From positions 1-11,483 of the IMG/VR virus record IMGVR_UViG_2778261300_000001: a stretch of 11,483 bases of DNA. One strand, written 5' to 3'. Below, one piece after another: positions 1-11,483 of the stretch. The DNA comes from a virus. Its lineage: Duplodnaviria; Heunggongvirae; Uroviricota; Caudoviricetes. The notes beneath the pieces are model-generated. The model did not search any database. It worked only from the letters and a program-made list of their open reading frames with translations, and was not told where the DNA came from. How positions within the stretch are numbered: the stretch's first letter is position 1; the number at the start of each line of letters is the position of its first letter. The translations under genes and the position numbers were made by a program.

Positions 1-143
1 TGTTTACGGGGTTTTTTACTGGTTGATACTGTTTTTGTCATGTGAGTCACCTCTGACTGAGAGTTTACTCACTTAGCTGCGTGTCCACTATTGCTGGGTA
101 AGATCAGATCCAGCCTTATCTGGAGGACGGCAAATGCTTTCGC

Positions 144-500
144 ATGGTGCTTAAACCGTGGCGCGAGAGACGCAGTCTTTCCCAGAATGCACTCAGCCAC
201 ATGTGGTACAGCGAAATCAGTGAATACCTCATCAGCAAGGGTAAAACGTTCGCTACTCCAGCTTGGGTAAAAGATGCTCTCAAACACACATATCTCGGTT
301 ATGAAACCAAAGACCTGGTTGATGTCGTAACCGGTGATATCACCACTATCCAGTCGTTACGCCATACCTCCGATCTTGATACCGGAGAGATGTATGTCTT
401 CCTGTGTAAGGTTGAAGCCTGGGCGATGAATATTGGTTGCCACCTGACTATTCCACAGAGCTGCGAGTTTCAGCTGCTGCGCGACAAGCAGGAGGCGTAA
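144..500 (+). CDS. ybcN: NinB/Orf-family protein (YbcN-like recombination / DNA base-flipping protein), 118 aa from ATG 144
   Basis: Translation contains RSLSQN..(L/M)W, which resembles the RSLDQNRKLW motif of lambda NinB. It sits immediately upstream of ninE and its stop (498-500) overlaps the ninE ATG as TAATG. The start is uncertain: the in-frame stop at 99-101 forbids any longer N-terminus, and the GGAGG at 123-127 is 16 nt from the ATG. Confidence 0.6.
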   Translation: MVLKPWRERRSLSQNALSHMWYSEISEYLISKGKTFATPAWVKDALKHTYLGYETKDLVDVVTGDITTIQSLRHTSDLDTGEMYVFLCKVEAWAMNIGCHLTIPQSCEFQLLRDKQEA

Positions 501-670
501 TGGCTACACCGCTTATTCGTGTCATGAACGGACACATCTACAGAGTACCAAATCGTCGTAAGCGTAAACCTGAGCTGAAGCCATCCGAAATACCAACACT
601 GCTCGGATATACCGCCAGCTTGGTTGATAAAAAATGGTTGCGACTGGCAGCAAGGAGGAGTCATGGCTGA
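500..670 (+). CDS. ninE: NinE-family protein, 56 aa
   Basis: [56 protein letters not shown] is basic and similar in length and C-terminal W-LRR-AR pattern to lambda NinE. GGAGG lies 4 nt upstream of the ATG at 500. The 77-aa ORF in the track (437..670) is an upstream extension of the same frame. Confidence 0.75.
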   Translation: MATPLIRVMNGHIYRVPNRRKRKPELKPSEIPTLLGYTASLVDKKWLRLAARRSHG

Positions 671-953
671 TTTGAGAAAAGCAGCGCGTGGTCGGGAATG
701 CCAGGTAAGAATCCCTGGCGTATGTAATGGCAACCCTGAAACGTCTGTACTGGCACATATCCGGCTGACTGGATTGTGCGGCACCGGTACGAAACCGCCA
801 GACCTGATTGCCACCATTGCATGTTCTGCCTGCCACGACGAAATCGACCGCCGCACGCATTTTGTTGACGCTGGATATGCAAAAGAATGCGCGCTGGAAG
901 GTATGGCGAGAACGCAGGTTATCTGGCTGAAAGAGGGGGTAATTAAGGCGTGA
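663..953 (+). CDS. ybcO: YbcO-like putative nuclease, 96 aa, Cys/His-rich
   Basis: [64 protein letters not shown]... matches the DLP12 YbcO protein as I remember it. AGGAGG precedes the ATG at 663, and the gene overlaps the ninE stop by 8 nt. Confidence 0.8.
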
Positions 954-1312
954 ATACTTACCACATCACACTACCCTGGCCGCCGAGCAATAACCGCTAC
1001 TACCGCCATAATCGAGGGCGCACGCACATCAGCGCAGAAGGGCAGGCATACCGCGATAACGTCGCCCGAATCATTAAAGGCTCAATGCTGGATATCGGTC
1101 TGGCTATGCCTGTGAAAATCCGCATTGAGTGCCACATGCCGGATCGCCGTCGCCGTGACCTGGATAATCTGCAAAAAGCCGCTTTTGACGCACTCACTAA
1201 AGCAGGTTTCTGGCTGGATGATGCTCAGGTCGTTGATTACCGTGTTGTGAAGATGCCTGTTACCAAAGGTGGGAGGCTGGAACTGACCATCACCGAAATG
1301 GGGAATGAATGA
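950..1312 (+). CDS. rusA: RusA Holliday-junction resolvase (crossover junction endodeoxyribonuclease), 120 aa, GTG start
   Basis: [26 protein letters not shown]...[55 protein letters not shown] is near-identical to E. coli RusA as I recall it. The start codon is GTG at 950, overlapping the ybcO stop as GTGA. Confidence 0.9.
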
Positions 1313-1449
1313 TGTTTGAGTTTTATATGGCAGAACTTCTTCGCCACCGCTGGGGGCATCTGCGCTTATATCGTTTCCCCGGTTCTGTTTTGACCGATTA
1401 CCGAATACTGAAGAATTACGCCAAAACCCTGACAGGAGCAGGAGTATGA
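1309..1449 (+). CDS. ylcG: Small protein YlcG-like, 46 aa (absent from the ORF track because it is short)
   Basis: The ATG at 1309 overlaps the rusA stop as ATGA. Translation is [46 protein letters not shown], with TGA at 1447-1449. Position between rusA and Q matches DLP12 ylcG. Confidence 0.6.
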
Positions 1450-1534
1450 AGTCAGAGATAACAATCAACTAATACTGTTTTGTTGATTTTTGCTTGTAAT
1501 TGGCGTTCTGGTCTGATTTTTGTGGAGTAAGTTG

Positions 1535-1918
1535 ATGCGTGATATTCAGATGGTTCTTGAGCGTTGGGGAGCGTGGGCGGCTAATAATCATGAAGATGTG
1601 ACCTGGTCGTCCATTGCCGCCGGTTTTAAGGGATTAATTACTTCAAAAGTAAAATCTCGCCCGCAATGTTGTGACGATGACGCGATGATCATTTGCGGGT
1701 GCATGGCCCGTCTGAAAAAGAACAACAGCGATTTGCACGATTTATTAGTAGATTATTATGTAGTCGGTATGACATTCATGTCACTGGCAGGTAAGCATGG
1801 CTGCTCTGATGGTTATATCGGGAAAAGGTTACAGAAGGCTGAGGGCATAATTGAAGGGATGTTAATGGCATTAGATATCCGGTTAGAGATGGATATCGTT
1901 GTTAATAACTCTAATTAA
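1535..1918 (+). CDS. quuD: Late-gene antitermination protein Q (QuuD-like), 127 aa
   Basis: [35 protein letters not shown]...[16 protein letters not shown] matches the DLP12 Q-like antiterminator. GGAG lies 7 nt upstream of the ATG at 1535. The track ORF from 1520 uses an upstream TTG. Confidence 0.85.
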
Positions 1919-1951
1919 TATGCCAATTGTTTACTAAAAATTATTAAAAAT

Positions 1952-1969
1952 GGGGCGTTGAGACGCCCC
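1952..1969 (-). terminator. Hairpin (7-bp GC-rich stem GGGGCGT/ACGCCCC, 4-nt loop) followed on the minus strand by a U-rich tract; likely distal terminator for nmpC
   Basis: Stem 1952-1958 pairs with 1963-1969. The plus strand has A-runs on both sides, so on the minus strand the hairpin is followed by AUUUUUAAUAAUUUUU. Confidence 0.5.
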
Positions 1970-2057
1970 CAAAAATAAAGGGTAATATATAACAGAAGGT
2001 TTATATAGTTAGAAGCAAGGTTGTGCTTCTAAAGGAAGTGGCTTGAGGGAGCCACTT

Positions 2058-2097
2058 ATATGTTGGGGAGGCAACGCCTCCCGCAACATATCTTTTT
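2058..2097. terminator. Strong intrinsic terminator hairpin (about 15 bp stem with a 1-nt bulge, loop AAC) plus CTTTTT on the plus strand; sits between the quuD 3' end and the nmpC 3' end and may act in both directions
   Basis: 2058-2072 (ATATGTTGGGGAGGC) pairs with 2076-2091 (GCCTCCCGCAACATAT), with T-run 2093-2097. A second 8-bp hairpin lies at 2036-2057 (AAGTGGCT/AGCCACTT). Confidence 0.65.
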
Positions 2098-2107
2098 CGT
2101 AATCAGA

Positions 2108-3205
2108 TTAGAACTGGTAAACCAGACCTACAGCAACGATGTCATCAGTGCTTACACTGAGTGCTTTAGTGAAGTCATTTTTGTCAAGCAGGTTGATTTT
2201 GTAATCAACGAAAGTAGACATATTTTTGTTGAAGTAATAGGTTGCACCTACATCAACATATTTGACTAAGTCCTGATCGCCCCATACTCCAAGATCCTTA
2301 CCTTTAGATTGCAGGTAAGCAACGGACGGACGCAGACCGAAATCGAACTGATATTGTGCAACAGCTTCGAAGTTTTGGGCTTTATTAGCAACGAAGTGAT
2401 CAGCAAATACAGTCATATTCTGGGTTTCAGAATAGGTAGTGGCCAGGTAAATGTTGTTAGCGTCATATTTCAGACCTGCGGCCCAAACTTCTGCATTTTT
2501 ACCGGAAGCAAATACTTCAGGAAGAACTTTCCCTGCATTAACTTGAGTGTCGGTACGATCAGATTTCGCATAAGTTGCACCGATACCGAATCCTTCGTAT
2601 TCATAGGTAGCAGAGAAACCGAAGCCATCACCGTTACCTTCAGTGTAGTTATCGAAATCGCTACGATCGTTTTTGCCTTGGTACTGAGCAGCAAAGTTCA
2701 GACCATCAACCAGACCAAAGAAGTCGTTGTTACGATAGGTTGCAACACCAGTTGCACGTTGAGTCATGAACACGTCGGTTTGAGTCCAAGTGTCACCACC
2801 GAATTCTGGCAGGACGTCAGTCCACGCACCGATGTCGTATGCTACACCGTAGTTACGGCCGTAATCGATGGAGCCGTAGTCACCGAATTTCAGGCCAGCG
2901 AAGGCAAGACGGGTTTTATCTTTGGAGGAACCTTGAGATTCAGCGCGGTTGCCTTTGAATTCATATTCCCACTGACCGAAACCAGTCAGTTGATCGTTGA
3001 TTTGGGTTTCACCTTTGAAGCCAAGACGGGCATAAGTAGTATCACCATCATCTGCATCATTGGAGGAGAAGTAGTGCTTAGCATTAACTTTCCCGTACAG
3101 ATCCAGCTTGTTACTGTCTTTATTATAAATTTCAGCTGCCTGAGCAGACATCGCCATCAGTACTGATGCAGCTACAGCAGAAATTGCCACTGTTAATTTT
3201 TTCAT
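2108..3205 (-). CDS. nmpC: General bacterial porin of the OmpC/OmpD/NmpC family, 365 aa including signal peptide; prophage moron
   Basis: Signal peptide [23 protein letters not shown], then [17 protein letters not shown]... and C-terminal ...VAVGLVYQF, the typical porin beta-barrel terminus ending in F. I take the ATG at 3203-3205 as the start rather than the upstream extension in the track. The reading frame is uninterrupted. Confidence 0.9.
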
Positions 3206-3632
3206 CGTGAGCCCTTTTTTTGAACTATTATTAAAAAATGATGTCACTGCGCGATAAATATTCATCTAATCAATGTGATTATTTCAAGATGTAAGTTTTG
3301 GTTTCTCGTTTGATTTGTGAAGTAGATCTCTATTTTTATCTGAACTTTTTTCTATCGAATCCTATTCATGGCTCTTGGCTGAATAAAAATAAATCTATTA
3401 GCCAATTTATATTAACGGCTGTTATTTATAAGCGCTCTATAATTTGAAGGTTCAATTTAAACCGGCTAAAAATAACACTGGAAATTATTTGTTGGTTATT
3501 TGTTGAGATTTGCTTATGTATTTGTAGTGGTGTTTTCAATACTCGGTAGCATTCTCGCAAATATCATTTAGTGGTTTACGTACGTAAAAAATTGGTTATG
3601 CTGTTAAGAGTGGTTACTTCGTCACACAGCTT
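3206..3632. promoter_or_regulatory. AT-rich intergenic region: nmpC promoter and 5' leader on the minus strand, probably also late-promoter / essD upstream signals on the plus strand
   Basis: About 570 bp without a credible ORF between the divergent nmpC start and essD. It is AT-rich and contains a tandem 11-bp repeat at 3485-3506. Confidence 0.5.
3485..3506. repeat. Tandem direct repeat, 2 x 11 bp (TTATTTGTTGG / TTATTTGTTGA)
   Basis: Read directly from the sequence at 3485-3495 and 3496-3506. Confidence 0.6.
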
Positions 3633-3665
3633 AAACCCGCCGTCGAGCGGGTTTTTCCATTTTTT
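3633..3665 (+). terminator. Intrinsic terminator (8-bp stem AAACCCGC/GCGGGTTT, 6-nt loop, T-runs); candidate tR'-like terminator upstream of the lysis cassette
   Basis: Stem 3633-3640 pairs with 3647-3654, followed by TTTTT CCA TTTTTT. It lies about 110 bp upstream of the essD start. Confidence 0.6.
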
Positions 3666-3777
3666 GAGTCTCGATATTAGCTGATAACCCAATACCTGAG
3701 TTATTCACTGACTCCGAGTCTGTTACGTTTCGTAGTATTCCCTCAATTTACACCCGCTTTGTCTGCGAGGTGGGGTT

Positions 3778-3993
3778 ATGAAATCCATGGATAAGTTAAC
3801 AACGGGTGTCGCCTATGGCACCTCAGCAGGTAGTGCCGGGTACTGGTTTTTACAGCTGCTAGATAAAGTCACGCCCTCACAGTGGGCGGCAATTGGAGTG
3901 CTGGGTAGCCTGGTATTTGGCCTGCTGACGTACCTGACAAACCTTTATTTCAAGATTAAAGAAGATAAGCGCAAGGCTGCGAGAGGTGGATAA
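3778..3993 (+). CDS. essD: Phage-21-type pinholin S (holin/antiholin with dual-start motif MKSM), 71 aa
   Basis: [71 protein letters not shown] matches the S21/EssD pinholin: two transmembrane helices, Met1 and Met4 dual starts, charged C-terminus. RBS is GAGGTGGGG. Confidence 0.9.
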
Positions 3994-4490
3994 TGCCTCC
4001 ATCATTACGAAAAGCTGTTGCTGCTGCTATTGGTGGCGGGGCTATTGCTATAGCATCTGTGTTAATCACTGGCCCAAGTGGTAACGATGGTCTGGAAGGT
4101 GTGAGACATAATCCTTACAAAGACATAGTTGGTGTATGGACTGTATGTTACGGGCATACAGGAAAAGACATCATGCTCGGTAAAACGTATACCAAAGCAG
4201 AATGCAAAGCACTCTTGAATAAAGACCTTGCCACTGTCGCCAGACAAATTAACCCGTACATCAAAGTCGATATACCGGAAACAACGCGCGGCGCTCTTTA
4301 CTCATTCGTTTACAACGTGGGTGCTGGCAATTTCAGAACATCGACGCTTCTTCGCAAAATAAACCAGGGCGATATCAAAGGCGCATGTGATCAGCTACGT
4401 CGCTGGACATATGCTGGCGGTAAGCAATGGAAAGGTCTCATGACTCGTCGTGAGATTGAGCGTGAAATTTGTTTGTGGGGTCAGCAATGA
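3993..4490 (+). CDS. rrrD: SAR endolysin (lysozyme with N-terminal signal-anchor-release domain), 165 aa
   Basis: N-terminal SAR-like hydrophobic, Gly/Ala-rich segment [18 protein letters not shown], followed by a lysozyme-like domain. The start overlaps the essD stop as TAATG. Matches R21/RrrD. Confidence 0.9.
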
Positions 4491-4951
4491 ACAGAGTAAC
4501 CGCGATTATCTCCGCTCTGGTTATCTGCATCATCGTCTGCCTGTCATGGGCTGTTAATCATTACCGTGATAACGCAATCGCCTACAAAGAGCAGCGCGAT
4601 AACAAGGCCAGTGAACTGGAGAAGGCGAACGCCACCATCGCTGACATGCGGAAGCGTCAACGTGATGTAGCAGAACTCGACGCCAGATACACAAAGGAGC
4701 TTGCTGATGCTAACGCGACTATCGAAAGTCTTCGTGCTGATGTTTCTGCTGGGCGTAAGTGGCTGCGCGTCAAAGCTGTCTGTCCAGACATGCATAAAAT
4801 CACCGCCGCCTCCGGCGTGGATGATGGCACCAGCCCCAGACTTACTGACACCGCTCAACGGGATTATTTCACCCTTAGAAAGCGGATTGAAACCAGTGAT
4901 AAAATGATCCGAGGCTTGCAGCAATACATTCGCACGCAGTGTGTAAGATGA
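4487..4951 (+). CDS. rzpD: Rz-type i-spanin (inner-membrane spanin subunit), 154 aa
   Basis: [26 protein letters not shown]... is an N-terminal transmembrane helix followed by a charged, coiled-coil-like periplasmic domain. The start overlaps the rrrD stop as ATGA. Confidence 0.85.
4707..4907 (+). CDS. rzoD: Rz1-type o-spanin lipoprotein, 66 aa, embedded in the +1 frame of rzpD
   Basis: [23 protein letters not shown]... has a lipobox (VSGC) and a proline-rich mature part ([26 protein letters not shown]) typical of Rz1. GGAG lies 8 nt upstream of the ATG at 4707. It is wholly nested within Rz. Confidence 0.75.
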
Positions 4952-5331
4952 GCAATCTTTGCTAATTAGCCATGAAATAGATAAATATCAGGCCAACGAT
5001 GATTAGTGCCAGGCATCCTAATTGGTCAGAATGGCTGGCATTTGATCGTCTTGCTCTTCTTGCAGTTGATTGGACAGCCCTCTGTCCTCGACTTCCTCTT
5101 GGCATTCCTCTCATTTATTCTCTCTCAACATTGATATTGAACTGACAGATGATAATTATTTCATGAAAGTGGTATCTCGTTGATTTGATTACGCTACATA
5201 GTCGCCGGATTTTCGCATTTATCGGCATCGGGCGGTGCAAAATTGGCATAATCGAAACGTAGAGTTTTTGGCTGACAACAGCATTAGCGGTCACCCGGAG
5301 AGTGTTGTGAACATGTTAATTACATGACGCT

Positions 5332-5652
5332 TTAGATGCATCGACATTTGATGATGCTTGTCAGACCTGTCATTTTCTTTGCTTCATTTTCAACATTGAG
5401 GAAGTTGGTTGAGCATATTTTTTGATAATCTCCAGTTGTGAATCCTGTTTTATCGATCTTGCGTTTCAAGGGATTAATCGTTTTGCAAGATGCTCTATGG
5501 ATTCTGGTAAAGCGTTCGTCAGATTTATTACCTTTACCTCTGGTTCGCTTCAATGCATTGACAACATATCCGTCTGGATTATCGCCAAGCCAATTACGAT
5601 AGTCTGATTCACTCTCAGTCTGAAGGTCACTTCTGAATACCTTTATGGACAT
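5332..5652 (-). CDS. Hypothetical protein, 106 aa, basic, 4 Cys (possible zinc ribbon); moron in the bor position between the spanins and cos
   Basis: Minus-strand ORF with GGAG 7 nt upstream of the ATG at 5652 (the track's 112-aa version starts at an upstream ATG at 5670). Translation: MSIKVFRSDLQTESESDYRNWLGDNPDGYVVNALKRTRGKGNKSDERFTRIHRASCKTINPLKRKIDKTGFTTGDYQKICSTNFLNVENEAKKMTGLTSIIKCRCI. It lies in an AT-rich island opposite to the flanking phage genes. I cannot place it in a family. Confidence 0.5.
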   Translation of the reverse strand: MSIKVFRSDLQTESESDYRNWLGDNPDGYVVNALKRTRGKGNKSDERFTRIHRASCKTINPLKRKIDKTGFTTGDYQKICSTNFLNVENEAKKMTGLTSIIKCRCI

Positions 5653-5796
5653 GAAGATACTCCTGTGCATTTATGGTACGAAGAAATAGCAAAAGTATTT
5701 TTACCGTAAATTGCGAATCTACAAAAGCAAAACAATGCGTAATATCAGAGTGAATATTCTGCCTTTAATGTGGGTCCTTCTGATGACCTGAGCTCT

Positions 5797-5817
5797 CACG
5801 GGGCGGGAGCGTCGCGG
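5797..5817. other. cos-like sequence (possible degenerate cosN) about 170 bp upstream of the Nu1-type start codon
   Basis: CACGGGGCGGGAGCGTCGCGG resembles the lambda cosN region ACGGGGCGGCGACCTCGCGGG: 17 of 21 positions match by eye, and 8 of 12 within the cohesive-end core. Its position relative to the Nu1-like start mirrors lambda (cosN about 190 bp upstream of Nu1). Confidence 0.35.
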
Positions 5818-5897
5818 AAAAAGGCTAGTTTTTGCATTTTTATCGGCCACCATCATCTTTGCATCTTATTGATTATTAATGGTTATTTGTTTTTTGT

Positions 5898-5927
5898 ATG
5901 TCGAATTGAGCGGTTTTTGTTCGACAT
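5898..5927. repeat. 8-bp inverted repeat ATGTCGAA ... TTCGACAT with 14-bp spacer, between the cos-like site and the Nu1-type start (candidate terminase-binding cosB-type element)
   Basis: Read from the sequence: 5898-5905 and 5920-5927 are exact reverse complements. A function as a protein-binding site is inference. Confidence 0.4.
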
Positions 5928-5986
5928 CGAACGCGTTTTCTTAAAGTTGTTCGCACGATGCATGTTTAAAGCTCTCCGGAGGAAAT

Positions 5987-7366
5987 ATGGATCATGAGTT
6001 GAAAAACTTGGTGCTGAATATTAATCAACTGGCGGCTTTATCTGGTCTGCACCGCCAGACTGTCGTGGCAAGACTGAAAAACATTCGTCCCGCTGGTGGA
6101 CATGACAAACTCAAGCTATATCGGTTGACCGATATTCTGACTGAATTTATGGGGTTACCACCGCCGGTTGCTGAGGGCGAAATGGATCCACATGAACGCA
6201 AAGCCTGGTATCAGTCTGAACGTGAGCGTCTTAAGTTCGAACAGGAAACGGCACAACTCATTCCGGCCAGTGATGTCAGACGGGAGTTTGCCATCTGGGC
6301 AAAAGCGGTCGTGCAGGTGCTGGAGACATTACCGGATATTCTGGAACGTGACTGCGGCCTGCAGCCTGCCGCTGTGAGCCGTGTTCAGTCCATTATTGAT
6401 GATCTGCGCGATCAGATAACCGAATCCCATCTCGGCAAGGAGCTGCTGGAAAAAGTCGAGCTAACGGAGGATAACGCCAGCAAACTGGAGGAGTTTTCGA
6501 AAGAGTGGCAGGACGCTAACGATAAGTGGAATGCTATGTGGGGCGTCAAAATTGAGCAGACCAAAGACGGCAAACATTATGTCGCGGGTATTGGCCTCAG
6601 CATGGAGGACACGGAAGGAGGCAAGCTGAGCCAGTTTCTGGTTGCCGCTAACCGTATCGCGTTTATTGACCCGGCAAACGGGAATGAAACGCCGATGTTT
6701 GTGGCGCAGGGCAATCAGATATTTATGAACGACGTGTTCCTGAAGCGCCTGGCGGCCCCGACCATTACCAGTGGTGGAAATCCACCGGCATTTTCCCTGA
6801 CATCAGACGGAAAGCTGACCGCTAAAAATGCGGATATCAGTGGCAGTGTGAATGCGAACGCCGGGACGCTCAACAATGTCACGGTAAATGAAAACTGTAC
6901 GATTAAGGGCATGCTGGAGGCGACCCAGGTCAGAGGGGATTTCGTTAAAGCTGTATCAAAAGCCTTCCCGAAAAAAGTCGGTACGTGGGGTAACACGGAA
7001 ACACCAAACGGTACGGTTACAGTCACCATCAGCGATGATCATAACTTTGACCGCCAGATTATTATTCCGCCCATTATTTTTAACGGTATAGCGTATGACG
7101 ATCCGGGGAGCGGAAATAACCCAGGAGGCACGCGATACACGGGTTATGGTTTTGAAGTTCGCAAAAACGGCGTATTAATCGCATCCAGAGAAACTAAAGG
7201 GGCCATTCCCGGTAGTTACAGTGCAGTTATTGATATGCCTAGTGGTGGTGGTAGCGTCACTCTGGAGTTTAAGATTTTCCAGAAAGGCAATCAGGGGGCA
7301 GGCAATATCACCGACTGTACGGTGATTGTGACCAAAAAAGCGGCTTCCGGCATCAGTATTCGTTGA
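5987..7366 (+). CDS. In-frame chimeric ORF (459 aa): small-terminase (Nu1-type, HTH) N-terminal region fused to the C-terminal receptor-binding region of tail tip / host-specificity protein J; deletion scar of the morphogenesis region
   Basis: N-terminus [32 protein letters not shown]... is HTH-like and sits where Nu1 would be, downstream of the cos-like site with GGAGG RBS. From about residue 185 onward ([86 protein letters not shown]...) it is near-identical to the lambda J C-terminal region as I remember it. It is followed by lom, as J is in lambda. Confidence 0.8.
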
Positions 7367-7388
7367 AATATTTATAACCCCAATAAAT

Positions 7389-7415
7389 GGCGTCAGGAAT
7401 GACGCCTTTTTTATT
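7389..7415 (+). terminator. Intrinsic terminator after the J-derived ORF (stem GGCGTCA/TGACGCC, loop GGAA, T6)
   Basis: 7389-7395 pairs with 7400-7406, followed by TTTTTTATT. Confidence 0.65.
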
Positions 7416-7436
7416 GCAGAAAAGCGAGAGGTAATT

Positions 7437-8036
7437 ATGCGTAAAGTTTGTGCAGCCATTTTGTCCGCAGCCATTTGTCTGGCCGTATCCGGTGCGCCTG
7501 CATGGGCGTCTGAACATCAGTCCACGCTGAGCGCGGGGTATCTTCATGCCCGGACCAACGTTCCCGGCAGTGATGATCTGAACGGGATTAACGTGAAATA
7601 CCGTTATGAGTTTACGGATACGCTGGGGCTGGTGACGTCATTCAGCTATGCAGGAGACAAGAATCGCCAGCTGACCCATTACAGCGATACCCGCTGGCAT
7701 GAAGATTCCGTGCGTAACCGCTGGTTCAGCGTAATGGCGGGGCCGTCTGTGCGCGTGAATGAATGGTTCAGCGCGTATGCGATGGCGGGTGTGGCTTACA
7801 GCCGTGTGTCGACTTTCTCCGGGGATTATCTCCGCGTAACTGACAACAAGGGGAAAACGCACGACGTGCTGACCGGAAGTGATGACGGTCGCCACAGCAA
7901 CACGTCTCTGGCGTGGGGGGCTGGCGTGCAGTTTAACCCGGCCGAATCCGTGGCCATTGATATTGCTTATGAAGGCTCCGGCAGTGGCGACTGGCGCACT
8001 GACGGTTTCATCGTGGGTGTCGGTTATAAGTTCTGA
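7437..8036 (+). CDS. lom: Lom outer-membrane protein (Ail/Lom/OmpX family beta-barrel), 199 aa with signal peptide
   Basis: Signal peptide MRKVCAAILSAAICLAVSGAPAWA, and a C-terminal ...GFIVGVGYKF beta-barrel terminus. It sits between J and stf as in lambda. RBS is AGAGG. Confidence 0.9.
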   Translation: MRKVCAAILSAAICLAVSGAPAWASEHQSTLSAGYLHARTNVPGSDDLNGINVKYRYEFTDTLGLVTSFSYAGDKNRQLTHYSDTRWHEDSVRNRWFSVMAGPSVRVNEWFSAYAMAGVAYSRVSTFSGDYLRVTDNKGKTHDVLTGSDDGRHSNTSLAWGAGVQFNPAESVAIDIAYEGSGSGDWRTDGFIVGVGYKF

Positions 8037-8062
8037 TTAGCCAGGTAACACAGTGTTATGAC

Positions 8063-8090
8063 AGCCCGCCGGTTCAGGCGGGCTTTTTTG
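8063..8090 (+). terminator. Intrinsic terminator after lom (8-bp stem AGCCCGCC/GGCGGGCT, 6-nt loop, T6)
   Basis: 8063-8070 pairs with 8077-8084, followed by TTTTTT. Confidence 0.65.
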
Positions 8091-8100
8091 TGGGGTGAAT

Positions 8101-11100
8101 ATGGCAGTAAAGATTTCAGGTGTACTGAAAGATGGCACAGGAAAACCGGTACAGAACTGCACAATCCAGCTGAAAGCAAAACGTAACAGCACCACGGTGG
8201 TGGTGAACACGCTGGCCTCAGAAAATCCGGATGAAGCCGGGCGTTACAGTATGGACGTTGAGTACGGTCAGTACAGCGTTATTCTGTTGGTGGAAGGATT
8301 CCCGCCGTCACATGCCGGGACCATCACCGTGTATGAAGATTCCCGACCCGGTACGCTGAATGATTTTCTCGGTGCCATGACGGAGGATGATGCCCGTCCG
8401 GAGGCACTGCGCCGCTTTGAACTGATGGTGGAAGAGGTGGCGCGTAACGCGTCCGTGGTGGCGCAGAACACAGCAGCCGCGAAGAAGTCAGCCAGCGATG
8501 CCAGCACATCAGCCCGTGAGGCGGCAACCCGTGCGACTGATGCTGCAGGCTCAGCACGCGCAGCCAGTACGTCAGCCGGACAGGCCGCGTCGTCGGCTCA
8601 GTCAGCGACTTCCAGCGCAGGAACGGCATCAACAAAGGCCACTGAAGCATCAAAAAGTGCTGCCGCTGCAGAGTCCTCAAAAAGCGCGGCAGCTACCAGT
8701 GCCAGTGCCGCGAAAACGTCAGAAACGAATGCGGCAGCGTCACAAAAATCTGCAGCCACTTCTGCATCCGCCGCGACCACAAAGGCGTCAGAAGCTGCCA
8801 CCTCAGCCCGGGATGCGGCGGCCTCAAAAGAGGCAGCGAAATCATCAGAAACGAACGCATCATCAAGCGCCAGTAGTGCCGCTTCCTCGGCAACGGCGGC
8901 AGGAAATTCCGCGAAGGCGGCAAAGACGTCCGAGACGAACGCCAGGTCTTCTGAAACGGCAGCGGGACAGAGTGCCTCAGCTGCGGCAGGCTCAAAAACA
9001 GCGGCTGCGTCGTCTGCCAGTGCAGCGTCAACAAGTGCCGGGCAGGCCTCAGCCAGTGCTAGCGCCGCCGGAAAATCGGCAGAAAGCGCCGCATCGTCCG
9101 CTTCAACAGCCACAACGAAGGCTGGCGAAGCCACTGAACAGGCCAGTGCAGCAGCGAGGGCTGCTTCCGCAGCGAAGACATCCGAAACGAACGCGAAAGC
9201 GTCGGAAACCAGCGCAGAATCCTCAAAAACGGCTGCCGCATCGTCCGCCAGTTCGGCGGCGTCATCGGCATCATCTGCGTCTGCTTCAAAAGATGAGGCG
9301 ACCAGACAGGCGTCAGCAGCAAAGGGCAGCGCCACGACGGCATCCACGAAGGCGACAGAGGCTGCTGGCAGTGCGACGGCGGCAGCACAGAGCAAAAGTA
9401 CGGCAGAATCCGCAGCAACGCGCGCTGAGACAGCGGCAAAACGTGCAGAGGATATTGCATCCGCCGTGGCGCTTGAGGATGCGAGCACGACGAAAAAGGG
9501 GGTAGTACAGCTCAGCAGTGCGACCAACAGCACGTCTGAAACGCTGGCGGCAACGCCAAAGGCAGTAAAAGCAGCCTATGACAATGCAGAGAAACGTCTG
9601 CAGAAAGACCAGAACGGTGCTGATATTCCCGACAAGGACCGCTTCCTGAGTAACATTAATGTTTACAGCAAAGGTGAAGTGGATCAGAAAAAGGGGATGC
9701 GATACGTTGTGGTAAATGCCCCGGCGGGTGTCCAGGAAGGTAAATATTATCCGTTAGTGATAAAAAGGAATGACAGCCATCGGGCATCCCGCGTTGTCAT
9801 TTCAACGCCAAGTCGCTCAGCTAATCACAGAATGAATAATTGTGAGTTTAATGGTTTTGTTTGCGCAGGCGGCTGGACGGACCGGGGTAGCTATGCCTGT
9901 GGTATGTTCTGGGCTTATTCATCATCGGAACGCGCTATTCATTCCATTCTGATGAGTAATAAAGGCGATACCGTAGACAGCGTATTCTATATAGAAGGTG
10001 GGGCATTTCCCGTAGAGGTCTTTTTAGAAGAAGGTCTCTCCGTTACTGCACCTGCTTCTGATTATATTGTTGCTGAAACGACTTATAAATTTGGCGCAAC
10101 TGATCCTTATTCTGAATCAGTTGCGGTAAATTTAATTTTAGATTTTAAACAAGGTAATGGATTTTATAGTTCGTATCCTGTTTTGAGTAAGTCAGACATT
10201 AGCGGGAATAAGATTTACGCTAATGATGAAGTTATTGTCCGTAGTCAGAACGCGTTAAGGATGATTGCAGGTGATTACGGTGTCATATGGCGAAATGATG
10301 GAGCAAATACTTACTTGCTCATGACTGATAAAGGCGACCAGTACGGTGGCTGGAACGGTCTTCGACCATTTGCAGTAAATAACGCAACAGGTGAAGTGAC
10401 GATCAATACACCACTTAATTCTCCTAAGGGGATTAAGGGAAATTCTGATACAGCTACGAAACTTCAGACAGCAATAAAAATATCTGGTGTTTCGTTTGAT
10501 GGTTCTACTGATATCACTTTAACCGCTGCGCATGTTGCTGCTTTTGCCAGAAGAGCAACGGATACGTATGCCGATGCGGATGGGGGCGTTCCCTGGAATG
10601 CCGAATCAGGCGCTTACAATGTCACCCGCTCTGGCAACAGCTATATTCTGGTTAACTTCTATACCGGAGTCGGAAGTTGCCGGACCTTGCAGATGAAGGC
10701 GCATTACAGAAATGGTGGTCTGTTCTACCGTTCTTCAAGAGACGGTTATGGTTTTGAGGAAGACTGGGCAGAAGTTTATACCTCGAAAAATCTTCCACCA
10801 GAAAGCTACCCAGTCGGCGCACCAATCCCGTGGCCATCAGATACCGTTCCGTCTGGTTATGCCCTGATGCAGGGGCAGACTTTTGACAAATCTGCTTACC
10901 CGAAACTTGCAGCCGCTTATCCGTCAGGCGTGATCCCTGATATGCGTGGCTGGACGATTAAGGGCAAGCCCGCCAGTGGTCGTGCCGTATTGTCTCAGGA
11001 ACAGGACGGCATTAAATCGCACACCCACAGCGCCAGCGCATCCAGTACGGATTTGGGTACGAAAACCACATCGTCGTTTGATTACGGCACTAAATCCACG

Positions 11101-11483
11101 AATAACACCGGGGCGCATACCCATAGTATTAGCGGGACAGCAAATAGTGCCGGTGCGCACCAACACAAGAGTTCCGGTGCATTTGGTGGCACGAACACGA
11201 GCATTTTTCCTAATGGTTATACTGCGATTTCAAATCTAAGCGCGGGGATTATGAGCACAACAAGCGGTACTGGCCAGACTCGTAATGCAGGGAAGACATC
11301 ATCAGATGGTGCTCATACCCACTCACTGTCCGGCACTGCTGCAAGCGCAGGTGCACACGCACATACTGTCGGTATTGGTGCTCATACGCACTCCGTTGCG
11401 ATTGGTTCACATGGACACACCATCACCGTTAACGCTGCTGGTAACGCGGAAAACACCGTCAAAAACATCGCATTTAACTATAT
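8101..11483 (+). CDS. stf: Side tail fiber protein Stf, 3'-partial (at least 1127 codons; continues past the window end)
   Basis: N-terminus [80 protein letters not shown] is the conserved lambda Stf / StfR N-terminus. I translated the frame by hand from 8101 to 11483 and met no stop. It contains a long Ala/Ser/Thr-rich repeat region and C-terminal GAHTHS-type His repeats. It is missing from the ORF track, which appears to list only complete ORFs ending in a stop. Confidence 0.9.
8460..9480 (+). repeat. Low-complexity Ala/Ser/Thr-rich coding repeat region inside stf, with a recurring 23-nt unit encoding AK(T/S)SETNA
   Basis: Units GCGAAAACGTCAGAAACGAATGC (8709), GCGAAATCATCAGAAACGAACGC (8836), GCAAAGACGTCCGAGACGAACGC (8920) and GCGAAGACATCCGAAACGAACGC (9182). 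GCN-rich codon composition generates long shadow ORFs in other frames. Confidence 0.7.

Follow-up and report, generated by a model that had tools for sequence, protein, structure and literature searches.

The porin gene on the minus strand of the window (the whole 11,483-nt stretch of DNA that was analysed) is intact and probably functional. As judged from its sequence context, the cassette to which it belongs (~1919-3573) is probably a self-contained moron lying between the late antiterminator gene Q and a probable late promoter. We consider it highly probable that this cassette acts as a porin-swap moron, whose own CRP- and temperature-responsive promoter makes NmpC and whose small RNA IpeX lowers OmpC and OmpF, thereby altering permeability and receptors of the host.

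The window carries an intact porin gene of the NmpC/Lc lineage

The open reading frame extends from an ATG at 3205-3203 to a TAA stop codon at 2110-2108, and the gene call in the public assembly covers exactly the same range. Because its translation aligns without gaps to the 365-residue Lc porin of phage PA-2, with neither frameshift nor premature stop codon, we regard the gene as real and intact, as the preliminary description had proposed. The Pfam model Porin_1 (PF00267) is matched from end to end (model positions 1-337 of 337, 521 bits, E 2e-156), and the score of 528.8 bits against the NCBIfam subfamily 'porin OmpC' lies above its cut-off of 484. An alternative ATG further upstream, at 3265, would give an open reading frame of 385 residues and was discarded, as all homologs begin with MKKLTV.

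The frame had also been described as complete from signal peptide to C-terminal phenylalanine, and alignments to known porins revealed both ends. The signal peptide terminates in AQA, and the same 23 residues constitute the sig_peptide feature of the PA-2 lc record. Solved structures of OmpC, OmpK36, OmpF and PhoE align over residues 24-365 (E 1e-137 to 1e-108), their mature chains beginning at residue 24 of our protein, and the mature N-terminus is of the AE(I/V)YNKD type. The PEFGGD motif of the constriction loop L3, the conserved basic residues facing L3 (among them the lysine of LYGK and the arginine of QRATG) and the C-terminal VYQF all align with their counterparts in OmpC, OmpF and PhoE. 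The C-terminal aromatic residue of porins, here phenylalanine, is needed for their assembly. Judging from an identity of ~66% to the solved OmpC, the protein would be expected to form a 16-stranded trimeric pore, and its sequence places it among the general diffusion porins of the NmpC/Lc lineage.

Table 1 Features of the porin cassette and its flanks in the window.
Feature	Position	Strand	Remarks
Late antiterminator Q (QuuD type)	1535-1918	+	PF06530; phrog_79, E 6e-53; convergent with the porin gene
Porin 3′ UTR, corresponding to the IpeX small RNA (by sequence)	1940-2107	-	168 nt; four predicted hairpins and an intrinsic terminator
Intrinsic terminator of the porin/IpeX transcript (predicted)	1952-1969	-	GGGGCGTCTCAACGCCCC followed by ATTTTT; terminator scan
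Porin gene (nmpC/lc allele)	2108-3205	-	365 codons and stop, intact; open reading frame, translation, homology
Porin signal peptide	3137-3205	-	23 residues; mature protein begins AEIYNK
AT-rich upstream regulatory region of the porin gene	3206-3573	-	~368 bp
Candidate CRP (cAMP receptor protein) site	3313-3333		misc_binding feature in the PA-2 lc record
Probable late promoter pR′ and terminator tR′	3574-3656	+	83 bp; right-hand edge of the moron
Lysis cassette	3778-4951	+	Pfam families; essD/rrrD/rzpD in matching genomes; 434B annotation
Holin	3778-3993	+	lysis cassette
SAR endolysin	3993-4490	+	lysis cassette
Spanins	4487-4951	+	lysis cassette; o-spanin-like open reading frame at 4701-4907

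The porin is nearly identical to phage-borne alleles and distinct from OmpD

The assignment to the NmpC/OmpD family was borne out by alignment to K-12 nmpC and Salmonella OmpD. Residues 1-346 are identical to K-12 NmpC. Further identities are 96% to the E. albertii porin, ~80% to Salmonella OmpD, 69% to OmpN, 66% to OmpC, 65% to PhoE and 61.5% to OmpF. The copy of the DLP12 (qsr′) prophage in K-12 had been described as interrupted by IS5 towards its 3′ end; indeed, in MG1655 an IS5B element follows codon 346 of nmpC. This insertion substitutes for the final 19 residues, among them the C-terminal phenylalanine, and splits the gene from its 3′ untranslated region (3′ UTR), whereas the gene in the window is uninterrupted and still joined to this region. 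Apart from the insertion, the two loci are much alike, with an identical 3′ UTR and three differences across the 572-bp upstream region. The neighbors are also shared, with ybcO, rusA, ylcG and quuD on one side and essD, rrrD and rzpD on the other.

The porin of ETEC H10407 matches at 364 of 365 positions, the sole difference being S350G. Residue 350, which falls within a variable stretch, is serine in the window and glycine in PA-2, H10407 and E. albertii. The Lc porin of phage PA-2 (gene lc, GenBank J02580) likewise has 365 residues and aligns without indels, 360 of them being identical (98.6%); the five differences are R99H, Q149G, A151T, V154F and S350G. Both genes encode the same signal peptide, are flanked by Q and the lysis genes (S/R/Rz in PA-2), which occupy the other strand, share an identical 3′ UTR and agree base for base at the two CRP sites annotated in PA-2. 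Their upstream regions differ by ~20 substitutions, one 16-bp and one 1-bp indel. Furthermore, PA-2 is a viable phage, whereas the element in the window is devoid of head and tail genes.

The closest chromosomal relative is OmpD of Salmonella enterica and Citrobacter (~80% identity), which shares the mature N-terminus, the L3 motif and the C-terminus but has a different signal peptide. Filing the porin as OmpD, as several phage annotations do, was ruled out by the phage context and by this level of identity.

Among phage-borne alleles, the first 148 residues are nearly invariant, and differences cluster at residues 182-190, 219-236, 268-272 and 340-352, the sites of indels in OmpC. Such clustering resembles the pattern expected of surface loops under pressure from phages or antibodies.

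The 3′ untranslated region corresponds to the small RNA IpeX

Downstream of the porin gene, all 189 bases from the porin stop codon to the Q stop codon are identical in the window, K-12, PA-2 and H10407. The RNA of 1940-2107, whose limits we set by the porin stop codon and the predicted terminator, folds with a minimum free energy of -62.9 kcal/mol (z -9.5). In phages whose porin coding sequence is 85-88% identical, the 3′ UTR retains 94-97% identity and is thus more conserved than the coding sequence. In E. albertii, a 3′ UTR of 165 nt still adjoins the porin gene even though the neighboring Q is only weakly similar. The stem of the terminator is invariant across seven related sequences, with changes confined to the loop. 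Covariation among the seven sequences is thin because they are too alike, with a few pairs broken and compensatory changes at one pair of 50; the support for this region therefore lies in its conservation, covariation being too little to prove the fold. A search of the whole window against Rfam at gathering thresholds returned no match, and as IpeX has no Rfam model, a curated model cannot confirm it.

Loss of OmpC as a receptor, along with altered permeability of the outer membrane, is known as the classic lysogenic conversion by phage PA-2. Castillo-Keller et al. are said to have found in 2006 that the 3′ UTR of lc is required for the loss of OmpC in PA-2 lysogens. The IpeX small RNA of DLP12 and PA-2, described from this same position, is a repressor of ompC and ompF (PMC5069750, PMC8065619, PMC3333887, PMC10690425). 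From position and sequence, we take the 3′ UTR at 1940-2107 to correspond to IpeX. The preliminary description had overlooked this RNA, which would make up half of the cassette's action.

An open reading frame of 69 codons (2060-2269, plus strand) runs antisense to the 3′ end of the porin gene; PA-2 annotates it as 'ORF1' and 434B as a hypothetical protein. It shares sequence with both the porin coding region and the conserved 3′ UTR and is probably not a gene.

The cassette may exchange host porins for NmpC

In the mechanism that we propose, the cassette would be cargo of a lambdoid prophage of the DLP12/PA-2 type. Transcription would start within its own AT-rich upstream region, which holds the conserved CRP site, and the NmpC/Lc porin would be exported by means of its signal peptide. 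The same transcript would carry the structured 3′ UTR and end at its own intrinsic terminator, and IpeX would lower the synthesis of OmpC and OmpF. Since IpeX represses these two porins, the cassette can be read as a porin-swap module by which NmpC is added and the major porins of the host are reduced. Such a swap would alter the permeability of the outer membrane and take away OmpC as a receptor for phages and colicins, exclusion being the phenotype expected from it. Intact NmpC and IpeX can thus change the porin make-up of the outer membrane, which affects the entry of antibiotics and nutrients, heat tolerance and the sensitivity to phages and colicins that dock to OmpC or OmpF. Both are hence of relevance to strain phenotyping and to the choice of therapeutic phages.

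A related but somewhat unlikely account, which is compatible with the porin swap, holds that the porin is made and serves the host mainly as an alternative porin for nutrient uptake or heat stress, any effect on phage receptors being incidental. The virion genes of the element are lost, and a benefit to the phage would therefore no longer be selected; moreover, two reports cite NmpC as contributing to the heat resistance of strain AW1.7 and as induced at body temperature (PMC12890032, PMC8544407). However, a conserved IpeX tail that lowers OmpC and OmpF, together with allelic variation focused on the loops, fits selection driven by receptors.

Selection, codon usage and published data argue for expression of the porin

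The preliminary description had credited the gene with an AT-rich upstream region of its own of 570 bp. The AT-richness and the distance hold, as the 572 bp separating the start codons of porin and holin have a GC content of 35% (30% over 3206-3600, compared with 48% for the whole window). However, only ~368 bp of this interval (3206-3573) belong to the porin, the remainder being taken up by the late-promoter-like element and the holin leader (see below). Over 3206-3777, three positions differ from K-12 and one from H10407.

A strict promoter scan of 1850-3850 found no promoter. A relaxed scan yielded a weak candidate for the porin on the minus strand, with a -35 hexamer TTGAAA at 3287-3282 and a -10 hexamer GAATAT at 3263-3258 (8 of 12 consensus matches). 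As the strict scan was empty, the position of the porin promoter is deduced from these weak hexamers. The candidate CRP site upstream matches PA-2 at 21 of 21 positions, contains TGTGA and agrees with the consensus at 8 of 10 positions. The second CRP site of the PA-2 record, which dates from 1986, is also exactly conserved, at 3609-3629. It falls inside the late-promoter-like element, immediately after its -10 hexamer. Its assignment to the regulation of lc is doubtful, because it lies where the putative late transcript would begin, and it may instead serve the control of that transcript.

The porin gene shows the marks of purifying selection, with a dN/dS of 0.027 against E. albertii (dS 0.67) and of 0.108 against PA-2. 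Its fraction of preferred codons is 0.74, compared with 0.80 for ompF, 0.67 for ompN and 0.47-0.61 for the neighboring phage genes. Promoter activity is known for the near-identical region of K-12, where nmpC mRNA rises 16.5-fold upon a shift of strain MC4100 to 37 °C (PMC8544407). In CFT073, both nmpC homologs are preferentially expressed at 37 °C at the level of mRNA and protein (PMC12890032), and an 'apparently functional ompD' (ompD/nmpC) has been noted in EAEC 042 (PMC2808357). Purifying selection, codon bias, the conserved regulatory sites and these published data on homologs suggest that the porin is expressed.

Conversely, the gene might be intact and yet silent, with nucleoid proteins holding off the AT-rich upstream region so that the porin contributes nothing to the envelope. 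This agrees with the 30% GC content of that region and with the failure to find a strong sigma-70 promoter. It also agrees with a publication title, cited in two reports, that terms the intact nmpC of E. coli B(E) a 'quiescent porin gene' (PMC5745476, PMC3333887), for which reason intactness is no guarantee of expression. Low dN/dS values and a codon bias above that of the phage neighbors argue for use of the gene, however, as do the induction from a K-12 promoter region differing by three bases and the detection of the CFT073 homologs as protein at 37 °C. We therefore judge silence to be improbable and retain the view that the cassette's own promoter makes NmpC.

The cassette lies between Q and a probable late promoter

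In the preliminary description, the porin gene separates Q from the lysis cassette and runs on the other strand. This arrangement is found, with Q (annotated quuD in matching genomes) ending at 1918 and the holin gene starting at 3778, both on the plus strand. To compare the site with those of related phages, the flanks of the cassette without the porin were used as the query. The 83-bp stretch at 3574-3656 shares 78% identity with an 83-bp element located immediately next to a related Q in the Stx1 phage H-19B, upstream of stx1A, the two Q genes themselves sharing 78% nucleotide identity. It is 86% identical to an element of PhiR40_1. No porin intervenes between the related Q and the adjoining 83-bp element in H-19B and more than 20 Stx1a phages; in PhiR40_1, the gap between Q and the element is filled by an unrelated open reading frame of 148 codons without Pfam match. 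Counterparts of the element were located at 1122-1203 of locus L095 and at 2162-2244 of locus L096. Thus, the cargo is present in some related phages and absent from others at the same site, as expected of a moron. As to a promoter and a terminator of its own, the terminator is predicted and the promoter is the weak hexamer candidate described above; the composition deviates from the surroundings (30% GC upstream).

Within the 83-bp element, a -35 hexamer TTTACG (3575-3580) and a -10 hexamer TATGCT (3597-3602) are followed by a terminator at 3633-3654, as judged from a terminator scan. In comparison with H-19B and PhiR40_1, the hexamers are conserved and the 16-nt spacer varies. Transcription of stx in Stx phages starts at pR′, near Q, and is subject to antitermination at tR′ (PMC6266700, PMC7547250). 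Owing to its homology to the post-Q element of H-19B and to the closeness of pR′ to Q in Stx phages, we read 3574-3656 as pR′/tR′; together with the holin leader beyond, it is the probable promoter/terminator region of the late operon. As the cassette is located between Q and this probable late promoter, it is not included in the late transcript that depends on Q, and its expression from the resident prophage is to be expected.

Very improbably, the conservation of 1919-2107 could instead reflect a late promoter and Q-utilisation site on the plus strand rather than a small RNA, sending late transcription antisense through the porin gene; pR′ does lie close after Q in lambda and Stx phages (PMC6266700, PMC7547250), and a bulged hairpin followed by CTTTTT occurs on the plus strand at ~2066-2101, but this placement was rejected after the comparison with H-19B and PhiR40_1, since the element abutting Q in H-19B and the Stx1a phages has its homolog at 3574-3656 rather than at 1919-2107, the E. 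albertii 3′ UTR stays with the porin despite the divergent Q, and the promoter scan found no promoter-like site in 1919-2107.

The stx morons, as in H-19B, are likewise cargo in the Q-to-lysis interval of lambdoid phages with a related Q. They lie downstream of pR′-tR′ on the same strand and form part of the late transcript modified by Q (PMC6266700, PMC7547250). In contrast, the porin cassette is positioned upstream of the pR′-like element, on the opposite strand and with its own terminator. The junction of Q and the late promoter may be a recurrent slot for opposite-strand cargo, which would be a mildly new angle on this site. More tentatively, and with slightly less than even confidence, we propose that the QuuD/H-19B-type Q/pR′ junction is a recurrent landing site where opposite-strand cargo (porin and IpeX in the window, the unrelated open reading frame in PhiR40_1) escapes late transcription and is expressed by the resident prophage, and that porin and IpeX are kept by purifying selection as a porin swap serving the host in a prophage devoid of virion genes.

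The phage-borne cassette is widespread in Escherichia

The exact porin protein is already public on 375 contigs under the label 'porin [Escherichia coli]' and belongs to a 90%-identity cluster with members named Lc and NmpC. Among 5,426 complete E. coli genomes, 2,465 carry the Q-porin-holin segment at a coverage of at least 80%, and it also occurs in dozens of lambdoid phages; K-12, H10407, PA-2, 434B and more than 30 phage genomes share the order Q, porin, holin. With a query spanning the IS5 site of K-12, the gene appears uninterrupted in 760 of 1,059 matching genomes, and the split ones among the matches listed are of the K-12 type.

We also surveyed 80 loci, taking one genome per species. 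Phage neighbors and an IpeX-like tail occur only at the E. coli and E. albertii loci, and Q, holin, endolysin and IpeX-like sequence are absent within 3 kb at all 78 non-Escherichia loci, including the OmpD loci L007 and L008. The relatives with 75-80% identity in Salmonella, Citrobacter and Enterobacter are chromosomal. Given this absence around the OmpD loci, OmpD is a related chromosomal porin rather than the same mobile cassette, and the phage-borne cassette is a feature of Escherichia. The gene, its IS5-cut K-12 form, its PA-2 counterpart and the IpeX RNA are all already known and have been described since the 1980s to 2000s; being present in nearly half of the complete E. coli genomes, the porin-IpeX cassette opens no new question.

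The cassette resides in a defective mosaic prophage

The window represents the entire draft contig NOMQ01000055.1 of assembly GCA_002518655.1. In a megablast search of complete E. coli genomes, none covered 80% or more of the whole window in one place; we thus regard it as a rare mosaic of modules. Past the lysis genes it departs from K-12 DLP12, which continues with bor, ybcV and nohD, whereas the window holds an orphan open reading frame and a terminase-J fusion. The former (106 codons, 5332-5652, minus strand) lies in an AT-rich stretch between the spanins and the fusion, where DLP12 has bor and ybcV. It had no match in Pfam, NCBIfam or PHROGs and may be an orphan cargo gene or no gene at all.

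The fusion (459 codons, 5987-7366, plus strand) joins a terminase small subunit in frame to a lambda-J-type tail tip protein. Residues 1-164 form a near-complete terminase small subunit (phrog_141, DUF1441) and the C-terminal ~325 residues are of the J type; this exact protein is on record for this contig only. As all head and tail genes between terminase and J are missing, the prophage is defective. The J remnant is followed by a gene for an outer-membrane beta-barrel of the Ail/Lom family (7437-8036, plus strand), a second envelope-modifying cargo gene of the same defective prophage.

Finally, a side tail fiber gene with phage_tail_N, Gp34_trimer and Collar domains (8101-11483, plus strand) runs off the end of the contig. 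A search of this region for a tandem array found none. Residues ~120-470 of the fiber consist of low-complexity sequence rich in alanine, serine, threonine and lysine, which accounts for a GC content of 60-63%, an AT skew reaching 0.5 at 8400-9600 and spurious long open reading frames in the other frames.

Follow-up and report, generated by a model that had tools for sequence, protein, structure and literature searches.

What is the role of a small gene that occupies the position and orientation of lambda bor and encodes a basic protein of no named family? The question is raised by the 106-codon gene at positions 5332 to 5652 of an 11,483-nucleotide stretch of DNA, referred to here as the window, which is a defective lambdoid prophage of E. 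coli. Below, the organization of the locus, the conservation of the gene, the genomes in which it travels and the proteins to which its product is related are considered in turn, and the functions that these would permit are weighed.

Organization of the window

The features of the window are listed in Table 1. The gene lies between Rz/Rz1 and a predicted cosN, which was placed by aligning positions 5700-5995 with the lambda cos junction, and this agrees with the location between the lysis cassette and cos, in the slot equivalent to that of bor, given in a first-pass annotation made from the sequence alone. With cosN at this site the gene is the last of the right arm, reading inward, and its start is 149 nt from the cohesive end. 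The ORF to the right of cos joins a small terminase to the C-terminus of J, and therefore all of the head and tail genes have been deleted; the gene is intact and identical in the window prophage in spite of this loss. No matches to non-coding RNAs in Rfam are present in the window.

Table 1. Features of the window and their coordinates.
Feature	Position	Strand	Remarks
NinG-like ORF, then RusA	left end of window		
Antiterminator Q	1520-1918		
Porin moron	2108-3265	-	
Holin	3778-3993		
Lysozyme	3993-4490		
Rz/Rz1	4469-4951		
Unannotated stretch, 380 bp	4952-5331	.	left part of AT-rich island; found in 54 complete E. coli genomes
Putative small gene, 50 aa	4962-5114	-	Arg-rich N-terminus, C-terminal hydrophobic helix
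CDS, 106-aa protein	5332-5652	-	includes stop codon 5332-5334; single domain
AT-rich leader/promoter region, 148 bp	5653-5800	-	between gene start and right cohesive end
Shine-Dalgarno AGGAG	5660-5664	-	read from sequence; 7 nt before ATG at 5652
cosQ-like stretch GGGTCCTTCTGATGACCTGAGCTCTCACG	5772-5800		directly ahead of cosN
Predicted cosN, 12-nt cohesive end GGGCGGGAGCGT	5801-5812	.	alignment to lambda cos junction
Fused ORF	5987-7366		first ~146 residues DUF1441-type small terminase, remainder C-terminus of tail-tip protein J
lom	7437-8036		
Side-tail-fibre gene	after lom		runs off window

The mosaic junction between right-arm and left-arm modules falls at the predicted cosN. The ETEC H10407 genome is identical to the window as far as cosN and then switches to lambda-type cosB/Nu1, and one group of E. 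coli matches stops at about position 5817. Because identity extends up to cosN and divergence begins exactly there, the gene belongs to the right-arm (lysis) module.

The gene has a GC content of 38.6% and is part of an AT-rich island (4952-5986; 40.3%), with the lysis genes at 48.9% and the next ORF at 50.4%, such that the island described in the first-pass annotation is evident as 38.6% GC in the gene versus 49-50% in its flanks. The 380-bp stretch forming the left part of the island has no annotated feature beneath it but is inherited along with the gene, 54 E. coli genomes carrying each. The putative 50-aa gene within it has no matches in Pfam, PHROGs, NCBIfam or PADLOC, and when E. coli variants are compared, five of its six polymorphisms are synonymous in this frame; it is absent beside homologues of the 106-aa gene in other genera, and is confined to the island as it occurs in E. 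coli. It lies on the same strand as the 106-codon gene, and the earlier statement that the gene is oriented opposite to all of its neighbors thus stands for every annotated neighbor but not for this unannotated ORF.

The 106-aa product contains cysteines at positions 56, 80, 103 and 105 and a single histidine at position 52, and has 21 lysine and arginine residues versus 12 aspartate and glutamate residues (predicted pI 9.66), in keeping with the basic, cysteine-containing character previously ascribed to it; the good ribosome binding site noted for the gene is likewise present (Table 1). An in-frame ATG at 5670 is an alternative start that would yield a 112-aa product; the start at 5652 is favored in that 23 of 23 homologues align from there and the RefSeq annotation is for 106 aa. 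That RefSeq entry (WP_000025003.1, annotated as 'hypothetical protein') is 100% identical and derives from an intact prophage of strain NT1F31.

Conservation of the gene

Of 5426 complete E. coli genomes, 54 carry the gene with an identity of at least 98%, among them that of ETEC H10407. In a search of 5.8 billion proteins, 24 clusters of homologues were recovered from Klebsiella, Raoultella, Leclercia, Citrobacter, Cedecea and Pseudescherichia, nearly all of them exactly 106 aa in length and 58-69% identical; close homologues overall, including those in Brenneria and on plasmids, share 48-69% identity. As length and frame are maintained in 24 clusters from several genera, the frame is not a chance occurrence. 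Pairwise dN/dS ratios are 0.08-0.19, and the best-conditioned (least saturated) pair has a dN of 0.094 and a dS of 0.607. Some database copies are frameshifted or truncated (P0033, P0035, P0037 and P0038), but the gene is genuine and under purifying selection. The first-pass annotation had named a degenerate, unconserved frame as one outcome that would count against a functional gene, and the reverse is observed.

Genomic contexts of the homologues

All of the close homologues are cargo of mobile elements, these being prophages, a plasmid group and an integrase-associated island. The prophage homologues lie between the lysis genes and terS, in prophages whose small terminase genes are of three unrelated types (lambda Nu1, DUF1441 and Terminase_2). 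In E. coli H10407 the gene is beside a lambda-type Nu1 terminase and lambda-like head genes, and in E. coli NT1F31 it is beside a DUF1441 terminase and HK97-like heads. A Terminase_2 small-subunit gene, read divergently, is its neighbor in prophages of Klebsiella, Raoultella and Leclercia and in Klebsiella phage ST846-OXA48phi9.2; approximately 46 bp separate the start codons of the gene and terS in Klebsiella-type loci, and these loci have head modules of two types. The Citrobacter copy is located in the same accessory region, but has DUF6979 and Rha rather than terS as neighbors. A Tad2-like anti-Thoeris gene is found in the same lysis-terS region of Klebsiella and Raoultella prophages. Outside of prophages, a 48.5% identical homologue directly follows mobA on 4.5-kb Col156/MOBQ plasmids of Salmonella and E. 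coli, and a 51% identical homologue in Brenneria is positioned 9 bp after a P4-type integrase.

No partner gene is conserved across E. coli, the Klebsiella-type prophages, the plasmids and the island, and with no neighbor conserved, the unit is a single gene traveling on three kinds of mobile element. A link to a phage DNA methyltransferase was considered and rejected, as NT1F31, H10407 and two Klebsiella-type loci have such a gene whereas the window and the other loci lack it. Seven contexts of more distant stand-alone members of the family (see below) likewise share no common neighbor: one member follows a Type I restriction-modification system and is beside an integrase and Abi_C, one is beside toxin-antitoxin clusters, and others are in uninformative contexts such as a ribosomal protein operon or among metabolic genes.

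Promoters and moron character

Morons are independent transcription units inserted in phage genomes and are often expressed in lysogeny (PMC3594210, PMC7067206). The gene conforms to this description in that it is placed between conserved modules, departs in GC content from its surroundings (38.6% vs 49-50%) and is variably present (54/5426). Promoter signals differ among the homologous loci. Klebsiella-type copies have a perfect extended -10 motif, TGTTATAAT, directly upstream together with a GGAG ribosome binding site, and Leclercia-type copies have TTGCCA-16-TATATT directly upstream, also with a GGAG ribosome binding site; in both types there is overlap between the promoter-like site and the start codon of terS. 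For the E. coli copy, a consensus scan reports no sigma-70 site on the minus strand in the upstream region (5653-5800), and inspection by eye gives weak candidates, for example TTGTAG-16-AAAAAT. The best-supported interpretation is that the gene is a self-contained moron, with its own putative promoter apparent as promoter-like sites in homologous loci and unconvincing in the E. coli copy. As a category, single-gene morons of the lysis-packaging hotspot are familiar, and this slot is well established as a location for accessory and defence genes.

A widespread domain family with a predicted metal site

The 106-aa protein has no match in Pfam, PHROGs, NCBIfam or PADLOC (E<=0.1 for Pfam and PADLOC-DB v2) and no significant match among PDB sequences, profiles included. 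This accords with the first-pass annotation, in which it was assigned to no known family, and none of the databases searched contains a characterised homologue, the other outcome that the annotation had named as counting against it. An exhaustive HMMER profile search of 1.84 billion representative proteins recovers 247 clusters at E<=1e-3, with members in the Proteobacteria, Actinomycetota, Planctomycetota, Chloroflexota and others; nearly all are in singleton clusters, and the source names shown are all 'hypothetical protein'. A profile-profile comparison (hhalign) of the enterobacterial family with 133 distant domains gives a probability of 99.95%, which is partly circular because the distant set was chosen with the same profile, and it is the whole-library E-values that are independent. 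The median pI of the 133 distant domains is 8.7. Among closer relatives the Leclercia homologue is not basic (pI 6.6).

In the alignment of the homologues of the 106-aa protein, H52, C56, K78 and C103 are invariant, and C80 and C105 are near-invariant. The same pattern extends to the wider family, in which the signature H-x3-C...K-x-C...C-x(1-2)-C occurs collinearly in 124 of the 149 relatives listed (of 247), and F6, Y18, W21, G28, V30, N32, H52, C56, T72, Y76, K78, C80, C103 and C105 are invariant or nearly so in 61 diverse members. The four cysteines pointed out in the first-pass annotation are therefore, together with His52, part of an invariant family core, as befits a metal site.

AlphaFold2 predicts a compact alpha/beta domain of five short strands and three helices. 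The model built from the 24-sequence alignment has a pLDDT of 86.5 and a pTM of 0.80, and that from a 61-sequence alignment of the wider family has a pLDDT of 93.0 and a pTM of 0.85, with identical secondary structure: strands at 4-6, 29-34, 50-53 and 76-81 plus a short C-terminal strand, and helices at 14-24, 43-48 and 84-95. The protein is small and soluble-looking. In the model His52 is in strand 3, Cys56 is just past it, Cys80 ends strand 4, and Cys103 and Cys105 are at the C-terminus, and these residues form a plausible metal staple, judging from their conservation. The specific suggestion of a zinc ribbon does not hold, since the predicted fold is a compact alpha/beta one and the ligand pattern is HxxxC...C...CxC; a classical ribbon has two CxxC-type knuckles, here H52-x3-C56, C80 and C103-x-C105 are spread over the 106 residues, and the protein matches none of the zinc-ribbon families in Pfam. 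The model (pLDDT 93) has no fold neighbor among solved structures. The protein amounts to a single copy of an unnamed and probably zinc-stabilised domain of about 95 residues.

The only curated model to approach the family is Pfam DUF6233 (PF19746), to which 9 of the 61 family members give weak collinear matches of 12-17 bits (best 12.5-17.4), with the HxxxC segment of the family corresponding to profile positions 1-34 and the C-terminal CxxCxP segment to positions 37-55. DUF6233 differs in having only 59 positions and is itself uncharacterised; the window protein does not match it and the relatives score below its gathering cut-off of 27.6 bits, so we do not assign the family to it. Literature searches with the RefSeq accessions and with DUF6233 returned nothing, and the protein family, the domain and the fold are undescribed in the resources queried.

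Fusions of the domain to nucleases

Among the 149 listed relatives, 91 are stand-alone proteins (<=130 aa) and 55 are at least 150 aa long. Scanning of 54 long relatives identifies HNH domains in 15, HNH_2 in 8, HNH_5 in 2 and the PD-(D/E)XK domain NOV_C in 2, and in the nuclease fusions, estimated at about a third of the listed members, the domain is N-terminal. A Ser/Thr kinase, an MqsA-like HTH and a YgjP peptidase are each found in a single long relative; a membrane anchor at the N-terminus, or repetition of the domain in two to three tandem copies, is a feature of several (tandem copies in P0042 and P0031). One of the HNH fusions is encoded on a Vibrio plasmid within an integron-like cassette array that includes toxin-antitoxin genes.

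A relationship to Type IV restriction enzymes is seen in the HNH portion of these proteins. Fourteen of the long relatives match the PADLOC Type IV restriction model PDLC03656, only through their C-terminal parts and by way of positions ~176-260 of its 277, and residues 135-220 of P0159 are 52% identical to residues 174-259 of EcoKMcrA, which form the HNH domain. In P0159, P0045, P0088 and P0132 the domain is in the exact place of the EcoKMcrA NEco domain, ahead of HNH. It is not a NEco homologue, as the family profile is unrelated to the N-terminal domain of McrA (EcoKMcrA residues 1-140).

In McrA-HNH fusions it is the N-terminal domain to which the 106-aa protein is homologous. Modification-dependent nucleases that have been characterised sense DNA or its modification with their N-terminal domain (PMC6765204, PMC7145662), and by analogy the new domain may be a targeting or recognition module. 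The HNH and PD-(D/E)XK fusions support a role in nucleic acid recognition indirectly. The remaining partners, namely the kinase, HTH and YgjP peptidase as well as the membrane anchors, would also suit a sensor not of DNA but of a protein or a small molecule. The connection of the family with Type IV-like nuclease fusions seems to be novel.

Possible functions of the gene

As the domain stands ahead of McrA-type nucleases in other bacteria, the protein probably recognises DNA in conflicts between mobile elements. The explanation that we favor, at a probability of roughly 0.35, is that of a moron under its own promoter whose product, a nuclease-free and zinc-stabilised DNA-recognition protein, acts in inter-element conflict and provides exclusion or defence in the lysogen. 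The protein would be made in the lysogen, independently of late transcription; it would bind DNA, possibly at a modified or otherwise foreign feature; and, having no nuclease, it would hinder incoming phage or plasmid DNA either by occupying it or through a recruited host factor. In this scheme we infer that the protein binds zinc and DNA, that it is expressed in the lysogen and that its effect is defensive, and the argument for DNA binding is solely one of analogy in domain architecture. The basic character of the protein (pI 9.66) and the presence of some distant relatives in defence-type islands count in favor of this explanation, and the uninformative contexts of other relatives, the pI of 6.6 in Leclercia, the negative promoter scan for the E. 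coli copy and the lack of a PADLOC model count against it.

Exclusion or defence is more likely than counter-defence, because morons expressed in the lysogen share the slot and the antisense orientation of the gene (PMC3594210, PMC7067206), and because a proven defence gene occupies the same slot of phi80. On a somewhat bolder and accordingly more tentative proposal, the protein could be a free-standing version of a reader of DNA or its modifications that has gone unrecognised, is zinc-dependent and phylogenetically wide, and targets McrA-type and PD-(D/E)XK Type IV-like nucleases, with a fold absent from the PDB, and the free form would be either a new exclusion factor or an anti-restriction shield or decoy.

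The alternative that fares best, although we consider it unlikely, is counter-defence. Here the free domain would shield the DNA of its own element, or serve as a dominant-negative decoy against host nucleases with such a sensor, as an anti-restriction protein made at the time of DNA entry. Lambda packages from the Nu1 end, and DNA entry into the cell begins with its right end, so that a gene starting 149 nt from the right cohesive end is well placed, and the constitutive-type promoter at homologous loci would permit immediate expression. The Tad2-like gene in the same region of Klebsiella and Raoultella prophages offers a precedent, carriage on mobilisable plasmids and an integrative island fits establishment in new hosts, and a domain common to restriction-type nucleases is what would be expected of a decoy. 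However, pac-type phages have no fixed leading end, and the MOBQ plasmid copy beside mobA would be late-entering by analogy with other mobilisable plasmids; the leading-end argument is valid for cos phages and fails for pac phages and plasmids, and for this reason it is retained for counter-defence only. The antisense orientation, moreover, is typical of lysogen-expressed morons and not of early lytic genes, and no nuclease bearing the domain was found in E. coli or Klebsiella by the searches made.

It is less probable again that the protein is a DNA-binding regulator of its own element, acting in cos or pac recognition, terminase expression or relaxase function. The gene is beside cos in E. 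coli, mobA on the plasmids and the integrase in Brenneria, and in the Klebsiella-type loci it is divergent from terS with start codons ~46 bp apart, such that its promoter overlaps the start of terS. These neighbors (Nu1, DUF1441, Terminase_2, MobA and an integrase) are nevertheless unrelated to one another, which makes a specific partnership unlikely, and the upstream neighbors in Citrobacter are DUF6979 and Rha. Module boundaries are generic sites of moron insertion, and the gene is intact and identical in a prophage that has no head and tail genes.

A toxin or addiction function, possibly exercised together with the co-oriented 50-aa ORF encoding a putative membrane protein at 4962-5114, is still harder to sustain. 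That ORF is on the strand of the gene, is co-inherited with it and looks coding (5/6 polymorphisms synonymous), and some distant homologues are among toxin-antitoxin genes; but its absence from all homologous loci outside of E. coli leaves the single gene as the conserved unit, there is no similarity to toxin or antitoxin models in Pfam, PHROGs, NCBIfam or PADLOC, and on the 4.5-kb plasmids the gene is maintained stably by itself. Finally, we dismiss as refuted by the conservation data a spurious ORF or decaying, functionless remnant, to which the lack of a family assignment, the defective prophage and the frameshifted or truncated copies (P0033, P0035, P0037, P0038) might have pointed, given dN/dS ratios of 0.08-0.19, a 106-codon length kept at about 60% identity across genera, a confident AlphaFold fold and invariant core residues.

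If the DNA-recognition and defence reading holds, these comparisons delimit a domain family that Pfam, NCBIfam, PHROGs, PADLOC and solved structures miss, and provide a way into dozens of unannotated nuclease fusions resembling new Type IV restriction enzymes. For a recognition domain to act with no nuclease of its own, either in exclusion or in counter-defence, would be mechanistically unusual. The gene occurs in pathogens such as ETEC H10407.

Comparison with known systems

The known specificity domains of Type IV HNH enzymes are the NEco domain of EcoKMcrA and SRA, PUA, SBD and winged-helix sensors (PMC7145662, PMC6765204, PMC7461809, PMC11037411). The 106-aa protein departs from McrA-like enzymes of this type in having no match to HNH or any other nuclease in Pfam or PADLOC, and no nuclease gene is adjacent to it in the window, in NT1F31 or in the Klebsiella-type loci.

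Lambda Bor is the nearest positional counterpart, being encoded in the same slot, in the same antisense orientation to the late operon, and of similar size (97 vs 106 aa). The two are not homologous by the comparisons made, as BLASTP gives no alignment to lambda Bor and there is no match to the Bor Pfam family. Bor is a lipoprotein, whereas the N-terminus of the window protein, MSIKVFRSDLQTESE, has neither a signal peptide nor a lipobox; reading of the sequence shows its beginning, MSIKVFRSDLQTESESDY, to be hydrophilic and the first cysteine to be at position 56. Lacking a signal peptide and a lipobox, the window protein is of a cytoplasmic type.

Comparison with the Tai system of phi80 was made with the 204-aa minus-strand ORF of the phi80 record, which, from its position, we take to be TaiEcA (phi80 orf63). 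An hhalign comparison with this ORF gives a probability of 0.1% and the neighboring 99-aa phi80 ORF gives no alignment, so that homology to Tai is rejected; nor does the window gene have an overlapping Ati-type counter-gene next to it. TaiEcA is a proven single-gene antisense defence moron that acts by inhibition of tail assembly, and the Tai family is also present on phages and satellites (PMC11364771). What TaiEcA and the window gene have in common is location in the lysis-packaging slot, with no family membership implied. Should our preferred interpretation of the window gene as a DNA-recognising defence moron be correct, it would be a further candidate single-gene conflict factor for the lambdoid lysis-packaging hotspot, in the slot of Bor and Tai.

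Prophage state and accessory islands

A fusion of the terS and J genes marks the state of this prophage. Residues 1–146 of the fusion product correspond to a DUF1441-type small terminase, and these are joined in-frame with the C-terminal ~310 residues of the tail-tip protein J, a portion that carries the Phage_Tail_Tip and Ig_GpJ_C domains. All of the head and tail genes from terS to the end of J have been lost by deletion, and the prophage is therefore defective.

Features of the window prophage and of the Brenneria roseae locus
Feature	Sequence	Position	Strand	Remarks
Porin gene (Porin_1, OmpC/NmpC-like)	window	2108–3265	-	antisense, in the Q–holin interval
50-aa ORF, MRGMPRGSRGQRAVQSTARRARRSNASHSDQLGCLALIIVGLIFIYFMAN	window	4962–5114	-	unannotated
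lambda-like cosQ/cosN	window	5772–5812		predicted cohesive end GGGCGGGAGCGT at 5801–5812
terS-J fusion ORF	window	5987–7366	+	DUF1441-type small terminase + tail-tip protein J C-terminus
Side-tail-fibre (Stf-like) gene	window	8101–11483	+	start ~8101; continues past window end
Brenneria roseae locus	L031	2490–6690		P4-type integrase, with the 51% homologue 9 bp downstream

The AT-rich E. coli island that carries the gene for the 106-aa putative zinc-motif protein also contains a 50-aa ORF, whose product has an Arg-rich N-terminus and a hydrophobic helix at its C-terminus. The changes among E. coli variants are synonymous in this frame at five of the six polymorphic sites, which suggests that it encodes a genuine small membrane protein. 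The ORF is seen solely inside this island, and searches of family libraries and phage genomes gave no matches. A second moron island is formed by the porin gene and the very AT-rich stretch (30–37% GC; 3150–3750) that follows it. Two listed long ORFs, 8498–9505 (+) and 8598–9533 (-), were rejected as genes, being shadow frames over a GC-rich, Ala/Ser-repeat stretch of the Stf-like gene.

Homologues in other genomes

In the Klebsiella/Raoultella-type prophage loci L003–L006, the lysis-to-terS accessory region that carries the homologue of the 106-aa protein also includes a Tad2-like gene (PF11195, anti-Thoeris family; ~6766–7044), though this one is encoded on the late-gene strand. TGCGCA / CTGCGCAG palindromic repeats are clustered in the Raoultella (L003, 5769–5818) and Leclercia (L007, 5778–5814) prophages, inside the 5' portion of the gene for the Terminase_2 small subunit and ~180–230 bp from the homologue start; these could be a pac site or a protein-binding array. 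Downstream of the Brenneria roseae homologue lie an IS200 transposase gene, a YebF-like ORF and a fusion of ferredoxin with colicin M (a pectocin-type bacteriocin).

We also note a distant stand-alone family member of 96 aa in a bioreactor metagenome contig (L017, 5001–5291), situated between the L30 and L15 genes; the inside of a ribosomal protein operon is an odd location for a cargo gene.

Exchange of arms at the cohesive-end site

Comparison with ETEC H10407, an E. coli strain with the same island, shows that identity to the window runs up to cosN and then gives way in ETEC H10407 to lambda-type cosB and Nu1. The position of this switch shows that right and left arm modules have been swapped precisely at the cohesive-end site.

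Follow-up and report, generated by a model that had tools for sequence, protein, structure and literature searches.

The window, that is, the whole 11,483-nucleotide stretch analysed here, corresponds to the entire draft contig NOMQ01000055.1 (11.5 kb; assembly GCA_002518655.1), whose ends are positions 1 and 11483. Its genes begin with ninB, ninE, ybcO, rusA, ylcG and Q, after which a porin gene on the opposite strand, a holin gene, a lysozyme gene and Rz follow. An orphan open reading frame (5332-5670, minus strand) lies between Rz and a cos region, and to the right of cos a 459-aa open reading frame is followed by lom and a side-tail-fibre gene (stf) that runs off the contig end. The orphan frame had no match in Pfam, PHROGs, PADLOC or NCBIfam, an Rfam search of the entire window returned no match, and a promoter scan of 5200-6100 found none. 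This gene content (NinB, NinE, RusA, Q, porin, lysis genes, cos, the 5′ part of terS, the 3′ part of J, lom and stf) is that of a defective lambdoid prophage with a retained cos, of the DLP12/Qin type. A packaging module in which cos is followed by a full-length terS and then terL is absent, since the contig lacks terL. The head genes and most tail genes are missing as well, in agreement with the preliminary description, which had called the element defective. The visible sequence is this single 11.5-kb draft contig, so that the early region, the remaining prophage, a second cos or a co-resident helper would fall outside it.

The 459-aa frame is an in-frame fusion of two phage genes. Its first part is a truncated small-terminase gene, terS, of the DUF1441 family (5987-6421, plus strand), which keeps codons 1-145 of 163 and lacks the C-terminal 18 residues. 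Its second part is the 3′ third of the tail-tip gene J (6419-7366, plus strand), which shares 97.5% identity with gpJ in complete genomes; Pfam placed Phage_Tail_Tip at aa 167-294 and Ig_GpJ_C at aa 323-458, downstream of TerS residues 1-145. A three-way alignment, with the window set against intact copies of terS and J, mapped the deletion junction to 6413-6418 (plus strand), where terS and J have a 6-bp microhomology, CAGATA, in common, imperfect over 9 bp. Compared with the intact 163-aa gene in the prophage of E. coli NT1F31, terS is identical up to 6418 and shows one mismatch, at 6419. On the NT1F31 map the deletion spans ~17 kb; lost with it were terL, two thirds of J and the genes for portal, protease/capsid, connector, tail tube and tape measure. 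The NT1F31 prophage itself carries terS, terL, portal, protease/capsid and tail genes and is 99.9% identical to the window over 5300-6421; this one mismatch in 1122 nt against an intact relative indicates that the deletion was recent. A recent deletion would leave the cos unaltered, and its retention would require no selective explanation. Judged from these alignments, the cos in the remnant is a passive relic of the recent deletion and not a selected function.

Next, the family of the truncated terminase gene was analysed. DUF1441 (PF07278) matched aa 10-146 of the frame with E = 1.9e-42 and 145 bits, against a gathering cut-off of 35.1, and PHROG 141, annotated as terminase small subunit, matched the window protein with E = 8.9e-71. 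BLASTP between the window TerS and lambda Nu1 showed no similarity, and a PDB sequence search with TerS gave only marginal helix-turn-helix matches (E about 0.8-1). Homology to Nu1 became visible only through reciprocal PHROG profile matches: the window protein also matches PHROG 57, that of lambda Nu1, at 2.4e-8, and Nu1 shows the reverse cross-match. In NT1F31, PhiR40_1, phi458 and 569R4, terL directly follows the DUF1441 gene, as is expected for a small-terminase family. We conclude from these profile matches and this gene order that DUF1441 is a small terminase remotely homologous to Nu1. The lineage with a DUF1441-type TerS includes mEp460, PhiR40.1, Fels-1 and long-tailed Stx phages; cdtI and Tritos have the same cosN.

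The preliminary description had noted a sequence resembling lambda cosN at 5797-5817, and both its coordinates and its sequence were borne out: CACGGGGCGGGAGCGTCGCGG is identical to lambda's TACGGGGCGGCGACCTCGCGG at 16 of 21 positions. The cosN itself occupies 5799-5814 (plus strand) and consists of a 12-nt cohesive-end sequence, GGGCGGGAGCGT, at 5801-5812, with CG dinucleotides on both sides. Across its joined ends lambda reads TACG-GGGCGGCGACCT-CGCGG; the two 12-nt cores agree at 8 of 12 positions, the left half being identical (6/6) and the mismatches falling at positions 7, 8, 9 and 11, and the CG dinucleotides of both lambda nick flanks are present in the window. The top strand is predicted to be nicked before 5801 and the bottom strand after 5812, which would produce 12-nt 5′ cohesive ends of GGGCGGGAGCGT. 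Upstream of this site, the heptamer GGGTCCT (5772-5778, plus strand) is identical to the lambda packaging-termination signal cosQ and is located 22 nt before the top-strand nick position, compared with 23 nt for lambda cosQ (48473-48479). The 22-nt spacer is a rare variant, seen as well in NT1F31 and the IMG/VR loci L059, L071 and L094. Likeness to lambda alone is weak evidence for the site, because a scan of the window with the lambda cosN 16-mer at up to 3 mismatches found no match, the real site having 4 mismatches. The window contains one instance of the composite pattern GGGTCCT-N18-26-CGGGGCGG, and none of 200 shuffles contained it.

The placement of the cohesive end was further supported by phage records. 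A blastn search of 5740-5990 against phage records showed that base 1 of cdtI (AB285204.1) and of Tritos (OV696610.1) corresponds to window position 5801. Both records open with GGGCGGGAGCGTCGCGGAAAAAGGCTAGTTTTT, identical to 5801-5833 (33 bases, the 12-mer and the next 21), and close with GGGTCCT-N18-CACG (...CCACG). The record of Hafnia phage yong2 opens at the equivalent of 5813 (bp 13, CGCGGG...) and closes with GGGTCCT-N22 and its own 12-mer. These starts and ends follow the depositors' linearisation conventions, and the cdtI/Tritos start at bp 1 and the yong2 start at bp 13 bracket precisely the 12 nt that match the lambda cohesive end. Literature searches found no paper on phage Tritos, and a full-text search for GGGCGGGAGCGT found nothing relevant.

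It has been described by Feiss et al. that cosN bp 7-12 commonly differ among lambda-like phages, for example at 9 and 12 in N15 and at 8, 9 and 11 in Gifsy-1 (PMC4669245). cosQ is conserved in these phages, as are the left half of cosN and its CG flanks, and right-half variants are efficiently nicked by lambda TerL (PMC4669245). The differences at 7, 8, 9 and 11 fit this documented right-half variation, which points to the normal cosN of another lineage and not to a decayed lambda site. The window shows the features by which lambda-like cos regions are recognised (PMC4669245), namely a cosN with an 8/12 core, an intact left half and CG on both sides, and a 7-bp cosQ at lambda-like spacing. 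Among 57 distinct cos alleles from 80 IMG/VR loci encoding this TerS, the cosQ heptamer, the CACG flank and the left half GGGCGG are invariant; the heptamer is also unchanged in cdtI, Tritos, mEp043 and yong2. Most of the 57 alleles have GGGCGGGAGCGT as their 12-mer, and the few variants differ at positions 7, 11 and 12. By this comparison, the cosN here is the normal one of the mEp460/PhiR40/cdtI lineage.

Between cosN and terS, the arrangement of candidate motifs also corresponds to the complex cosB of lambda-like cos regions (PMC4669245). We compared eight diverged cos regions upstream of DUF1441-family terS genes: the window (type A), phi458 (type B), L062, Stx2_14040, CP-1639, mEp043, Fels-1 and Chris1, with bp positions numbered from the first cohesive-end base. 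A candidate TerS-binding site in the position of R3, CCACCATCATC, lies at 5847-5857 (bp 47-57, plus strand) and contains a TCATCATC-like motif to which TerS would bind. A direct copy of the motif was present at bp 44-53 in all eight cos types and showed no variation among 21 type-A alleles; lambda R3 covers bp 50-65 (PMC9026076). A candidate IHF site corresponding to I1, AATCAATAAGATG, follows at 5862-5874 (minus strand), with 1 mismatch to the consensus WATCAANNNNTTR. On the minus strand, a site with at most 1 mismatch to this consensus starts at bp 61-64 in 8/8 types and is the sole such match between cosN and terS, and the same scan, as a positive control, recovered the lambda I1 region at bp 79.

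The exact 8-bp inverted repeat reported at 5898-5927 was confirmed, its arms ATGTCGAA (5898-5905) and TTCGACAT (5920-5927) being separated by a 14-nt spacer. The window contains 48 inverted repeats of at least 8 nt within 30 nt, so the repeat alone is within chance, and the DNA hairpin that it could form (8-bp stem, 14-nt loop) is no more stable than those of shuffled sequences (z = -1.19). What makes the repeat significant is solely its position and orientation, which are conserved across related cos regions. The left arm, on the minus strand, is the R2-like candidate site, ATGTCGAA reading TTCGACAT on that strand; the right arm belongs to the R1-like candidate site TTCGACATC (5920-5928, plus strand), assigned from its TCATCATC-like motif. 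At the R1 position, a direct copy lies at bp 119-123 in every one of the eight types, without variation in the 21 type-A alleles. An inverted copy of R2 type, with at most 2 mismatches and a start at bp 94-102, was returned on the minus strand in five of the seven other types (TCGACATC in mEp043 and Chris1, TCATCATC in Fels-1), and the scan at this threshold gave no match in CP-1639 and L062. The window copy has 3 mismatches to TCATCATC and hence was not returned. All three motif copies of Fels-1 are perfect TCATCATC. Shuffled sequences reached the observed number of motif matches in no more than 4.6% of cases for seven of the eight types.

Among the 21 type-A alleles it is the spacers that carry polymorphisms, such as two loop positions that differ in 7 of them, and the arms contain one singleton, a variant of the R2-like site. 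We considered the inverted repeat as a structure-forming element and rejected it, since relatives lose the complementarity of the arms and keep the motif in each arm: in type B, CP-1639 and mEp043, the arms are not mutually complementary and each retains a TCATCATC-like motif at the same position. The repeat does lie in the cosB interval, as had been supposed, with its arms being two of three TCATCATC-like motifs in a conserved layout. On motif and position, it is the putative R2/R1 pair of an R3-I1-R2(inverted)-R1 layout, as in lambda. Further downstream, the block TAAAGTTGTTCGCACGATGCATGTTTAAA (5942-5970, plus strand), between R1 and the terS ribosome-binding site GGAGG (5978-5982), is nearly identical in types A and B, whose surrounding DNA is ~75% identical. 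The terS start codon ATG at 5987 corresponds to bp 187, compared with 191 in lambda.

The cos-terS segment is widely distributed. Positions 5797-6421 are 98.9-99.2% identical to phages PhiR40_1, PhiR47_1, PhiR55_1 and vB_EcoS-606R10, and ~83% identical to the mEp460 group. PhiR40.1, PhiR47.1 and PhiR55.1 serve as temperate plaque formers in plaque assays (bioRxiv 10.1101/2025.11.03.685801). Three IMG/VR loci (L016, L020 and L023) carry the window allele unchanged over the stretch that runs from cosN to the start of terS. Among 5426 complete E. coli genomes, 2045 matched the cos-terS query, 631 of them at 95% identity or above, including O157:H7 strains. The exact cosN 27-mer was found among species representatives in E. 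coli, E. ruysiae and two metagenome-assembled genomes labelled Veillonella parvula and Bacillota, the latter two being probably mis-binned.

Taken together, our main reading, to which we assign a probability of about 0.8, is that 5772-5986 is the complete cos region of a lambda-like lineage with a DUF1441-type TerS, which persists as a passive relic beside a recent ~17-kb microhomology deletion and should be competent for its cognate terminase. In intact relatives, TerS would bind the three TCATCATC-like sites, as inferred from lambda, and IHF would bend the DNA between R3 and the inverted R2. TerL would then be positioned to nick cosN, cutting the top strand just ahead of 5801 and the bottom strand just past 5812, packaging would proceed rightward, towards terS, and cosQ together with cosN would terminate it at the next cos. 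In the contig, a microhomology-mediated deletion is proposed to have brought the last third of J directly behind terS codon 145.

This cos region resembles that of lambda in its cosQ heptamer, the left half of cosN, the CG flanks, the cosB between cosN and terS, the three repeated candidate sites of which the middle one is inverted, and the IHF-like site between R3 and R2. However, its R-site motif is TCATCATC-like and unlike that of lambda, and its R2 and R1 are nearer each other (bp 98 and 120). This motif, together with a DUF1441 TerS that lacks BLASTP similarity to Nu1, leads us to expect a packaging specificity different from that of lambda. Closer counterparts are cdtI and Tritos, with the same cosN and first 33 bp; PhiR40_1, 606R10 and many prophages, whose cosN, cosB and terS are identical or 99% identical; and the mEp460-type, Stx, mEp043, Fels-1 and Chris1 cos regions, which have the same sub-site architecture. 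The window differs from the cdtI, Tritos, mEp460, PhiR40.1, Fels-1 and Stx cos regions in that its terS breaks off at codon 145 and it has no terL.

Lambda and 21 have identical cosN, yet discriminate each other's cosB more than 1000-fold (PMC4669245). Because the cosB here has no lambda R sites and this cosB/TerS specificity rule applies (PMC4669245), lambda, 21, 82 and phi80 are poor helper candidates. The suggestion that a generic lambdoid helper of this kind could package the element was therefore not upheld, its TerS being of the DUF1441 family and not Nu1. The remnant cos is probably still cleavable, although by the cognate terminase of a type-A cosB only and not by those of lambda, 21 or phi80. 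Phage cdtI, which has the same cosN, encodes a TerS only 42% identical and lacks the TCATCATC-like motif, a pattern that fits modular cosB/TerS specificity.

Several other explanations have to be weighed against this reading. The preliminary description had considered that the site might be decayed, and a non-functional remnant of a lambda cos would account for a core match of just 8/12, for the failure of the lambda 16-mer to match at up to 3 mismatches and for the truncation of the adjacent terS. This did not hold. The cdtI and Tritos records open with exactly this 12-mer and the 21 bases that follow it, the same 12-mer is found in most of the 57 alleles and in PhiR40.1-type phages, and all four differences from lambda are confined to the half of cosN that varies naturally, the right one (PMC4669245). 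Intact prophages and plaque-forming phages carry a cos that is the same throughout or 99% identical, and the cos-terS segment here is 99.9% identical to that of an intact prophage; we regard decay as extremely improbable. It is also conceivable that the terS-J fusion is a chimera of short-read assembly, in which case the cos would come from an intact prophage and nothing would be defective. The window is a whole draft contig, genomes contain repeated copies of lambdoid prophage regions, a search of GTDB species representatives for the junction 32-mer gave no match, and none of the 5426 complete E. coli genomes spans the junction. However, an assembly chimera is unlikely because the parents have just 6 bp in common at the junction (9 bp imperfectly), far under the k-mer sizes of assemblers. 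The two genes are fused cleanly and in frame, and this contig is reported from 2 samples; little probability thus remains for an artefact. A slightly larger share, though still a small one, goes to the proposal that the inverted repeat at 5898-5927 is a terminator, an attenuator hairpin or the operator of another regulator instead of a pair of TerS sites. The repeat is exact, and the scan of 5200-6100 gave one terminator-like hairpin, at 5918-5933, with a T-rich tail. Nevertheless, shuffles gave a mean of 0.8 such hairpins and the stem-loop folds no better than they do. The loss of complementarity in type B, CP-1639 and mEp043 with the motif kept indicates that the motif and not the pairing is conserved, and a third, direct copy is present at the R3 position.

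The alternative to which we concede most, while still considering it unlikely, is a helper-dependent satellite or transducible element, in which the terminase of a related phage would cut the cos and package the remnant into helper capsids. The cos is intact, cognate cos-terS-terL modules are common in E. coli (the 2045 matching genomes among 5426), and cos-bearing PICI satellites of lambda-like phages exist (PMC9026076, PMC6739421). Cos-type PICIs such as EcCICFT073 with Rpp are likewise chromosomal, lack capsid genes and carry a helper-like cosQ and cosN (PMC9026076). PICIs are small and have their own cosB, an Rpp that redirects the helper TerS, and dedicated integration and replication modules. 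The window cosB is of the phage's own type, matching phage and prophage alleles and thus not unlike that of a helper; no Rpp-like protein is encoded next to cos, where the neighbour is a terS stump that, as far as the junction, matches the phage gene at 100% identity, and the contig shows no PICI hallmark. An rpp-like redirecting gene or a capsid-size gene is likewise missing from the contig. Termination requires a second, downstream cosQ-cosN (PMC4669245), and one cos is visible in the window. By analogy with NT1F31, the remnant would comprise ~28 kb of ~45 kb, or 60-65% of genome length. Efficient packaging in lambda needs DNA longer than such a remnant. Moreover, the deletion allele is very recent and was found on one contig only, with no sign of spread or selection. 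Satellite-like transfer of the remnant is therefore disfavoured.

We also considered, as a highly speculative extension of the relic reading, that the remnant might do more, either through a TerS(1-145)-J′ fusion protein that interferes with type-A terminase or through ~28-kb multimers in helper capsids; we hold this to be very improbable. The C-terminal region of TerS binds TerL in lambda and 21 (PMC4669245), and the terS-J fusion lacks the corresponding region. If the first version were true, a late-transcribed fusion that keeps the DNA-binding and oligomerisation parts without the TerL-binding tail, encoded beside an intact cos, would sequester or mis-assemble the terminase of a superinfecting type-A phage, which would amount to packaging interference. 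If either were true, prophage decay would be a route to a satellite or defence function.

Returning to the reading of an intact relic, the situation of a cos left in a deleted prophage is already known from cryptic prophages of E. coli K-12, whose chromosome, as Kotani et al. reportedly found in 1992, is cut by lambda terminase at the DLP12 and Qin cos sites. The site described here is real, intact and ordinary. It is the cos that is canonical for a common lambdoid lineage, it genuinely adjoins a truncated small-terminase gene (DUF1441 match, 145 of 163 codons) as had been claimed, and it parallels the cos-noh remnants of DLP12 and Qin. Like the cos-nohD remnant of DLP12 (and that of Qin), the window is a defective lambdoid element with Q, a porin gene and an essD-rrrD-rzpD-type lysis cassette; as in DLP12, cos and a small-terminase gene were kept and the morphogenesis genes deleted up to the tail-fibre region. 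The two differ in that DLP12 carries a lambda-type cos and a Nu1-type gene usable by lambda, whereas the module in the window is of DUF1441 type, and in their deletion end points, those of the window falling inside terS and J and creating the in-frame fusion. A cos beside a terminase stump is the expected outcome of a recent deletion. More generally, a cos that appears divergent by comparison with lambda may be precisely the one that works in another lambdoid lineage, which makes similarity to lambda the wrong yardstick. We found no earlier sub-site map for phages with a DUF1441 terminase in the accessible literature, and the present one (cosQ, cosN, R3, I1, R2 and R1) should be usable for these widespread phages, including long-tailed Stx phages and O157 prophages.

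By analogy with DLP12, the best-precedented consequence would be cos-stimulated recombination and module exchange with related phages, efficient transfer of the element being less likely. DLP12 keeps its cos between R/Rz and nu1/A homologues, its nu1 gene is functional in lambda, and half of the junctions in sequenced lambda-DLP12 recombinants adjoin cos, which is a recombination hot spot (PMC3945230). In the window, homology to nearly all other phages and prophages starts exactly at 5797, indicating that breakpoints pile up at cosN. The cosQ-side module is a rare variant, common to 14 complete genomes, and in L059, L071 and L094 it is joined to the other cosB type. Breakpoints at 5797 and a rare module joined to the other cosB type form the same signature as DLP12 recombination and fit cos-stimulated module exchange between phages and defective prophages.

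We observed that the homology shared by the window and nearly every other phage or prophage has its left boundary precisely at position 5797, which lies 4 nt to the left of the predicted top-strand nick. Among complete E. coli genomes, no more than 14 carried the module on the left, cosQ side of this position. Furthermore, a left module of the window type was joined to a type-B cosB, the class of phi458, in the related loci L059, L071, and L094. On sequence comparison, the boundary at 5797 is a mosaic breakpoint located at cosN, and such a breakpoint would be consistent with cos-stimulated recombination.

The conserved block TAAAGTTGTTCGCACGATGCATGTTTAAA was found at 5942-5970, just 5′ of the ribosome-binding site of terS, the small-terminase gene. 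This block showed almost no change between type A, the cosB class of the window, and type B, whereas the cos regions were otherwise only ~75% identical. This block may serve as an additional TerS site or have a role in translation.

Variants of cos were also observed among the relatives. The record LR595868.1 (mEp460_4F5; loci L002 and L003) starts 5 nt to the left of the first cohesive-end base, and its cosN is without 3 nt, reading GGGCGGGAGCG-CGG compared to GGGCGGGAGCGTCGCGG in every relative; this probably arose as an artefact when the cohesive end of the record was assembled. In the Stx-type phages Stx2_14040 and CP-1639 (loci L014 and L015), cos reads CACG GGGCGGGCGGCG CGGAAAAAGG, and the distance from CACG to GGAAAAAGG is 2 nt less than in the window type. 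The length or register of the cohesive end may not be the same in these phages. The exact cosN 27-mer was also carried by contigs of metagenome-assembled genomes labelled Veillonella parvula and Bacillota bacterium (L104 and L106); most likely, these contigs come from Escherichia prophages and were mis-binned. Another contig, IMGVR_UViG_2534681939_000021 (L051), showed 99% identity to window 5797-6416. Its last base corresponds to window position 6416 and thus falls within CAGATA, the microhomology at which the deletion fused terS to J. A second genome could therefore carry this deletion allele, its assembly having broken at the repeat, or the position of the contig end could be a coincidence.

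The backbone of the window resembles that of DLP12-like prophages that have nohD in place of the DUF1441 gene. A complete OmpC/NmpC-like porin gene (2108-3205, minus strand) lies between Q and the holin gene, the same placement as nmpC in DLP12. Between Rz and cos, an orphan ORF of 112 aa (106 aa as called) at 5332-5670 on the minus strand occupies the usual moron position; searches of Pfam, PHROGs, PADLOC, and NCBIfam gave zero matches for it. The side-tail-fibre gene (8101-11483, plus strand), which is open at the contig end, contains phage_tail_N, Gp34_trimer, and Collar domains, and the longest inverted repeat of the window (10086-10134, 19 nt, 89% complementarity) was located inside this gene.

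Follow-up and report, generated by a model that had tools for sequence, protein, structure and literature searches.

Does a reading frame that opens as a phage small terminase and closes as the tail-tip protein J record an accident of prophage decay, or a fusion kept for the sake of its product? The frame lies in the window, the whole stretch of 11,483 nucleotides analysed here, which is the entire contig NOMQ01000055.1 of the Escherichia coli draft assembly GCA_002518655.1. The evidence collected below makes it very probable that the frame marks a deletion in a defective lambdoid prophage of the DLP12 type, a scar left by an illegitimate, short-homology event that stayed in frame by chance. 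What gives the scar added interest is that the breakpoint at one end is recurrent and unexplained.

Host prophage and gene content

The contig of 11.5 kb has both ends inside the prophage, leaving the rest of the element and of the genome out of view, the chromosomal site of DLP12 (argU side and ybcY-appY-ompT side) included. The features relevant to the analysis are the following:

144-4951, plus strand: DLP12-type late region with ybcN, ninE, ybcO, rusA, ylcG, quuD, essD, rrrD and rzpD (Pfam families of the called genes)
2108-3205, minus strand: OmpC/NmpC-like porin, 365 aa, gene intact and flanked by quuD and the lysis genes
5797-5986, plus strand: upstream flank of the small-terminase gene, with 98.9% identity to PhiR40_1 18274-18463 (local blastn)
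5978-5982, plus strand: Shine-Dalgarno sequence GGAGG, 4 nt before the ATG (sequence read)
5987-7366, plus strand: chimeric open reading frame, 459 aa, with an ATG start (open reading frame listing, Pfam)
5987-6418, plus strand: small-terminase part, codons 1-144 of a 163-codon DUF1441-type gene (PhiR40_1 identity, Pfam)
6413-6418, plus strand: junction microhomology CAGATA, codons Q143-I144, with the J side at lambda 17965-17970 (three-way comparison)
6419-7366, plus strand: J part, phage 434 J residues 823-1137, ending at J's own stop
7389-7416, plus strand: terminator-like hairpin and T-run after the chimeric frame
7437-8036, plus strand: intact lom gene (Ail/Lom outer-membrane protein), 199 aa
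8101-11483, plus strand: stf, the side tail fibre gene, running off the contig end, at least 1127 codons

Judged by its genes, the window carries the late region of a DLP12-type defective lambdoid prophage. The gene order (ybcN-ninE-ybcO-rusA-ylcG-quuD, porin, essD-rrrD-rzpD) matches that of the DLP12 loci L008-L010, and window positions 105-4885 share 94% DNA identity with the DLP12 locus L011. The following stretch, 4886-5796, has no counterpart in L011 and stands in place of bor-ybcV-ybcW-nohD; neither of its two small reading frames (4999-5145 on the plus strand and 5332-5652 on the minus strand) has a Pfam match. The prophage is a mosaic, DLP12-like in its left part and PhiR40_1-like in the terminase region. 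The segment 5797-5986 is where cos would be expected in such phages, making it a putative cos region, and it contains a weak terminator-like hairpin at 5918-5933. The hairpin downstream of the chimeric frame occupies the position at which a terminator is annotated behind J in phage 434.

Two further observations concern the flanking genes. The prophage holds both the porin gene and a 434-type J receptor-binding head; OmpC is the receptor used by phage 434. Within the side tail fibre gene, positions 8440-9510 encode about 350 residues rich in Ala, Ser and Thr, with a GC content of 0.62 and an AT skew of 0.39; no tandem repeats were detected there by TRF, and the segment yields long spurious reading frames in several other frames on both strands.

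Two gene fragments in one reading frame

The product of the chimeric frame is the RefSeq protein WP_097483429.1, named 'DUF1441 family protein'. Pfam assigns DUF1441 to residues 10-146 (E = 1.9e-42), Phage_Tail_Tip to residues 167-294 (E = 4.4e-34) and Ig_GpJ_C to residues 323-458 (E = 2e-25), while PHROGs labels the first part 'terminase small subunit' and the remainder 'tail fiber'. Together with BLASTP these searches agree on a small-terminase N-terminus fused in frame to the C-terminal region of J, as the original prediction had proposed. Aligned separately, residues 1-144 lead to the small terminase of PhiR40_1 and residues 145-459 to the J protein of phage 434, and the intact relatives PhiR40_1 and mEp460 hold both genes in the same order and on the same strand. 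As both halves are near-identical to genes that lie about 17 kb apart in intact phages, the chimera is not a product of chance. Between the terminase part and the J part no head or tail-shaft gene is present, consistent with the predicted loss of the head-tail block. A single-sequence AlphaFold2 model of the 459-residue chimera has a mean pLDDT of 41, too low for the model to be of use.

The small-terminase part is 100% identical to the 163-residue PhiR40_1 protein and lacks only its last 19 codons. The match to DUF1441 (PF07278) spans profile positions 1-143 of 147, and phrog_141, 'terminase small subunit', is matched at E = 1e-70. The start codon and ribosome-binding site are the native ones of the PhiR40_1 terminase gene. 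In PhiR40_1 and mEp460 the DUF1441-type gene stands directly upstream of the large terminase; in the window, the large terminase is absent and codon 823 of J comes next. The label 'Nu1' originally given to this N-terminus has to be replaced, since the domain is DUF1441 and not the lambda Nu1 family (PF07471). BLASTP of the chimera N-terminus against lambda Nu1 returned nothing at E<=100, and neither protein matched the other's Pfam family even at E<=10; at that threshold the chimera N-terminus gives only DUF1441 and a weak HTH_30, and lambda Nu1 matches Phage_Nu1 at 2.5e-100. The DUF1441 part is a functional analogue of Nu1. The HTH_30 match (residues 11-40) scores 17-20 bits against a cut-off of 27, and the helix-turn-helix assigned to the N-terminus in the original prediction is suggestive only. 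The C-terminus of lambda Nu1 binds the large terminase subunit, and the terminase C-terminus is incomplete in the chimera, where 144 of 163 residues are left.

The J part was predicted to be recognisable from about residue 185; it actually starts at residue 145, 40 residues earlier. Residues 145-459 correspond to 434 J 823-1137, within a BLASTP alignment (residues 134-459) that is 93% identical. Against lambda J the BLASTP alignment runs to residue 1131 at 63% identity, with the J-derived part starting at lambda 823; the two are near-identical as far as residue 990 or so, and the divergence lies in the receptor-binding domain. Residues 811-1131 of the PDB entry 8iyk_J are matched at E = 1.7e-124, and lambda J structures cover chimera residues 133-458. 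Following the domain order, domain names and shaft-helix limits (809-840) published for J (PMC11101478), the J part comprises a clipped alpha-helical shaft, the straight beta-prism fibre at the centre and the 434-type receptor-binding domain. The C-terminal fibre and receptor-binding domains PF09327 and PF12421 are both present, and the N-terminal hub and FNIII domains are absent, the J part beginning at residue 823 of 1137. The breakpoint, at lambda J 821-822, falls inside the first, upper helix of the shaft. A fusion placed at a domain border was considered as a sign of design and rejected: the break lies within this helix, off any domain border, and therefore shows no sign of a designed fusion.

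The joint and the missing block

At the DNA level, homology to the terminase gene runs to nt 6418-6421 and homology to J begins at 6413-6414, which places the joint within the originally predicted bracket of 6290-6545. A search for microhomology at the junction found the 6-bp CAGATA, which is present in both parents in the same codon phase, as part of eight matches in nine positions (CAGATAGCC in one parent, CAGATAACC in the other). The terminase parent reads ...GATCAGATA and continues with GCCCTG, the J parent reads ...GGCCAGATA and continues with ACCGAA, and the window reads ...GATCAGATAACCGAA. In mEp460 coordinates the missing stretch extends from about 460 to 17409, or about 16.95 kb, in keeping with the separation of roughly 17 kb that had been proposed.

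The simplest reading of this arrangement is a single deletion event. Illegitimate recombination would have paired CAGATA near the 3' end of the small-terminase gene with CAGATA in J (lambda codons 821-822), removing about 17 kb with the large terminase, portal, protease, capsid, tail tube, tape measure and tip genes as well as J codons 1-820. Because both hexamers stand in the same codon phase, the frame stays open through J's own stop. What remains is cos-side DNA, a terminase stub, and then the J remnant, lom and stf.

An assembler that merged the terminase gene and the J gene of different prophages could in principle have produced the same joint, given a draft assembly, a contig that ends in prophage repeats and the several lambdoid prophages carried by each E. 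coli genome. The 6-bp overlap at the joint is far under any assembler k-mer, however, and the protein is a RefSeq non-redundant entry: UniRef100 lists 13 E. coli members for WP_097483429.1, of which one contig was found, recorded in two samples. Analogous joints at the same J nucleotide also occur in complete genomes, and an assembly artefact can be regarded as extremely improbable.

Occurrence and related scars

The joint of the chimeric frame was found in none of 5426 complete E. coli genomes. Other prophages carry other scars: a nohD-lom joint (L008), a joint of terS-251 with the protease gene accompanied by a second joint 6813^J (L009), IS1203 adjoining a J fragment (L010), and the large terminase joined to J (L002). 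A terminase-J protein of 773 aa (P0006) also occurs and may be the L002 product. As the scars differ across these loci, loss of the morphogenesis block must be both frequent and heterogeneous, and the scar in the window is one rare variant of this frequent decay.

A second in-frame fusion between a small terminase and J, P0001, is a Nu1-J chimera of 484 aa (EFG5708792.1 and others) present on 14 contigs and annotated as 'DUF1983 domain-containing protein'. It occurs in DLP12-type and Qin-type prophages, with lom and stf coming next. One genome has the identical 484-residue protein in a Qin-type setting with cspB, cspI and gnsB (L014), and others have it in a DLP12-type setting (L011-L013), a distribution implying that recombination has carried the scar from one resident prophage to another. 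Separately, a related defective prophage in strain K_EC180 (L001, 12551-14450) carries reverse-transcriptase and SLATT-domain genes just past its tail-fibre genes, a pair that looks like defence cargo.

Recurrent breakpoints in J and nu1

The J-side breakpoint of the window, lambda 17970 (GATA^ACC), recurs with five other partners. These are the lambda-type Nu1, lambda gene C, a Rac-like reading frame and upstream J, together with stf in a joint that keeps the other side of the site; the loci sharing the breakpoint are L011-L014, L069, L120 and L135-L139. IMG/VR was scanned with the 31-mer just right of the joint, and the 120 loci listed were examined. Nearly all of them have normal J upstream of the 31-mer, while in two of the 120 listed foreign DNA begins at the very same nucleotide, from gene C at 5207 (L069) and from a Rac-like prophage reading frame (L120). 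None of the 120 listed loci has a joint elsewhere in the 45 nt upstream of the breakpoint. Scans that left out intact J recovered an internal J deletion (L138) and further copies of the earlier joints. The Rac-like^J joint is present in 11 of 5426 complete genomes, and the joint to stf (L139) keeps the left side of the J site. No J-site joint was found among species-representative genomes, and the window's own terminase-side breakpoint (terS nt 432), considered as a third hub, gave no other joint in IMG/VR. The pattern of joints indicates that the J-side end of the deletion is a preferred breakpoint of several independent deletions and not a random one. Across the 120 listed IMG/VR loci, the codon before the breakpoint in intact J is AAG in 55, CAG in about 45 and CTG in 3, and the surrounding 40 nt are almost invariant.

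Reuse of the J site bears on the number of steps behind the scar. An earlier deletion may have run to the J hot spot and been followed by further loss on the terminase side, a history in two or more steps that would suit a site reused with at least five other partners and a class of prophages in which two or three scars are common (L009, L069, L138, L139). Only a single joint is visible in the window, however, collinearity with intact phages extends on both sides as far as the joint itself, and the second event would have to end at the very same nucleotide; a stepwise origin is thus judged unlikely. Because the J breakpoint is a reused site, a single deletion stays no more than the simplest reading.

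A second breakpoint behaves in a similar manner. Position 697 of lambda (L003), in nu1 (CTGATA^CCGGGG), forms the left end of deletions that reach at least 17 different sites further downstream, in loci L008, L140, L141, L201, L221, L234, L241 and L260-L271. In E. coli C (L140) it is joined to J nt 635 (lambda 16140), a site named 'J631' from the start of the BLAST match, in strain EC130 to the 3' end of stf, and in strain EC416 to lom. An untargeted sample, consisting of the 70 nt that follow a Nu1 30-mer in IMG/VR loci, contained six partner types exactly after CTGATA versus one joint elsewhere (lambda 720), and a metagenome scan added nine more partners. Every partner that could be placed is downstream of the site with unchanged orientation, the range extending from gene A (2246) and gene E (6595) to J, lom and stf, and no reciprocal joint keeping the right side of Nu1-697 was found in IMG/VR. 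The joint of Nu1-697 to 16140 was seen in the laboratory strain E. coli C as well as on two IMG/VR contigs and one metagenome contig (L131, L151, L269), and on a third IMG/VR contig (L095) J homology begins at the same 16140 position.

Taken with the J site, these joints mark lambda 17970 and Nu1 697 as two preferred, largely one-sided breakpoints of many deletions, whose independence is inferred from their differing partners. No description of either breakpoint was found in the full-text literature searched.

Candidate causes of the breakpoints

The sites joined at the two hubs share a simple shape. TA stands at the crossover in all 22 partner sites for which the intact sequence was recovered, a partner list that comes partly from searches aimed at lambda 697 and 17970. 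The pattern G-N-TA-N-C, which was spotted post hoc, is present in 12 of the first 16 sites examined, whereas it surrounds roughly 10% of the TA dinucleotides found across these phages, and C occupies position -4 in 13 of 24 half-sites. At flanking N positions that are unlike in the two partners, each side keeps its own base, and the exchange therefore falls within the TA. Five other joints at the same loci (microhomologies TGC, AT, TAT, TAT and TTCC) stand outside the pattern and look like ordinary microhomology events. Tentatively, and at somewhat less than an even chance, these features may reflect a specific enzymatic or structural cause, in which a sequence-directed break-and-join activity, of a sort not known to have been described for these sites, trims head and tail genes from prophages in place of random loss at microhomologies.

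Several candidates for such a cause were tried and rejected. Choice of partner by best homology does not account for the sites, as the partners rank in the top 0.1-8% of positions by likeness to the hub, yet are not the best matches. A hairpin or cruciform at the J site is not indicated by a DNA fold z-score of 0.40. The quasi-site of a Pin-type invertase (26 bp, ...AAACC NN GGTTT...) has no match in the window with one mismatch or fewer, and the published Pin repeat CCTTCTCCCAAACCAA (PMC12529663) is unlike GATA^ACC. A deletion adjacent to an insertion sequence was set aside, with no such element at any hub joint and the IS1203 of L010 at a different J position. Quinolone-type gyrase cleavage with a 4-nt stagger (^GNNC^) does not fit an exchange confined to TA, since gyrase cuts before G, scission before guanine having been mapped by Topo-Seq (PMC6379681). 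By eye, none of RusA (which cuts 5' of CC), RuvC, the lambda Int overlap, Chi, a rolling-circle nick or cosN likeness fits both hubs. A type I-E CRISPR PAM was likewise assessed by eye; AAG precedes the J site and nothing comparable is found at Nu1.

Fate of the chimeric product

If made, the protein would be cytoplasmic and would carry the DNA-binding and oligomerisation part of a small terminase, without its C-terminal tail, followed by the trimeric fibre and the receptor-binding head that end a 434-type J; the hub by which J is anchored in the tail would be missing. Transcription of its gene would occur only as part of the late operon, through antitermination by QuuD. DLP12 itself retains nu1 and the start of A in K-12 (PMC3945230), and DLP12 late genes are reported to be active in that strain (PMC7918800). 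From its missing parts, the chimera would be unable to act as a terminase or as a tail tip, and it is most likely without a selected function.

The same architecture could have been domesticated in defence against other phages, either as a terminase decoy that binds cos of related phages yet cannot recruit the large terminase, or as a blocker of the receptor through the 434-type J head. Such a role would make use of a frame open to the J stop behind a native ribosome-binding site, a nearly complete DUF1441 domain and complete fibre and receptor-binding domains, and it has a parallel in the second, independent in-frame fusion (P0001, 14 contigs, DLP12 and Qin) and a precedent in StfE2, a chimeric tail-fibre protein from cryptic prophages that blocks phage adsorption (PMC12529663). 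The distribution of the joint argues in the other direction, however, as it is missing from all 5426 complete genomes, and in L069 and L120 the same J nucleotide is joined to other partners out of frame, so the site was not chosen for coding. An in-frame outcome has a 1-in-3 chance, the breakpoint cuts a J helix, and by inspection the N-terminus carries no export signal with which to reach an outer-membrane receptor. A domesticated anti-phage fusion is consequently considered quite improbable. With a rare joint, a cut helix and out-of-frame joints at the same nucleotide, the chimera is most likely a passive scar and not a selected fusion.

Taken alone, the chimera is one more ordinary scar of prophage decay, and it explains why the DLP12-type element in the window cannot make particles. 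It also serves as a warning for annotation, as a 459-residue 'DUF1441 family protein' consists of two gene fragments. More broadly, the deletions that strip lambdoid prophages of head and tail genes do not end at random, and a large proportion of the joints observed here falls at two positions. Should a defined activity cause the hubs, the domestication of E. coli prophages would gain a mechanistic component that can be tested genetically, and the hub sites might be used to predict or engineer prophage inactivation.

Comparison with known systems

Among the closest known systems are those to which the two halves belong. Compared with the DUF1441-type small terminases of mEp460, cdtI, Gifsy-2 and PhiR40_1-like phages, residues 1-144, the start, the ribosome-binding site and the upstream DNA are the same as in PhiR40_1, whereas the last 19 residues and the large-terminase gene that should follow are missing. 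The last 315 residues of the chimera match lambda gpJ (PDB 8IYK, 8XCG, 8XCJ) and 434 J, from which the chimera differs in having neither the hub, nor the two FNIII domains, nor the first 12 residues of the shaft, and therefore cannot be built into a tail tip.

At the level of the whole element, the cryptic lambdoid prophages DLP12, Qin and Rac, with their nohD/nohA and J remnants, can be compared. The window shares with them the DLP12 gene order, a packaging stub and the tail-fibre end without head or tail-shaft genes, but its stub is of the DUF1441 type in place of a lambda-type Nu1 homologue and is fused in frame to J. The P0001 fusion is also an in-frame joint of a small terminase to J, in which J starts at the same residue (...AALDEL/ITESHLGK...). 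It differs in having a true Phage_Nu1 domain (PF07471) at the N-terminus, with the break at lambda nt 697, in its microhomology, which is GATA (CTGATA if the J allele was CTG), and in a slightly different J allele.

The StfE2 protein provides a further comparison. It is made by PinQ inversion in prophage e14 and blocks adsorption of phage T2 (PMC12529663), and like the chimera it is a receptor-binding protein of composite origin encoded in a cryptic prophage. Its formation is a reversible inversion at Pin sites with a known effect against T2, whereas the chimera described here would be the product of an irreversible deletion at a joint without a Pin-type site.

Follow-up and report, generated by a model that had tools for sequence, protein, structure and literature searches.

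The side tail fibre gene of this locus carries a long Ala/Ser/Thr-rich tract with recurrent short units and long open reading frames in two other frames, which raises the question of what such a tract is and how its length changes. The window (the whole stretch of DNA analyzed, 11,483 nt) is part of a defective lambdoid prophage, and Pfam matches along it indicated that it has no head genes and lacks most tail genes. The matches across the window included NinB-like, YbcO, RusA, antiterminator Q, porin (on the minus strand), lysozyme and Rz. The gene order J–lom–stf is present, with the C-terminal tip and receptor-binding domains of a truncated J (ORF 5987–7366, the N-terminus of which is a fused DUF1441 domain, Nu1/NohD-like) followed by Ail/Lom (7437–8036; Pfam), which lies between the J-containing ORF and stf, and then by stf from position 8101. 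The stf coding sequence (8101..11481, plus strand) starts at Met 8101 and stays open for 1127 codons up to the window end. The frame-1 ORF is without a stop from 8062 to the window end, and it is Met 8101 that opens the lambda Stf-type N-terminus. The gene is short of ∼5 codons at the window end, full-length homologues being 1132–1133 aa long. The phage_tail_N domain PF08400 was matched over Stf residues 1–134 (E = 1.6e-71), and chains of PDB 9e7m/9mgh matched the N-terminus over residues 1–94 (E = 4e-52). The collar domain was placed at 8101..8373 (plus strand; aa 1–91) from PF08400, the PDB match and the limits published for Ur-lambda, where this domain attaches the fibre at the junction of tail tube and tip (PMC12617516). 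Further Pfam matches located a Gp34_trimer-like domain at residues 655–758 and a Collar domain at residues 906–953 (PF21446 and PF07484 being among the matches). Owing to its PF08400 N-domain and its position downstream of lom, the gene can be assigned by sequence to the lambda-type stf genes.

The Ala/Ser/Thr-rich part of the fibre shaft (8461–9495, plus strand; aa 121–465) comprises 345 residues, with 38% Ala, 24% Ser and 12% Thr, together 74%. A preliminary description had recorded a low-complexity tract of roughly 330 Ala/Ser/Thr-rich residues; its extent and composition were borne out, but its 7-residue period, and with it the structured heptad coiled coil, had been missed. The tract is composed of ∼49–52 heptads without a break, with the consensus S-A-(S/T)-x-A-x-(T/S). 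Among 49 aligned heptads, Ala occupied position 5 in 47 and position 2 in 34, and Ser occupied position 1 in 36. The periodicity was observed directly by autocorrelation of residue identity across the tract, which was raised against shuffled sequences at all lags of 7n (z = 7.4–9.8) and was not raised at lags other than multiples of 7. Every spacing within the repeat families of the tract is a multiple of 21 nt, and a register scan found a single phase throughout aa 112–459. Including the less Ala/Ser/Thr-rich start, the proximal coiled-coil shaft spans 8404..9495 on the plus strand (aa 102–465), i.e., 52 heptads in one constant register. The 7-residue periodicity expected of a canonical coiled coil runs through it without interruption; Leu/Ile/Val at positions a and d, likewise expected of a canonical coiled coil, were not found, the fixed positions being occupied by Ala, Ala and Ser. 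The tract therefore appears from its sequence to be a variant of the coiled coil with a core of small residues. Long coiled-coil stalks with small-residue cores are known from alacoil-type packing and from the stalks of trimeric autotransporter adhesins, which resemble the tract in their heptads, in core-like Ala spaced 3 + 4 and in a length set by repeat number. To our knowledge, these stalks and the tract share no sequence homology, and the oligomeric state and packing of the tract are presumed.

The structure predicted by AF2 for a monomer of aa 95–520 was helical over aa 101–473, with pLDDT mostly of 80–91. The helix doubled back once on itself, and this single fold-back was treated as a monomer artefact; the same has been reported for AlphaFold3 on full-length Stf (PMC12617516). 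In the map of Ur-lambda Stf obtained by cryo-EM and AlphaFold3, StfN (1–91) is followed by a linker (92–101) and a proximal coiled coil (102–393). The fibre is a homotrimer, 12 N-domains make up the collar on the tail, and a trimeric bundle has been resolved together with the three collar domains to which it is joined (PMC12617516). The deposited PDB coordinates end at residue 94, short of the shaft. As the lambda Stf domain map places the proximal coiled coil after a short linker, the tract is most probably (about 0.8 in our estimate) the homologue of the proximal trimeric coiled-coil domain of Ur-lambda Stf, an ordinary and well-explained feature. Three chains would, by homology with Ur-lambda, wind into a thin trimeric coiled coil keeping the distal receptor-binding part away from the tail, and the window allele is accordingly presumed to be trimeric by analogy. 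The literature search for an earlier account of heptads in Stf turned up the Ur-lambda structure paper alone. In the window, a known domain is present as a longer allele, and both the coiled-coil shaft and the mosaic nature of tail fibre genes are already established. What is gained is a structural module with a countable unit, in which 21 nt correspond to one heptad and to ∼1 nm of shaft.

Four 23-nt units encoding AK(T/S)SETNA had been described within the tract. All four were recovered with the degenerate pattern GCRAARWCRTCMGARACGAAYGC, at 8710–8732, 8836–8858, 8920–8942 and 9172–9194, while two of the positions given for them, 8709 and 9182, were off by 1 and 10 nt, respectively. No match is expected in shuffled sequences (n = 200), a test which, with a pattern derived from the four copies themselves, excludes only chance arising from base composition. 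Units 1 (8710..8732), 3 (8920..8942) and 4 (9172..9194) encode AKTSETNA and unit 2 (8836..8858) encodes AKSSETNA, all on the plus strand. To call them near-identical was an overstatement, as they share 17–20 of 24 nt in pairwise comparison, with a longest exact common run of 5–11 nt, and are alike at the protein level only. The first and second codon positions are identical at 15–16 of 16 sites, and wobble positions match at 2–5 of 8. Additional degenerate copies follow unit 3 (RSSETAA) and unit 4 (KASETSA). A second repeat family, D1 (SKxAAAx-SASAA), has its first copy at 8676..8712 (plus strand) and other copies at 8739, 8991 and 9222. Heptads compared in register showed a mean DNA identity of 44%, the best multi-heptad blocks reaching 60–68%. 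With at most 11 exact common nucleotides in the units and such identity among heptads, these repeats are ill suited to classical homologous recombination, an observation that speaks against their use in it. Because the wobble positions have drifted while codon positions 1 and 2 stayed alike, the units are likely to be old repeats, the best-conserved heptads of the tract held alike by selection on the protein, and not recent duplications. A 15-heptad super-repeat was also considered behind recurrent differences of 105 aa and was rejected, as no lag among 1–35 heptads was significant.

The length of the shaft was compared among alleles sampled with the N-domain alone as query, which avoids bias by tract length, and the resulting 117 loci and 150 cluster representatives are best hits or representatives of 50%-identity clusters and not a census. 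Among the 110 Stf proteins from loci (window included), 76 had the tract length of the window and 10 that of lambda (−105 aa), and small length indels were confined to three single alleles (−3, +4 and +9 aa). The register relative to the N-domain was unchanged in 259 of 265 relatives with a detectable tract. A comparison of repeat copy number among stf alleles had been proposed, and the number does vary, from 0 to 7 SETNA motifs per relative, with 3 in lambda and 4 in the window allele. Re-anchoring by 28-aa windows was dropped, since a periodic sequence favours in-phase offsets and the weaker re-anchors (22 of 28) are biased; the length classes were measured instead between two unique anchors, the N-domain and the hinge. 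Distances observed in this manner fell in phase with the window at −105, −112, −203, −217, −224, −315 and −322 aa, all multiples of 7, and out of phase at −208, −253, −254, −267, −3, +3, +4 and +9 aa. Seven of the 15 non-zero classes are thus multiples of 7, with ∼2 expected by chance. Length change among the relatives appears from these alignments to proceed mainly by whole heptads, slippage-type events of 3, 4 or 9 aa being rare. Four classes (−208, −253, −254 and −267 aa) together with the small indels are out of phase, an observation against change by heptads only.

Heptad-unit alignment of the class with 36–37 heptads located the deleted heptads at 30–44 (lambda), 31–45, 15–29, 17–31, 5–19, 22–37 and 31–46. 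At least four different deletions each take out exactly 15 heptads and two take out 16, and the aligned sequences indicate that this class arose through several different deletions. The segment absent from lambda stf was delimited by pairwise DNA alignment as 315 nt, or 15 heptads (9009..9323, plus strand). At 0.148 nm per residue, the 15 extra heptads would add ∼15.5 nm to the shaft, and a functional effect of shaft length may be supposed. The junction of the deletion between lambda and the window had 27 of 60 bases matching and no clear direct repeat. The small indels sit at micro-repeats other than the units, and all of them disrupt the heptad phase. A 3-aa deletion lies at a 9-nt tandem repeat in three database alleles (P0054, P0096 and L051), the others being a 3-aa insertion (P0062), a 4-aa insertion (L022) and a 9-aa duplication (L078).

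Sequence joints inside the units were observed directly in several alleles. In two alleles (P0139 and P0172), heptad 21 of the window is fused to heptad 38. The DNA of the locus encoding the first of these (L122) tracks the window up to GCAGCGAA, which opens unit 2, and resumes at the same 8 nt opening unit 4. The deletion is 336 nt long and in frame, with the crossover within the 8 nt common to units 2 and 4, which form its left and right ends. Over the 120 nt that precede unit 3, the stf gene of phage mEp460 shares 97% identity with the window; directly past nt 8942, where homology ends, similarity falls to 36%. To the right of unit 3, the mEp460 gene is of the type found in two prophage alleles (L100/L103), with 66% identity over 279 nt ungapped and, as read from the printed alignment, near-identity in the first ∼100 nt. 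In the two parents, the unit is found at aa 275 and at aa 142, a distance of 19 heptads, so that non-allelic positions were exchanged while the phase was kept. In the fibre gene of phage Cyrano (108 kb), identity to the window jumps at unit 1, from ∼70% before it to ∼98% from it onwards. Three independent allele comparisons thus put joints in units, which make up ∼9% of the tract. A further deletion, of 315 nt, was found between the D1 copies at 8676 and 8991 (P0133 and P0152). No recognisable repeat was present at the indel joints of lambda, of phage 500465-3 and of two more alleles (P0137 and P0161).

Most mosaic joints were found just past the tract. A hinge motif (9496..9582, plus strand) is conserved there and is common to P2 H-type and Mu S fibres. 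Co-linear similarity to the window Stf stopped at aa 496–519 in 31 of 67 distinct complete Stf proteins. Because most mosaic joints cluster in this interval, the hinge is the chief place at which receptor-binding modules are exchanged, with the shaft repeats as secondary joints. The length classes among relatives and the mosaic joints in shaft and hinge bear out the earlier expectation of fibre length variation and mosaicism. The in-phase breakpoints seen in natural fibres may help in engineering chimeric Stf with a new host range or length. The peptides SASAAA, ADAKKS, MDETNR and GAGENS, which we take to be junction sites of Stf chimeras, were used in a literature search that returned nothing relevant to them.

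The mechanism proposed for these changes starts from short motifs repeated at many in-phase positions of the shaft and in other shaft families. The short homology that they provide would let the fibre genes of phages and prophages recombine unequally yet in register. Phage Rad52-type recombinases, tolerant of short and diverged homology, would probably carry out the exchange, which would delete, add or swap whole heptads and keep the coil intact. Lambda acquires defective-prophage stf DNA through homologous recombination, in which Red-beta predominates on short, ∼12% diverged homology (De Paepe et al., 2014; PMC3945230). The window stf is 84–96% identical to phage alleles over ∼1 kb, and as a gene of a defective prophage it could plausibly donate to phages. 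The joints at the units may likewise have been made through a Red-beta/Rad52-type pathway. It is only tentatively proposed that AAKTSETNA and SKxAAAx-SASAA, two conserved heptad motifs, serve as in-register recombination boxes across shaft families and that length is selected into discrete classes of ∼52, 36–37 and 20–23 heptads. If this were the case, host adsorption would be tuned through an evolvable shaft length, and the shaft would not be a neutral spacer.

The repeats could instead reflect structural selection for heptads only, the joints at units being coincidental and the deletions random and illegitimate, with those preserving the phase selected. Such an account is possible, although doubtful to much the same degree as the recombination boxes. 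It would agree with the few wobble matches in the units (2–5 of 8) and their longest exact run of 11 nt, with the lack of higher-order periodicity in the tract and with the several joints lying away from repeats; the at least four different 15-heptad deletions also resemble length selection more than a mechanism. It is at odds with three independent joints falling inside units that cover ∼9% of the tract, with a fourth deletion running between two D1 copies and with the homology dependence shown for stf recombination between lambda and prophages (PMC3945230). The earlier description of the units as substrates for recombination agrees with the joints at units 2/4 (P0139/L122), 3 (mEp460) and 1 (Cyrano). 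Their description as substrates for slippage was not supported, since the units are non-tandem and too diverged for it, and the slippage-type indels occurred at other micro-repeats. More generally, a slippage-prone tandem array acting as a contingency locus with frequent change of fibre length is very improbable. One 9-nt tandem repeat does exist (CGGCATCAT × 2.1, encoding SSA-SSA; 9257..9275, plus strand), and database alleles occasionally carry in-frame indels of 3, 4 and 9 aa at local micro-repeats. However, Tandem Repeats Finder detected no array in the tract beyond this 9 nt × 2.1 repeat, so that head-to-tail copies of high identity were not found, the heptads average 44% DNA identity, and 76 of 110 Stf proteins share the same tract length as compared with three carrying a small indel.

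The two long ORFs overlapping the tract had been regarded as compositional shadows, and both were present and were reproduced by synonymous shuffling. The +2-frame ORF (8498..9505, plus strand) encodes 335 aa with 27% Arg, 17% Gln and 16% Pro, and the antisense ORF (8598..9533, minus strand) encodes 311 aa rich in Ala, Val and Asp, with 36% Ala. Synonymous codons were reshuffled in 2000 trials with the protein and codon usage fixed. The +2 frame was free of stops in 2000/2000 shuffles, and in the antisense frame the longest open run averaged 293 codons as compared with 298 observed. Both ORFs are compositional shadows forced by the amino acid sequence of Stf, owing to its runs of GCN/TCN/ACN/AGY codons, and the +2 ORF is not a gene. 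When allele differences were read in the stf frame, 74% were synonymous, and when they were read in the +2 frame, 10% were; the +2 ORF matched no PHROG family. That one of the alternative frames is a real overlapping gene would most plausibly apply to the antisense ORF, which is the counterpart of orf206b in the lambda annotation and matches phrog_560 (E = 7.6e-120), and which showed 70% synonymous differences against the 74% of stf. This share is automatic, however, as the wobble phase of the antisense frame is that of stf, and the open run is accounted for by the shuffles. A stop at 9389 cuts the antisense ORF short in 43 of 73 alleles, and no plaque defect was seen when lambda orf206b was knocked down by CRISPRi, as was also the case for stf and tfa in the stf-frameshifted laboratory strain used (PMC10695390). 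The literature search located no data on expression of the antisense ORF. With the +2 ORF set aside on its 10% synonymous changes and missing family match, an overlapping gene is considered extremely improbable. The compositional reading exposes two annotation artefacts, an antisense shadow ORF that is now a database family (lambda orf206b, phrog_560) and an open +2 frame that gives long Arg/Pro/Gln-rich "proteins" when an assembly has a frameshift. The preliminary description was largely right on recombination, length variation, mosaicism and the shadow ORFs, the corrections being the coiled coil, conservation at the protein level and the occurrence of slippage elsewhere.

Comparison with known fibres places the window allele close to lambda Stf, which it resembles in the N-terminal collar domain (93% identity to lambda copies), the position after lom, the hinge motif and the Ala/Ser/Thr heptad shaft (∼84–86% DNA identity). 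Unlike lambda Stf, it has a shaft longer by 15 heptads (105 aa), a distal part with Gp34_trimer-like and Collar domains and a total length of ∼1132 aa as compared with 774 aa in lambda, and its gene lies in a defective prophage without tail genes. Phage mEp460 and the prophage alleles of E. ruysiae and Escherichia sp. (L100 and L103) share with it the N-domain, the heptad register and the AAKTSETNA heptad, whereas their shafts are far richer in K(T/S/N)SETNA and SETAA heptads and their distal domains differ; mEp460 is itself a recombinant, joined to a window-type shaft at unit 3. The P2 gpH, Mu gpS and P1 S-type fibres have in common with the window Stf the hinge motif directly past the tract, and the Mu S structures 5yvq/8ju3 matched aa 440–519 of it. 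In P2-like phage records, DNA similarity was restricted to nt 9489–9600, and the long Ala/Ser/Thr shaft was not shared. Phage Cyrano combines a P1 S-like N-terminus with a shaft acquired from unit 1 onwards.

Heptad alignment of the window's stf with its relatives revealed that the Ala/Ser/Thr-rich coiled-coil shaft is shorter in several of the relatives. Measured against the window allele, at least four distinct deletions took out exactly 15 heptads each, and two further deletions removed 16 heptads. The deletions were mapped within heptads 5-46 of the window (nt ∼8488-9369), and those of 15 and 16 heptads converge on a shaft of 36-37 heptads. Despite the recurrence of the 15-heptad deletions, no 15-heptad periodicity was found in the tract. 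The recurrent deletions might reflect selection that favors certain discrete lengths of the shaft.

The open frames that underlie the shaft-coding tract have left their mark on databases. The antisense ORF (8598-9533, minus strand) matched phrog_560, a family of "unknown function" (E = 7.6e-120), as well as phrog_24241, and its counterpart in lambda is orf206b (J02459, 20147-20767). Several phage records carry two to three annotated "hypothetical proteins" under the tract. A compositional artefact appears to be the source of a database family, phrog_560. In four database "Stf" proteins (P0130, P0149, P0175, and P0200), the sequence changes in mid-tract to one rich in Arg, Pro, and Gln, which is the open +2 frame translated past a frameshift; the frameshift itself stems either from a faulty assembly or from a pseudogene. 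In the protein database, many of the Stf entries carry the label "partial," suggesting that stf is often a break point of assemblies. The name "short-chain fatty acid transporter," borne by a few Stf entries, is apparently an annotation error.

Among the DNA loci retrieved from genome_contigs with the Stf N-domain as query, L083-L098, L102, L105, L108, and similar ones carry the frameshifted lambda PaPa-type stf (401 aa), with 93% identity to the query. The assemblies are labeled as Leeuwenhoekiella, Pseudomonas, Shewanella, Desulfosporosinus, Oceanobacillus, Kitasatospora, and others, and the contigs are either ∼48.5 kb in length or very small with ∼1x coverage. The presence of this allele type in such assemblies looks like contamination by lambda control DNA.

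The distal portion of stf contains an inverted repeat at 10086-10134, whose 19-nt arms are 89% complementary and enclose an 11-nt loop. The C-terminal region of Stf (aa 974-1127; window ∼11050-11481, plus strand) contains repeated His-x-His motifs (GAHTHS, GAHAHT, and GSHGHT), which are reminiscent of the metal-binding needle repeats found at the distal tip of T4 gp37 and lambda Stf.

Upstream of stf, a single ORF of 459 aa (5987-7366, plus strand) combines a DUF1441 (Nu1/NohD-like) N-terminus with a remainder derived from J, comprising the tail-tip and C-terminal receptor-binding domains. Evidently, all the head genes and most of the tail genes were lost from this prophage through a deletion; lom and an intact stf remain in the defective prophage. 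A general porin gene (2108-3265, minus strand; 385 aa; Porin_1, E = 2e-156) is positioned on the opposite strand between the antiterminator Q and lysis genes, and its counterpart is labeled ompC or porin in E. coli genome records.

What the first reader, a model, noticed from the sequence alone, without database searches (positions are those of the whole stretch)
11010..11430. Histidine-repeat (GAHTHS-type) array in the distal part of the side tail fiber
The translation contains repeated HxH motifs: [36 protein letters not shown], then [27 protein letters not shown]. Repeated His-x-His motifs coordinate metal ions in the receptor-binding tip of T4-type long tail fibers, so this stf allele probably has a metal-stabilised distal fibre domain. 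The tip and any tail-fiber assembly gene lie beyond the window.
Basis: partly seen in the sequence, partly recalled or inferred. Interest (0 to 1): 0.45.

Follow-up and report, generated by a model that had tools for sequence, protein, structure and literature searches.

The report
T4 gp37-type iron-needle tip on Stf
The histidine repeats are real, but they are the well-known iron-binding "needle" of the phage T4 long tail fibre tip, here carried on the side tail fibre of a decayed lambda-like prophage, so the finding is correct but ordinary.

Summary
Observation confirmed. Seven H-x-H motifs lie at nt 11020-11418 in the side-tail-fibre ORF (8101 to beyond 11483, + strand). None of 100,000 shuffles reaches seven.

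The last 227 residues in the window match the crystal structure of the T4 gp37 receptor-binding tip (PDB 2XGF) at E = 4.7e-80 and 69% identity. All 14 histidines align one-to-one with the only 14 histidines of that fragment. Those form its seven HxH sites, which hold seven irons. It is also already known: lambda Stf/T4 gp37 homology and HxH iron sites are in the literature.

One part is wrong. The chain folds back in this fold, so the receptor-binding head lies between HxH-3 and HxH-4 (nt 11167-11295), inside the window. It is the hypervariable cassette, 43 residues here against 28 in T4. By comparison with relatives, only about five residues (IVRLA) and the tfa chaperone gene lie beyond the window.

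The same allele occurs at 97-100% identity in phages mEp332 and ev099 and in dozens of IMG/VR prophage contigs.

The host element is a DLP12-like defective prophage with a nohD::J deletion fusion, so it cannot build a virion on its own.

Interest is low.

The parts
8101..11483 (+). Side tail fibre gene stf. 1127 codons are in the window and the ORF is cut by the window end; about 5 codons plus the stop are missing, judged from relatives.
   Evidence: Open frame. PF08400 prophage tail fibre N-terminal domain, E = 1.6e-71. The gene follows truncated J and lom, as in lambda. mEp332 and 72/74 relatives end ...NIAFNYIVRLA*.
8101..8502 (+). Stf N-terminal tail-attachment domain (aa 1-134).
   Evidence: PF08400 over aa 1-134. 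Residues 1-94 match PDB 9E7M/9MGH 'Tail fiber protein' at E = 1.6e-51.
10063..10374 (+). T4 gp34-like trimerisation domain in the fibre shaft (aa 655-758).
   Evidence: PF21446, E = 3.6e-30. PDB 4UXE/5NXF gp34 hits, E about 1e-18.
10801..11481 (+). T4 gp37-type receptor-binding module (collar, needle and head), aa 901-1127.
   Evidence: phmmer against PDB: 2XGF chain A residues 28-237, E = 4.7e-80. 69% identity to T4 gp37, 78% to lambda orf-314, and rounding to 100% (one substitution, T1057S) to mEp332. phrog_295 tail fibre, E = 2.5e-131.
10816..10959 (+). Collar domain (aa 906-953), equivalent to T4 gp37 domain D10.
   Evidence: PF07484 Collar, E = 7.5e-12. 43/51 identical to T4 gp37 residues 811-861. 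D10 definition from PMC6957217.
11020..11028 (+). HxH-1 (H974/H976), aligned to T4 H883/H885.
11116..11124 (+). HxH-2 (H1006/H1008), aligned to T4 H915/H917.
   Evidence: A weak PF03335 'Phage tail fibre repeat' hit at aa 1001-1014 scores 18.9 bits, below the 20-bit cutoff.
11158..11166 (+). HxH-3 (H1020/H1022), aligned to T4 H929/H931. This is the last iron site before the head.
   Evidence: T4 H929/H931 are described as iron ligands, and alanine substitutions abolish plaque formation (PMC6957217).
11167..11295 (+). Head (receptor-binding tip) cassette, aa 1023-1065, equivalent to T4 gp37 residues 932-959. Hypervariable.
   Evidence: 43 aa against 28 in T4, with only 2/25 aligned residues identical. 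At least 8 discrete alleles of 32-53 aa occur among IMG/VR relatives. Nucleotide identity to relatives with other alleles stops at about 11135-11159 and resumes at about 11294-11308.
11314..11322 (+). HxH-4 (H1072/H1074), aligned to T4 H966/H968. This is the first iron site on the returning strand.
11356..11364 (+). HxH-5 (H1086/H1088), aligned to T4 H980/H982.
11383..11391 (+). HxH-6 (H1095/H1097), aligned to T4 H989/H991.
11410..11418 (+). HxH-7 (H1104/H1106), aligned to T4 H998/H1000.
11446..11481 (+). C-terminal return into the collar (aa 1116-1127, ...[11 protein letters not shown]). The final IVRLA lies beyond the window.
   Evidence: 11/12 identical to T4 residues 1010-1021. D10 includes T4 residues 1010-1026 (PMC6957217).

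Best explanation
Window nt 10801-11481 encodes the C-terminal receptor-binding module of a lambdoid side tail fibre (Stf). This module is a close homologue of the phage T4 gp37 long-tail-fibre tip.

By homology with the crystal structure, three chains form a thin intertwined 'needle'. Each chain runs outward through HxH-1 to HxH-3, forms the small receptor-binding head (aa 1023-1065), and runs back through HxH-4 to HxH-7 to finish in the collar next to where it began. At each of seven levels, the two histidines of one motif from each of the three chains (six imidazoles) would octahedrally coordinate one buried metal ion, Fe(II) in T4. These ions staple the trimer in register and stiffen the needle.

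The head between HxH-3 and HxH-4 is the exchangeable specificity cassette. The conserved His-containing flanks keep the scaffold constant. Folding would need the Tfa chaperone, whose gene lies just beyond the window.

Shown here: the motifs, the homology, the one-to-one His correspondence, the variable cassette and the conservation across relatives. Inferred: trimer geometry, metal identity and occupancy, the receptor, and whether the fibre is ever assembled, since the resident prophage is defective.
For: 2XGF match at E = 4.7e-80 over query residues 2-227 and chain residues 28-237.

69% identity to T4 gp37, with all 14 His invariant across T4, lambda, mEp332, an E. coli prophage and the window.

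The His map to T4 883/885, 915/917, 929/931, 966/968, 980/982, 989/991 and 998/1000. T4 residues 785-1026 contain exactly those 14 His and no others. That matches seven irons times six ligands over three chains.

Literature: seven coordinated iron atoms lie along the gp37 needle, H929 of three subunits forms a metal site, and H929A and H931A are lethal (PMC6957217). The HxH octahedral Fe site in 2XGF, pyocin fibres and P2/phi92 spikes is described in PMC6116203.

Lambda Stf shares sequence and structure with the gp37 tip and is proposed to fit into the OmpC trimer cavity (PMC12617516).

His columns are 97-100% conserved in 40 distinct IMG/VR sequences, while the inter-motif head drops to about 60-70% identity to the window with discrete alleles.

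The module, with 4-8 HxH motifs and the ...NYIVRLA end, persists down to 40-50% identity across Enterobacterales. This argues for protein-level constraint.

Collar domain PF07484 is present. tfa lies immediately downstream in relatives.
Against: No metal was measured, and no trimer model could be made with the tools. The only structure prediction possible, a single-sequence monomer, failed with pLDDT 39.4.

The head cassette has no detectable similarity to the T4 head (2/25 identical), so its fold and receptor are not established.

The prophage lacks head and tail genes, and J is reduced to a nohD::J fusion. This copy may therefore never be built into a particle.

The primary structure paper (Bartual et al. 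2010) could not be read here. The ligand list rests on secondary papers plus the His arithmetic.
Confidence: 0.9

Rival explanations
1. Same fold and same sites, but the bound metal is not iron. It could be Zn(II) or another divalent ion, or the sites could be only partly occupied.
For: T4 gp12 has an HxH site that holds zinc in its crystal structure, although this may be a preparation artefact (PMC6116203). Nothing in the sequence specifies the metal.
Against: The direct homologue at 69% identity (2XGF) has iron at all seven sites. So do the HxH sites of pyocin fibres and of P2/phi92 spikes, where iron was identified by X-ray fluorescence and anomalous maps.
Confidence: 0.08
2. The conserved His-box segments matter mainly at the DNA level. 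They would serve as homology anchors that let recombination swap the head cassette between fibres, and their conservation would reflect this more than metal binding. This can be an additional role and need not exclude metal binding.
For: Against relatives with other head alleles, nucleotide identity of 93-97% ends at window nt 11135-11159 and resumes at 11294-11308. Those points are at HxH-3 and HxH-4. Megablast hits in phages come as two pieces flanking the cassette. From my own knowledge, not checked here: Tetart et al. (1996, 1998) proposed 'His boxes' as recombination sites in T-even gene 37. A literature search for that term found nothing in the held library.
Against: The His residues stay conserved in relatives at 40-60% protein identity, where DNA homology is too low for homologous recombination. 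His-to-Ala substitutions in T4 are lethal at the protein level. DNA anchoring therefore cannot be the primary reason for conservation.
Confidence: 0.3
3. In this genome the gene is a functionless relic. The fibre is never assembled because the prophage has lost its virion genes, so the motifs have no current role.
For: The 459-aa ORF at 5987-7366 fuses a DUF1441/NohD-like N-terminus to the C-terminal third of J, which implies deletion of all head and most tail genes. The context is DLP12-like.
Against: The 1127-codon frame is intact, with no stop or frameshift. The C-terminal 227 aa are 99-100% identical to copies in many other contigs, including the isolated phages mEp332 and ev099. That fits recent decay or retention as a recombination donor. 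The mechanism encoded by the sequence is unchanged either way.
Confidence: 0.35
4. The 'Ferrojan horse' idea: the iron-loaded fibre mimics a siderophore-iron complex to engage iron-uptake receptors.
For: The hypothesis exists in the literature for HxH-bearing fibres (PMC11705849).
Against: In gp37-type needles the irons are buried on the trimer axis and are not exposed. Known receptors of the closest homologues are OmpC and LPS. No evidence from this window supports the idea.
Confidence: 0.02

Closest known systems
Phage T4 gp37 long tail fibre receptor-binding tip (PDB 2XGF; domains D10 collar and D11 needle/head)
   Same: 69% identity over 227 aa, E = 4.7e-80. Same collar domain, same seven HxH motifs in the same order and register, and the same C-terminal ...TVKNIAFNY(IVRLA).
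   Different: The head between HxH-3 and HxH-4 is 43 aa against 28, and only 2/25 aligned residues are identical. Here the module sits on a lambda-type Stf (PF08400 N-terminus) of a siphovirus prophage, not on a myovirus distal half-fibre. The chaperone in relatives is lambda Tfa-type, not T4 gp38.
Ur-lambda side tail fibre Stf (split into orf-401 and orf-314 in lambda PaPa)
   Same: Same gene position (J, lom, stf, tfa), same N-terminal domain, and 78% identity in the C-terminal module. The literature reports a gp37-like tip that binds OmpC (PMC12617516).
   Different: Lambda has 8 HxH motifs (an extra GAHQHPVVI unit) and a duplicated FDYGTK unit. Its head cassette is different. The shaft of the window protein also carries gp34-like and Mu S-like segments.
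Stf of Escherichia phages mEp332 (PV340541) and ev099 (NC_049953), and many IMG/VR E. coli prophage contigs
   Same: 97-98% nucleotide identity over the last 683 nt, including the head cassette. The mEp332 C-terminal 227 aa differ by one residue (T1057S). At least 40 IMG/VR contigs are 97-100% identical.
   Different: Essentially nothing in the module. mEp332 is annotated with stf split into separate CDSs. The window copy sits in a defective prophage.
HxH iron sites of R1/R2 pyocin fibres and of P2 gpV / phi92 central spikes
   Same: The same HxH motif forming an octahedral six-His Fe site on a trimer axis (PMC6116203).
   Different: These have one site per protein, not an array of seven. No sequence homology outside the motif, and none of them appears among the PDB hits.
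T4-type short tail fibre collar (gp12-like; PDB 9CUY/9MJN 'Short tail fiber')
   Same: The collar domain is shared, E = 3.1e-08 over query residues 3-77. gp12 also has an HxH metal site.
   Different: Only the collar aligns. There is no seven-site needle.

Membership tests
T4 gp37-type receptor-binding tip (2XGF fold: collar, iron needle, head) | Significant sequence homology across both collar and needle to the solved structure | tested here: met
   phmmer E = 4.7e-80 over chain residues 28-237 of 242. 69% identity.
T4 gp37-type receptor-binding tip (2XGF fold: collar, iron needle, head) | HxH motifs in register with the iron-ligand histidines of gp37 | tested here: met
   All 14 His align with T4 883/885, 915/917, 929/931, 966/968, 980/982, 989/991 and 998/1000. 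These are the only His in T4 residues 785-1026.
T4 gp37-type receptor-binding tip (2XGF fold: collar, iron needle, head) | Phage tail collar domain preceding the needle, with the C-terminus returning to it | tested here: met
   PF07484, E = 7.5e-12, at aa 906-953. The C-terminal 12 aa are 11/12 identical to T4 1010-1021.
T4 gp37-type receptor-binding tip (2XGF fold: collar, iron needle, head) | Variable head segment between the outward and returning halves of the needle | tested here: met
   The segment at aa 1023-1065 is the only poorly conserved stretch. Discrete alleles of 32-53 aa occur in relatives.
T4 gp37-type receptor-binding tip (2XGF fold: collar, iron needle, head) | Homotrimer with octahedral six-His coordination of buried Fe(II) | not testable with these tools
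   No multimer or metal modelling is available. The single-sequence monomer model was unusable, pLDDT 39.4.
T4 gp37-type receptor-binding tip (2XGF fold: collar, iron needle, head) | Dedicated assembly chaperone gene (gp38/Tfa) immediately downstream | tested here: inconclusive
   The window ends before the stop codon. In mEp332 and E. coli 07_3636 a 194-aa tail fibre assembly gene starts at the stf stop.
Lambdoid side tail fibre Stf | Prophage tail fibre N-terminal domain (PF08400) | tested here: met
   E = 1.6e-71 over aa 1-134, full profile length. PDB 9E7M, E = 1.6e-51.
Lambdoid side tail fibre Stf | Gene order J - lom - stf (- tfa) in a lambdoid late region | tested here: met
   J C-terminal domains lie in ORF 5987-7366, Ail/Lom at 7437-8036, and stf from 8101. 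The order is the same in lambda and in E. coli 07_3636.
Pfam PF03335 'Phage tail fibre repeat' (14-aa repeat) | Score at or above the Pfam gathering threshold (20 bits) | tested here: not met
   One stretch at aa 1001-1014 scores 18.9 bits, E = 0.0015, below the cutoff. I do not file the finding under this family.

The most novel reading that the evidence does not exclude
The 43-residue head cassette of this allele ([42 protein letters not shown]...) is unrelated in sequence to the T4 and lambda heads. It may recognise a surface receptor other than the OmpC and LPS core used by T4, or the OmpC used by lambda. The intact stf in a prophage that has lost all virion genes may be kept as a ready-made host-range cassette that superinfecting lambdoid phages pick up by recombination at the conserved His-box flanks.
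Probability: 0.3. Interest if true: 0.3.

Novelty: already known. Interest (0 to 1): 0.1.

Why it matters
The main value is annotation. The last 227 residues in the window can be labelled domain by domain from a solved structure: collar, seven metal sites and head.

The receptor-specificity determinant can be placed at nt 11167-11295, not beyond the window. That position is useful for host-range prediction or for engineering Stf chimeras.

The finding opens no new question. The lambda Stf/T4 gp37 relationship and the HxH iron sites are established, and the exact allele is already present in sequenced phages.

Tried and rejected
1. Structure prediction of the 227-aa module as a single sequence gave pLDDT 39.4 and pTM 0.17. 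The model was unusable, so no fold search was run. An MSA-based run would have needed a whole-database protein search. I judged that not worth its cost, because 69% identity to a solved structure already settles the fold.

2. Reading the primary structure paper (Bartual et al. 2010) by DOI and by PMC id failed; it is not held. I used secondary papers and the histidine count instead.

3. A literature search for 'His boxes' returned no paper containing the term. The Tetart et al. attribution is from memory only.

4. NCBIfam has no model that hits this protein.

5. Tandem Repeats Finder found no DNA tandem repeat under the His array. I therefore rejected a recent DNA-level repeat expansion.

6. 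PF03335 scored below threshold.

7. I considered chance and rejected it on the shuffle test.

8. I considered that the hits in Chromatium, Pseudomonas, Paenibacillus, Kitasatospora and similar assemblies show a wide host distribution. I rejected this. The translated fibre modules I extracted from 12 of these loci are identical to one another (68.8% identity to the query, 8 HxH motifs as in lambda), and several lie on contigs of about 48.4 kb at low coverage. Most likely they are phage lambda DNA contaminating the assemblies, though I did not compare them directly with lambda.
Full report
**Observation.**

Frame 1 of the + strand is open from nt 8062 to the end of the window. An ATG at 8101 begins [16 protein letters not shown]..., giving 1127 codons before the window cuts the ORF.

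Seven H-x-H motifs lie at these positions:

| Motif | Residues | nt | Context |
|---|---|---|---|
| HxH-1 | 974/976 | 11020-11028 | KSHTHSASA |
| HxH-2 | 1006/1008 | 11116-11124 | GAHTHSISG |
| HxH-3 | 1020/1022 | 11158-11166 | GAHQHKSSG |
| HxH-4 | 1072/1074 | 11314-11322 | GAHTHSLSG |
| HxH-5 | 1086/1088 | 11356-11364 | GAHAHTVGI |
| HxH-6 | 1095/1097 | 11383-11391 | GAHTHSVAI |
| HxH-7 | 1104/1106 | 11410-11418 | GSHGHTITV |

All 14 histidines of the last 160 residues are in these motifs. The other 967 residues contain six. None of 100,000 shuffles of the last 160 residues reaches seven motifs (mean 1.1). There is no DNA tandem repeat here.

**What it is.**

The protein is a lambdoid side tail fibre:
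- Its first 134 residues are a full-length PF08400 prophage tail-fibre N-terminal domain (E = 1.6e-71).
- Residues 1-94 match a solved 'Tail fiber protein' chain (9E7M, E = 1.6e-51).
- The gene follows J-derived and Lom ORFs, as stf does in lambda.

The protein is a mosaic:
- Residues 441-521 and 812-906 match the Mu fibre protein S.
- Residues 701-792 match T4 gp34 (PF21446).
- Residues 901-1127 match the crystal structure of the T4 gp37 receptor-binding tip (2XGF) at E = 4.7e-80, covering chain residues 28-237 of 242.

In an alignment with T4 gp37, lambda orf-314, phage mEp332 and an E. coli prophage, the window is 69%, 78%, about 100% and 83% identical respectively. Every one of the 14 His columns is invariant.

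**Mapping to the solved structure.**

In T4 numbering the window's histidines correspond to H883/885, 915/917, 929/931, 966/968, 980/982, 989/991 and 998/1000. T4 residues 785-1026, the crystallised fragment, contain exactly those 14 histidines and no others.

Islam et al. (PMC6957217) state three things. Seven coordinated iron atoms lie along the needle. H929 of the three subunits forms a metal site. Alanine substitution of H929 or H931 abolishes plaque formation.

Buth et al. (PMC6116203) describe the same HxH octahedral six-His iron site in 2XGF, in pyocin fibres and in phage spikes. Seven irons times six ligands over three chains equals 14 His per chain. Each His in the window therefore has a ligand counterpart.

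The metal itself is inferred and was not measured.

**Where the tip is.**

According to PMC6957217, the gp37 collar D10 is made of residues 811-881 and 1010-1026. The chain therefore goes out and comes back, and the receptor-contacting tip residues fall at about 932-959.

In the window this corresponds to aa 1023-1065 (nt 11167-11295), between HxH-3 and HxH-4. The segment is 43 residues against 28 in T4, with only 2 of 25 aligned residues identical. The flanks are 66-92% identical.

Among 80 IMG/VR relatives:
- The His columns are 97-100% conserved.
- This segment falls into at least eight discrete alleles of 32-53 residues.

At the DNA level, identity of 93-97% to relatives with other alleles stops at nt 11135-11159 and resumes at 11294-11308.

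Only the final IVRLA and the stop codon are missing: 72 of 74 complete relatives end FNYIVRLA, and mEp332 does too. The tail-fibre assembly gene does lie beyond the window. In relatives it starts at the stf stop codon.

**How it most likely works.**

By homology, three chains intertwine into a needle. At each of seven levels, one HxH motif from each chain supplies six imidazoles to a buried Fe(II). These ions set the register of the three chains and stiffen the fibre.

The head cassette at the far end contacts the receptor. That is OmpC and LPS for T4 and OmpC for Ur-lambda Stf, where binding speeds up adsorption roughly 10-30-fold (PMC12617516). The receptor of this particular head allele cannot be read from the sequence.

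The module is widespread in Enterobacterales. It carries four to eight HxH motifs and a conserved ...NYIVRLA end down to 40-50% identity. Needle length therefore varies in units of metal sites, and the histidines are under protein-level constraint.

The coincidence of DNA mosaic breakpoints with HxH-3 and HxH-4 fits the conserved flanks also serving as recombination anchors for cassette exchange. This would be a secondary role.

**Context.**

The window is a DLP12-like defective lambdoid prophage. It carries, in order:
- a weak, below-threshold NinB-like ORF, then RusA and the Q antiterminator;
- an nmpC/lc-type porin on the minus strand (2108-3265);
- holin, lysozyme and Rz;
- a 459-aa ORF (5987-7366) that fuses a DUF1441/NohD-like N-terminus to the C-terminal domains of J;
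- lom and stf.

All head genes and most tail genes are therefore deleted, and this copy cannot make a virion on its own. The exact nohD::J junction was not found in any of 5,426 complete E. coli genomes.

**Novelty.**

None for the finding itself:
- The lambda Stf/T4 gp37 homology and functional interchangeability are cited from Montag et al. 1989 and Hendrix & Duda 1992 in PMC9659904 and PMC12617516.
- HxH motifs are reported as conserved in the tail fibres or spikes of coliphage lambda and cyanophages in PMC11705849.
- The very same allele is present at 97-100% identity in phages mEp332 and ev099 and in dozens of prophage contigs.

**What did not work.**

- The single-sequence AlphaFold2 model was unusable (pLDDT 39.4).
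- The primary structure paper was not available.
- NCBIfam has no model for the protein.
- PF03335 scored below threshold.

**Verdict.**

The feature is already known, and interest is low.

Noticed in passing
window 5987-7366 (+): A 459-aa ORF is an in-frame chimera. A DUF1441/NohD-like (DNA-packaging) N-terminus of about 146 aa is fused to the C-terminal Phage_Tail_Tip and Ig_GpJ_C domains of tail tip protein J. This implies one deletion that removed all head genes and most tail genes. The junction lies near nt 6412. None of 5,426 complete E. coli genomes has a match spanning it; only the J part matches, at 98.6%.
   Followed up: partly
window 2108-3265 (-): A full-length Gram-negative porin gene (PF00267, E = 2.4e-156) sits between the Q antiterminator and the lysis cassette. 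In relatives it is annotated ompC/nmpC. It is a prophage-borne OmpC-like porin in the same element as a fibre whose closest characterised homologues bind OmpC. A possible link to superinfection exclusion was not examined.
   Followed up: no
window 8500-9540 (+), Stf aa ~135-480: A long Ala/Ser/Thr-rich low-complexity stretch (..[32 protein letters not shown]..) occupies about a third of the fibre. TRF finds only a trivial 9-bp repeat there. Long spurious ORFs overlap it on the minus strand (8598-9533) and in another + frame (8498-9505).
   Followed up: no
window 8101-11481 (+): The Stf shaft is a mosaic of pieces with solved relatives from unrelated phages. Residues 441-521 and 812-906 match Mu tail fibre S (5YVQ/8JU3, E = 1e-32 to 1e-40). 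Residues 701-792 match T4 gp34 (4UXE, 5NXF; PF21446).
   Followed up: partly
L091-L101, L103, L131 (genome-contig hits): Fibre modules that translate identically to one another (68.8% identity to the query, 8 HxH motifs as in lambda) occur in assemblies of Chromatium, Leeuwenhoekiella, Pseudomonas, Neobacillus, Paenibacillus, Shewanella, Kitasatospora and others. Several lie on contigs of about 48.4 kb at low coverage. They most likely are phage lambda DNA contaminating those assemblies and not real prophages; I did not compare them directly with lambda.
   Followed up: partly
L046, L047, L072; lambda L004: The number of metal-site units varies among close relatives. L046 has an in-frame deletion that removes two HxH motifs, leaving 5. 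L047 is frameshifted after HxH-5. L072 and lambda have an extra GAHxH unit, giving 8. Across Enterobacterales the module has 4-8 motifs.
   Followed up: partly
L001 (phage mEp332) 1299-4699: In the deposited mEp332 record the stf region is annotated as separate 'hypothetical protein' CDSs (1299-1979 and 2663-4699, the latter starting at a GTG inside the fibre), with an unannotated gap over the Ala/Ser-rich part. This is either a frameshift as in lambda PaPa or an annotation artefact.
   Followed up: no
L087, L102 (MAG 'Bacillota bacterium OH_SDB_141'): A metagenome bin labelled Bacillota carries this E. coli-type Stf module at 95% and 71% identity. It is probably a mis-binned enterobacterial prophage contig.
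   Followed up: no
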